Assembly: GCF_963921235.1 (NCBI RefSeq)
Contig: NC_086097.1
Span: 81,160,001 to 81,224,000 of the forward strand
Direction of reading: 5' to 3'
Length of the DNA stretch: 64,000 nucleotides
From: Mobula hypostoma
Lineage: Eukaryota
Both the position numbers and the translations under genes were made by a program. Numbering within the stretch: the first letter of the stretch is position 1; every line of letters starts with the position of its first letter. Positions 1 to 64,000 of the stretch are shown in pieces. The notes below the pieces were generated by a model. The model did not search any database and was not told the DNA's origin. It saw only the letters and a program-made list of their open reading frames with translations.

Positions 1-1569
1 CTATTCAGTTAAATATATCAAATGGATTACTCTGGTAATCCAAACTAGTTCAACAGAAAGAAAATATCCGCACTGAAACCTAACCTTTCACTCAAGTATT
101 TCAAAAAGACAACTAAGCTGCTGCTTGCAATGCCAAAGAGTCGACAGTGGATTTGATGACTGACTCCATTGTCAAGAATTGGTCTCAATGACTCTTGTAT
201 TAACTAAACTTTGAATCAAGATTGCATTACACACACACTCCTCAGCTTCCAGCCCATTTTTTCTAAGCCTTCTGTTCTTCAGTTATACATAAAGGCACAA
301 TCCATATCACATACTTCTGACCTTGGTGAAACACAGCCTTATTCTTTTTTGATCCTGCAATGGCTGTGATGAATTTAGTTTCACAATTTTTTTAGTTTAT
401 TTGGTAACTCAGCAAACATCTTACACCATTAAGCTGGGGAACAGACAATTTTTGATAATTGGCAAAGAAATTCTTGAAGAGTTTCCCCTTTTGACTAAAA
501 ACACAGGGTAATATAAATAGAAAAAGCGTAAGTCAGTTAGGTCGTCTAATAGAAACAATGTGAGTAAGCCTCAACTAGATTCAGGCTTCAGAATGTGGAA
601 GGCCAGTGAGGACTTGATTATCTAGAAATACATTCCCAGTTGGTCGCACTAAGATATAAACCAAATACAATGTGTTATTCCAAAATTCATTAAATTCTGT
701 ACAGAATTTCAGAGGTCAGTATAACGCACTGATACTTCTTTGTTTTGTATTTAACACTGCCAACAAAGGGTGAATTTCAAGGCAATTTTCTTTATATCAA
801 GTAATACGCATCTGAATAAGGGATGGACAGGTTGTTTATTACTTAAATTAAGACAAGCTGTGATTTAAGTTTTGAAAGTGATTGCCCAGTAGCTTCACCC
901 ATTACGAAATAAAGTGGTTTCACAAGATCACATCTTTCTCAAATAAAGCGTTTCCACATCCAAAACAACTGAGGGAACTTACAGTATATGATATTCAACA
1001 ACATACAGTAAATGAGAATTGCAATATTCACTTTGTACATCAAAGGAAAGCATGTTTATCCTGGATTATAGCATCAGTCAGTAGGTAACAGCCCCTACAT
1101 TGACTCCAGTTTGTATGTAGCATGATCAAAAAAAGGAACAACTGGTATTGCCTAATCCAAGAAGGAATTTAATGGTGATGCAGTGCCACTGACAGACATC
1201 AAAATGGCAAATATCACCAGGTAAACCAGATTTCAAAGTACTCACAGCAGATTTCTGAAGTTTTTCTGCAATGCCATCAATGAGGTAACTCTCCAATAAC
1301 CCCTGTAATCTCTTTACATCTAGTCAGATTTTAGATAAATTATAGCATTTGTGAACACAAGCCAAATGATAAAGAGCAGCACAATAGTGGTGTACTTTGA
1401 AGGGGTAAGGGCACAGAAAATGTGACACAAATTATTATGATGATGCCACTTTATGCTCCGGGTTACGAGAATTTTGATAAACCACTAAAAGCTTTGATTT
1501 AACATTGTTTAGTAGCATTTCCAGGACATGTGTAAAGGAGAACAGAATATTTGTAACTACAGATCTGAT

Positions 1570-1875
1570 AATGCAGCATATAAAAACAGATTAAAATAAA
1601 TAACACAATAACTTAAAAAAAGAAACACAATATAAATATAAGAGACAGCTTATATACATCGATTGAATGTGTGTACATGAAGTGACACTAGGTGCAGCAG
1701 TGTCTGTATGTAAGATGACTGACAGGAAGTGATAAAGTAGTGGTTGTCGACGGTATGATCAGCTGGGTTAGTGGGTGGAGGTGCTGATTCATCTTACTGT
1801 TCAGGGAAAGTATTGGTCCTGGTGTAGATGCGCCATAGCCTTCTCCCTGAGGAAAGTGCCTCAAACAGGCCATGA
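1570..1875 (-). mobile_element. Rex1/Babar-type LINE, degraded 3' end
   Basis: Minus strand near 1875-1815 reads HGLFEALSSGRRLWRIYTRT, resembling the H.LF..LPSG(K/R)R.RSI C-terminus of the 36039-36761 ORF; followed by an AT-rich 3' UTR. Ends approximate. Confidence 0.55.
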
Positions 1876-1930
1876 TGTACCGTGTATTTTTCCCCAGGCT
1901 ACAAAATTTACTTTCAAGTTCTTGATGAAT

Positions 1931-3405
1931 TAAGACCATAAGACAAAGGAGCAGAAGTCAGCCATTCGGCCCATCGAATCTGCTGCGCCATTTTATCATG
2001 AGCTGATCCATTCTCCCATTTAGTCCCACTCCCCCACCTTCTTACCATAACCCTTGATGCCCTGGCTACTCAGATACCTATCAATCTCTGCCTTAAATAC
2101 ACCCAATGACTTGGCCTCCACTGCTCCCGTGGCAACAAATTCCATAGATTCACCACCCTCTGACTAAAAAAATTTCTTCGCATTTCTGTGCTGAATGGGC
2201 GCTCTTCAATCCTTAAGTCATGCCCTCTCGTACTAGACTCCCCCATCATGGGAAACAACTTTGCCACATCCACTTTGTCCACGCCGTTCAACATTCGAAA
2301 TGTTTCTATGAGGTCTCCCCTCATTCTTCTAAACTCCAAGGAATACAGTCCAAGAGCAGACAAACGTTCCTCATATGTTAACCCTCTCATTCCCAGAATC
2401 ATTCTAGTGAATCTTCTCTGTACCCTCTCCAACGTCAGCACATCCTTTCTTAAATAAGGAGACCAAAACTGCCCACAGTACTCCAAGTGAGGTCTCGCCA
2501 GCGCCTTATAGAGCCTCAACATCAAATCCCTGCTCCTATACTCTATTCCTCTAGAAATGAATGCCAACATTGCATTCGCCTTCTTCACTACCGACTCAAC
2601 CTGGAGGTTAACCTTAAGGGTATCCTGTACGAGGACTCTCAAGTACCGTTGCATCTCAGAACTTTGAATTCTTTCCCCATTTAAATAGTAGTCTGCCCGG
2701 TTATTTCTTCTGCCAAAGTGCATAACCATACACTTTCCAACATTGTATTTCATTTGCCACTTCTTTGCCCATTCTTCCAATCTATCCAAGTCTCTCTGCA
2801 GACTCTCCGTTTCCTCAGCACTACCAGCTCCTCCACCTATCTTTGTATCATGAGCAAACTTAGCCACAAATTCATCTATTCCATAATCCAAATCGTTGAT
2901 GTACAATGTAAAAAGAAGCGGCCCCAACATGGACCCCTGTGGAACACCACTGGTAACCGGCAGCCAACCAGAATAGGATCCCTTTATTCCCACTCTCTGT
3001 TTCCTGCCAATCAGCCAAGGCTCCATCCACGTATGTAACTTACCCGTAATTCCATGGGTTCTTATCTTGTTAAGCAGCCTCATGTGTGGCATCTTGTCAA
3101 AGGCCTTCTGAAAATCCAAATATACAACATCCACTGTATCTCCCTTGTCTAGCCTACTGGTAATTTCCTCAAAAAATTGTAATAGGTTTGTCAGGCAGGA
3201 TTTTCCTTTAAGGAATCCATGCTGAGTTCTGCCTATCTTGTCATATGCCTCCAGGTACTCTGTAACCTTATCCTTGACAATTGACTCCAACAACTTCCCA
3301 ACCACCGATGTCAAGCTAACAGGTCTATAATTTCCTTTTTGCTTCCTTGCCCCTTTCTTAAATAGCGGAGTGACATTTGCAATCTTCCAGACCTCTGGAA
3401 CCATT
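1931..3405 (-). mobile_element. CR1 LINE, 5'-truncated (RT region + 3' UTR)
   Basis: Carries ORF 2070-3440 with CR1 ORF2 motifs; the 3' end shows a TCTTATGG-type repeat (taagaccataagac on +). Confidence 0.93.
2070..3405 (-). pseudogene. CR1 ORF2 reverse transcriptase fragment
   Basis: NYRPVSLTSVVGKLLE, HGFLKGKSCLTNL, YLDFQKAFD, GVPQGSMLGPLLF, LYKALARPHLEYC. Catalytic FADD reads FAHD, there is no endonuclease domain, and the C-terminus is frameshifted. Confidence 0.9.
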
Positions 3406-3885
3406 GTTCCTATCTCATCTTTGTTACCCCATACATCCACCTATGAATTGCAGGATGCTTGGTAAATTGAATCATTCCAATTTTTGTAACCATAGCTTTT
3501 CACAATACCTGTACAAGACTGCATAAGAATGTTTTAATTCACCTTTCCCAAATATGTCTTGCAAATAAAATACCCAACACCAAAACTGCTGTGTTTTCTT
3601 ACGTTACAACTCTGCAGACCTATTGACCCAGTTGTGATATTAGCATCAGTTGCACATACCATTGTGCCTTATCCTATTTTCAATATTTTATCATACTTAC
3701 CTATTAACTATCATGCTTGTGTTTATTTCACTTCAATAATGGTCACTCTAATCTTGTTTGAAGGTGACCAACTGTCTAAAGGTAAACTTCTAACAGCAAA
3801 TGTGAATATCCAAGATTAAAACTACCTGCTCCTCACAATGGCCGATTCATGACAAGTTCTACTGCTGGACAGAATACAACTTACA

Positions 3886-4406
3886 CAGACATCCAACCTC
3901 TCCCGGAAGTTCTGGGAGTCTCCCACATATTAATAGTGGCTCCCTGATGCCCACAAATTATATACAATGTCCCTGAAATCAATTTTTTTTGAGAGCGAGC
4001 GAGAGAGCAAAAGAGAGAGAGACAGAGAGAGAGCGCGAGCGCACGTGCACGCCATGGTAGAGTGTTCCAAAAAAAGAAAATATAACACGTACGTCACCCC
4101 AGACTACACTAATGTGTACCCCTGCCTAATAGGGGTCAAAAATAATGACAGTGTTGCTCGCTGCTCTGTTTGCAACAGTGACTTTTCTATTGCCCATGAT
4201 GGGTTAAGACTGTAAAGGACATGTTGAGGTGAGTTTAACAGGTGTCATTCGTTCATTAGCATAGCGGACGTTATTTAAACAAGCTGGCTAGCTGCTAAGG
4301 AGCTAGTCTATTGCTGACATCTCACCTCTCCCGGAAGTTCCGGGAGTCTCCTACAAATAGATGGTGCTACCTCCCTGAAATGAGTTTTTGCAGGGTGGGA
4401 TGACTG
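3886..4406 (+). mobile_element. Non-autonomous DNA transposon (hAT-like) with BED-finger remnant
   Basis: Imperfect TIRs (CAGACATCCAACC at 3886; GGTGGGATGACTG ending 4406); CTTACA on both flanks (3880-3885, 4407-4412); internal YPCL..ARCSVCNSDFSIAHDG../DCKGH zinc-finger-like peptide followed by GTGAGT. Confidence 0.75.
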
Positions 4407-4492
4407 CTTACATATATTGTGTTCTGTTACAAAGAAACAAACCACAATGCACAGACAAACATAGAAATGCCCCTGATTGCGCAGGTTCATCT

Positions 4493-5565
4493 ACATAGAA
4501 CATAGAACATAGAATAGTACAGCACAGTACAGGCCCTTCGGCCCACAATGTTGTGCCGACCCTCAAACCCTGCCTCCCATATAACCCCCGCCTTAGATTC
4601 CTCCATATACCTGTCTAGTAGTCTCTTAAACTTCACTAGTGTATCTGCCTCCACCACTGACTCAGGCAGTGCATTCCACGCACCAACCACTCTCTGAGTA
4701 AAAAACCTTCCTCTAATATCCCCTTTGAACTTCCCACCCCTTACCTTAAAGCCATGTCCTCTTGTATTGAGCAGTGGTGTCCTGGGGAAGAGGCGCTGGC
4801 TATCCACTCTATCTATTCCTCTTATTATCTTGTACACGTCTATCATGTCTCCTCTCATCCTCCTTCTCTCCAAAGAGTAAAGCCCTAGCTCCCTTAATCT
4901 CTGATCATAATGCATACTTTCTAAACCAGGCAGCATCCTGGTAAATCTCCTCTGTACCCTTTCCAGTGCTTCCACATCCTTCCTATAGTGAGGTGACCAG
5001 AACTGGACACAATACTCCAAGTGTGGCCTAACCAGAGTTTTATAGAGCTGCATCATTACATCGCGACTCTTAAACTCTATCCTTCGACTTATGAAAGCTA
5101 ACACCCCATAAGCTTTCTTAACTACCCCATCCACCTGTGAGGCAACTTTCAGGGATCTGTGGACATGTACCCCGAGATCCCTCTGCTCCTCCACACTACC
5201 AAGTACCCTGCCATTTACTTTGTACTCTGCCTTGGAGTTTGTCCTTCCAAAGTGTACCACCTCACACTTCTCCGGGTTGAACTCCATCTGCCACTTCTCA
5301 GCCCACTTCTGCATCCTATCAATGTCTCTCTGCAATCTTTGACAATCCTCTACACTATCAACAACACTACCAACCTTTGTGTCATCTGCAAACTTGCCAA
5401 CCCACCCTTCTACCCCCACATCCAGGTCGTTAATAAAAATCACGAAAAGTAGAGGTCCCAGAACAGATCCTTGTGGGACACCACTAGTCACAATCCTCCA
5501 ATCTGAATGTACTCCCTCCACCACCCACCCTCTGCCTTCTGCAGGCAAGCCAATTCTGAATCCAC
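4493..5565 (-). mobile_element. CR1 LINE, 5'-truncated, young subfamily with (TTCTATG)n tail
   Basis: ORF 4487-5548: GVPQGSVLGPLLF, KFADDTK, WAEKWQMEFN, LVRPHLEYC; (catagaa)3 tail on +; closely similar to the copy at 39288-40917. Confidence 0.95.
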
Positions 5566-6034
5566 AAGTGTAAGCATATAAAGAAATTCTATTTCATACC
5601 CTTGTAAAACTTCTCAAACAATAAAATGTTGCAGCAAGATCTCTTTCAATATTAACTGACAGTCATCCAGGGAAATGCTTTCTGAAGGTGTTGATTCTAT
5701 TAAATAATTACAAGTGAATTATTTTGAGACAAGTGTGTGACAGGGAATGATATTTTCATTTTGTTTTTAAATTGTGAATTGGGCTTCGAATTACTGAACT
5801 GCCAGTTTAACAACCAGACCCATTGAAAATCTGCGTTGCATTCAGCAAGAGAACAATACAGAAAAAATGGTAACAGTATGAGAATACAATCAGTGCCAGA
5901 CAAATGAGGAGTGGGCATGGGCCGATCCCATTTTGCATTTTCTTAAAGCATGCAACTACTAATGCTGTAAGACAGCACCATCACCACAACAACAGCAGTT
6001 CACAAAGCTAGGAAAAGGTGAAGCAATAAAGAAC

Positions 6035-6650
6035 TAGATTATGAAGACACACAGTCCTCTTTTATTGTCATTTAGTAATGCATGCATTAAGAAATGATAC
6101 AATATTTCCTCCGGTGTGATATCACAAAACACAGGACAGACCAAGACTGAAAAAAAACTAACAAAACCACATAATTATAACATATAGTTACAACAGTGCA
6201 ACAATACCATAACTTGATGAAGAAGTCCAGGAGCACAGTAAAAGTTCAAAGTCTCTCAAATGTCCCACATCTCACACAGACGGGAGAAGGAAGAACTCTT
6301 CCTGCCATGCCGACCACAGTCCGACTCTGAGTCATCCAAAAACTTAGAGCTCTGATCAGCTCTCTGACACCGAGTACTGAGCGCCATCTCTGTCCAAACG
6401 ATTCAACCTCAATCTCGGTCGCCAACAGCAGGCAAAGCCAGGGATTTTGGGGCCTACCCTCCAAAAGATTCACGACCATGCAGTAACAACAGCAGCGAAC
6501 GAGCGTTTCAGAAATTTCTCCAGATGTTCCTCTGTTCTTTCACGTCCCCCTCCATCAAATCAGAATTGTCCACGGCCCCTATTTAATGGATACGATATCA
6601 TTTTTCACCGGAGGGCTGTGCACTCTCTCTCTCCTCCCGGCCTTTTAGGG
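6035..6650 (-). mobile_element. Non-autonomous, non-coding retroelement (same family as 15643-16303)
   Basis: Reverse complement aligns by eye with 15643-16303 in both the 5' part (gaggaacatctgg.gaaa.ttctgaaa) and the ~200-bp 3' tail (aatgcatgcatt.ctaaatgacaataaa.gaggactg.gtgtc.tcataatcta). Confidence 0.75.
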
Positions 6651-6669
6651 TGACATATAGCAATCCACA

Positions 6670-7790
6670 GCACTTAAATTAACATCCAAAGTGAGCCTCT
6701 GATGCTGTTTCACATGGTAGACTGCAATATAAAGTTAGATTGCTTAGGATGCAGGGATAGCTGGCTAATTTGATGCACAATTGGCATAGGGAGTGGTGGG
6801 AGATGGTAGAAGGCTCTTTTTCAGACTGGAGACCCTTGACAAGTGGCGTTTCCCAGAGTTTAGAGCCTGGCTCATGGCTATTCGTCATGTATATCAATGA
6901 TCTGGATAAGAATATACAAGGCATATTTAGTGAGTTTGCAAATCACATTAAAATAGGAGGAGTTGTAGATAGTGGAGATGGTTATCAAGAATTACAGAGG
7001 GCCCTTTTCTGTAAACGGGCCACAGAATGTCAAATGGATTTTAATTCGGCTAGGTGCCATGTGTTGGCAATTTGATTGGACATTCAAAGTGAATGGTAAG
7101 GTCCTGGGGAGTGTGGTAGAACAGAAGTTCTCTGAAAGGGGCATCACAGGTAGACAGGGTATTGACGAAGGCTTTTACCACACTGGCTTTGTCAGTCAGG
7201 AAACTGAGTTAAAGAAGTTGGGATGTTATATCACAGTTATACAAACTGTTGGTGAGACAGGTTTGGAATGCTGTGTTCTCTTTTGGTTACCTTCCTATCG
7301 GAAATATGTGATTAATCTGGAAAGGGTTCAGATTCATGATTGACGAGGCTTTTGCTGGGTGTCAACGGATTGAGTTATGGACAGGTTGAGCAGGTTGAGA
7401 TTTTGTTCATTGGAGCACCAAGGGTGATCTTATAGAGGTGCACAAAAAAAAAATCATGGGGGCACAGGTATGGTGAAAGCTCAATCTTTTTCCTAGGGAT
7501 GGGGAAATAAGAACTAGAGGGCATAGGTTTAAGGCAAGAGAGGAAAGATTTACAAGGAAATTGAAGGACAACATTTTCACCCAGAGCATGGTCAATATAT
7601 GGAACGAGCTGCCAGAGGAAATGGCTGAGGCAGGTTCTTTTACAAAATTTAAAAGACACTTGGACAGGTACATGGATAAAAAATATTTAAAAGGATATGG
7701 GACAAATCCAGGTAAATGGGACCAATGTAGATGGGAATCATGGTTAACACAGACCAGATGGGCTGCAGAGCCTACTTTCATACTGCATGG
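6670..7790 (+). mobile_element. CR1 LINE, degraded RT region and 3' UTR
   Basis: VEGSFSDWRPLTSGVSQ, MYINDLD, FANHIKIGG, FTQSMVNIWNELPE, FKRHLDRYM spread across shifting frames. Confidence 0.85.
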
Positions 7791-9251
7791 CTTTACGATG
7801 GATGCTAGGAACCTGTACTTGACCATGTCCAACATTGGCAGTTAATGCCATTTACACATTAAGATAAATTCTGTTGGTTGCACTTTGCCAGATAAACCGA
7901 GCTCCCTCTTATTGTGGTTTCAGTGAACTGTATCCCAGTGGTACTGACTGATAAACAGAATTGGACAGCAGATGAGAGCTGCACATACACAGACATACTC
8001 AAATTTGACTCTGGTTTACAATATATTGCTTGCTGTGCAGCTTCTAAATGTAATATATACAGCTTATCTAATTAAACACAGTGTTGACCACAGAGCCTTG
8101 GATATAGCTGCTATGTCACTTAAAACTGAGGAAAGCTTCGCAGCACAGTCAGCTATTGTGGACTGGCAATAGAATTTGACAAGTGATTGTATGGGTAGAC
8201 ACATAATAAGAATCTGAAGAATGTTACATTTTATTTAGTCAACTGTGGATGAAGCTTGCAATTTCAAATTTTTTGCCTGAATTGTTTATTATCTCTGCAG
8301 AGACTGCCAACACTTTAATGATGGCCATTCATTCTCATTCATAAGCTCATCTTCTACACAATTCAGATCTCTTAATAAATCCTTGAAGCTATTTTGTCAT
8401 CAGTTATTCTCTTCAGACCCATAACATAATTCAACAGGATATTCTGGGCCACATTCCTTCCTCAGTCAGCATCACCAATAACAGGAGAACTGATCACCCA
8501 TCTCAAAGCATTGGATTTGATTTTAATTTAGCAAAAGATGAACGTTTTGTTTGCGTTCTCATAGTGAAGGATGAAAGCACATGCTAAGTTCAAGCTTCTT
8601 TAAAAGGTCATGCCTATTTGAAATAAAAACAGAAAATGAAGGAACAACTCACGTCGTCAGGTAGTTGAGGAACTTAATTAACATTTCCGATCATACAGTC
8701 ACAGAGAACCACAGCACAGAAACAGGCCTTTTGGACCATCTAGCCCATGATGAACTATTAATCTGCCTTTTCCATTGGCCTGCGCCCACACCATAGCCTT
8801 CCCACCCACTTATCTATCCAAATTTATTTTAAACGTTGAAATCAAATTTGCATCCACCACTTCTCGTTCCACAGAACGAGAGCTCGTTCCACACTCTCAC
8901 CACTCCGAGTGAGGAAGCTCCCCCCATGTTCCTCTTATACTATTAGCCTATGTCCTCTAGTTCAAATCTCACCAAACTTTAGTGGGAAAAGCCTGCTTGC
9001 ATCTATAACCTTAGAATTTTGTATACCTCTATCAAATCTTCCCTAATTCTTCTATGCTCTAGGGAATAAAGTCCTAACCTGTTCAGAATTTCCCAAAAAC
9101 TCATGCTGTCAAGTCCTGTCACCATCTTTGTAAATTTCCTCTGCACTTGTTCAATCGTAGTGGCAGCTTTTCTGTAAGTAGGTGACAAGAACTGCACACG
9201 ATGTTCCAAATTAGGCTTCACAAACATCTTATACAACTTCAATATAACATC

Positions 9252-9943
9252 TGGAGCAGAATCACGGTTAATATCACAGGCGTATGTATATAAAATATAT
9301 AATATATTTATATAAAGTATATACATTAAAAAATTAAATTAAATAAGTAGTGCAAATGGAGATGTAAAATAATAGTGAGGTAGTGTTCATGGGTTCACTG
9401 TACATACAGAAATCTGATGGCGGAGGGGAAGAAGCTGTTCCTGAAACGTTGAGTGTGTGTCTTCAGGCTCCTCTACCTCCTCCTTGATGGTAGCAATGGG
9501 AAGACGGAATGCCCTGGATGACAGGGGTCCGTAATGATGGACCCTTTTTGAGGAGGCGCCTTTTGAAGGTGCCCTGGATGACGGGGGTCCATAATGATGG
9601 ACCCTATTTGAGGAGGCCCCTTTTGAAGGTGCCCTGGATGACGGGGGTCCTTAATGATGGACCCTTTTTGAGATGGCGTCTTTTGAAGGTGCCCTGTATG
9701 CTGGGGAGGTTAGTGCCCATGATGAAGCTGGGCCGAGTTTCCAACTTTTTACAGCTTTTTCTGTTGCTGTGCAGTGATCCCTCCACACCAGACAGTGATG
9801 CGGCCAGTTAAAATACTCGCCACGGTACATCAATAGAAACTTGTGAGTGTCATTGGTGACATACCAAATCTCCTCAAACTTCTTATGAAATGTAGCCACT
9901 TTTGTGCCTTCTTTGTTGGGCATCAATATGTTGGGCCCAAGTG
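9252..9943 (-). mobile_element. Rex1/Babar-type LINE 3' fragment nested in CR1
   Basis: Minus-strand SIMGTNLPSIQGTFKRRHLKK and similarity to the Rex1-type copies at 13178-14250 and 38612-41340. Confidence 0.75.
9510..9700. repeat. 60-bp tandem triplication inside the Rex1-type fragment
   Basis: tgccctggatgacrggggtcc.taatgatggaccct.tttgag..ggc..cttttgaagg repeats with an exact 60-nt period, 3 copies plus a partial fourth. Confidence 0.95.
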
Positions 9944-11169
9944 ACATCACTTTCTAAGAATAATGGATATGCACTTCCAGATCTCTCTGTTCCACTGAAC
10001 CCCCTTAGAATACTTTCCAATAACACCCATGGCCAAGGACACTTTAATTGTCTCTGCTGGAGCTCCTACAATTTCTATACTAACCTCTCACAGGGTTCAA
10101 AGGAACACATTGTCAGGCCCGGGGGAACTATTCAACCTACTTTGCCTCAAGACAGCAAACACCTCCTCTGTAATCTGTATATGGTCCACGACCTCACTGC
10201 TGCTTTGCTTCACTTCTATAGATTCTCCCAACTAAATACAGATGTAAAAAGTCCATTTAAGATCTCCCCCGTCTCTTTCCACTCCACGTAAAGATGACCA
10301 CTCTCATCTTTCAGAGGACCAATTTTGTCCCTTGCTATCCTTTTGCTTTTAATATGTTTGTAGAAACCCTTGGGATTCCCCTTCACCTTTCTTGCTAGAG
10401 CACCTCCTGTCCTCTTAATCCCACCTGATTTCCTTCTTAAGTGCATTTCTTGCATTACTCAATCTTTCGAAAACCAAGGTTCCCTAAGCCTGTTATCATT
10501 GCCATTTATTTTGACAGGAACAGACAAACACTGTACTTTCAAAATTTCACTTTTGAAGGTCTTCCACTTATGAAGTACACTTTTGCCAGAAAATAACCTG
10601 TCCCATTCCACACTTGCCAGATCCTTTCTGATACCATCAAACATGGCCTTTAGAATCTCAACTCAAGGATTAGACCTATCCTTTCCCATAATTATCATGA
10701 AACTAATGGCATTATGAACACTAGTCGCAAGGTGCTCCCTCCACAAACTTCGATCATCTGTTCTGTCTCATTCTCTAATAGATCTAGTACGCACTCCTTC
10801 TAGTTGGGACCTCCATGTACTGAATAAGAAACTTCCCTGAATGTAGTTGACAAACCCTATTGCATCCAGCCCTTTTACAGTACGGGGGTCCCAGCCAATA
10901 TATGGAAAGTTCAAAACCACCTATCACAACCTTGTTTCCTTAAGGGAAAATCTTGCCTGACAAACCTGTTGGAATTCTTTGAGGAAATAACAAGCAGGAT
11001 AGACAAAGGAGAATTGGTGGATGCTGTGTACTTGAATTTTCAAAAGGCCTTTGACAAGATGTCACATACGAGGCTGCTTAGCAAGATTTATTTATCCCAT
11101 GTCATAACAGGAAAAATACTAGCATGAATAGAACATTGGCTGATTGGCAGGAGGCAAAGAATGGGAATA

Positions 11170-12101
11170 AAGATGGCGCCAGTCCATAACAATTCCTCGG
11201 GCGACATCTTCCAGTTTTTTCTACACCTTCTACTTATTCTTATTATCTTAATTGCAGTCTCCAGTTCGACTGAGTGAGCTAGTGCTCTGCTGTCCTGAGA
11301 AAACTCCAGGAGAGAAATGCAAGCATGAGCTACCACAGGGAGTAGCTCAGAGACGAGATGAGGGGCCATGATCAACTACATTTCTCACTGATTAAATCGT
11401 CGAGGAAGATTGAAACACCTGGGCAAAGGCGGAGAAGAGCAAGCGGTTCTCAGAAATGCTGCTGGGTTCCAGTCTCTGCCCTCGGAGAGGCAGCTGGTTC
11501 AACTCGCTGCCCTTGGAGGGGCCACTGGTTCACGTCACTCCCTTAGAAGGGCCACTGGTTTGAGTCGCTGCCGGAGGGGCTGCTAGTTTGAGTCACTGCC
11601 CTCGGAGGGGCCGCTGGTTCCAGTAAAAACCCTCGGAGGGGCTGCAGTTCATGTCACTCCCTTGGAGGGGCCACTGGTTCCAGTCTCTGCCCTCGGAGGT
11701 GCTGCTGGTTCGAGCCCCCTTGGAGATTCTGCAATTTATGGATTGGATTGTAGTTCAAACTAACTCTAGTTCATACTGGCCTCTTTCAGTTCTATGTTTT
11801 TTTTCCATGTTCTTGCCCATTCTTTCTTCTTGCTGATTGGAGGGTTAGGGTTTTGGGGTTTATTATTCTTGATGTTTCTCCATGTGGGTGATCTTTTAGT
11901 TTTTGTGCGGAGAAGCTGGGGAGGGGGTTAGGGGGTTTGCAAGTTTTTGTATCTTTTTCTTTTCGTGTGGAAGGGTGGGTAATTAATGTCTTTCTTTCAA
12001 CTACTATTGTTTTTCTGTATTTTATGGCTATCTGGAGAAGACAAGTCTCAGAGTTGTTTTCCACATACATACTTTGATATTAAAATCAACCTTTGAACCT
12101 T
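11170..12101 (+). mobile_element. Non-autonomous retroelement with AAGATGGCG start and Rex1-like tail
   Basis: Splits the CR1 between ...atgggaataaag and taaaggaag...; begins AAGATGGCGCC; the tail (tctcagagttgt...catactttgatattaaa...ctttgaac) resembles the tails at 27960-28030, 34500-34570 and 45280-45349. Confidence 0.7.
11458..11726. repeat. Degenerate ~30-bp minisatellite (~9 units)
   Basis: Recurrent gc(c/t)(a/g)ctggtt....tc.ctgccct(c/t)ggaggg units. Confidence 0.85.
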
Positions 12102-13177
12102 TAAAGGAAGACTTTTCTAATCAGCTACAGGGGTGTTCCACAGGGGTTGGTTTAGGGACCACTACTTTTTATGCTGTACATCAATGATTTGGATGATGGA
12201 ATTAATGGGCTTTGTGGCCAAGTTTATGGATGATACAAAGATAAGTGGAGAGGCAGGTAGTGTTGAGGAAGCAAGGAGACTGCCGAAGGAGGTTCACAAA
12301 AATGATTGCTGGATTGAAAGGCTTATCAAATGAGGAGCATCTTATGGCTCTGGGCCTGCGCTCACTGGAATTTAGAAGAATGGGGAGTTATCTCATTAAA
12401 ACCTATTGAATATTAAAAGGTCAGTAGAGTGGATATGGAGAGGATGTTTCCTATGGTGGTGAAGTCTAGGACCAGAGGGAACAAGCTGAAAATAGAGAGA
12501 CATCCATTTAGAATGGAGACTAGGAGGAGTTTCTTTAGACAGAGGTTGGTGAACCTGTGGAATTTGTTGCCACAGTCGGATGAGGCGGCCAGGTCACTGA
12601 GTGCATTGAAGGTGGGGGTTGATACAATTTGATAAGTCAAAGTGTGAAAGGTAGGAGAATGGGGTTGAGAGGGAAATGTGTCAGCCGTGATCAAATGGTA
12701 TAGCAGACTCAATGGGCCTAATGGCCTAAATCTGTTCCATTTTCTTATAGTCTATGGTCTTATGTTTCTCATAACAGTCTTTGGTTTCTCTACAAATTTG
12801 CTCCTCTAATACCTGCAGACTTTTGAGTGGTCTATAATACAATCCCATTAACATGGTTATCCCTTTCTTATTCCTCAGGTCTGAGATCTTTCAGCAGAAC
12901 TGGAAAAAAAGAGAAAGCAAGTTTGTTTTTGGTAGCAGAGAATGTGTGGAGGGATTTATAGAACAAAGGGATCATCTCTGATATGGTAGGACAATGTGAC
13001 AGTAAGAATCAGGTTATGCTCCTTTGTCTGTTTTATGTGTTGCAAATAGCAGGGCTGTGGGAGATGCCCAGCAGGGAAGACAGTCATGCTGGGCGTATCC
13101 TGGAGAAGGAAAAAAGGAGCCAAAATGACAGATGGATGGCAGGTAGGAATGGCCAGTTTTGATACAGATAAAAAAAA

Positions 13178-14250
13178 GATTCAGAATCAGAATAAGGCTT
13201 GTTATCACTGGCACATCTCATCAAATTTGTTGCTTGGCTGCAATAGTACTGTGCAAAACAAATTCCTATAAGGTAAAAATGAATAACGCAAAAGACAAGT
13301 AATGAGGTAGTGATCATGGACCATCCAGAAACCCAATGGTGGAGGGCAAGAAGCTGTTCCTAAAATGCTGAGTGTGGGTCTTCAGGCTCCCATACCTCCT
13401 CTCCGATGGTAGTTACAAGAAATGGGTATGTCCCAGATGTTGAGCGACTTTAATAATGGGTGCTGCTTTCTTGAGGCACTGACTTTAGGAGATGCCATTG
13501 TAGGTAGGGAGGGTTGTACCTGTGGTGGAAATTAGTCAACCTACAACTCTCTGCAGCCTCTTACAATCCTGCGTCTTGGAGCCTCCTGTTTCAGGCAGGT
13601 GGGGCTCGTCAGCCTTGGATGGCAGCCTGCCTAGGAGAAGGAAAACTCTGATTTTAAACCTCCACTGCCTTGCGACCATAGCCGCCCACGGGAAAGGCTT
13701 CGGGGGTAAACCCGAGGAAGAAATCCGGAGCCGGGGTCCCTAAGGCAGTTTGATGTTGTTTACAACTTCACTCCGGCAACCTCTGCGACGACACTGGTGC
13801 CAAGCTGTATCGGTGCTTGCCCTTCCCTTGGACGACACCAGTGACGTGGAGAGGGGGAACCCGCAGCATGGGCAACAGCTGGTTCTTCAAATCTTCCCGC
13901 CCAGGCTTATACCCTGGAGACCAGAGGTGCAAACCCATGATCCCCTGGGACTGACGGCTGCCTACCAATATTATAGACTGTATTGCAACCAGTTAGAATT
14001 CTCTCTAGTATACATCTGCAGAAACTTGCAAGAGTCTTTGGTGACATAACAAATCTTCCCAAAATGTTAATGAAGTCAGGTGACTGGCACACCTTCTTCA
14101 TGATTGCATCATTGTGAAGGGTTCAGGACAGATCAACTGAGATGTTTATACACACAGACTTGAAGCTGCTCACTGTTTTCACTGCTAGTCTCTCAGGTCT
14201 GGTGTTTTTTTTCTGACTTCTCCTTCCTTTTGTCCACAATCAGTTGTTTG
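13178..14250 (-). mobile_element. Rex1/Babar-type LINE remnant, interrupted at 13586-13966
   Basis: Minus-strand LGRFVMSPKTLASFCRCILERILTGC; tail gattcagaatcagaat on +. Confidence 0.75.
13586..13966 (+). mobile_element. ~380-bp GC-rich insert resembling an RTE-clade 5'UTR-derived non-autonomous element
   Basis: Interrupts the Rex1-type sequence after ttggagcctcc; contains ggcagcctgcctaggagaaggaaaactctgattttaaacc, which I recognise as similar to RTE/Expander 5' UTRs (from memory, unverified). Confidence 0.55.
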
Positions 14251-15642
14251 GTCATTTCAAGTTAGAGAGCTCAGTGTTGAGTGTCGATGACATCAATGTG
14301 CCCAGATGAATATGAGGCATTGTTCTTCACACTTACATCGGCGACAGAAAGGCTATAGTGGGACTGGGATGGGGAATTGAAAGGGTAGGCTTTTCTCTCT
14401 TTCCCAGTCCTAATGCTGAGTTTCAACAATTCCATTCCCCCCACGTTCCTACTTCCCCATTCAGTTTCTCTTGTAGATTGTTTGTTGCTCAATGTTCCAG
14501 CATGGGCAAAAAAGTCTTGTGCCTCCAGGTGTTGATAGCCCAGAGGAAATGGATGAAGCAATGCAGTTGCTTGGATGTGGTATTGTTTCCAAAGCTCCTT
14601 GTAAGAAGAATGATTTTCACACGAGGAGGAGGATTTGGGGGAGAAAAGAGTCCAACACATGCCATTCCCTCTGGACATCGCTTGGCTAAACACCCAATGA
14701 TGAGGTGTGCCAGTCTATTGCTGACTTCCATCAAGCATCCAATTTAATAGAGTAGCACAGTACTTACTCTCTTTTAGCTCAGGAGAATTCTTGGAATAAA
14801 TGCCTTCAGTGTTGATACAATCTTAACTAAAGCAGAGTATCCTCACATTTCAAAAGTCCTCTTCAAACCCTAATCACCAGGTGAACTCAAAAACTTAGAA
14901 TACTTGAAAGCACCACTGTAAATCTTCTTTGGGAGAAGGCATTAGTTCAACCAAAAACTGAAACATACATTGATCTCCTGTTTGTAAACACAATCAGGTA
15001 TTTAAAGGTGGATTCAGCCCCCTTAAAAATTCTTGGGATAGGGCCTTCTGAGCTACTTTGAACTCTAATCTTCCATTAAATCAAAGCAAAGCTGGTGGTT
15101 CAGCTGAAAATCTAACTGCACATTGGAGCGTTTTTATAACAAGATAACTGTATACAACACCAGCTAGTAATACTTACATCCATGAATGTTTAAAAGTAAA
15201 AGTTAGTACTAAATATTTTGCATTTTGGGAACTTTTGAAAGCCTTTGGAGATTTCCATTATTGCTCCCACCCAAATGCCCTGAATAGACAAGTTGGACTT
15301 AGAAGTCATTTAAAATTAACCGCAGACCATCAAATGACATGATTTACTAAATTTGTGTCTCATCTGTTCACTTACCCCACAAGGCGTAATTAAGTGCTGA
15401 AATGGGTTTGTAGCAGCACCCAGCTTTTCATTTCACTGCACGATTATTTAAAACTGAGTTGAATACTCCTTACAAGGTGCATATTTGTATAATTCTATCA
15501 TAACGCAGATACACCATGACCCATATTAATTACAAAGTTTTTTTGGCAGCAACCTCTTACCAGCTGTGAACTGGTGGCGATAAATGCCATCCTCTTACAG
15601 TCAAATGGGTGACAATACAATTATATATATTGGCAGAAGAAG

Positions 15643-16303
15643 AAGATGGCGATGCGACGCAGTTCTCAGCGGCCACTCCGGTGGTGATATCTGTTACTTG
15701 TCAAGTAGGGTGCCATGCACAATCCTGATTTGAATGAGACGGACGGGAAAGCACGGAGGAACATCTGGTGAAACTTCTGAAATGCCTGCTTCGCTGCTGT
15801 TGCTACTGTGTGGTCCGGAATCTCCGGAGGAGAAGGCCCTGAGTCCTCGGCTTTGCTTGTTGCTCGGCGGCCAGGATGGGGTCAAAGCGCTCGGCAGAGG
15901 ATGGTGTTCGGAGAGGCTGTGTCAGAGGCTCGAAGTTTTCGGATGGACTCAAGAGTCCGCTGCAGTCGGGTGCTTCCAATGGTGCTGCATCGGCAAGTTG
16001 GCGGCGCTTGGAGGTTCATGGCAGGGAGAGTTTCTCCCTTCTGCCGCCTGCATGAGATGGTGAGTCTATCGGGACTCTGAGACTTTTTTTTACCGTGCCC
16101 ATGGTCTGCTCTTTATCAAATTATGGTATTGCTTTGCACTGTTGTAACTATATGTTCTAATTATGTGATTTTGTCAGTTTTAGTCTTGGTTTGTCCTGTG
16201 TTTTCTTGTGATATCATTCTGGAGGAATGTTGTATCATTTTTTAATGCATGCATTTCTAAATGACAATAAACGAGGACTGAGTGTCCTCATAATCTAATC
16301 TAA
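15643..16303 (+). mobile_element. Non-autonomous retroelement (same family as 6035-6650)
   Basis: Starts AAGATGGCG; CpG-rich body; ends aataaacgaggactgagtgtcctcat(aatct)n. Confidence 0.75.
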
Positions 16304-17140
16304 TATAAATCTTCATACCTGCCATTACTGCAAAGTGAAAGGAATTTTTTCCTGTTCCTTCATAGCGTTGCACATCAACCCTCAGTGTCTCAAATGTTTC
16401 CTAACCTCAATTATTCAATATCCACATTTCCCATGTCAAATTAACTCTCAACTCCCTCTTCTGCCCACTGTACATTTCCTGTGTTCAGGTAACTGATCAT
16501 CATCTTCCTTGCTACTTATGTAATAATAGAACACCATTAAAAATGTTCTGTCCCAGCAGCTCACTAGTAGCCTGCAAAACCTCATTCACTGACCTACACA
16601 GATGTTGGTTCAGCTTGGACTGGGTGTATATTCCAATAAAACAACTGAGTCTGTGTGTTGCCAGGTTGACTGTGCCAACACAGCTGAGCTTTTTAGCCAT
16701 GTCAGGATGATCTGCAGTACTGCACTGGACAAAGTGCAAGGACAAGTACAGTAATCACCAAAAGGGGTGCCACAACAGAGTAAAGCCTTAAAGAGAAACT
16801 AAACATCAGGGTCTACTTTTTGAAGGACAGAACTTGGAATTTGGAGATAGATATGGAGATTAAGTTGATAGAATGCTGCACACAGTTGCTCACTGTAACA
16901 TAAGAGGGATATGGAGACACTGGAGGTAGTGTCTGAAAGATACAAGGATAACACTGAAATCAGGAAAGGTTGAACGGACTGGAAAAATTTGCAAGGTACA
17001 AATGCACTGTATTATCAGTACTGCCTGAGATGAGTGGCTCGATTTGCTGTTTTTTTTTGATATAGTTAAATTTACAGTGATGTCGAGTATGGAAAAAATC
17101 TCAGGCTCAGTTCAAATTTGGACTAACTAGACAGGTTAGG

Positions 17141-17353
17141 CGCCGGCTGGTGGCGTAGTGGCATCAGCACCGAACTTCGGAGAGAAAGTTCCCAAGTTTG
17201 AATCCAGCCGGCTCCCTTGCACGCTTTCCATCCGTGCTGGGTTGAGCGTCGAGCTAGCAACTCGGCCTCGTAAAAATAAGAAAGCCTGCTAAAAAAAATG
17301 CTGTCATGATGGCATCCCGATAACTCCACTTGGAGCTAAGGGCTTTCTTCTTC
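17141..17353 (+). mobile_element. tRNA-derived SINE with RTE-like core and (TTC)n tail
   Basis: A box TGGCGTAGTGG, B box GTTTGAATCC, core gggttgagcgtcgagctagcaactcggcctcgtaaaa; 12-bp direct repeat AGACAGGTTAGG at 17129-17140 and 17354-17365. Confidence 0.9.
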
Positions 17354-18014
17354 AGACAGGTTAGGACTGGATTATGTATCATTTTGATAGTTGACCTTGG
17401 TAACCATGGGCTTCATTTTACTGATAGCCAGTGGTGCTGTCAACAGATATTTTCCACATGTAGCCCTTCCTGGTGCACTTTGGACAACTTGAAGTCTTGA
17501 GGCACCTATCAGTATCCCTTGTTAAAATGACAAAACTGAAAGTTCTCGAAATTGAAACTGTATATGAAATAGTGTAATAGTTCCTCTGGTAATCTGTTAC
17601 AACATTGATTAATCTTCAGACAGAAAATATACCCAAGCAGGTTTTCAGATACTAGTTCAGCAATCACTCGGTTCTTAAATAGGCATTGAAAACAGCAGGC
17701 TAATTAATCAAAAATTAAGTCAGTGGTTTAAACCTTTTCAAGAAAGCCATTCCTGACCGAGCCCTTTCTCTACAAAACGACAAAAACTTGAACATTTCAA
17801 CAATCTCTGTCTCTGATAACTTTTGTCACCCAAGGAAGTAGCAGCACCTGGATAGTACGAAGAGAAGGCGGATACCTCAGTCACAGGATGTGAAATAATA
17901 GGAAAGTTAAAAATGTAGTGAAGAACAGGGAAATCTGAAGACATATACTTGCTTTAGGGATTTTTCAGGAAGCTGCTTTCTTTTGTACAATTGAACATTA
18001 TTGAATCTTAATTG

Positions 18015-18090
18015 ATTTTATTGAATGGCGGAGCAGGCTCGACGGGCCAGATGGCCTACTCCTGCCCCTATTTCTTATGCTCTTATGTTT
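18015..18090 (+). mobile_element. CR1 extreme 3' end fragment
   Basis: gaatggcggagcaggctcgacgggccagatggcctactcctg...tcttatgctcttatg; same tail as 21615-21730 and 50740-50810. Confidence 0.75.
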
Positions 18091-18444
18091 CTTCTGTTCT
18101 CATTATTATTCCACATTAGTCATTTTTAAATTTGTGTTGCATACTGCATCGAAATTTATAGAACCCTCAAGATGTAGGCAATTATTCTAGCCTATACGGA
18201 AATAAATTTACAGAATTGCTTTTCTCAAAGGTTCAGAAATTGGCTGTTGAATTCAAAGCACAGACTGGTTATATTTCCAATGCTCTAACACTGGTTCTGT
18301 GTTGTCAGGTAATTCAGCATTTTTAATCAGAAGAAAATAGCTTCTCGTTCACCTAACTCAGCTCAGAGTACAATTCTAAAGAACAAAACTTTCACTGCTC
18401 TTTATAAAATCCTGCTGAAAGAATCCAAAGCAAGAAGAGCAGGA

Positions 18445-20111
18445 GTATTTCAAGTTCAATTGTCATTCAATCATATTACATGTACAGTACACAGCTAAAC
18501 AAAACAGTGTTCCTCCGGGGTCAAAGTGCAAAACACCCTACATACAATTACACACAGCACATGTAGTTGCCGAGACACACTGCAGTACGGCAGAACTAAA
18601 GGACAAAGAGGAGAAACATCTCTACAGTATTCACACAAAGCAGATACCCACAGAACTTCATATAAAGTTGCCTACAAAGTCAACAATCAAGAAGCAACCA
18701 AACAGGTTGTCTTTCTATACATTTGAAATTTCTCAGAAATGATGGCCTGATTGCTCCAAGGACATAGGGTTTCAGCTGCACACAAGCAAACAGCAATGTC
18801 GAGGAGGGTACTTTGCAGTCCAAAAGAACGAACCAAGTTATTAGTGAAGATCTATGTGGTCTATAAAATCCATTGGAGGAACTGCAGCAAATATTACATC
18901 AGCCAAACTGGGAGAAAACTATCCACAAAGATCCTTGAACATCAGCTGGCTGTAAAATGGCATGACCAACTCTTCCTGGGCTCTACCCATGAAGATTAAG
19001 AGGGGCACAAATTCAACTGGGCATTAGTGAAAGTTACGGTGCAAGTGAACACGTGGCATGAAAGAGAATTACTAGAAGCATGGTTTTCCATGAACAATTT
19101 TGTAAACAAACACATGGACCTCGATCCTATCTATGGGCCAATGCGGACAAAATTTCAGACCATGATGCATGAAGTTCGACACACAGCCAATCAGCGACAA
19201 GGTTACTTCCCCACATCACAAATGAGTTTCTGAAATGCCATTCAATCAACTGATTGAAAGGTACATGAAGGCCAAGCATCCTAGAAGACACATCACAGTC
19301 AACAGCACACTGACAATGTGCTCACATGGTGACCAAACGTTTGCAAGTAAATTGCCAAGATTGGAGAACAACCCAACTCAACTATCAACCACCTGAGCTA
19401 CACATTTTCCAAGTTATTTCCAAGACATGGTTGTGATAGCCTATACAGTCACAGACAATAATATTACATGTCCCTGATAGGCCTGAAGATTGATGGTACA
19501 TGAGATGTTGTCCAGGAGTCACATTTCCACAAGAGCAAGCACACAGCTGTTCCTCATCTCCCACAGCTGCAGACTAAGGCATTCCAGCTCGTCTTCCATG
19601 AGTGAACACTGGAGGGCAGCACTGATGGGAGGGTGCACCTGCAACACCTCTGCTCTCTCACACACTGCCTCTGGCGCCTCCTCGCTTGGCTGGCTATAAC
19701 AGGTGACACCACGGTAGGAGGGCCTAGACCCAACATCAACCAAGGCTACATGGCTGCCCCGCTACACCGATGAGCCAGACTTGCAGTATTTCATATTACC
19801 AACGTCCAACAGGGTATTGCGATCACAAGAAAAATGTTTAAAACAAACATTTGCACCATTTGTTGGACGCACACCATTTCTGACGCCTTCCTCCCTGGGT
19901 GGCTGTAGAAGGTGACAGCACAGTACTGAATGAGCCTATGCTGTGCAGTTTCTCCGCTATCCAGCAACCCACTAGTCAGGTAGACTTGCAGTATTTGCTG
20001 TTCTTAATATCCAGCAGTGTCTGGCGATCATAAGAAAGATGTAAAGGACAAACAATTACGCCATTGCATGGACAAGGAGATGCCGCTGTGACCAAGCACG
20101 CCGCCATTCTT
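18445..20111 (-). mobile_element. Degraded non-autonomous element with LINE-type tail, interrupted by a PLE
   Basis: Tail-like ttcaagttcaattgtcattc at ~18450; the 5' end on - reads aagaatggcggcg at 20111; internal duplication 19775-19870 / 19980-20070 (agacttgcagtattt...gcgatca.aagaaa). Confidence 0.45.
18590..19420 (+). mobile_element. Penelope-like element remnant, second lineage (GIY-YIG region + 3' UTR)
   Basis: YVVYKIHWRNCSKYYISQTGRKLSTKILEHQLAVKWHD and RELLEAWFS..FVNKHMDLDPIY; decayed hammerhead-like motif at ~19308-19345. Confidence 0.75.
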
Positions 20112-21067
20112 ACCTGAATATCCAGGGTAGGAATATGTCATGACCATGGCCAAAGGATCTCAGAGAGGCACAGTCATCCATATCATTCTAAATGTCCAGA
20201 ATAAACTTGCCTGTCCAATATTATTACATAGCTGGCTCTAATATGCAGAAATCTTACGATTAATCTGCAATACACACCATTGTTGTAAAGACATGAAAGA
20301 CTTAACTTAAAATATACCTTGTCTTTAGAATCTGGAAATTAAATTAAATCAACTAATAATGTTAAAAAAATTGACTTCAGAAATATGATGCTCAGACTAG
20401 CTGAAGTACTAGCAATGTTATAACATAATTGGGTCTTTACTGGGTAGAAATGTAATACTACTTATTTCCTGCAGTTTTTATTTGTAGTAAAATACAGGGG
20501 TGCCCTTTAGCTTTCTGTCTTTGCAAGATAAGGTCATGGCCATCTCCGAAGCACAGTCTATTGTTAATTCAAATGTCAAGCCATTCTTCTTTTTGTTGAC
20601 TCCTTTACAGTAAGCAATGTCGAGTGCTTTTTAGAAAGTAACTTCTATCTGTGCAAGTTAGCATGCGTTACTTGCACAAAATCAGTAATGAAACCACAAG
20701 AAACCCACAGGATTACTTCACTATGTTAATGTTTTTTCAAACTTGACATTGTCAAACAAGCCAATCTTGTTAGATGATATTGAGCCCTCGATAATCTGTA
20801 GCGTACCTGTTTCGTGCAATATCTAATTATATGAAAAAAGAGATCAGAAATCTGTTATTTGGCACAACACTTCTATATCAACCCTTGATTTATATTCCAA
20901 GTCCACAGTAATATGAATGATTCTTAAATCCTTATTAGTGGCCATTCAAATATACCATAACTATCTGCCATTGAAAGCAAAATTGTTTCCAGCCTCGTCA
21001 TCCCACTGACCACTGAAGCAACACCTAAGCGAGGAGAGCTCTTCCAGAGTGTGATCAGAGACAATGG

Positions 21068-21275
21068 AAACAGAAAATGCCAGTAAAACTCAACTGGTCA
21101 GGCAACGTCTGTGGAAAAAGGAACAACTGAATGGGACTGGGAGTTCTGAATGTAAGAGCTGATAAATGTTAACCTTAACATGTTAACTGTTTCTCTTTCC
21201 ACAGACCTGCTGAGCTTTGCTTCTCTCCAGCATTTTCTATTTTTATTTCAGATTTCCAGTGTCTGCAGATTTTTT
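21068..21275. repeat. Old fold-back element related to the PLE terminal repeat
   Basis: Arms aaacagaaaatgc..tctgtggaaaaaggaaca and tgtttctctttccacaga..gcattttctattt are mutually inverted. Confidence 0.6.
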
Positions 21276-21614
21276 TTGGAACTTTCATGTGAAACAACAG
21301 CCTGACATGATCACATAGAGATAATTATATCTTTAAAACAACAGGCAATACAAAAACTGGAAATACTCAGCATGTCAGTCACTTTGGCTTTCCTCCAACG
21401 TAACCTCTCGCCCACAGGACAGCACCTACACGGACTCCAGTCCTCTCACGTCTCATTGTATCTGGTCAGAAATCGAAACCTCCTTCGAATCACCTCAGCT
21501 GGCACAGCAAAGCTCTTTCATGTTGAACAGCATTTGGAAGAATCATTGAAAGTAGCAAGGATGCAGAATGTACTCTGGGTGGGCTGCTTTAGTAATTGCA
21601 TCACACTCACTAAA

Positions 21615-21730
21615 TTAAGGGAATTAAGGATTATGGGGAAAATGGCAGGTAGGTGGCCAGATCAGGCATGATCTTATTGAACGGAGGGCCAGATGGCCTA
21701 CTCCTGCTCCTATCTCTTATGTTCTTATGC
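21615..21730 (+). mobile_element. CR1 3' end fragment
   Basis: gggaattaaggattatggggaaaatggcagg...ggccagatggcctactcctgctcctatctcttatgttcttatg. Confidence 0.75.
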
Positions 21731-21974
21731 TCTACCAATGTCTCAGGAGGCCGAATACTGAATCAATCCTAACTTTGATATTTATTGCTCTTCCTTCACA
21801 AATGCTGAGTCTCAGTAAGGAAATCTACACAACAGCACTGTGTGTGAACCATCACCAGAACCATCAATGACTTAAGAAAGCAGCTCACTGCTATAATTTT
21901 TTCTAGGGCAATTAGGGATGAGTAACAAGCAGCAACTTTACCAGTGATGTCCAGATACTGAAAAATGAAGAAAT

Positions 21975-22317
21975 GGGCCGGCTGGTGGCGCAACAACATC
22001 GGCGCCGGACCCAGGAGCGGAGGTTCCCGGGTTCAAAACCGGTCGGGTCCGCCCCCGAGTACGTTTTCCATCCATGCCGGATTGAGTGTCGAGATCGCAA
22101 CTCGACCTCGTAAAACAAAGGGAAAATACTGTGAAAATGTCTGTGTGAGGAATGGCGTGTCACACAGTCTCTCTCTTGCTCCGTGCCTTGTAAAAACCAT
22201 GAAAAAGACATCATCATGGACGCACACACAGACACGCAGGCACACACGCACAGACGCGCACACACACATACGCAGACACAGACACTCGCACGCACGCAGG
22301 CACACGCCAAAAAAAAA
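21975..22317 (+). mobile_element. tRNA-derived SINE with RTE-like core, CA/CG-rich tract and poly(A) tail
   Basis: Same head and core as 17141 (ggccggctggtggcg..., GTTCAAAACC, gcaactcgacctcgtaaaa); 15-bp TSD GAAAAATGAAGAAAT at 21960-21974 and 22318-22332. Confidence 0.9.
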
Positions 22318-22948
22318 GAAAAATGAAGAAATAAAAATATCCTCCAAATAATTTTAAATTTTTTGGTATAATTTAATAGACACTTTCTGGTGGAGCAAAA
22401 TTCCAAATTTCAGCTTTAATTAAATAACTATGGAAGATGCAATGAATACGTTTGACCACTTTTGTTCTATAAAATAAGAAAGCCCTTTCATTTTCTCTCA
22501 ATACTCAAATTTCAACAGCAGTTTAAATCTGGCCAAGTTTCCACATAACTTTCAGACAAAGAAAACATCAAGAGGGAAGCTGAAACTAATTCTCTTTGGT
22601 ACAACTGTCTTCTCACAGAAATATAATTTGGGAAACTTTTGGATGTATAGTGGCTTCTGGTCAATTGGGCCATTGATTAATCAGGGAAGCTGCTTTTTTG
22701 GGACAATTCTGAAAGAACATGAACTATTTGAGAAAATAGTCACGGTCCCTTTCACTTACTTAGGACACTATTCTGCTTAATTTGGGCAGGAGTCTGTTGC
22801 CAAACAGTTTCTAATAAGCGTCAGATGCGTGTACTTTTGTGGCCATTAGATATTACACTGTAGTTGAAACGAACAGTTTTAAAATAGCAACACACATAAA
22901 AGTTGCTGGTGAACGCAGCAGGCCAGGCAGCATCTCTAGGAAGAGGTG

Positions 22949-22985
22949 CAGTCAACGTTTCAGGCCGAGACCCTTCGTCAGGACT
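22949..22985 (-). ncRNA. Minimal type I hammerhead ribozyme motif
   Basis: Minus strand: AGUC CUGACGA A GGG-ucucgg-CCU GAAA CG UU GACU; core intact, GUU cleavage triplet. Confidence 0.65.
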
Positions 22986-23039
22986 AACCCTTACTCATTC
23001 TTCCTTCAGTTAAATCCCTTACTCATTCTTTCTTCAGTT

Positions 23040-23076
23040 AGTCCTGACGAAGGGTCTCGGCCTGAAACGTCGACTG
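23040..23076 (+). ncRNA. Minimal type I hammerhead ribozyme motif (best-preserved copy)
   Basis: AGUC CUGACGA A GGG-ucucgg-CCU GAAA CG UC GACU: stem I AGUC/GACU, conserved CUGAnGA and GAAA boxes, palindromic ACGU stem III, GUC site (cut predicted after 23071). Confidence 0.78.
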
Positions 23077-23804
23077 TACCTCTTCCTAGAGATGCTGCTT
23101 GGCCTGTTGCGTTCACCAGCAACTTTTATGTGTGTGGCTTGAATTTCCAGCATCTGCAGAATTCCTGTTGTTTGCAGTTTTAAAATAGTGTCAGTTGTAT
23201 GCGCTTGTGTTCAAAGAACAGCGATTTTTGTCTCTGATAGCTGGCGAGAAATAAGCAGAAAGACAAATCCGATCATTTTGTTCAGTGTGGTTTCAAGCAC
23301 TGAGTTTGAAGATGCCAGAAATGGCTGAGGGTAAAAATGAAATGATTTCATTACTTCAACGAGTTAGAAACAATGAAGAATTTGAAGGTATCGACAATCA
23401 ACTTGAACGTTACAACGCAAATAAAGATTTGTAGGGGACAATCAAAATTTGCATGAAGACAGTCCATTATCTAGAGTAAGTGTCTGCACTGATTTAGTTC
23501 TTTTACAGTCACTCAAAAGAGCACATACACTGAATGAATTCCTCCATCGATTGCTATTAGGAACTAATACATAGTTTTATAATTCTATAGTAGTATTTAT
23601 AGTAATGTAATTTGTTCTGTATTTCATTTAAATGCATAACTTGTTACTCAGATAAACAGTAGCTTGTCTTTTTTATACCTTTTCTTTACCTATTTCCATG
23701 TGAAATTACAGCTAATTGGGGCAGTGGCTTTAATTGGGCCAAAATGTGCTGGCCCTGATGTGTCCCTATTAACTGGAATCCATTGTAATTAAAAACAATC
23801 TATA

Positions 23805-24290
23805 GTTACAAACACAATAAAATCTGCAGATGCTGGAGATACACAGCAACACATTCAAAATGCTGAAGGAACTCAGCAGGCCAGGCAGCGTCTATGGAAA
23901 CGAGTGAAGAGTTGATGTTTTAGGCTGAGACCCTTCATCAGGACTGGAAAGGAAGAGAAGTAGGAAGTCGGGGGTGGGGGGAAAAGGAGAGGCATAAGTA
24001 CAAGGTGGCAGGTGATAGGTGAAACCGGGTGAGTGGAGGGGGGTGAAATAAAGAGCTGGGAAGTTGCTGGGTGAAAGAGATAAAGGGCTGGAGGATGGGG
24101 AATCTGATAGGACAGGACAGAAGACCGTGGAAGAAAGGGAAGGGGGAGGAGACCAGAGGGAGGTGATGGGCAGGTAACGACATAAGGTGAGAAAAGAAAC
24201 AGGAATGGAGAATGGTGAAGTGGCGGGGGGGGGGGGTGTATTGCCAGAAGTTCAAGAGGTCAATGTTCATGCCATCAGGTTGGAGGTTAC
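23805..24290 (-). mobile_element. PLE 3' end (ORF C-terminus + 3' UTR), older copy
   Basis: LQPDGMNIDLLNF C-terminal motif shared with the 32660-33202 ORF; pyrimidine-rich UTR; mutated hammerhead at ~23909-23946. Confidence 0.85.
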
Positions 24291-24381
24291 AGTTCACTGT
24301 GCCTTTCATAACTTAATTGAATCATAACCTGTCAATAGAATGTTGTGTTTCTCTTCCGAAAACTGAACAGATGCCCAGTTC

Positions 24382-25030
24382 AAAGTTGCTGGTGAATGCA
24401 GCAGGCCAGGCAGCATCTCTAGGAAGAGGTACAGTCAATGTTTCGGGCCGAGACCCTTCGTCAGATAACAGATGGGGTACGAGGGAGAGGTGGGGCATTA
24501 GAGGAAGTTTGAGAAGTCAATGTCATGCCATCAGGTTGGAGGCTACCCAGATGGAATATAAGGTGTTGTTGACCACATTTTGACTCAGACTCGCTATCAC
24601 AGCCATATATCCTTTCTTGGCCCCATCTGTTATTTATTTATATACACACATTCTTTTCCTCTCTCTCCTTTTTCTCCCTCTGTCCCTCTCACTATACCCC
24701 TTGCCCATCCTCTGGTTTTCCCCCCCTCCCCCTTACCTTTCTCCCTAGGCCTCCTGTCCCATGATCCTTTCATATCCCTTTTGCCAATCAACTGTCCAGC
24801 TCTTGGCTCCATCCCTCCCCCTCCTGTCTTCTCCTATCATGTTGGAAATCCCCCTCCCCCTCCCACTTTCAAATCTCTTACTAGCTCTTCTTTCAGTTAG
24901 TCCTGACGAAGGGTCTCGGCCCAAAACGTCGACTGTACCTCTTCCTAGAGATGCTGCCTGGCCTGCTGCGTTCACCAGCAACTTTGATGTGTGTTGCTTG
25001 AATTCCCAGCATCTGCAGATTTCCTTGTTG
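24382..25030 (+). mobile_element. Rearranged PLE 3' insertion (two inverted pieces + sense 3' UTR)
   Basis: 14-bp TSD CAGATGCCCAGTTC (24368-24381, 25031-25044); inverted terminal repeat 24382-24464, inverted ORF end ~24465-24570, sense UTR to 25030 with a hammerhead motif at 24899-24935 (GAAA changed to AAAA). Confidence 0.88.
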
Positions 25031-27679
25031 CAGATGCCCAGTTCCTTGACAAGGAAACTAATGGAATGAGATGGCCACAGCCACTGAAACCATATCACTT
25101 ATTTTTCTTACTTAAACTGATAGCTTGACACTGCTGGAGGTCTGTGGCAGAAAATTCCTGTTGTTTTTCAGCTGAGCTCCATGAAAAGTTAACAGAAAAC
25201 ATGAATAAAGTTGTTTACAACTTCAGTTTTAGTTATTTAAGCTAAGAGATAAATAAATGAACATGAATCACCTTCTTATTCCTCACCTGTGAGGAAATCT
25301 GGAATTACAGTGATAACTGGATCACTGGTCTGAATGAAAGAACAAAGATTTTTTTAGATTTGTTAATCTGACAAAAGGTGAAGAGAACTGAAAATAGTTA
25401 AGGACTCAAATGAGGCTTGGTGAGTTTGATCTCAGTCAGAAACAACAGAAGCCAAAACTGCTTGGCTAAAACAACTGAACAGATGTCCTGTGATGCCAAA
25501 TCATTTACACTGAAAATGCTTCTCTGGTATGTGATCCAGGTTAAGAATAGGTCTACATATTCATGTCAAGGTGCCTCACAACCACACAGAAAATGATCCA
25601 CTTCCTCCCCATGACATAACAATAAAATTAACTACAAAATCATAGGACAATATGATGAAGAAAAACAGACAAATTTATCTCCTGGTCAATTTACACACTA
25701 ACATAGCCAAATGCACTCTCCCCCCCATCCCCCCACCCCACCAAGGTAACTTTCAAATCCAAGGTTATTTTTGTTGAAACTCATAGCTCATTTTGTCTTA
25801 TGATTTGGAAAATAAGAATTCACTACACCATTTGATTCACTGCTGCTTTCTTTGGAGTAATTAGATATAACAGAATTATGTCAATGACAAAGTGTTTAAT
25901 TAATAAACACCGAGTTTGCAGTAATTACCTGGAACAAGGAGAAGCAGTCATCACAATGAACAAAGAATTAGGGTGGGGAAACAAGGTGCATTTGAAATGT
26001 GATGTTAAAAAGGGCAGACAAAGATGGGAGGGAATGAGATAATGATGTTAGAGAAAGAGGGGAAATAAAGAGGGCATGACAAAGAAAAACTGCAAAACGA
26101 AAATGCAAAAGATGCACATACCCAGACTGTCAACTTGGACCGTATGTTCACATCTGATATTCTCTTAGAAGCAACAACTGTATCCATTCAAAACCTAATT
26201 TACTACCCAACAGCAAATAACCTAAATAGGAATACTGGACAACCATAACAAGCAAACATCCCTTTTAAGAACTTTCCCAAAGATTCTGAAAATGTCTGCT
26301 ATTATTCTCAGCACAGATGCTACATAACCTTTTTGGTATTTGTTATAATTTTTGGTTTTATTTCAGCATCTCCAATACGTAGGCTTTAAATAATCAGCTG
26401 CTGTAATTCCTACATAGTGAGAAAGAACTGATACCTACTCCACTCTATCTTCTGGATAGACAGCAAAAACAACTGAAACATTAAGACAAATCAAGTTCCT
26501 GGTTTGTCTTAAGTGAAATATGCACTTTGGCTTTCAGCGAAATTCAGTTCATTTCCCAAGATCCCCTAACCACAATAGAAGTAATAAATGAACTGATAAA
26601 CTTTTATCTGATACTATAGGCTTCTCATGTATCAGTATTTATCAGTATTTGATAAACTGCCAAGCTTTTGGTTGAAGATGAGTTCTCTGCATCCCCAGTG
26701 GCACCTTCAGTGAATAGACAGGAGGGAGTCCACTCAGCCCATCAAAGCTCTAGCACGAAATTCAATTTCACTTCATGGATCTTTCTCGGTTACACTACAT
26801 TATGGTTTCACTTCAACTCTTATCCAATTCTCTTTTGAATGTTACCAATTAAACTGCTTTCATCAATGTTTTAAGACGTACCAAGACACTGTCTTACCAC
26901 CTTGAGAAACTAAAACATGAATCGCTTCATTCACAAACATCGAAGGCCAACAAGTAACCTCAAAATTAGCGCTGTACACTTGCCAGCAATCTGACAAATT
27001 ATATTAGCACTAATTTCTGTTCCCCAGCCAATTTCACAACTCTTCTCAATTCTCCTTTAATACATAGCTTGCAATTTTCTGAACTTCCATTTTAGTAATA
27101 AAGTCTAATGTGCTATTTTTTCATACACCTGTAGAAAGCAGACACACATTTCAGGACTGATCTGGATATCCTGCTGTTACTGACTCATGTCCTGAGTCAA
27201 AAGCTTTACCATCATCCACAAGATATATCAAGAGCATAATTCTCCAATTGGAAATGTCCAACTCCAGCAATAGGTAAGCAGTCTGCCTGATCGGTACCCT
27301 ATCCACTACACGAAATATCTAACTGTCCATCACTACCGCACAGTGGCTGTAGTGTGTACTGTCCACAAAATGCACTACAGTTGCCTCACAGAGGCTACTC
27401 TTGCAGTGCCTCCTGAACTTATGACCTTTAATATCAAGAAGGTTAAGGGAAGCAGATGCACAGGAGCTCTACACTTTATAAATAAATTATAAAACTGTAG
27501 TTCACTACATTCACAAGAGCAATTAAAGATCAGCAATAAAAATCCTTGCCTAGAATATCTACATTGCCAATTAAAACTACGAACATTTCCCTTGGGGTAG
27601 AGGTTTAATGAAGTACATATTTTTTGACTAGGGTAATTCACTCACTTAAAGCAAAATCATTTTCTTGTCTTAATAGATG

Positions 27680-28030
27680 AAACAGGTGGGGTCCTAGCCC
27701 TGGAGCATGTTGAGGTGATTGAACCCGATGTTTGGACATCGATTTAGGTGCCAGGCCAGATTGAAAAGATCAGGGTGTTGGGGCCTGAGGTGGGGGACGG
27801 GCCAGTTCAGATCACTGCTCCACGACTTGACTCAGTGCTGAACTACGGGGCTCTCTTTGTGGACTTCATTTCAGAATGCTATTTGCGTGTGGTTATTGGG
27901 TGTATAATATATTCTTTGGGTGTTCAATGGTCTTTTTTTATGGGTACGTCTGGGTTTCTTTGTTTTATGGCTGCCTGTCAGGAGATGAATCCCAAAGTTG
28001 TATAATGCGTACGTACTTTGAACAAGTTCA
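27680..28030 (+). mobile_element. Non-autonomous element remnant with Rex1-like tail
   Basis: tttatggctgcctgtcaggagatgaatcccaaagttgtataatgcgtacgtactttga tail, homologous to 12020-12100. Confidence 0.55.
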
Positions 28031-28457
28031 GTTTTATATGAGGAAATTACTTGGTGGTGTTTGATTCATACGGATAGTTTTATGTAAATTTACAGACATA
28101 GAGAACTGAGTTTCAAATTGGCGATATTTGTAATTAATGACACATTTCAAATATTGGCAAAGCACATCAAAAAAGATGGTGAAAAGTCTCTTTAAAATAA
28201 TAGATGCATGCAACCAAATTTAGTGTTTTATTTCCAAATTAGGTTGCTATCCCATATTCTTCTTGCACAAAGTTGCCACCTCAATACACAAAAAATGCTT
28301 TAATCATTTTCACTGAATAAAAGCTTCTGCTTAAATAATGAGATTTATGCTAATCCAACAGTTTAAAAAGCGAGTGATGTGAACCCCAAAGCAGCCTTTG
28401 TTTTAATGTATCTAACCTCCTTCACTGCAATGGCTCTTTCATTTACATTCAAACCTA

Positions 28458-29055
28458 TGTAATGGCTTCTGTGTACTGTTAACTGCTAAGGCTACTGTAA
28501 TGGCTTCTCTGTAACGTTAATTGCTCACGTAACGGTTTCTCTGTAGCTGCAATGTTTTGGGTTATGACTAGTGATAGCAGGACTTCATCCAATGGGAGAG
28601 ATGTTATTCTTTCTTGTGTGTCTGAAAGCTGTTGATTTCGGGGGCTTTTGCCAGAAGGCTCGATGGGGAAGAAGAGAGGAGACGCGAATGAAGAGATGCT
28701 GTAGGACGCTCGACAGAGTGGGCTCCGAGCCAGAGTCCAGAGGTCACTGATGTTTCGGCGGAGGTCGTTTGTGGAGGAATGAATACCTGCTGTGTGAGCT
28801 CCAACGTATCTTGAGACTTTAACTGTGGGCCCTTTTTTATTTCTGTTTGTTTATTTTCATACTAACCCTATAATTGAATTAAGGTTCATGAAGTTTATCA
28901 TTTGATTGTATATGGTGTACTGTCTGATATTTTGCATTGTGGGTTTGTGAACGGGAATACATTACACAGCATCCACCCAAACTTGAATACCCTGTTTGGC
29001 GGGTCCGAAAGCTGATTCCCCTAGATGAACATGAGTGGCACGCCTAGGGGTAACA
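28458..29055. mobile_element. Probable solo LTR (598 bp)
   Basis: Begins TGTAA, ends TAACA, flanked by CCTA on both sides (28454-28457, 29056-29059); short internal tandem repeats (tgtaatggcttct) and a CCAAT near 28589. Confidence 0.65.
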
Positions 29056-32000
29056 CCTATTTATATTACGTCAGAAATCCACTGGAGTAATTTCTAAATT
29101 TCAACTTGCATTAATGCATGAACGACCAAATAAGGATAAACTCTAAAGATGACCATAGCTGGAATACACCAGAAAATAACAATGACACTGCCTGGAAACA
29201 ATATCAGTTTACAGAGAGACTACTAAACAAAGAGCAAGTTTTATGAATACTAAACAACCCGGAATTGAGGTAACTTTACACAGCAACCCTAATTGGCAAA
29301 TTCAATGGTGATAATTCAGGAGCCATCATTCAATGAAGACAAGCATCAATAATGATTTTTTACCACCTTCTCCAACACGCCAGCGCTGCCATCGAAGGGA
29401 ATAAAATGTTCCAAAGCCACATTTCAAGTGTGGCACTGTGGTTTACTGAACAAATTTCTACTTCCCTGGATGTCTCAGAACTTTGAACAATTCACCTCAA
29501 AGGCCTGGATAAACCAGTCAAGACATCTGAATCCATTAGTAGGATATGTGAACTAATCTCAGCGTTGTCTCCCAGGTAAACATTCCCAGTAGTGAAGATT
29601 GGATCTGATCCTGTTCAATCAGCTTTGATGGGCAGAACCAGACTTTTCAAAAAGACACTCTACTCTAAGCTCCATCATTGCCATTACATTCTCCTTGATA
29701 AATGTAACATCCTCACACATTTATGGGAATCCTGAAACTGTAACTTCTCTAAACATCTGGGAAGACCAAGTTTCTCACAGACACTCAGAAAACAAATACA
29801 AAATCAGAAGCACACAATATTCCAGAGATCTGATCCACTTACCTGACCTGTCGAGTACTTGCTGTCGAGTACTGCCCAGTGAAAGAACTGCAGGAAGAGC
29901 CTCAGTCGCCTTCAAACCCACAGAAATGGTGTGGGATGCAAGTTATCTTCAAGTTATCTGCTAAAAACTGCCTCGGGGGAGGAGGATGACCTTCTGTTCA
30001 ATTACTCTGGAAATCATCCCAGGACAAGTATAACCTCAAATATTTGTGAGCAGGCTAAAAATAATAGAGTGCTTTTGTTCTGTAAATAAAATATGGTGAA
30101 TCCTTGATTATTGATATTTTCCTCATACCCAAGAAGTGAATTGTTACTGGAAATCCAGCACTACTGTTTATTCACATTTGCCCGTGGCAAGATAGTGATG
30201 AGTTGCACCTTGAACAGTCTAGAACGGCCTCCGTGGTGAAGGCACTCCAACAGTGCTGTATCTAAGGGACTATCAAGGTTTTGACTGAAGAAACAAAAAT
30301 ACCTTCAGAATTTGTGCCTTTAGAAGGTCTCGTGTGATAAATCTCAGTACTGTAAAATGTTGCAGTGCTTTTTGGAAATGCCATATATAGCTTGCATCAT
30401 GGTGTGCCATTAGTGGAGGGAGAGAATGTTTTGTGTGGTGATTAAGCAGGCTGCTTTGTCATCAATGCTGCTGAGCTGCTTTGTGTAATCATGCAGCTGA
30501 GCAAGAACTTTCGCATTTTCCCTGCTTTAACAATGGAGAAAATTGCCTGGGGTACCTGCGCCAGATTCTATGTCTCCATTCATTTAAATGATGAACAAGT
30601 CACACAAGGGGAATTTACTGTTCATTCATGTTTTGCTGAATTTATTTAATCACTTACTCTTTAGAAATTAACAAGTTCAGAAGATATAACACCTTGAGAA
30701 CAATTTTCAAGCGTTTGTGAATCAGCAATGTTCATGAACTCTGATGGCACTTCAGTACGATCAATGATAGTATTGTTTCAATGATCAGTTACAAATCAAA
30801 TTCCTTGAGAAGCTTTTGGCATGAACAGTTGAAGAACAACATTAATAGATAGTCAGATGAGCATTCTGTGAATTACTCTGGGCCACAGATTGATTTGGTG
30901 ATGATGAAGGTAGAACATATGGTTCAAAGCATGATGTTGTGTGATGTAGCCATGAAGTTGGAGGGAATGACATTATCAAGCATCCAGTGCCCAGGTGTTT
31001 TTGAGCATGTTAGTTTTCCTTAAGCACTCATAACCCAATTTATTACTTTTAATTCCTTAATCAAAGGCCTTACAGAGGAGGTTCACTTTCACTGGATGAC
31101 AATAAACCTCCTCTATAAGATAATCATAACAACCAAGAGATTTAACGATTTAAAATTTGCTCTGAACCTATTCCAGTGCTTCAATGGAATGCAAGTACCG
31201 TTGTCTCTAGTTTCACGATTGATTTTAATTATCTTTTTTAGCTTCACTAAGACATGAATAATCATGAAACTGAAGTTATGGTCTGTAGCACCTATTCATG
31301 TTGCTGTACATGCTGTGAAATAATTTCACATATTGATGTGTTTTTCACAAAGACAGTGGATTCTTACAAGTTAATGGCTGTCTTGCTGTTACAAATATAT
31401 AGACCATCTTCCTAAGAATTCATCAACATAGCCATCAATATGTGCATTCAAGGCAATAGTAGAGATGGTTGACTGTTTAAAGTATTCAAAGCAGTACAGT
31501 AAATGACAAAATTTGCAGATTCCTACTTTTTTTTCTAACTGCTCAGAACACCAGTGAGACCACATGCCTAATGAACTCTTGTCTAATTCTACTGCCCAAC
31601 TTCCAAAAAAGACAGAAAAGGCTCTACTAAACATTCTAGAAAGGCTGAATGTATTTCCTTCTAATTCTGGCAAAATAGTCACCAAATTGTTAAGAGGACT
31701 CACAAACTGCATATGTGAGAAAGCTGTTTAACTTGGACTGTGTGGATGAGCTTGAATATTTCATTAACAGCTCCTTTCAAGAAGTGATCCAACAAATAGT
31801 TCACAGAGCTTCAAAAATAGAAAATTCTGCTCAACATTACAGCATTTCATTCGGAAGCATCTAACAGGGAAATTGCAAACATTATTGAATTACAAAGCTG
31901 TGAACCATTTTCAATTATTAGCTCAATCACAAGAGAATGAATGTAATTTCTCAGCAAGAATCTACTTGTTAATGTCTAACATTCAAAATTAATCAGCAAT

Positions 32001-32177
32001 CAGAAAAAAAATTAGTTAATCAAATTAACATCGGTACCTTGGTTGATTAGGAATCAGCAAACAGCTGACAATAATTTTTTAAAAAGAGCACAGTGGGATA
32101 TCAAAAGGGTCACAGTATGCTTTCAGATTATTTTTATTGAAAAATGACAAGGGACACAGGAGAAATTTTAAACACAA

Positions 32178-33303
32178 GTACTTCCACAGATTCCAGAACT
32201 AAGGAAATGTCCTCTTTCTTCAAAGAAAGGGATTTTTCCTCCCTCCACTATCAACATTGCCCTCACCCGCATCTCTTCCATTTCGCGCATGTCTGCCCTC
32301 ACCCAATCCACCTGGCCAGGGATAGGGTTCCTCTTGTTCTCACCTACCACCCAATAGCCTTTACATCTAGCACATAATTCTCTGTAACTTCCGCCATTTC
32401 CAACGGGATCGCATCACCAAGCACATCTTTCCCTCCCTCCACCCCCACTTTCCTTTCTTCAGGGGTCGTTCTCTACGCGACTCCCTTGTCCATTTTTCCC
32501 TCCTGGCAAGTGGAACAAATGCCACACCTGTCCCTACTCCTCCACCCCCTCCCTCACTACCATTCAGGGCCCCAAAAACAGTCTTTCCAGGTGAGATACC
32601 ACTTCACCTGTCAGTCTGTTGAGGTCATCCACTGTATCCAGTGCTCCTGATTTGGCCTCATGTATATTGGTGAGACCCGACATAGATTGGGAGACTGCAT
32701 CATCGAGCACCTATGCTCTGACTGCCAGAAAAAGCAGGATCTCCCGGAAATCACCTTTTTAAATTCTACTTCACTGTCCCATTCCAACATGCCAGTCCAT
32801 GGCCTCCTCTACTGCTGCAATGAGCCCACACTCAAGTTGGAGGTGCAACACCTTATATTCCATCTGGGTAGCCTCCAACCTGATGGCATGAACATTGATT
32901 TCGCTAACTTCCAGCTATTCCACCCACTACTTCTCCATTGCCCATTCCCCTCTCTCACCTTATCTCCTTACCTGCCAATCACTCCTCTCCCTTCCCTTCT
33001 TCCATGGCCTTCTGTCCTCTCCAACCAAATTCCCCCCTTCATCTCTTTCACCAATCAACTTTCCCACTCATTACTTCACCCCTCCCTCTCCCCAGGTTTC
33101 ACCTATCACCTACTACCTTGTGGACTTCTTCCTCTCCTCCCCACACCTTCTTTCTCTGCCTTCCCATCAGTCCTAATGAAGGGTCTCAGCCCAAAACATT
33201 GACTGTTGACTCTTTTCCATAGATGCTGCCTGGCCTGCTGAGTCCCCCAGCATTTTGTGCGTGTTGCTTGGATTTTCAGCATTTGCAGGTTTTCTCTTGT
33301 TTG
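32178..33303 (+). mobile_element. PLE, 5'-truncated (linker, GIY-YIG endonuclease, 3' UTR)
   Basis: KEMSSFFKERDF, DRVPLVLTYHP, MYIGETRHRLGDCIIEH, QHLIFHLGSLQPDGMNIDF; decayed hammerhead at 33168-33205. Confidence 0.9.
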
Positions 33304-33304
33304 A

Positions 33305-34027
33305 AATACCACAGATGTTGGAAATCCAAAGCAATACACACAAAATGCGAGAGGAACTCAGCAGGTCAGGCAGCATCTATGGAAAAGAGTAAACAGTCGA
33401 CATTTTGGGCTGAGACCTTTCATCAGGACTGGAAAGAAAGGGAGAAGACACAGAATAAAAAGGTGGGGGGTGGTGGAAGGTGGATAGCTAGAAGGTGACA
33501 GGTAAAGCCAGTTGGGTGGGAAAGGTAAAGGGCTGGAGAGGAGAGTAGTCCACAGGAGAAAGGGAAGGAGGAGAGATACCAGGGTCAGGGGGAAGTGACA
33601 GGCAATTGAGAAGAGGTAAGAGCCCAGACTGGGGAACTGAAGAGGGGAGGGGAAGGGAATGTGAAATCGATATTCGTGCCATCAGGTTGGAGGCTACCAA
33701 GATGGAATATAAGGTGTTATACCTCCACCCTGAGGGTGGGCTCATTGTGTCAGAAGAAGAGGGCATGGACTGACATGTCAGAAGAGGAATAGGAATTAAA
33801 ATGTTTGGCCACCGAGAAGTTCCACTTTTGGTGGATGGAGCGGAGGTGCTTGATGAAGAGATCTCCCCCAAATTATGATGGGTCTCACCAACGTAGAGTA
33901 GGCCACACTGGGAACACCCAGTACAATAGCAACCACAGTACATTCACAGGTGAAGTTTTGCCTCATCTGGAGAGACTGTTTGGGGTCCTGAATGGAGGTG
34001 AGGGAGGAGATGAATGGGCATGTGTTA
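33305..34027 (-). mobile_element. PLE 3' part, tail-to-tail with the previous copy
   Basis: YCTGCSQCGLLYVGETHHNLGE on -; decayed hammerhead at 33394-33431. Confidence 0.88.
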
Positions 34028-34497
34028 CACTTTGGCCACTTGGCGATTTATGATGGCACTAGTGAAGCACAGTGAGAAATTGCTGGCAGCAAACAAAACT
34101 ACTAACTACCATACTAAGCACACTTTTTCTCAAAAACGATCATTGCAATCAATAACCGGTACCTTCTCTTTCAGAGCTGGGCTTTGAACTGCTTGTAGAG
34201 CCCAGCATTTTTGCAGTGCAAACTGAAGTCTCGGAAGTGCAGGACAGTTGTGGCGTGGCACATATGGGCCAAACTGAAGAGGCATGGCTTGGGCCTGAGT
34301 GCGAGTAACGAGCAATGTTTGCCCGTTTCTGGGGCAGTTTGGACACGATTCAAAGCAGCAGATCCGAGGCAAGTCTAGGCAAGTCCGGAGTTTGTATTGA
34401 GGCATTTGGGAAACACACACAGGTAATGAATTTTCAAAAGGGTTCTGCTAGTTGGGAAATATGTAACTCTGTAAACTTACCTGACGACATTCCCAGT

Positions 34498-34720
34498 GTT
34501 AAGTTCAAAGTAAATTTATTACCAAAGTATGCATACTACCTTGAGATTCATCTTCTTGCAAGCAGCCACAAAACAAAATAACACAATAGAAACCATGAGA
34601 AACCACACACAACAAAGACCAACAAAACATCGTAAGTGCAAGAAGGACAAATTATGCAAACAATAGAAAGTAAACAAGTAACACGCAGAATGTGAGCTGC
34701 AGAGTCTCTCAGAGCGAATG
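34498..34720 (-). mobile_element. Rex1-like 3' tail of a non-autonomous element
   Basis: aagttcaaagtaaatttattaccaaagtatgcata..ccttgagattcatcttcttgc is the reverse complement of the shared tail. Confidence 0.6.
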
Positions 34721-35104
34721 CACAATGTGGCGGCAAGTGAAGCCAGTCTAGGAGCCCGATGGCTGCAGGGCTACAACTGCTCCCAAATCTGGCGGCATGG
34801 GACTCCGCTCTCCTGTTCTGCCCGCACAATGATAGTAACACGAGAGGGAGATGGATCAAACATAGGCAGAAGTCTGCACTAGTGATGGTTGCCCCGGTGT
34901 TGGCCAACCTTCATCTTCAAGGTGACGTACCTATATTCCCAAGGGTCCATTTCACTGAATCCTTTAGGAGATAGTAAAATCACTAATTCATTTAGACAAT
35001 TCAAAAGTACATTTCTTGAAGGAAAATTACAGGCTGCAGATTGCGGTGAATGTTAAAGTTAGATAGGTGATTTTAACAATTGAAACTGTAGTTAATCATT
35101 TATT

Positions 35105-35470
35105 ACAAGCAAGAGAAAATCTACAGATGCTGGAAGTCCAGAGCAATACACACAAAATGCTGGAGGAACTCAGCAGATCGGGCAGCATCTATGGAAAAAA
35201 GTGACCAGTCGATGTTTCGGGCCGAGATCCTTCATCAGGACTGGAAAAGAGGGGGAGAAGTCAGAGTAAGAAGGTGGAGGAAGAAGAGGAAGTAGTACAA
35301 AGTAGTGGGTGATAGGTGAAACTCGGAGAGGAGAGGGCATAAAGTAAAGGGCTGGGAAGTTGATTGGTGAAAGAGATAAAGGGCTGGAGAAGGGGGAAAC
35401 ATCCACTGTTTACTCTTTTCCACATATACTGCCTAGCCGGATTAATTCCTCCATCATTTTGTGTTTGCTA
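35105..35470 (-). mobile_element. PLE 3' UTR fragment with short inverted piece
   Basis: Homologous to 23805-24100; hammerhead motif 35206-35243 (CAGUC CUGAUGA A GGAucucggCCC GAAA CA UC GACUG on -); 35396-35470 is in the opposite orientation. Confidence 0.8.
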
Positions 35471-35823
35471 AGCATTTATATTATTATCTTTGTGTTGAAG
35501 AAGTATAAAACATCATGTCAGAAGAGTGAGATTTTCTTGGATTCTCCTGAACTCTCTCTCCTTTTTTTACACTGTGAACAAATACTTTTATATTTCCCAG
35601 TTACAGCTTCAATGTAGCTCAGTTTTAGTCAGTCACAACACAAACTATAATCATTGGATCAAATTATATCCACAACACTTCGAATGAGGGTTAAAGACTT
35701 CATTTCAGAATGACATCGATGCGGCAGGTTGAAGTAAGGAATGAATCTGCGACCCAGTACTTCTGTGATAAGAGTGGTTTTCACTGATATCCCCATTTAC
35801 ATTGTCTGAATGGGTAAGGGAAG

Positions 35824-36745
35824 AGATTCAAAGATTCAAGATTCAAAAGACTTTATTGTCATTCTAACCATACATCAACTCTGCAGGGCAGAATGAGACA
35901 GCGTTCCTCAGGGGCAGTGCAATCATAACATAACAAACGCAACATTAAATAATAAATATAACAATAAATAGTAAAACACAACAGCCACATGTCAGTTAAA
36001 TCAGTGTCCAGTGCAAGTTAAAAGTGTCCAAAGCAGAGTCAGGTGGAGCAGCTATTTAGTAGTCTGACTGCCTGTGGGAGGAAGCTGTTTAGTAGCCTTG
36101 TGGTTTTTGTTTTGATGCTCCTGTAACGTTTGCCTGATGGCAGAAGAACAAACAGTTCATGGAGAGGGTGTGAGGGGTCTTTAATGATGTACCGTGTCTT
36201 CTGGAGGCATCGACTCTGAAAGAGGTCTTGGACAGAAGGTAGGGAAACCCCAATAACCTTCTCTGCTACCCTAACCACCCCCTGCAAGGCCTTTTTGTCG
36301 ACAGCACTGCAGCTGGAGTACCAGGTTGTGATGCAAAAGGTCAGCACACTCTCAACCACGCCTCTGTAGAATGTAGTTAAGATGTTAGTGGGGAGTGATG
36401 CTTGTTTAAGCTTCCTCAGAAAGTGCAATCTCTGCTGGGCCCATTTCACAATCCCAGTGGTGTTCCTGGACCAGGTGAGATTGTCCAAGATCTGCACCCC
36501 AAGGAACTTGATGTTTTCCACTCTGTCCACTACGGAGCCGCTGATGCTGAGGGGTGTGTGCTCAAGCTGAGACCGTCTGAAATCGATGATCATCTCCTTG
36601 GTTTTGGTGACATTAAGCATCGAGCTGTTATCCCTGCACCAGCTCTCTAGGTGTTTGACCTCCTCCCGGTACATAGTTGCATCATTTTTGCTGATGAGCC
36701 CCATCACTGTGGTACCATCTGCAAATTTAATGATCAGGTTCTCCT
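35824..36745 (-). mobile_element. Rex1/Babar-type LINE, 5'-truncated, well preserved
   Basis: ORF 36039-36761: KFADGTTVMGLIS, WCRDN..LNVTKTKEMIIDFRR, KFLGV, AQQRLHFLRKL, FYRGVVESVLTFCITTWY, LPSGKRYRSI; (gattcaa)n tail on +. Confidence 0.92.
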
Positions 36746-37899
36746 TGAGAAATATAGCCACCTCCCAATGGTTGTATCATTCCCAAATCCGTTTGATAAT
36801 ACAACACAATACTTCAAATGTTGTACCTTCCTCACAGACAATTGTAAATCTGCAGTTGTTTCTTGCCTGAGAAAGTTGAGAAGGCCAGTTCAGGTAATGT
36901 ATATAATGTAGAGGTAGATATCTTCTTGAAAGATTAAGGGATTGAGGGCTTTGGGGACCAGATTCCAAGAAGGAACCAAGACCAAGGGAAGATCAACCCA
37001 GACCACATTGACCGGTAGGGCAGCACTGAAGGGCCAGGCAGCCTCTACCTGCTCCTATACCTTTTAGTACAACATTGGATCAATCTATAAATATTAAGTG
37101 TGCAGTAAGCATGGAGATTTAACTAATATTGGAGAGGTTTCATTCCAAAACAGTTAGGTATAGCCAAAGCAGCACTCAGAAATCAAGCATTATTTGCTTC
37201 TAGGCAAATAAGTTAAAATTCAAGGCTGAATATTTAAAAGGAATGGGAGCTACTGATTGCAGGATAAAGGTCAAATGAAGGGCATATTTTGAACCCGTCA
37301 AAAATATTGTTACAAAAGCTGAGTATTAAATTCCAAGCCCGAATAAGTTACTTGGTTCTTGACTATAATTGCTAATCTCTTTAAACTGTGTAAATATTAT
37401 TGATTCATTCTGCATGACCTTCAAGTGACTTTTAAGATTTGACAGTATGATAAAAAGAGTAGCATTTATTGCTTTAAGTTAAACATTTACAGAACCATGT
37501 CTAAAATTGTTGAACTTTTAAATTCAAGAAACTGTTTTATTCTTTCTCCCTTTTATCACTTTACCACAGCACATTCTGCCATCCCGTTCCAGCAGGACAG
37601 TAACACTTGAGCTAATTGCCCAAATTAAATGTACTCAGATGCCAAAACCCCCATGAACTTTGATGAAGGTCACAGAGGAAGAGGAAATCACAACCACCCT
37701 TCATCCTATACATATTTGTTGCAAAGAGATTAAAACCTCTTTGAAAACACCAATGCACAGTGCGGCAGAGCAGGGTCACAATGAAATATTTCATCTTCGC
37801 GGGTCCATAGATTTTACTATCAGCTGTTGAATGGTCATCAACATCATCAGCTTAATGAGAATCAGACCAGCTTCCAAATCTCTGTGGCTGAAGAATCAC

Positions 37900-38610
37900 A
37901 TATTACATTGAAATGTAGGAAATAGGAGTTATTCAGACATGCTCCAACATTCAAAATTATTATTATCCATTTGAGTACCCTGTTCACACCCCCACATCCC
38001 TTGATCGGTTCAGGATTAAGAGATATATCTACCTCATTTTTAAAAAGTATTTCATGACTTACCTCTGCTGCCTTCTGTGGTAGAGAAATCTACAGGATCA
38101 TCACTCCAATAAGAGATTTCTCCTGATTTCAGTTTCAAATTATCTCCTCAAAATTCAAGGCTTTGGGAGCTAGTTCTGCTGTGGTGAACATCCTTCCTAC
38201 ATCTAGTCTGTCTCGTGTGGAATTCTATATGCGTCAATGATATCACTTGCATTTTCTAACAGTGAATATAAGCCTGTTTGAACAAATCTCTCTTTATCAG
38301 ACCTGCCGTTCAAGAAATCCATTGAGTAAACATTTATTGCTGGACTTCCATGGTAAGAACATCTTACCTCATATTTCTGCACATATTTTCGAAGTGTGCA
38401 GAAAAATTCACAATATGCTGCCAGGACTCAAGGGACAAGTTGGATAGGTAAGGATAGTATTTTTTTTCTCTTGGAGCATAGAAAACTGTGAGGTGATGAG
38501 ATTGAGTCAATAAAATCATGAGTATCACAGATAGAATGAATGCATTTAGCCCTATCCTGGAGTTGCGGAATGAAGAACTGGAGACAGAGGTTCAGGGTGA
38601 GAGTTGAAAT
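37900..38610. mobile_element. Two heavily decayed CR1 3' fragments (minus, then plus)
   Basis: ctgccttctgtggtagagaaatctacag (minus-type) and ttggagcatagaaaactgtgaggtga...gaactggagacagaggttcagggtgag (plus-type) resemble CR1 3' regions elsewhere in the window. Confidence 0.5.
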
Positions 38611-38611
38611 G

Positions 38612-41340
38612 ACTTCCTCATCAGGAGACCATAGTCAGTGTGGATCAGAAATAACATCTCCTCCTCACTGACAATCAACACAGGCACACCTCAAGGATGT
38701 GTGCTTAGCCCACTGTTCCACTCTTTCTGCACTCATGAGTATGTGGATCGGCACAGCCAAACACCATCTATAAATTTGCCGATGTCACAACTGTCATTAG
38801 TAGAATCGCAGATGGTGACAAGGAGGTGTAAAGGAGTGAGATAGATCAGCTGGTTGAGTGGTGTTGCAACAACTACCTTACACCCAACATCAGCAAGGCC
38901 AAAGAAATTGATTGTGGACTTCAGATAGGGAAAGTAAGAGAACACACACAAGTCCTAATTGATGGGTCAGTGGTGGAAAGGGTGAACGGTTTCAAGTTGC
39001 TGGGTGTCAACATCTCTGAAGATCTATCCTGGGCCCAATATATTGATGCAATTACGAAGAACTGCTGTCAGCAGCTATATTTCATTAGGAGTGTGAGATT
39101 TGGTATAGCACCAAAGACTCTATCAAATTTCTACAGATGTAATATGTAGAGTATTCTAACTGGCTATACCACTGTCTGGTATAGAGGGGCCATTGCACAG
39201 GATTGGAAAAATCTGAAGAGAGTGCAAACTCAGACAGCCCCGTCTTGGGCACTAGACTCCCCAGCACTGAGGACATCTTCAAAAAGGGACTTGATGACGG
39301 TGAGGCCAATATGAGTGAGGTTGATGTTCTGGAGCATGTTGATATTAAGGGAGAGGAGGTGTTGGAGTTGTTAAAGTACATTAGGACGGATAAGTCCCCG
39401 GGGCCTGACGGAATATTCCCCAGGCTGCTCCACGAGGCGAGGGAAGAGATTACTGAGCCTCTGGCTAGGATCTTTATGTCCTTGTTGTCTATGGGAATGG
39501 TACCAGAGGATTGGAAGGAGGCGAATGTTGTCCCCTTGTTCAAAAAAGGTAGTAGGGATAGTCCGGGTAATTATCGACCAGTGAGCCTTACGTCTGTGGT
39601 GGGAAAGCTGTTGGAAAAGGATCTATAGGCATTTAGCGAATCATGGTCTGATCAGGGACAGTCAGCATGGCTTTGTGAAGGGCAGATCATGTCTAACAAG
39701 CCTGATAGAGTTCTTTGAGGAGGTGATCAGGCATATAGATGAGGGTAGTGCAGTGGATGTGATCTATATGGATTTTAGTAAGGCATTTGACAAGGTTCCA
39801 CTCAGTAGGCTTATTCAGAAAGTTAGAAGGCATGGGATCCAGGGAAGTTTGGCCAGGTGGATTCAGAATTAGCTTGCCTGCAGAAGGCAGAGGGTCGTGG
39901 TGGAGGGAGTACATTTGGATTGGAGGGTTGTGACAAATGGTGTCCCACAAGCATCGGTTCTGGGACCTCTACTTCTCATGATTTTTATTAACGACCTGGA
40001 TGTGGGCGCAGAAGGGTGGGTTGGCAAGTTTGCAGACGACACAAATGTTGGTGGTGTTGTAGATAGTGTAGAGGATTGTCGAAGATTGCAGAGAGACATT
40101 GATAGGATGCAGAAGTGGGCTGAGAAGTGGCAGATGGAGTTCAACCCGGAGAAGTGTGAGGTGGTACACTTTGGAAGGACAACTCCAAGGCAGAGTACAA
40201 ATGGCAGGATACTTGGTAGTGTGGAGGAGCAGAGGGATCTGGGGGTACATGTCCACAGATCCCTGAAAGTTGCCTCACAGGTAGATAGGGTTGTTACGAA
40301 AGCTTATGGAGTGTTAGCTTTCATAAGTAGAGGGATAGAGTTTAAGAGTCACGGGGTAATGATGCAGCTCTATAAAACTCTGGTTAGGCCACACTTGGAG
40401 TACTGTGTCCAGTTCTGGTTGCCTCAGTATAGGAAGGATGTGGAAGCATTGGAAAGGGTACAGAGGAGATTTACCATGATTTTGCCTGGTTTAGAGAGTA
40501 TGGATTATGATCAGAGATTAAGGGAGCTAGGGCTTTACTCTTTGGAGAGGAGGAGGATGAGAGGAGACATGATCGAGGTATACAAGATATTAAGAGGAAT
40601 AGATAGAGTGGACAGCCAGCGCCTCTTCCCCAGGGCACCACTGCTCAGTACATGAGGACATGGCTTTAAGGTAAGGGGTGGGAAGTTCAAGAGGGATATT
40701 AGAGGAAGGTTTTTTACTCAGAGAGTGGTTGGTGCGTGGAATGCACTGCCTGAGTCAGTGGTGGAGGCAGATACACTAGTGAAATTTCAGAGACTGCTTG
40801 ACAGGTATATGGAGGAATTTAAGGTGGGGGCTTATATGGGAGGTAGGGTTTAAGGGTCGGCACAACATTGTGGGCTGAAGGGCCTGCACTGTGCTGTCCT
40901 ATTCTATGTTCTATGTTCAAAAAGGCAGCATCCATCTTTAAGGACCCCCATCACCCACAGAATGCTGTCTTCTCATGCTACCATCAGGGAGGAGCCTGAA
41001 GACGCATATTCAATGTTTTAGGAATAGATTCTTCCCCTCCACCATCAGATTTTAAAATGGACAATGAACCACCCCACGAACCTCATTATATTTGCTCTCT
41101 CTGCACTCATTAGCACATGGAGTACAGAAGAGTACACAGCACAGGAACGAGCCCTTCAGCCCATTCTGTTCTACAAATCCAATTAAATTAGTAATCAAAT
41201 GTGTAACTAAACTAATCTCTCATTTAATCTTTAACATACATTTCTTATTGCAATTTATAGTACTTTTTATGTATTGCTCTACACTGCTGAAGCAAAATAA
41301 CAATTTTCATGCCATATGTCAGTGACATTAAACCCGACTC
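38612..41340 (+). mobile_element. Rex1/Babar-type LINE, degraded, interrupted by CR1 at 39288-40917
   Basis: ISSSLTINTGTPQGCVLSPLF, KFAD-like aaatttgccgatg and KELIVDFR-like segment; resumes at 40918 with aaaaaggcagcatccatc...aaggaccccc. Confidence 0.85.
39288..40917 (+). mobile_element. CR1 LINE, 5'-truncated, young subfamily
   Basis: KSPGPDGIFPRLL, NYRPVSLTSVVGKLLE, YMDFSKAFDKV, KFADDT, LVRPHLEYC in three broken ORFs; tail attctatgttctatgttc. Confidence 0.95.
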
Positions 41341-44185
41341 TGCTCAATTTCAGCGTTTCTTGTAACATTCTCAATCCATTTTGCTAAATGGACACATATA
41401 ATAAATTACTTGCATTCTCAAAACAATTCAGCTCCAACTGAGAGCAAAGTACATGACGTTTATAGACCACTGCAGTAATGTTGCCCTAACAGTTTCAAAG
41501 ATTTCTTCTTCCACTGCACTAAACAAGCGGCTTTTATTAAATCGCCAGGCTTTCAAGCAGCCAATTGGCTGTAAGCAGTTCAAACACTTCAACACAAAGG
41601 GCTACAGCTTGAAGTGCTTTATCAATGTTGCATTATGGATATTGGTTTGCAATACACTTTTCAATGCCAGAGCTGAAATACAGAATTATTCTGATTGTGT
41701 TTAGGACCATCAACTACATTAAATCAGTGCAGCAATCATGGAGTTCTCCACCCGAGAGTTTCTAAGTAGTTCATATTCAAGTTAAAAACAAAGAAATTAT
41801 GGATCAGTCTTAATGAAAAGTTGTTGCCTCTGTTTCTCTCTCTATAGATGCTACATGACTTAAAGAGCATTGACTGTATTGTGTGTTTTATTCCACATTC
41901 AAATATTCAACTAATTATATGCATTGCATCAGTTTCTTTTTTTAAATTAAAAATATAACACATTTCTTGGGCAGTTGAATGGAGATCTGGAAATTTTCTA
42001 GTTGCTATCAACTGTAACCAAGCATTTTTCTCTCTGTATTGCAGCTTTTCGCATTACCAATTTAAGATTCAACTCACAAGTAATATTCTCACTGGATTTC
42101 AAGGTCATATACTCAAGGTCATGGACTCAATGACCATTCATCTTCATCTTACTCAAATTCACTTATCCAAGCACATAATCCAATCTAATTATTATTCATT
42201 ACAGCACTAAAGGAATGCTGTATAGTCAGGGATACCATCCAATGCTACAAATGAATTAAAATAAATTATGAGCCCCTTGCACTGAGGCACGAAATCAGAA
42301 GAGATGGTTCCTGATGTATGTATGGTATTCCTTTTCCTTCACCAACTCATTATTGTCTGAAGGAATGTAATTCTTTAATCTTTTGGAAGCACACAGGTGC
42401 ATTATTTATCACATGGAATCATGATGTACTACAGAAAAATAACACTGGCATATCACTGGCAAAAGTGAAAAGGTCACAGAACATTTCTCCCCTCTAATTG
42501 ATATGATGCATTCAGGGAGGGCTGGCTGCTTTGATCTTCCTTGTCATACAGGGATTTCAGCAAACAATTTTGGCAGTGATCCTTTCTTTACAAACCTAAT
42601 TTATGCAAAGGGTCTCATTTTTGCCAGTATAAATCTCAGAAGACCCATTGCTTTTGTTAGATGTCAGGATTTTCAAAAGCTGCAGTGCATAGCACATCAG
42701 TTCAGTCTGCAAATGCTTGAATGTACTCTATGTAATTCTTTTTTGTTAGATGCACAACCTTCAGATTGCTCAGTCATTAATGTTCCAACTCTTTTCATGT
42801 GAAGAATTTAAAGCAACAACCCCTAGATGAGAACATTAGCAGGAAATAAAAGGATTGAAATTAGCAATCCTCATGAACAGTGCTAAAAATAGCACGGCTG
42901 AATCTGTTGCCCCACATGGATTCCAATTTAGCCTCATTGACAGAACTGAATTTGGGCTCAAGCCATTCGAGTTTGTAAAATGCAGCTGAAGGAAGTTGTT
43001 CTTCATGCACTGCTGACAGTTTCCTTGATCAACTACATGATTTCCATTGCAACACAGCAACCTATCTGCATCTCCTTTCCTCTTGTTTCTTGTTCCGCAC
43101 TTGACACGCATTTCAGCATACAAAAGAGAATGGAAGCAGATTTTGCAACTCATACAAGATACATCAGATCTGTTGACAAATAATGTTTAACTAACATTGA
43201 ATATGCTTGTCTATAAAGAATGAGAATAGTTTTAGCTGGGTCCCATACTTTCACTCTCCTGCCACCAACCAAGCAACAATTGCAAACACAAAAGACTGCA
43301 GATGTAGAGCAACCCACAAGATGTCGGAGGAACTCAATGAGCCACAAGCATCTATGGAGGGAAATGGAGAGTCAATATTTCAGGTTGAGATTCTTCAGCT
43401 GGACAGCCACCAGAGATACACACTAATCAGAATTAGAAGTGTAAAGGTATTGTGGAAAGGTATAAAGCTAGAAGTCTGAAACAAGAGAAAAAAAGCACAG
43501 TAGATGTTTGAGAACAAAGATAAGAAATTTGAAGTTGTCCCATATCAACAGCTAAAAATGGTTTACTGAGCTAATGGCTTAATGAAGTGATGTGTGTTAG
43601 AAAATGAGCAGTGGAATTTTGGATGAGGACAAATTTCTGAAAGCGGAGAGTCTGATTGAAGGTAAATTGGAACAGAGCTAACACAGCTTTGGGTTCAGGA
43701 GCAAATTGAAGCATTGATAGAAACAGTAATATTTTAGAGGTGTTGGTCGTAGGCTAGGTATTTGGTTACAGGCTAACTGCAGGATTAGATGCCACAAAAA
43801 GGATACCATTGGAAGCTAGAGAATGGAGTGCTCAATAGGGACCAAAGACAATCTTTACAGACTTGCTAAAGCTGAGCATGAAAAAAATGATTCATCACGA
43901 ACCAGATAAGAATTGTGAAACTTGGACAGTAGAGTGATTTGAGATTGGTGGACAGGCAGAGCTGAGCAGCATCAGTATCTTCGTGGACCCCCGAAGAGGC
44001 GTTTGTAGAAGACATAGACAGAGAAATTTTGGGAAATTTTAAAGAGCACAGTAGACAGAGGAGAATAGATAATTGTCATATAATTGGATCTCCAGAAGCT
44101 GTTTGATGAGGTGCTGCATAAAGGACTTATCCATAAGATAAGGACGAATGGACCTGGTGGTGTTGTGTTAGTATGGAGGGAGGAT

Positions 44186-45349
44186 CTGGACAACAAAGAC
44201 ACATACATCAGGATGCTCTTTATCGATTACAGCCAGCATTTAATACCATTGTATCCTCAAAACTAATTAGTAAACTCCACAACCTGGGCCTCAATACCCC
44301 CTGTGCAATTGGATCCTAGATTTTGTCACTTGCAGACTCCAGTCAGTTCCGATTGGCAAAAACATCTCTTCACAATCTCCATCAACACAGGAGCACCAGA
44401 GGGATTTGTACTTAGCCCCCTGCTCTATTTATTTTATACCTATGACTGTGTGACTAAGTACCGCTCCAACACCAGATACAAGTTTGCTAATGACACCACT
44501 TTGTGGGCTACATCAAAGGGGGTGATGAATCAGCATACAAGAGGGAGACTGAAAATTTGGCCAAGTGGTGTAATAACAACAACCTCTCAGTCAATGTCAA
44601 TAACATCAAGGAACTGATAGTAGACTTCAGGAGAGATAATAATCATCAGGTGATCAGAGGTGGAGAGGATCAGTAACTTTAAATCCTAGGTATCACTATC
44701 TTAGAGGACCCGTCCCGGACCCATTATATAAATATAATTGCAAAGAAAGCATGACAGTGCCTCTACTTCCTCAGGAGTCTGTGGAGATTCAGCATGTGAT
44801 CAAAAACCTTGGCAAACTCTATAGAAGTTTGGTGGAAAATGTGCTGACTGGCTGCATTATGGCCTAGTATGCAAACACCAATGCCTTTGAATGGAAAATC
44901 CTACAAAAGGTAGTGGATTTGGCTCAGTATATCACGAGTAACACCTCCAACCACACGCCCCTCCCAACCATTGAGCATGTCTATATAAAACATTGCCATA
45001 GAAAAGCAGCATCCATCATTACAGATCCTCATCACCCAGGCCATGCTCTTTTCTCACTGACGACATCGGGTAGAAAGTTCAAGAAAAATAACTACCCCTC
45101 AACCGTCAAACTCTTGAACAAAAGGGAATAACTACACTTATTTAAGGACGCTATTATTTTGTTATTTCATGTTCGTTATTTATTGCTATTTATTTATTAT
45201 CTACATTTGCACAGTTTGTTTGCAGTTTACAGATCCTGCTTACAGTTATTGTTCTATAGATTTGCTAAGTATGCCCACAGAAAAAGAAGCTCAGGTTTGT
45301 ACGTGGTGACATATATGTACTCTGATAATAATACATTTTACTTTACTTT
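44186..45349 (+). mobile_element. Rex1/Babar-type LINE, 5'-truncated, nested in CR1
   Basis: LDNKDTYIRMLFIDYS, ISINTGAPEGFVLSPLLY, YKFANDTT, KAASIITDPHHPGHALFSL; tail tactctgataataa..tttactttactttg. Confidence 0.9.
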
Positions 45350-45878
45350 GATTGGTCAACCAATAGAAGGCAGAGAGTTAGGATAAATAGGTGTTTTGCT
45401 GGTTGACAGTGAGTGGTGAGTGGTGAGTGGATACTGCAGGGCTCAGTGTCCAGCCTGCAACTGTTTATAATATATTAATGATTTGGAAGAGGGGAAGAAG
45501 TGGTTAATTGAGTGGGCAAGGGTCTGGTAAATGGAGTAGGATATTGGTAAATGTGAGGTCACCATTTTGGAAGTAAAAATAAAGATCAAACTATTATTTA
45601 AATAGTGCAAGATGACAGCATGTTATTGTGCAGAGGGACTTGGGAGTACTTGTGAATGGATCACAGAAAGTTGGTTTGTAGGTACAACAGATTATCAAGA
45701 AGGCAAATGGAATGCTGGCCTTCATTGCTAGAAGAATTGAATTGAGGAGCTCAGAGGTTACGCTGCAACTGTACAGGGTACTGGTGTGGTGGCGCCTGGA
45801 GTACTGCATGTAGTTCTGTTCTCCTTACTTGAGGAAAGATGTACTGACTTCGAAGGTGCTGCAGCGGAGGTTCACCAG

Positions 45879-46107
45879 TGTGGTAAACCATGTATATATG
45901 TTGTATCTCTGTTACCTGTCTGGACACACCCCTCTGCTGACTGCCCCTGTGGCTCCTCCCACAGAGTCCTGTATAAATGTGTTCGCCTTGCCCCTCCCCC
46001 TCAGTCCGGGGGCAGACACTCACTGTGGAGGTCGTATTGTACAGCGAATAAAAGCCTTTCAGTATTTTACCAAACCTCAGTCTTTTGGAGTAATTGAAGG
46101 TGCTTCA
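45879..46107 (+). repeat. 5' LTR
   Basis: TGTGGTAAACC...GGTGCTTCA; TATAAA 45972-45977, Inr-like TCAGTC 46001-46006, AATAAA 46047-46052. Confidence 0.97.
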
Positions 46108-46108
46108 A

Positions 46109-46124
46109 TTTTATTCGCTGTACA
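46109..46124 (+). promoter_or_regulatory. Putative self-complementary primer-binding site
   Basis: TTTTATTCGCTGTACA lies one base after the LTR end and is the exact reverse complement of LTR 46038-46053; no TGG-type tRNA PBS is present. Confidence 0.75.
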
Positions 46125-46133
46125 TTTTAAAAC

Positions 46134-47093
46134 ATGGAACAGACCCTGAGACCAGAAAAATTAGACCTCAATCCACAAACACCCGAAGCTGGAAACGCTT
46201 TCGAACTCTGGCTGGCCTGCTTCGAAGCGTATCTAGAGGAGATTAAAGCGACCGACCCTGTAGCGAAGTGCAGAGTTCTACTCTCCAGGGTCAGTCCACG
46301 GGTCAATTCGCTGATCAGAGACCAACCGAACTACGACGGCGCGATGAACACACTCAAAAGACAATACCTGCGGCCGATAAACAGCATCTATGCTCAGCAT
46401 CGCTTAGCGACACGGCAACAACGGTCTGGGGAATCGAGTGCTGAGTTTGTCCGGGCCCTACAGACACTCGTGCGGGTCTGCAATTGCCAGGAGCTGACAG
46501 CGGCGCAGCATGCAGAACTCCTAGTGAGGGACGCCTTCGTCACGGGGACTAGGTCAGTGTACGTGCACCAGCGGCTGCTGGAAAAAGCCGATCTTACCCT
46601 AAGTTCGGCGATCGAGCTGGCTGATACGTTGGAGGCTGCTCTGCATAACTCCGAGGCTCTCCAGGCACGCGATCCCCCGATGGCCTCGTGGGCGCCGCAG
46701 ACCCCGCAACCTGCCGGCGAATCGACCTCGGCTGCCGCCAGTCGTGAGTCCGCGAAGTGCTACTTCTGCGGACTGGAGAAGCACCCCCGGAAACACTGCC
46801 CGGCCCGACAAGCTACCTGCTCCAGCTGCGGAAAGAAGGGCCACTTCGCCAAGGTCTGTAAGTCAAAACCGCGAGCGCGATCGAGCAGCGCCGCGTGCAA
46901 GTCGTGGGGGTCGCCATCTTCCCTGCACACTGCCACCACGTGCGAGACATGGGGGCGGCCATCTTGCCTGCCGCCATCTTCCCTGCACGCCACCACCACA
47001 TGCGAGACATGGGGGTGGCCATCTTGGTCGGCGCCACCTCCCACCGCCTACGACCAACGGGTGCTCACGGGGCACCCCACCACGCCGGACTAA
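46134..47093 (+). CDS. gag: Gag (capsid-like region + two zinc knuckles)
   Basis: 319-aa ORF with CYFCGLEKHPRKHC-PARQAT-CSSCGKKGHFAKVC. The TAA at 47091 is in frame with the protease, so it is probably a nonsense mutation in a single gag-pol ORF. Confidence 0.88.
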   Translation: MEQTLRPEKLDLNPQTPEAGNAFELWLACFEAYLEEIKATDPVAKCRVLLSRVSPRVNSLIRDQPNYDGAMNTLKRQYLRPINSIYAQHRLATRQQRSGESSAEFVRALQTLVRVCNCQELTAAQHAELLVRDAFVTGTRSVYVHQRLLEKADLTLSSAIELADTLEAALHNSEALQARDPPMASWAPQTPQPAGESTSAAASRESAKCYFCGLEKHPRKHCPARQATCSSCGKKGHFAKVCKSKPRARSSSAACKSWGSPSSLHTATTCETWGRPSCLPPSSLHATTTCETWGWPSWSAPPPTAYDQRVLTGHPTTPD

Positions 47094-50050
47094 GACAGTG
47101 ACCCCACCCTGGCTTCCGTGACCCTCGACCAAAGCGCTCCCCACCAGCTCGCAAGGTCAATGATGGACATCCTGGTAGAGGGGCACAGAACAAGCTGCCT
47201 GTTTGACACAGGCAGCACGGAGAGTTTTATCCACCCGGCCACAGTGCAGCATTGTGGACTCATGATACGGCCGGTAAGTCGGAGGGTCACCATGGCCTCC
47301 AGGTCACATACAACAGACATCCGGGGTGGTTGTGTAGCGACACTAGTGGTGCAGGGCACAGAATATCGGGACTTTACGTTACTGGTCTTGCCTCAACTGT
47401 GTGCCCCTGTGCTGTTGGGGTTGGACTTCCAGAGCCACCTGAAAAGCGTGACAATGAAGTATGATGGGCCCCTCCCGCCAATTACTGTCATAAATCCCGT
47501 TTTGTAGAGATATGTCACGTACCCCGCTACTGACCACACACACACACCGATCCGCGCATCCCACCCAACATCATGCCAACTGCCACACTACCGACACCAC
47601 TTGCGGCCTCTCCACCCTCAGGATCCCTCCCCCACCGCTGTTCGCCAACCTGACCCCTGACTGTAAACCTGTGGCAACTAAAAGCAGGAGGTACAGTGCT
47701 GGGGGACAGAGCTTTCATTAAGTCGGAGGTGCAGCGGCTGCTCAGGGAGGGAGTCATTGAGGCAAGCACAAGTCCTTGGAGGGCGCAGGTGGTGGTTGTT
47801 CGGCACGGGGAGAAGAATAGGATGGTCGTGGACTATAGCCAGACCATCAATAGGTTCATGCAGCTCGACGCGTACCCTCTACCCCGCATCGCGGATATGG
47901 TCAATCAGATAGCACAGTACAAGGTGTACTCGACCATAGACCTAAAATCCGCTTACCATCAGCTCCCCATCTGCCGGGAGGACTGCCCTTACACTGCCTT
48001 CGAGGCGGACGGCAGGCTTTATCAATTCCTACGCGTCCCCTTTGGTGTCATGAATGGTGTATCTGTCTTCCAGAGGGAAATGGACTGGATGGTGGACCAG
48101 TGCCAACTGAAGACCACGTTCCCATATCTGGATAACATCACCACCTGCGGTCACGACCAGCAGGATCACAACAACCTCCAAAAATTTCTCCAAGCGGCCA
48201 AATCTTTCAACCTCACCTATAACGAGGACAAGTGTGTACTTGGGACCACCCGACTTGCTATCCTTGGGTGTGTCGTGGAGAATGGAGTCATTGGCCCTGA
48301 CCCCGACCGTATGCGCCCCTTGTTGGAACTCCCTCTTCCCAATACCCTCAGAGCCCTCAGAAGGTGCCTGGGCTTCTTTTCATATTAAGCCCAATGGGTC
48401 TCTAACTATGCAGACAAGGCCCGCCCCCTGGTCAAGTCCACCACATTCCCCCTCTCTGCCGAGGCCCACGTGGCCTTCAACCGCATAAAAGGGGACATTG
48501 CCAAAGCAGCAATGCATGCGGTGGATGAGGCCATTCCCTTCCAAGTAGAGAGTGACGCCTCCGACTTTGCGCTGGCTGCTACCCTCAACCAGGCAGGAAG
48601 ACCAGTGGCGTTCTTCTCCCGTACCCTTCAAGGCCCTGAAATTCGGCACTCTGCGGTAGAGAAAGAGGCCCAGGCCATAGTGGAAGCTATAAGGCACTGG
48701 AGGCACTATCTTGCCGGCAAAAGGTTCACCCTGCTAACTGACCAGCGCTCAGTTGCATTCATGTTTAATAATCAGCAGCGGAGCAAAATTAAAAATGATA
48801 AAATTCTGGGGTGGAGAATCAAACTCTCCACCTACAACTATGACATCATGTACAGGCCTGGGAAGCTCAACGAGCCCTCCGATGCCCTATCCCGGGGAAC
48901 ATGCGCCAGCGCGCAGATCGACCGGCTATACGCCCTACATGTAGACCTTTACCACCCGGGAGTCACCCGGCTTTTCCACTTCGTGAAAGCCCGGAACCTG
49001 CCTTACTCCCTTGAGGAGATCAGGATGATGACCAGGGACTGCCAAGTCTGCGCAGAATGCAAACCGCACTTCTACCAACCCGAAAAGGCACCACTCATCA
49101 AGGCCACCCGCCCCTTTGAGCGACTGAGTGTTGACTTTAAGGGCCCCCTTCCCTCCATCGACCGCAACGTGTACTTTCTTAACGTAATAGACGAGTACTC
49201 GCGGTTCCCCTTCCCCATCCCCTGCCCCGACACCACTACCACGTCAGTTATAAAAGCCCTGCGCAAGCTCTTCACTCTGTTCGGATACCCATGCTATATC
49301 CACAGTGACAGAGGGTCCTCGTTTATGAGTGACGAGCTGCGCCAATATCTACTGACTAGGGGAATTGCAACCAGTAGGACCACGAGCTATAATCCCCAGG
49401 GGAATGGACAGGTAGAGAAGGAGAATGGCACAGTGTGGAAAGCCACACTCTTAGCCCTCAGGTCAAAGGGACTGCCGGTCTCCAGCTGACAGGAGGTCCT
49501 TCCCGAGGCACTCCACTCCATCTGCTCCCTGTTATGCACAGCCACCAATGCCACCCCTCATGAGCGGCTCTTTTCTTTTCCCAGAAAATCGACCACTGGG
49601 ACCACCCTACCATCTTGGCTGAAATCCCCGGGGCCAGTGCTGCTCCGGAAACATGCGAGGAGCAATAAATACTCCCCGATAGTCGAGAGGGTCCACTTAC
49701 TTCATGCGAACCCCCAGTATGCCTACGTGGTTTTACCTGATGGGCGGGAGGACACGGTCTCCATCTGCGACCTGGCACCCGCAGGAGCTCCGGGCCCCTA
49801 CCCTGAGCACTCCGTGGTGACTATTGACCCCGTACCCACCAATGTATGTACCTACGAGACACCGTGCACCCCAAACCCTATACAGACACCACACAACACT
49901 CCCATACCGGGCGCGACGCACACGCACGAGGGATTATCAACGCCTAACGTGCTGGCACCTGAAGTCAGGCCGGAGCCAGCACAACCGCCGTCGCCGGTGC
50001 TACGTAGATCACAGCGACGGACTCGACCGCCTGACAGACTTAACCTGTAA
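47094..50050 (+). pseudogene. pol: Pol: aspartic protease, RT, RNase H, integrase
   Basis: LFDTGS; SPWRAQVVVV, DLKSAYHQL, PFGVMNG, YLDN; ESDASD, EKEAQAI, TDQRS; H-x4-H...CQVC, VDFKGPLP, HSDRGSSF, NGQVEKEN. Frameshifts near 47500 and 47700; in-frame stops at 48386 and 49487. Confidence 0.95.
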
Positions 50051-50102
50051 ATATACTTCTTGTAAATATTGTCAGTCACTTCACCCCGCGGGACTCTTTT
50101 TT

Positions 50103-50118
50103 AAAAAGGAGGGGTGAA
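50103..50118 (+). promoter_or_regulatory. Polypurine tract
   Basis: AAAAAGGAGGGGTGAA directly before the 3' LTR. Confidence 0.88.
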
Positions 50119-50347
50119 TGTGGTAAACCATGTATATATGTTGTAACTAGGTTACCTGTCTGGACACACACCTCTGCTGACTGCCCCTGTGGCTCCTCCC
50201 ACAGAGTCCTGTATAAAGGTGTTCGCCTTGCCCCTCCCCCTCAGTCCGGGGGCAGACACTCACTGTGGAGGTCACATTGTACAGCGAATAAAAGCCTTTC
50301 AGTATTTTACCAAACCTCAGCCTTTTGGAGTAATTGAAGGTGCTTCA
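50119..50347 (+). repeat. 3' LTR
   Basis: Gap-free match to the 5' LTR with 8 substitutions in 229 bp by my count. Confidence 0.97.
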
Positions 50348-51914
50348 ACCAGGCTGATTCCAGAGAAGAGGGGGTAGCCTATGAGGAGTGATTGAGTCAC
50401 CTGGGATAATTCTCACTGGAATTCAGAAGAGTAAGAGGGCATCTTATCAAAACATATACAATTATGAAAGTAATAGATAAGATAGAGACGGGCAAGTTAT
50501 TTCCGCTGGTAGTTGAGACAAGATTCAGGGGAGTACGAGGTTTAGGATAGAGATGAAGAGGAACTGCTTTTCTCAGAGAGTAGCGAATCTGATATTCTCT
50601 GTCCAAGGAAGCTGCAGAGGCTACCTAAATCAATATGTTAAGAGACAGGTAGATAGATTTTTGCATAGTAGGGGAATTGAGGATTAGAGGGAAAAGTCAG
50701 GTGGATGAAGCTGAGTCCATGGCTAGATCAGCCATGATCTTATTGACTAGCAGAGCAGGCTTGCTGGACCAGATGGGCTACTCCTGCTCCTAGTTCTTAT
50801 ATTCCTATGAAAATCCAGAATTAACAATGGGAGAGAGTCATAACCCAATGCAGCTTCTGAAAAAAAAGGAGTAAAACAGAGAAAACAAAACATGCATGTC
50901 ATCTGAACTGGGCCTCATGCCTAAAGTTTATAATATCCAAGAACAAGAGCTCAAACAAAATTCAAGTGTATTCACATGCCTTGCACTCACCCATTAATAC
51001 ATCTCACAAGTCTGTGCTGTGCTCCATGTTCCATGATACAACCGAAAACAACAGATTGTCTCGGAATACTGGCTGCAGTCCATAGCCTGGGGATGTCAGC
51101 TGCCACTCGACTTGTCCCTTTTGTGTGTAAGGCTTCAGCACAGTTACACAGCGGGTGTTTGGCAGCAGTAGTCCCTAGTGCACTCTGAATTACAATGCAA
51201 TCCTTTATCACAACACATTCCCCATAGAAGCTGCACTGTCAGGCAAAAACACTGCTGTCATTCACTGCCAGTCCAATAAAACTCACCTTTGTTTCCCTCA
51301 AAGTTTGAATGCATACTAGAAGGAAGCATCTGATTGTGTAATATAGCTTTCTTCTCTAGGCTGGTCTCATCTATTTTAAAACTGCCTGGCCTGTTTGTTA
51401 TCCTAATTACTGGAAATTCCGAGACTGTAAAAAATGACTTTTCTAAAGTGTAAAGTTAAAAACTGCAAAGAGAAATTAAGAAAGCTCTTTGTGGAATATC
51501 ATTCACATTTCAGGGTTATGAGCAATAAATGACGTTGCTTTTCCTTCACAACACTTAAAGGAAATTCAGAGTAAACTAAAAAACGGCCGGAATTACCAAG
51601 TTGTCTTGGCACAACATATGCAACTGCACAAAACATAAATTTTCTGGCTTTCTGTTAGTAAATTTACATAAAACAAAAATCCCTTGGTATTTCTCAAAAT
51701 TTCGGATTATATACTTCCTTTAAATACTAAAATGCTGGATTGATGCAACTCCAACAAACACTCACCGTTCAATGTTCAGCTGGAGACACTGCTGGCCAAA
51801 CAACAGAATGGGGTGGGTGCGTGAGCTGCACGAATGTTTCATGAACAACATTATCAGTAATTCTGCAGCAAGGGCTAACAGATAACATGGGATTAGAGTA
51901 GATTGGGTCGACTC

Positions 51915-52358
51915 TATTGGTAGAGTTGATTGCCTCACCGCCTGGTATGTGGACTCCAGTGCAAAGATTTGGAAGGGACTACAGGGGGTTGTAGACTCAT
52001 TCTGCTCCATTACAGACACAACTCTCTGTACCATCGATGACACTTACAAAATGTGGTGCCTCGAGAAGGCAGCATCCATCATTAAAGACCTCCACGATCT
52101 GGTATAGGCTTAAATTTCATTACTGCCATCATGGAGCTAAAGGCTCACACCCGATATTTTAGGAACAGATTCTTCCCAGATGGCATCAGATTTCTGAATG
52201 GTCCATGAACACTACCTCACAATTACTCTTTTATACTATTTCTTTTATACTATTTATTTATTTTAACTTACAGTAATTGTTATGTTTTGTACTGTAGTGC
52301 CACTACAAAACAGCTAATTTCACAACATATGTCAGTGATAATAGACTTGATTTGATTG
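51915..52358 (+). mobile_element. Rex1/Babar-type LINE 3' end, degraded
   Basis: tgcctcgagaaggcagcatccatcattaaagacc...catatgtcagtgataatagacttgatttgatt, as in 40918-41340. Confidence 0.75.
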
Positions 52359-52409
52359 TCCAACTGCCAATTCAGACCTCTGACAGCTCCTTGCTTTGAA
52401 TAGCCAGAG

Positions 52410-52950
52410 ATATGAATGTTGCTGGCAAGGCTGAAACCTGCTCTTCAATTCCTGAAATGAGAATCTTGCCAGGAGCCTGCTACATTGCTGGGTCAATGAT
52501 AGCAGATTTCATTCCCTCAAGGATAGTAATGAATAAGAGGGTTTCATTAAGCAGCAGTCCGCTAGTTTTATGGTCACTGTTACTGATTTTGTTTTACATT
52601 CTAGAATTATTTATTAGCTTTAGTTTTAATTCCCCAGGGCTGTGATGAAATTTGTTCAGTCTCCTGTCTTATAGTCCACATCTCTTGATAGTGGCTCAAC
52701 AATTAAACCCTAGGCCTGGATGAAAACCTGCCACGGAAGACAGAAAATTTAAATTCAGCTGATAAACTGGAATGTAGAAAAATAACTAGATTTAATAACA
52801 ATGACTGCAAAACTCCAGGATTTTTGGAAAATCCCACCTGGTTCATCAAGGCCAGACGAGGGAGAAAATATTCCATCATTGCTGGATCTATATACAGTAC
52901 ATGATTCCACATCCCACAGTATTGTGGGCTATTCAGCTAATACCCAAACA
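52410..52950. mobile_element. Two ancient SINE remnants in head-to-head orientation (possibly Deu-domain/SacSINE-like)
   Basis: ttttaattccccagggctgtgatgaaatttg (left) and cctgccacggaagacagaaaatttaaattcag (right) are roughly inverted; family assignment is from memory only. Confidence 0.4.
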
Positions 52951-53149
52951 GCTACATTAAAGCAGAAAAAGAGAAAAAAAAAATCGACTGTCCACCCAGT
53001 ATCCACCTCAGCACTAAATTCAGGTGTGGTAAGGTCACTCCACAGGGGCAACCCTGAGCTTTCTGTTGCCTACCACTTGAATTATCCATCTCAACATCAC
53101 AAAATTCATCTCAATTCACTCCACATTTTATCAAGAAACTCCTGAGAGC

Positions 53150-54520
53150 ACTGTATAAGGCAAAAGTAATATGATCTGACAAATTCTTGGTTGTACAATT
53201 GAAGACATGCTTCAGAACTGGCTTTGAATCCATTTATAACCTGGTCACAAATTAAAGGACAAAGCCAATTCAGCTAAGTATCACCTGATCAATCTATTAT
53301 CAGTAAACAGTGAAATGTTGGAAACTGTCATCAACAGCACTTCAAAATGGCACTTACATAGCAAAAAACTACTCAACAAAGCTCTTTGGTTTGCCAGGAC
53401 CACTTCGCTTCAGACCACTTCATAGCCTTGGGACAAACAATGAACTCCACAGGTGAGGTGAGGTGAGAATGACTGCCCTCGACATTAATGCAACACTTGA
53501 CCAAATGTGGCATCAAAAACCCTTGGTCATCCAAAGTTGGTGGACAACAGGGAAATTATTCTAGTGGCTGGAATCATACCACGCACAAGGAAAGATGCTG
53601 GAAGTTAATCATCCCAGATGCCTCTGCAACTAAAGTTCCTCACGCCAGTACAAAATCCAACTCTTCATCAGCGGCTACTTTATTAACGCCCTTCATTCCT
53701 TCATTTAGTCATAAGTGGGTTTGTTAGCTGATGAGTGCTCAACATTCAATTCCATTCAAAACTCCTCATTCAAATGATATAGCCCATCCCTGGATGTAGT
53801 AAAACACAGACACAATTAGAAGTAGCAATTCGTAGCACAAAAATATCAGGCAATGGCTATCTCCAGCAGGAGAGTTTAACTGGGGCGGCGCGGGGGCTTA
53901 ACACTTTACAGTGTTAATGACTGAGATTCAGTTCCTGCCGCTGTCTGCAAGGAGCTTGTATGTGTTCTCTGTGACTGCGTGGGTTTCCTACGGTTTCCTC
54001 CTACCTTCCAAAGATGTGCGTTCGAGCTCAGTTGTGGGCAGGCTGTGTTAGTGCCAGAAGCATGTGACACTTGTGGGCAGCCCCCAGCACATCCACAGAC
54101 TGTGTTGATGAAAACGACACATTTCACTGTACGTTTGACGTACATGTGACAAATAAAGCTCATCTTCAAATTAATCAATGGCAGTACCGTCATCAGGTTC
54201 CACCAACAATATTGTGAGTTTCAGCAGCTACCAGAAAGTCTCCTGAAGCAGCCATATACAGTAAAGTAGCATGGCTACAGGAGCAGGTCAGAGCATTAGT
54301 TTCCTCTGCAGACTGACTGACACCTCATAGCTTTTATAGCACCTATAGTCGATATCAAGAATATGATGGATGTTGCCTGCACAGTCCAACAATTCTCAAG
54401 AAGCTCAGTGTCATCCAGGAGAACGCAGCCTGGTTGATTGACTCTGTGTTAAACAATCACTTCTTACACTACCTATGCACAATGACAGCAATGCAACAGA
54501 TACCTGGCAATTACTCCCAC
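53150..54520 (+). mobile_element. Ancient CR1-group LINE RT remnant, interrupted by a V-SINE
   Basis: aaaggacaaagccaattcagctaagtatcacctgatcaatcta (NY.PI.L-like) and EVRMTALDINATLDQMWH (ALD..AFD.VWH-like). Confidence 0.55.
53882..54168 (+). mobile_element. V-domain SINE with Rex1-like tail
   Basis: gactgcgtgggtttcc..cggtttcctcc.accttccaaagatgtgc V-core; tail atttcactgtacgtttgacgtacatgtgacaaataaagctcatctt. Confidence 0.8.
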
Positions 54521-55754
54521 AGCAACTATTATGCTACATACATTCTGGCTGGCAATGGTACAGACAGAATCTGCATTAATTCCAAATGAATTGCTTACCA
54601 CAGTTAATGTGAAAGCTGAAAAGTATAATAGAGTACCTGTTACATAATATGAAGTTATGATACATGAGATTATATATGATAGACAACTTTTCTTTTGGGA
54701 AATTGTGGTCTGACCAATAGGCACAGAAGACCTGTGGAATGTTGTAATGGAGAGGGAAGAAACGAGTCCACAATTTTCTTGCATCAATTTGCATAGCAGG
54801 AAAGGAGGCTGGACTGAAAAGACCAGCCACAAGGACAGGGATATTTTAACTACTGCCAAAGACAGCTGACATAAGACTGAGGCATCCAAGGAGAAGCCAA
54901 GGTTGGTGGGATGTGGTTATAATGCAAGCCTGTTTTCCATTACTGAGGTTCCAGCATCAGAGTCCAAAGCAGAGGACATCCCTCCAAAATAGAAACACAA
55001 GTTAATTGGGATGTGGGATCTTTCTCCAAGATCTGCCCATTCATGCAAGACCCGAAAACACAGTTTTAACAAGGTCAAGGTTTAAAATATGACACAAAGT
55101 TATCAAAGGAGATGTTTTCTCTTTCACTGGAAAACAGCGGATCTCTGGAATAGACTGTTATTTGGTACAACGTTACCAACTAACAAAGTTCCTGAGGATA
55201 TGGCCAGTTCTGACTAGGTCAGTGAATCTCCAATACAAATAATGGCCATCGCAAATAATTAGGATTCGATGTTAAATTAGCTTAATGCTGTCAATCTTTC
55301 TCCTTCCCCCCCCCACCAAGATTTGCCTAACTTGTTTAAACTTCAATCTCCTTTACTTTACCCATGACCAATGGTGGTTAAAGTTTGTATATGTGGTAGG
55401 TCTGATGGACCAGAAAGTGTGTCACTTATCCATTAACTTGATAATGCACCATTTGGCTCTCCAGCCAAGTTTCTTTTCCAAAGCCCTTGGACTGATCATT
55501 GCTCACTGCAGAGAGAACCCTCCCCAGTGGTCTATCCATAAACACTACGCTTGATGCAGCCACTGTGTCCAAATACAGCATAAGGTCCAACACAATCCAT
55601 CACCTTTTCTTGCACAACTCCTTTACCCAAATACAGCTGCTTGGCAGCTCAGTTGCAAATGTACGCTAGTGTGAAACTGTAATCATTTCTTCCTCTTCTG
55701 TTTAGTACAAACTGGGCTTTAAATAAAACAGCAGGGAGTACCCTGACACTGATT

Positions 55755-55942
55755 CTGCAGGTGCTGAAAATCTTGAGTAACACACAGAAAATGCTGGAGA
55801 AACTCAGCAAGTCAGGCAGTATCTACGGAAGGAGATAAACAGTTGATATTTCATGTGAGGTCCTGATGAAGGGTCTTGGTCTGAAGTATCCACTGGTTAT
55901 TTCCTTACATAGAAACTACCTTCTGAGATGCTCCAGCATATT
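55755..55942. repeat. Fold-back PLE-terminal-repeat derivative
   Basis: Left arm aaaatgctggagaaactcagc..ggcagtatcta; centre gtcctgatgaagggtcttggtctgaag; right arm inverted (..ctgagatgctccagcat). Confidence 0.7.
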
Positions 55943-57507
55943 GAGGAAGTACCCAGACTACATTACACAAATATTTCCAATGCTCTTTGGCATTCATAAC
56001 AAAAAATGTTTAAAGAAACAGTCTATATGATGAAGGCTCTGGTTAAAAATTCTCCCTGAGGTTAGTTGATGTTTAAACCAGTTAGACTGTAACATGTTAT
56101 TGAATGGACAGTTTTCATCCTGCTTTGTAGCTGTGACTCTGCCAAACTCGAGCTCACCATTCTGCCTCACTAAAACTACTGACCATTTACATTGTTTTTT
56201 GATGATTTTGACCATTTTTCTATTTGCTTTCAGCCCATCTATAGCTTTGTGATGAAATCTCAAAGATTGAACATCACATGAACCCTTGCTTAACAGTCTC
56301 TGCAGAACTTGGTACAGGTTATATCATTGCTACCGGCAGATACTTTTCCTCAAATGAAACATAAGGGATGACATTATTATGCTTTGTTTTGCAGACAGAG
56401 AAATGCACCCATGCAAGAAATGCTGTTTCATCCCTTGTAATAAATATTCTCAATATTCAGTGGAATTCTGTGTTCTCTTTCTATGGTATCTATGGATTTT
56501 AACAGTCTTGGGCCCTCTATAAGTCATCATTATCATGAACTGAATTTGAGCAGTTTATAGTAATTGTTACAGACTTTGCTGCTCATAAAATCTTATTTAG
56601 ACTTATTTAACTTAGATTGCAATACCTTGGAATGCATCTGTAAACAGCTTTCTGGCAGCCATCTCCACTATTCACACTTGCAGAATTTTCCTGGAAATCA
56701 TGCGTTTCGTCTAACCTGCTTCAGTGTGTGGGAACACAATTATTTCTGCTGCCGTACAGCTCCGTGAACTCAGATTCTATCCTGATCTCAGGCATTTCTC
56801 TGTTTAGCTGCCATGTTCTACTTTTGACTGCACTCGGATTCTGCCAGATGCTCCACTTCCCCAAAGACAAGCTCGTTGGTAAATCATGCCCTAACTTCCT
56901 ACTGCAACGTACACCAGAATAGTTGGAAGTTAAGAGGATTGTGTTGGACAAGTTAACAACTGTGTGAAAGTGAATAGATCATAAGGAAAATAAACTGTGA
57001 AATAGAAAATGATGGGGTGGTTTGAGAACTGACGCAGACATAATGGACCAGATGGCTACTTGGCCTCTCAAGTAAATATGGGAAACATAAAATGATATGA
57101 CTGCCATAATTATTTATGGTCAATGTTCTAAACACTAGGCATAATCTCTAAAATAATTATCAGAATCCTACTTCCTCAATATACTGCTATGTGCTAGAAA
57201 CATCTGTTACTTATGAAGCTAGGAAGAGAGAATTTAATTCAAGTAGAAAATTGAATCGAGGAGGGAAGATATCAGAACGGGGAATGAACAAGAAAATAAA
57301 GGGGAGATTTATACCTTAAATTCACAACTTTTTTGTATGACCTTGCTAGAAAGCCACAACATAGAGTTTACAATTCTAGGAAAAAATAAGTGATCCTTGC
57401 CTGAAATAAATGGGCATAAGTGACTGCTCGATCATGAAAGCTCACCTTAAGCTCAGAGCTCTAATGGCTGGATGCCAATCATATCAGTTGGATAAGAAAC
57501 ATAACAT

Positions 57508-57665
57508 AAAAGCAGAAAATGCTGCAGAGTCTCAGCAAACTGAGCACCATCTATTAAAGAGTACCAAAGTTAACACATCAAGTTGAAGACCATTTTATTC
57601 CCCACAGGTGCTGTTGATCTGCGGAGCATTTCAGCATTTTCTGTTTTTATTTCACATTTCCACCA
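57508..57665. repeat. Old fold-back PLE-terminal-repeat derivative
   Basis: Inverted arms aaagcagaaaatgctg ... cagcattttctgtttt. Confidence 0.55.
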
Positions 57666-59894
57666 CCTTGAGCTTTTATTCTATTTTTGGGGAATAAGTG
57701 CACGTTAACTTAAACCACAGAGGTACATTACATTATCATTATGTCAGATGTTTGTAAAATTCACACTGATTTGTTGGAAGATGCAGACCTGCAGTTAACA
57801 TTCATGGAAGAAGATGAAATGGCTGTTAAAGAAGCAAATGAAAAGAAAGGAAACAAAAGCAAGGAAGTAATGGCAACCTTTTGTAAAAACTGGCACAGCC
57901 TCCACTGAGGCATGGATCAGGTCTGGACAGCAGATTTCAATGTGCATATCAAGTTGTGCAAGAGCAGTTATAAAGCTTGAGGGAATGGCAAAGAGAATAA
58001 AAGACTTGATTTCCTTGGGAGACTTTAAAAGTGACATTGTTCTACCAAGGACAGCGAGCACTCAGGTGACAGAAGCATTCAAAGTCATGATCATTTTATC
58101 TGTAGTAAGGAAAAACTGATTCTACTAACAGGACAGTCAGCTACCAGAGGATTCAGGTTTAAGGTGATTACAAAAGAACCACAGCTGACGTGGAGGGAGA
58201 TAAACACTGAGATGTTGCGATCTGAAAAGACAGTTGAAGATTATGCAATTTTCACTTTCTAAAGAGAGTTGGTAAACACTAATATTTTAACATTTTCAGC
58301 CTCTGGTACTAACATCAACACAGCTGCACAAGTAGCACAACAGCTATCGGCCAGAGGTGATGAGGATGGGGAGGCAGGTGAATAGTGGAACATAAAAAAT
58401 AGGAACAAGCCTTTTCAGAACGCTTCACCATTCAACAGCAGAGCTGATATTCTACTTCAACGGCATTTTTCTGCCCACTTACATTTCCTGAGACCTCTTC
58501 CAAAATCCAGAAATTTATTATTCTTAGTTTTAAATGTAAATAATGACAGAGCCTTTAAATCCCTCACTACAGAAAATTCCGAAGATTCAGTAGTTTGTAT
58601 GTGTGAAGAAAACTCTCCTCACTTGTACAACTATTTGTCACTCTTTTATTTTGAGACTGTGACCTCCCTAGTCCTCAGCCAGGAGTAACTGTCTCCATCT
58701 GCACCTCGCACCCACGCCCTCACCTCTCTCCCATCCAATTTTCTAGTAGCTGCTTTGAATTTATCAGGACACACTGATCTGGACAGCAAGTTTTAAACTT
58801 TTATTCAAACGTGCCTTTTTACCTCCTACCTAATCCAATATTTTTTTTGCGAGATTCTCCTTTGTACCTGATTTGACACTGATTCACGCGTTCTAGCCTA
58901 GAGTTCCACCTTATTTCTTGCACTATATCACAGTCATTCAGCCTGAGTGAGATTCAGATGAGTTTGGCCCCTCGTGAATACCTCTTTTTCATGCTGCAGC
59001 ATCATCAGCTTCCACTGTCTGCAAATGCCAAGCAAGGGTCTTAAAAGCTAAACTGTGTAAGGACATCTAAATGATTCAGCAACCAAATTTGAAGCATGGA
59101 TATTTTTAAATTAAGGGTTTCGTTATCACATCTGAAAACTTATTTATTCAAAATGGACTGGTGGTTAAATAAACAACCTTTTGCAACAACACTGATTTTT
59201 TTTATTGTGACACTAATGGCACTTTTATTTTGATGATGATCTCCCACTTACTTAGTTCAAAAATATGATTGGTGTAATACTTATAATAAAACAAAATCCC
59301 ACACGGTGTTGGGTGAAGACGATGAAGTTATGAAATTATTTATTTGATGATCAGAGTCTAAAAGAAGACACATCTTCCTGTCCACTCCACAGACTGCAAT
59401 GCAATCTAAACCCAGGTATGGAAGAAAACTTCTGCAGTATGAAGAGTTGACCTCAACTGTTCTTGCAGACCATAGACTCTGCATTAAGTTGAGTGTTTGA
59501 GGACAATCCCTGCATTCTACCTCGCTGAGCTGGATCAAAGCTGCAGAGGCAACACAGTGGATTTAGCAGAGAATTACAAATCTAGGATACTGTACAGGGG
59601 GTTCCTGGGTCACACAAGGGTTCTGTTTCTGAGACCAGTCCACAAACTGAGTTTTCTTTAAGTCAGAAATAAACAACTTGCCCCCAAATCATGTGAAATC
59701 TTAAGATGTGACAAAATTGGGGTGGGAGAAGTTGAGGTCAGCAATCTTTATAAGCAAGTGAACAGTGCATCTGAAAAGTTAGTCTGAATAGCACCTGGTC
59801 GAGTGATGAAAGGTGGGAGTTGGGAAGTGGGTAGCTGTTCTACTAATCAGAGAAGAAAGCTATTGTCAGTTTAAAACAAAGTGTGTTAAAAGAA

Positions 59895-61205
59895 AGCATC
59901 CAGGCAAGCCCATTGTTTCTACCTACTCATGTCTGCCTACCTTATCTTTATATTGTCTCCCTTGGTTCAGCCCCTTCCTACCTACATCTGTAGTTCTTCA
60001 CACATTCATCGATTCATCAACTTTGCTGCCAACATCCACCTTGCCCTCAAATTGACTTGGCCATCTCTGAAACCATTCTTTGTGATCTTGATCTCTCCAT
60101 CTCTGGAAACAAACTACCTACTGATTCATTTTATAAACCTACTGACTCTCACAGCTACATTGACTCTGCCTGCTCCCACCCTGTCACTTGTAAAAATGCT
60201 ACTTCCCTTTTCTCAAATTCTTTGTCTCTACTACATATGACAAAAAGGAAATTGCCTTTTAAACTCACGAGAGAGCATAGGCTATCAACTTTTTGCTGTT
60301 GTGTTTCTGTAGCAGGCAATTTCCTTTTTACGAGGTCGAGTTGCTCGCTCGACGCTCAACCCTGCACAGATAGAAAGCATGCCTGGGGAGCCGGCTGGGT
60401 TTGAACTCAGGAAGCTTTGCTCTGAGGTCTGGCACTGATGCCACTACACCACCAGACAGCCACATGTGTTCTCAGGATGAAACTTTCCCATTTCAGGGCA
60501 CTGAGATATACTCCTTCTTCAAGAAACAGGGTTTCCCTTCCACCACCATTGATGCAGCTCTCACTCACATCTCCTCCATTTTCCGCACATCCGTCTTCAC
60601 CCCATTCTCCTGTCACTAAAACAGGGGTAGCATTCCCTTCATCCTTAACCTATCACCTCATCAGCATCTACAACTAGCATGTTATCCTCAATAACTTCCG
60701 CCATCTACCACAGGATCCTACCACCAAGCACATCTTTCCCTACTCCACCCCCACTCTTCACTTCCCATTGGGATCACTCTCCATGTGACTCCTTGTCCAC
60801 TCAACCCTTTCCACTGATCAGCGGGAAAAGTGCTACACCCGCCCCCAAACTTCTTCCCACACATCTATTGAGAGCCCCAAACAGTCCTTCCAGGTGAGGT
60901 GACACCTTAATTCCAAGTCTATCAGGGTCATCTACTGTATCTGGTGCTCCCAGTCAGTACTCTACCTCAGTGAGAAGACCTGGCGTAGACTGGCGGACCA
61001 CTTTGTTGAGTACCTTCACTCCATCCACCAGGAAAGGCAGGATTTCCCACTAGCCACCTATCTCAATTCAACTTCCCACTCCAGCACGTCAGTACATGGC
61101 TTTCTATACTCCCATGATGACGCCACGTTCAGCTTGGAAGAGCAACACCTTATATTTCCTCTGCGTAGCCTCCCACCTGATGGCATGAACATCGATTTTC
61201 AAACT
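59895..61205 (+). mobile_element. PLE, internally deleted (RT pieces, linker, GIY-YIG), interrupted by a SINE
   Basis: PGKPIVS, LSPLVQPLPTYI, FYKPTDSHSYID...SHPVTCKNA, SFFKKQGFP, EEQHLIFPLRSLPPDGMNIDF. Confidence 0.88.
60240..60459 (-). mobile_element. tRNA-derived SINE with RTE-like core, third tail type
   Basis: On -: TGGTGTAGTGG, GTTCAAACCC, gggttgagcgtcgagcgagcaactcgacctcgtaaaaa; imperfect TSD ctacatatg / ccacatgtg. Confidence 0.85.
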
Positions 61206-61237
61206 AATGACAATATATTCATATTCTCTCTCTCGCT

Positions 61238-61268
<31 letters not shown>

Positions 61269-62739
61269 ATTAACTGGCTTTGGAAGGCCATTGGTGAGAT
61301 CACAAGTCACCCCAGTTCTGTCCTTATCTGTATCAATTTATATACCTTTTTTGTCAGGGGTGACAGGAGAGTGATTGGAAGCAAGCCCTTGCCTGATTTC
61401 TACATTTTTATCCCTAGATGCTGACTTCATTTTTCATATCCTGTCACTATTTCACCCAAACACAGCTGCAGTCCAGGTGCCAAGATGCACTATTTTGCAG
61501 TATACTGGGCTGAGTATAGAAGAGTGGGCCTGCATTATTGCTGCTAGTTAAACAGAAGAATAGTCAATTTGAACACTAATCCTTACATGATCATTCATGT
61601 TGGAAAAGATAATTACACCTCATGAGTGACAATGACTGGTCATAGTGCTTTTATTCTGGTGGTTGCATTCTACTTGTCTCTCAAAGCAAAATCTTTATTT
61701 TTGCATTAAACATCATCAGATATTCAGTCTTTGGTGCAAGTAGCAAACTCAATTATATATGTACCTTAAGGATACTTTCTCCCTACTATTGTTTTCTCCA
61801 TTTACTCAACTCTTGGGCCTTCCAATTGCTCCAAGGGCAACATTTTGATAATGCTTCATTGATTCTGATTTACTACAACCACAAGGAAATTCTTTTCAAA
61901 CTGTACTGACAACCATACTAATTATACTGAAATATGCTCAGAGAAATTTGTGCAGTTTGCTTAATAACATGGATGACATATTGTTCTGCTTGAAGGGGCT
62001 CATTGATAATGCTGCACAGGAATACAATTGAATTTTTAAATTCTGAAAACTGAATACACATTAAGTTGCAAGTGAAATGCCAGTTTTATTCAGAACAAGA
62101 AGATGCGCACAGAGGATTAATTCACCACATATTGTTTGCTCTCATGTCTATTTTACCATAGCATGAAATTCATTCAATTTGTTTTGGACAGTTGCATGCA
62201 AAACGGTTCCTTGCTTTGAAACAGTGATTACATTTAAATAGGATTCCCTGATGAGACAAGCTTTGGGATGGCCTAAATATGAAAAATGTGATATAAATGC
62301 AATTTATTCTTTCTTGTAAGGGAAAAATGAGGAAATTAGGATCAGGAAGCTATATAACGTCAACTGTGGTTGCAGACAGACGACGAGCCATGGACCGAGG
62401 GATGTAAAAACAGAGAACAGGAAATAAGATGGCGCCACGAAGACAGATAGAACAGAAAATAATTTTGGAGTTTTCTGCTTTTCTATCAAACATTTGAATT
62501 CCTTCAAGAATTAAGATAATTTTCCCAGAAACAGACACAATAACAATGGCATTGATTTGTACAATGCCAAGTGCTTAGAAAGACTTCATGGATGGTTTTC
62601 ACTAATAGGATAATTTTAATGTACAAATATGCTTATTATAACAAGGAGACTTTCTCTACTATGTACATCACCTCAGTTGCACAGTCCCATCAGTCACATT
62701 CCCCCTTGTATTAGTCTCCTAAACCCTAAAACGTTCACT

Positions 62740-62980
62740 CTCATATACTCACCAATCTCCTCTTTTGGTTCTTTGTCACTTACTCTAACTAAGTGCAATT
62801 TACAGGAACTGATTAGTCTGACAGCTTATTTTTGGGATCAGAGAGGAAGCTGGAGCAGCTGAAGCAAACTCACATGATCAGAGGAAGAATGCACAAACTC
62901 AGCACTGATAAAACCCTGCTCAGAACTGACACTGGGTTGGCTCACTGGAATTGGGAGGGAGCAGTGTTGATTGCAGTCTG
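62740..62980 (-). mobile_element. Degraded V-domain SINE
   Basis: gaggaagctggagcagctgaagcaaactcacatgatcagaggaagaatgcacaaactc is the reverse complement of a V-core. Confidence 0.55.
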
Positions 62981-63527
62981 TCTCAGGTTGATACCAATGA
63001 ATGCAACCATTACATAGCTTATCAGCAAGAACTACCCCTTGAACAATGCCATCCTGTGTGGTCCCGTCAAATAACTTGATTAGAAATAATTGTCCCTTTC
63101 AATTTCCAATCAACTTAACTATTTAAACAGGGATGGTCTGATCAATGTTGCGATTTACCCTATTTTAACGTTATTCCTTCTCTCACGCACTGAATTATAT
63201 CAGTAAAACAAAAGTCCCCACCACAAGAGAGTGGAGAAAACCTCAAAATAATTTGGGAGCAGGTTCAACTTGAGTGACTAACATGCACTACTAATCTTGT
63301 CTCAGAAAATAGCATTGGCAGAGGCTTCAGAACTGTCTACCTGATTCACATCAAGAATGCATAACCTGGGAAAACTAACAACAGGAGATCTGTCATTAAT
63401 ATCTCAGTCTAGCCCTCCTTTCAATATAATTTTATCCCTCACCATTTTTGTTCAATGACCGTATCCCAAAGCAAGCATTGAGAAATGGATTTTTAAAACT
63501 TTAAGTTATCAAAAAAAAAGCTAAATC

Positions 63528-64000
63528 GATCCCACACCCCACACTTCCTGTTTCTACATCCCACACCCCGCATTTCCCGTTTCTACCTCCTGCCCAAGAT
63601 CCACAGACCTGCCTGTCCTGGCAGACCTATTGTCTCAGCTTGCTCCTGCCCCACCGAACTCATTTCGGCATACCTCGACACGGTTTTATCCCCCCTTGTT
63701 CAATGCCTTCCTACCTATACTCGTGACTTCTCACGCTCTTAAATTTTTCGATGATTTTAAGTTCCCTGGCCCCCACCGCTTTATTTTCACTATGGATGTT
63801 CAGTCCTTATATACTTCCATCCCCCATCAGGAAAGTCTCAAAGCTCTCCGCTTCTTTTTGGATTCCAGACCTAACCAGTTCCCCTCTACCACCACTCTGC
63901 TCCGTCTAGCGGAATTAGTCCTTACTTTTGATAATTTCTCCTTTAGCTTCTCCCACTTCCTCCAAACTAAAGGTATAGCTATGGGCACCCGTATGGGCCC
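63528..64000 (+). mobile_element. PLE reverse transcriptase region, running off the window end
   Basis: RFYLLPKIHRPACPGRPIVSACSCPTELISAYLD, then after a frameshift near 63727 FTMDVQSLYTSIPH and FLQTKGIAMGTRMG; ~29-bp duplication at the 5' junction. Confidence 0.92.

Follow-up and report, generated by a model that had tools for sequence, protein, structure and literature searches.

How does a Gypsy retrotransposon with no TGG-starting primer site initiate reverse transcription? This question is raised by an LTR element on the forward strand of a 64,000-nucleotide stretch of the Mobula hypostoma genome (contig NC_086097.1, positions 81,160,001 to 81,224,000), which is referred to here as the window and supplies the coordinates given below. 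A first-pass annotation proposed that the element primes DNA synthesis with its own RNA. To our knowledge, self-priming has been demonstrated only for Tf1 of fission yeast, and it is predicted for the chromovirus kin of Tf1 and for a few plant Copia elements. Published work describes the mechanism for the Tf1/sushi group, predicts it for Tcn1 and TAR Copia elements (PMC6317226), and reports that Skipper elements carry a different, unexplained non-tRNA site (PMC5006619).

Anatomy of the element

The element occupies positions 45879-50347 (4469 nt). It is flanked by the 5-bp target duplication ACCAG (45874-45878 and 50348-50352), and self-comparison of the window defines two 229-nt LTRs with TG...CA termini (45879-46107 and 50119-50347) that differ at eight positions (96.5% identity). 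Gag (46134-47090), whose ATG lies 10 nt past the candidate primer site, carries two zinc knuckles. It is followed by an aspartic protease (47094-47504), a reverse transcriptase (RT) with YLDN at the YxDD position (47654-48385), a segment encoding RNase H and the integrase core (48389-49486), and a C-terminal integrase part that has no Pfam match (49490-50047). A polypurine tract plus AA (50103-50118) precedes the 3' LTR. The LTRs, the target duplication and the Gypsy order in which Pfam recognizes protease, RT, RNase H and integrase place the element in Ty3/Gypsy, and its best solved relative is the Ty3 RT. This copy, a decayed member of an abundant Gypsy family, is interrupted by in-frame stops behind Gag, behind RT and behind the integrase core, and by a frame change between protease and RT.

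The linker between Gag and protease contains a 60-nt tandem duplication (46912-47042), and family copies differ in length there. The stretch 47274-49584 is precisely skipped, with GT..AG boundaries, in one contig of one probable RNA run in which the short side spans only 26 nt. Its donor is textbook (CCG/GTAAGT) and its acceptor consists of a pyrimidine tract and CAG. The GT is kept in 18 and the AG in 17 of 20 family copies, and the acceptor is unconserved in most distant relatives. This skip may hint, weakly, at a copia-like spliced Gag RNA. The element is nested within an apparent decayed LINE (about 45500-45878 and 50348-50500), which we take to be CR1/L2-like, and another LINE RT fragment lies at 39873-40655.

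A self-complementary site downstream of the 5' LTR

Positions 46109-46124 are the exact reverse complement of an LTR segment at 46038-46053, referred to here as the arm, and also of its copy in the 3' LTR (50278-50293). This 16-nt match, first pointed out in the earlier annotation, cannot be lengthened at either side. Chance complementarity is excluded by 5000 dinucleotide shuffles of the LTR, in which the longest complement of the 25 nt past the LTR is at most 11 nt. The same annotation was right that no TGG follows the 5' LTR, and no tRNA gene was found in the window. Its one-base spacer, A46108, is less certain. The site does begin one base past the LTR, but the spacer may comprise two bases (46108-46109), like the AA before the 3' LTR.

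The 64-kb window holds ten perfect inverted repeats of at least 12 nt with arms within 230 nt, and five of these, besides the present one, reach at least 16 nt. Because repeats of such length occur elsewhere, the case for this site rests on its position and conservation. Nested inverted repeats at 22890-23135, 33182-33417, 57496-57660 and 60242-60329 are probably inverted pairs of short interspersed repeats or MITE-like elements.

Conservation of the pairing across a clade

An RT search recovered 1173 proteins at an E value of 1e-30 or better, and named hosts among the 120 matches listed are rays, catsharks, an electric ray, a whipworm, corals, an anemone and a damselfly. DNA of relatives was taken from metagenome loci (the best 80 of 336 confirmed), eight genome-bin contigs and one viral contig; viral contigs supplied one distant element only. 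Some clade members (L110-L117) are found in contigs filed under bacterial genome bins, where they are probably host contamination. From 88 loci examined, 37 with a gag start and at least 120 nt upstream were kept, and the other 51 were dropped. Together with the window these loci make up 38 rows in 19 LTR families, and pairing was located by searching each row, without anchoring, for its best inverted match.

The register of this pairing is constant. The downstream arm begins about one base past the terminal CA, and the upstream arm lies 35-68 nt before it. In 27 of the 38 rows, which include at least one member of 17 families, the site scores higher against its own LTR than against every LTR of another family. 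The two remaining families pair in register with scores of 10-11, and most of the 11 rows that do not exceed the cross-family null are decayed copies. When the best member of each family is compared, 184 of 190 pairs at positions 4-13 are Watson-Crick (permuted mean 109.6, maximum 143 in 20000), a count that is inflated by the choice of best members and by taking the register from the best match, and that is judged against a permutation that ignores kinship; the cross-family control is therefore the fairer one. Two of the 19 families are sisters, and many loci come from few source data sets. All four pair types occur at positions 8 and 12. Pairing is retained at position 14 in 16, at position 15 in 13 and at position 16 in 9 of the 19 families, and falls to background at position 17. 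The predicted helix is about 14-16 bp long and keeps a fixed register in every family examined.

A basal element (L113), with 46% RT identity, provides a 20th case with a perfect 15-nt self-complement of different letters. TGG is absent from the LTR end in all 38 rows. A Mag-A-like outgroup element (L009) shows the reverse arrangement, having a TGG site and no self-complement of at least 5 nt. Covariation between the site and the LTR segment, which had been proposed as a check on the original idea, is borne out, as pairing is kept while the letters change in 19 families and in L113. On this comparison of sequences, the self-complementary site is the mark of a clade and not of one copy.

The arm has additional conserved features. 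A G is found at arm position 10 in 18 families and an A at position 11 in 16 of the 19 (A46043-G46044 in the window), often in a TCAGT- or TTAGT-like setting. The TATAAA hexamer (45972-45977) and the initiator-like TCAGTC 31 nt after it (46001-46006) are present as first described, and had been used to predict a start near 46003 with the primer about 35 nt inside the RNA. This prediction is not supported as a clade trait. TATAAA is found upstream of the arm in the window's family only, three other families have weak TATAT or TATAA words at scattered distances, and it is the AG at positions 11/10 that is conserved instead, a pattern in keeping with a start inside the arm, as in Tf1. In two families (L026 and L047) pairing begins at site position 2 instead of 1, and most loci have AA just before the 3' LTR. 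For these reasons the end of the primer may lie one base short of where it was originally drawn.

Copies of the family in the host genome

The 3.48-Gb host genome contains 1152 candidates for the LTR-leader query, 40 of which were scored at 97-100% identity, and 3505 candidates for the Gag query; neither figure is a copy number. Of 45 distinct family copies, 28 preserve an intact helix; 11 of these are Watson-Crick throughout and 17 have G-U as the outermost pair. The others show scattered decay. Target duplications provide an independent definition of the LTR ends at 24 of the 28 loci with two LTRs. At the outermost site base (46124 in the window), the family carries A or G. In 20 of the 45 copies this base is other than A, whereas its LTR partner is invariant, a pattern consistent with a copied primer no longer than 15 nt. 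Protein searches of the host genome gave only the window's family, and no diverged sister family, among the loci examined.

One family copy (L002, 1501-3213), flanked by a target duplication of 5 bp, is rearranged. It is laid out as an LTR, gag and part of the protease gene, an inverted LTR with primer site, a 106-nt repeat, and an LTR that runs from the second base of the arm to its end. The junctions use a 7-nt word common to the arm and the protease gene. This single rearranged copy is possibly the product of a template switch or an assembly artefact.

A candidate self-priming mechanism

Self-priming is the best reading of the conserved pairing, because a host tRNA cannot track the LTR letters of each family and because the site sits where a primer must be. 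From these sequences and the analogy with Tf1, we estimate a probability of about 0.8 that members of this clade prime minus-strand DNA synthesis with their own RNA. In Tf1, the RNA's initial 11 bases pair with the primer-binding site and RNase H cleaves between bases 11 and 12 (PMC7175516, PMC4600332). By analogy, the genomic RNA of the window element would start in or just before the arm, at about 46039-46043, and its first 10-15 nt would fold onto the primer site. The RNase H of the element would then cut at the junction of two helices, after A46052 or A46053, and RT would extend the new 3' end across the spacer into U5. Catalytic motifs of RNase H are present in 68-71 of 71 long homologs. 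The 5' end of a short primer would stop plus-strand synthesis, and the arm would be recopied into the primer site in each cycle. Arm and site could therefore stay matched while drifting.

If these elements do prime themselves, a short primer derived from the 5' end of the RNA is the version that we favour to some degree, since 11 nt separate the conserved AG from the arm's end, a distance equal to the length of the 11-nt Tf1 primer. Positions 12-15 also covary upstream of this AG; to account for this, the RNA would have to begin a few bases further upstream, or the 3' copy would have to take part in the pairing. Two other versions, an internal primer made from an upstream start and a primer cut from the 3' copy or from a second RNA, have a small and equal share of the likelihood. 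A splice acceptor, which by sequence looks like an initiator, was considered as another identity for the AG at arm position 11.

Probable masking of a poly(A) signal

In 19 of 19 families, give or take decay, an AATAAA-like hexamer forms the end of the arm (AATAAA, ATTAAA, GTTAAA, TTTAAA and decayed forms), and (A/G)CCT follows the arm in relatives. Non-canonical hexamers such as GTTAAA and TTTAAA are assumed to act as poly(A) signals. In the window the hexamer is AATAAA (46047-46052), with a predicted probability of being unpaired of 0.01 at the 5' end and 0.66 at the 3' LTR. For the last six arm bases, the predicted unpaired probability is 0.08 with the primer site and 0.51 without it.

A second helix, which like the hexamer went unremarked in the first-pass annotation, is predicted immediately downstream. 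Positions 46054-46103 fold as a long R/U5 hairpin that begins at the first base past the arm and stacks on the 16-bp helix to form one long stem (z -3.4; 1 of 200 shuffles is as good), and many relatives have an (A/G)CCT...AGG counterpart. Pairing of the four bases that directly follow the arm exceeds that in shuffled U5 sequences (mean 0.56 versus 0.28, null maximum 0.43). This second hairpin is weak or absent in seven of the 19 families, where pairing is 0.28 or less.

These folding models suggest that the primer helix likely has an added role beside priming, which is to hide the poly(A) signal at the 5' LTR. Masking would be limited to this end because the helix partner is absent after the 3' LTR. 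HIV-1 offers a parallel, as AAUAAA at its 5' end is likewise masked by an RNA structure, the polyA hairpin (PMC2645353). However, the HIV-1 hairpin resides in R and is found at both ends, whereas in the present elements the primer site acts as the partner strand and is at the 5' end only.

Alternative explanations

The helix might have no function beyond masking the poly(A) signal at the 5' end, in which case priming would depend on another host RNA or on a protein. The near-universal hexamer at the end of the arm, the prediction of masking for the 5' end alone and the precedent of HIV-1 (PMC2645353) are what such a role would leave behind. However, masking alone leaves unexplained why the partner is always one base past the LTR end, the exact place of a primer, and why TGG has been lost. 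A host primer, moreover, would not track the LTR letters of each family, and we regard this explanation as improbable. More improbable still is priming by a half or fragment of a tRNA, with the LTR complementarity being coincidental or captured in the past. Half-tRNA priming does occur in Copia lineages (PMC6317226), but the middle of the site varies among 20 families and tracks the LTR, the CCA-complementary TGG is absent, and no Rfam family matches the region of LTR and primer site at a meaningful score. A search for host tRNAs scored 63 out of 248166 candidates, with 60 matches listed among them. The other perfect inverted repeats of at least 16 nt in the window might suggest chance or a duplication peculiar to this copy, but that reading is refuted by the presence of the pairing in 45 family copies and, with other letters, in 19 other families.

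The remaining alternatives retain self-priming and differ in where the primer comes from. An RNA that starts near 46003 would yield a 51-nt 5' fragment of which the last 16 nt alone are paired. An internal primer of this kind is possible for the window's family, because its TATA and initiator motifs are canonically spaced and because Tf2 uses alternative start sites (PMC5341516). Both motifs are retained in most of the 45 family copies, but these copies are about 97% alike, and retention therefore says little. Pairing that continues 5' of the conserved AG also suits an internal start. Against it are the confinement of TATAAA to one of 19 families, the polymorphism of site position 16 opposite an invariant LTR partner, and the likelihood that a long unmodified primer would offer plus-strand synthesis no stop at the helix end. 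We consider an internal primer unlikely overall. Ranked behind it, and also unlikely, is a primer or an invading acceptor supplied by the arm copy in the 3' LTR (50278-50293), with the two RNA ends joined. That copy is as complementary to the site as the 5' arm is, and for an RNA that begins at the AG, the additional pairing at positions 12-16 would be a toehold unique to the 3' copy. It would account for both the conserved AG at 11/10 and the covariation at 12-15. However, pairing over 4 kb must beat a local 55-nt hairpin, and the poly(A) tail must be removed.

Phylogenetic placement

In RT-RNase H trees of 44 and 18 rows, the elements form one clade (support 100/100) on a long stem, apart from the other sampled Gypsy families. 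The first-pass annotation had put the element outside the Tf1/sushi group, and here the tree gives no proof, since union with the one sushi-like row (L144) is tolerated at p-AU 0.15, although the two are not grouped in the free tree and the comparison involves a single chromovirus-like row. Two other rows (L155 and L156) had carried a sushi-like label that the tree contradicts, which leaves that single row. Union with the Mag-A-like rows L009 and L142 is likewise not rejected (p-AU 0.42), is without support in the tree, and is judged on a tree that holds no named references.

Protein characters are more informative in favouring one side. Pfam detects no chromodomain in the window element, as had been claimed, and neither a chromodomain nor a Tf2-type SH3 domain follows integrase in the window or in five full-length homologs; SH3_Tf2-1 is found downstream of sushi-like L144. 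Two zinc knuckles, which are typical of Mag, are present in 68 of 71 long homologs. RT has a one-residue insertion after the first catalytic-region D[YF], as do Mag, Jule, Gulliver and Fugitive in a comparison made by eye with supplement 3 of PMC2871265. Four residues precede the N in Mag (DYKVTLN) and three in Sushi, Maggy, CsRn1 and SURL (PMC2871265). By their sequences, then, these characters favour Mag over the chromoviruses. The Mag-like look noted at the outset is upheld by the knuckles and the RT insertion, but membership in Mag is not given by the tree, and we file the clade neither as Tf1/sushi nor as Mag.

The RT also carries YxDN (YLDD in Ty3) in 19 of 20 family copies and in 102 of the 120 homologs listed. 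Rows with YxDD are mostly near the base of the clade and scattered, and the change to YxDN may therefore have recurred. In a protein-cluster atlas, Gag falls into generic Gag clusters. Saci-2 was set aside as a name for the clade on account of its CCCH Gag motif (PMC2582038), and the motifs of the clade were not found in the searched supplements of PMC6238403, PMC2871265 and PMC2774666.

Relationship to known systems

The closest functional counterparts are Tf1 and Tf2 of Schizosaccharomyces pombe, Tj1, and the Tf1/sushi chromoviruses, which also lack a tRNA site, have a site that complements an LTR segment, and keep RNase H (PMC7175516, PMC4600332 and PMC6317226). In contrast to them, the clade has no chromodomain or Tf2-type SH3, has two knuckles, a 14-16-bp helix and mostly YxDN, and has a primer that overlaps a poly(A) hexamer. 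Its RT is about 26-33% identical to those of other Gypsy families, including a sushi-like one.

Elements of the Mag lineage (Mag, Jule, Gulliver and Fugitive, of the A and B clades) resemble the clade in the RT insertion, short LTRs, 5-bp target duplication, single gag-pol frame and two knuckles. Mosquito Mag elements, however, have primer sites for tRNA-Leu, -Ser or -Arg (PMC3286476), and such sites are absent from the clade, whereas Mag-A-like L009 has TGG. The long stem of the clade is also not joined with support to the Mag-A-like rows. Self-priming in the TAR lineage of plant Copia and in Tcn1 was predicted by the same criterion, a complement of at least 10 nt that starts 0-5 nt past the LTR, but these elements belong to another superfamily or to a chromovirus clade and occur in plants and fungi (PMC6317226). 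Self-priming in these lineages implies that it arose more than once.

Implications

The literature searched, with Repbase, subscription journals and bioRxiv supplements outside its scope, holds no account of self-priming in a Mag-like or any other non-chromovirus animal Gypsy clade. The same search, again with Repbase and subscription journals outside, holds no account of a primer that overlaps a poly(A) signal. It is possible, if doubtful, that an earlier description exists somewhere. We regard the finding as a known mechanism, in variant form, in an apparently unrecognised animal clade. A bolder composite is unlikely to be right in all its parts: an undescribed clade ranging from cnidarians to sharks whose self-priming is independent of Tf1/sushi, with one helix serving as primer duplex and 5' poly(A) mask, a primer that is internal or from the 3' copy, and an RT in which the second aspartate of YxDD is naturally N.

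Hairpin priming has been argued to be ancestral (PMC3601003). A large non-chromovirus animal clade that self-primes bears on whether this mode is ancestral or has been repeatedly reinvented. Self-priming would also imply escape from silencing by tRNA fragments. The overlap of primer and poly(A) hexamer would be a compact answer to the question of how short LTRs avoid polyadenylation at the 5' end, and a leader of less than 150 nt makes these ideas testable on short RNAs. Finally, what the third catalytic aspartate contributes could be tested naturally in a recently amplified family with YxDN.
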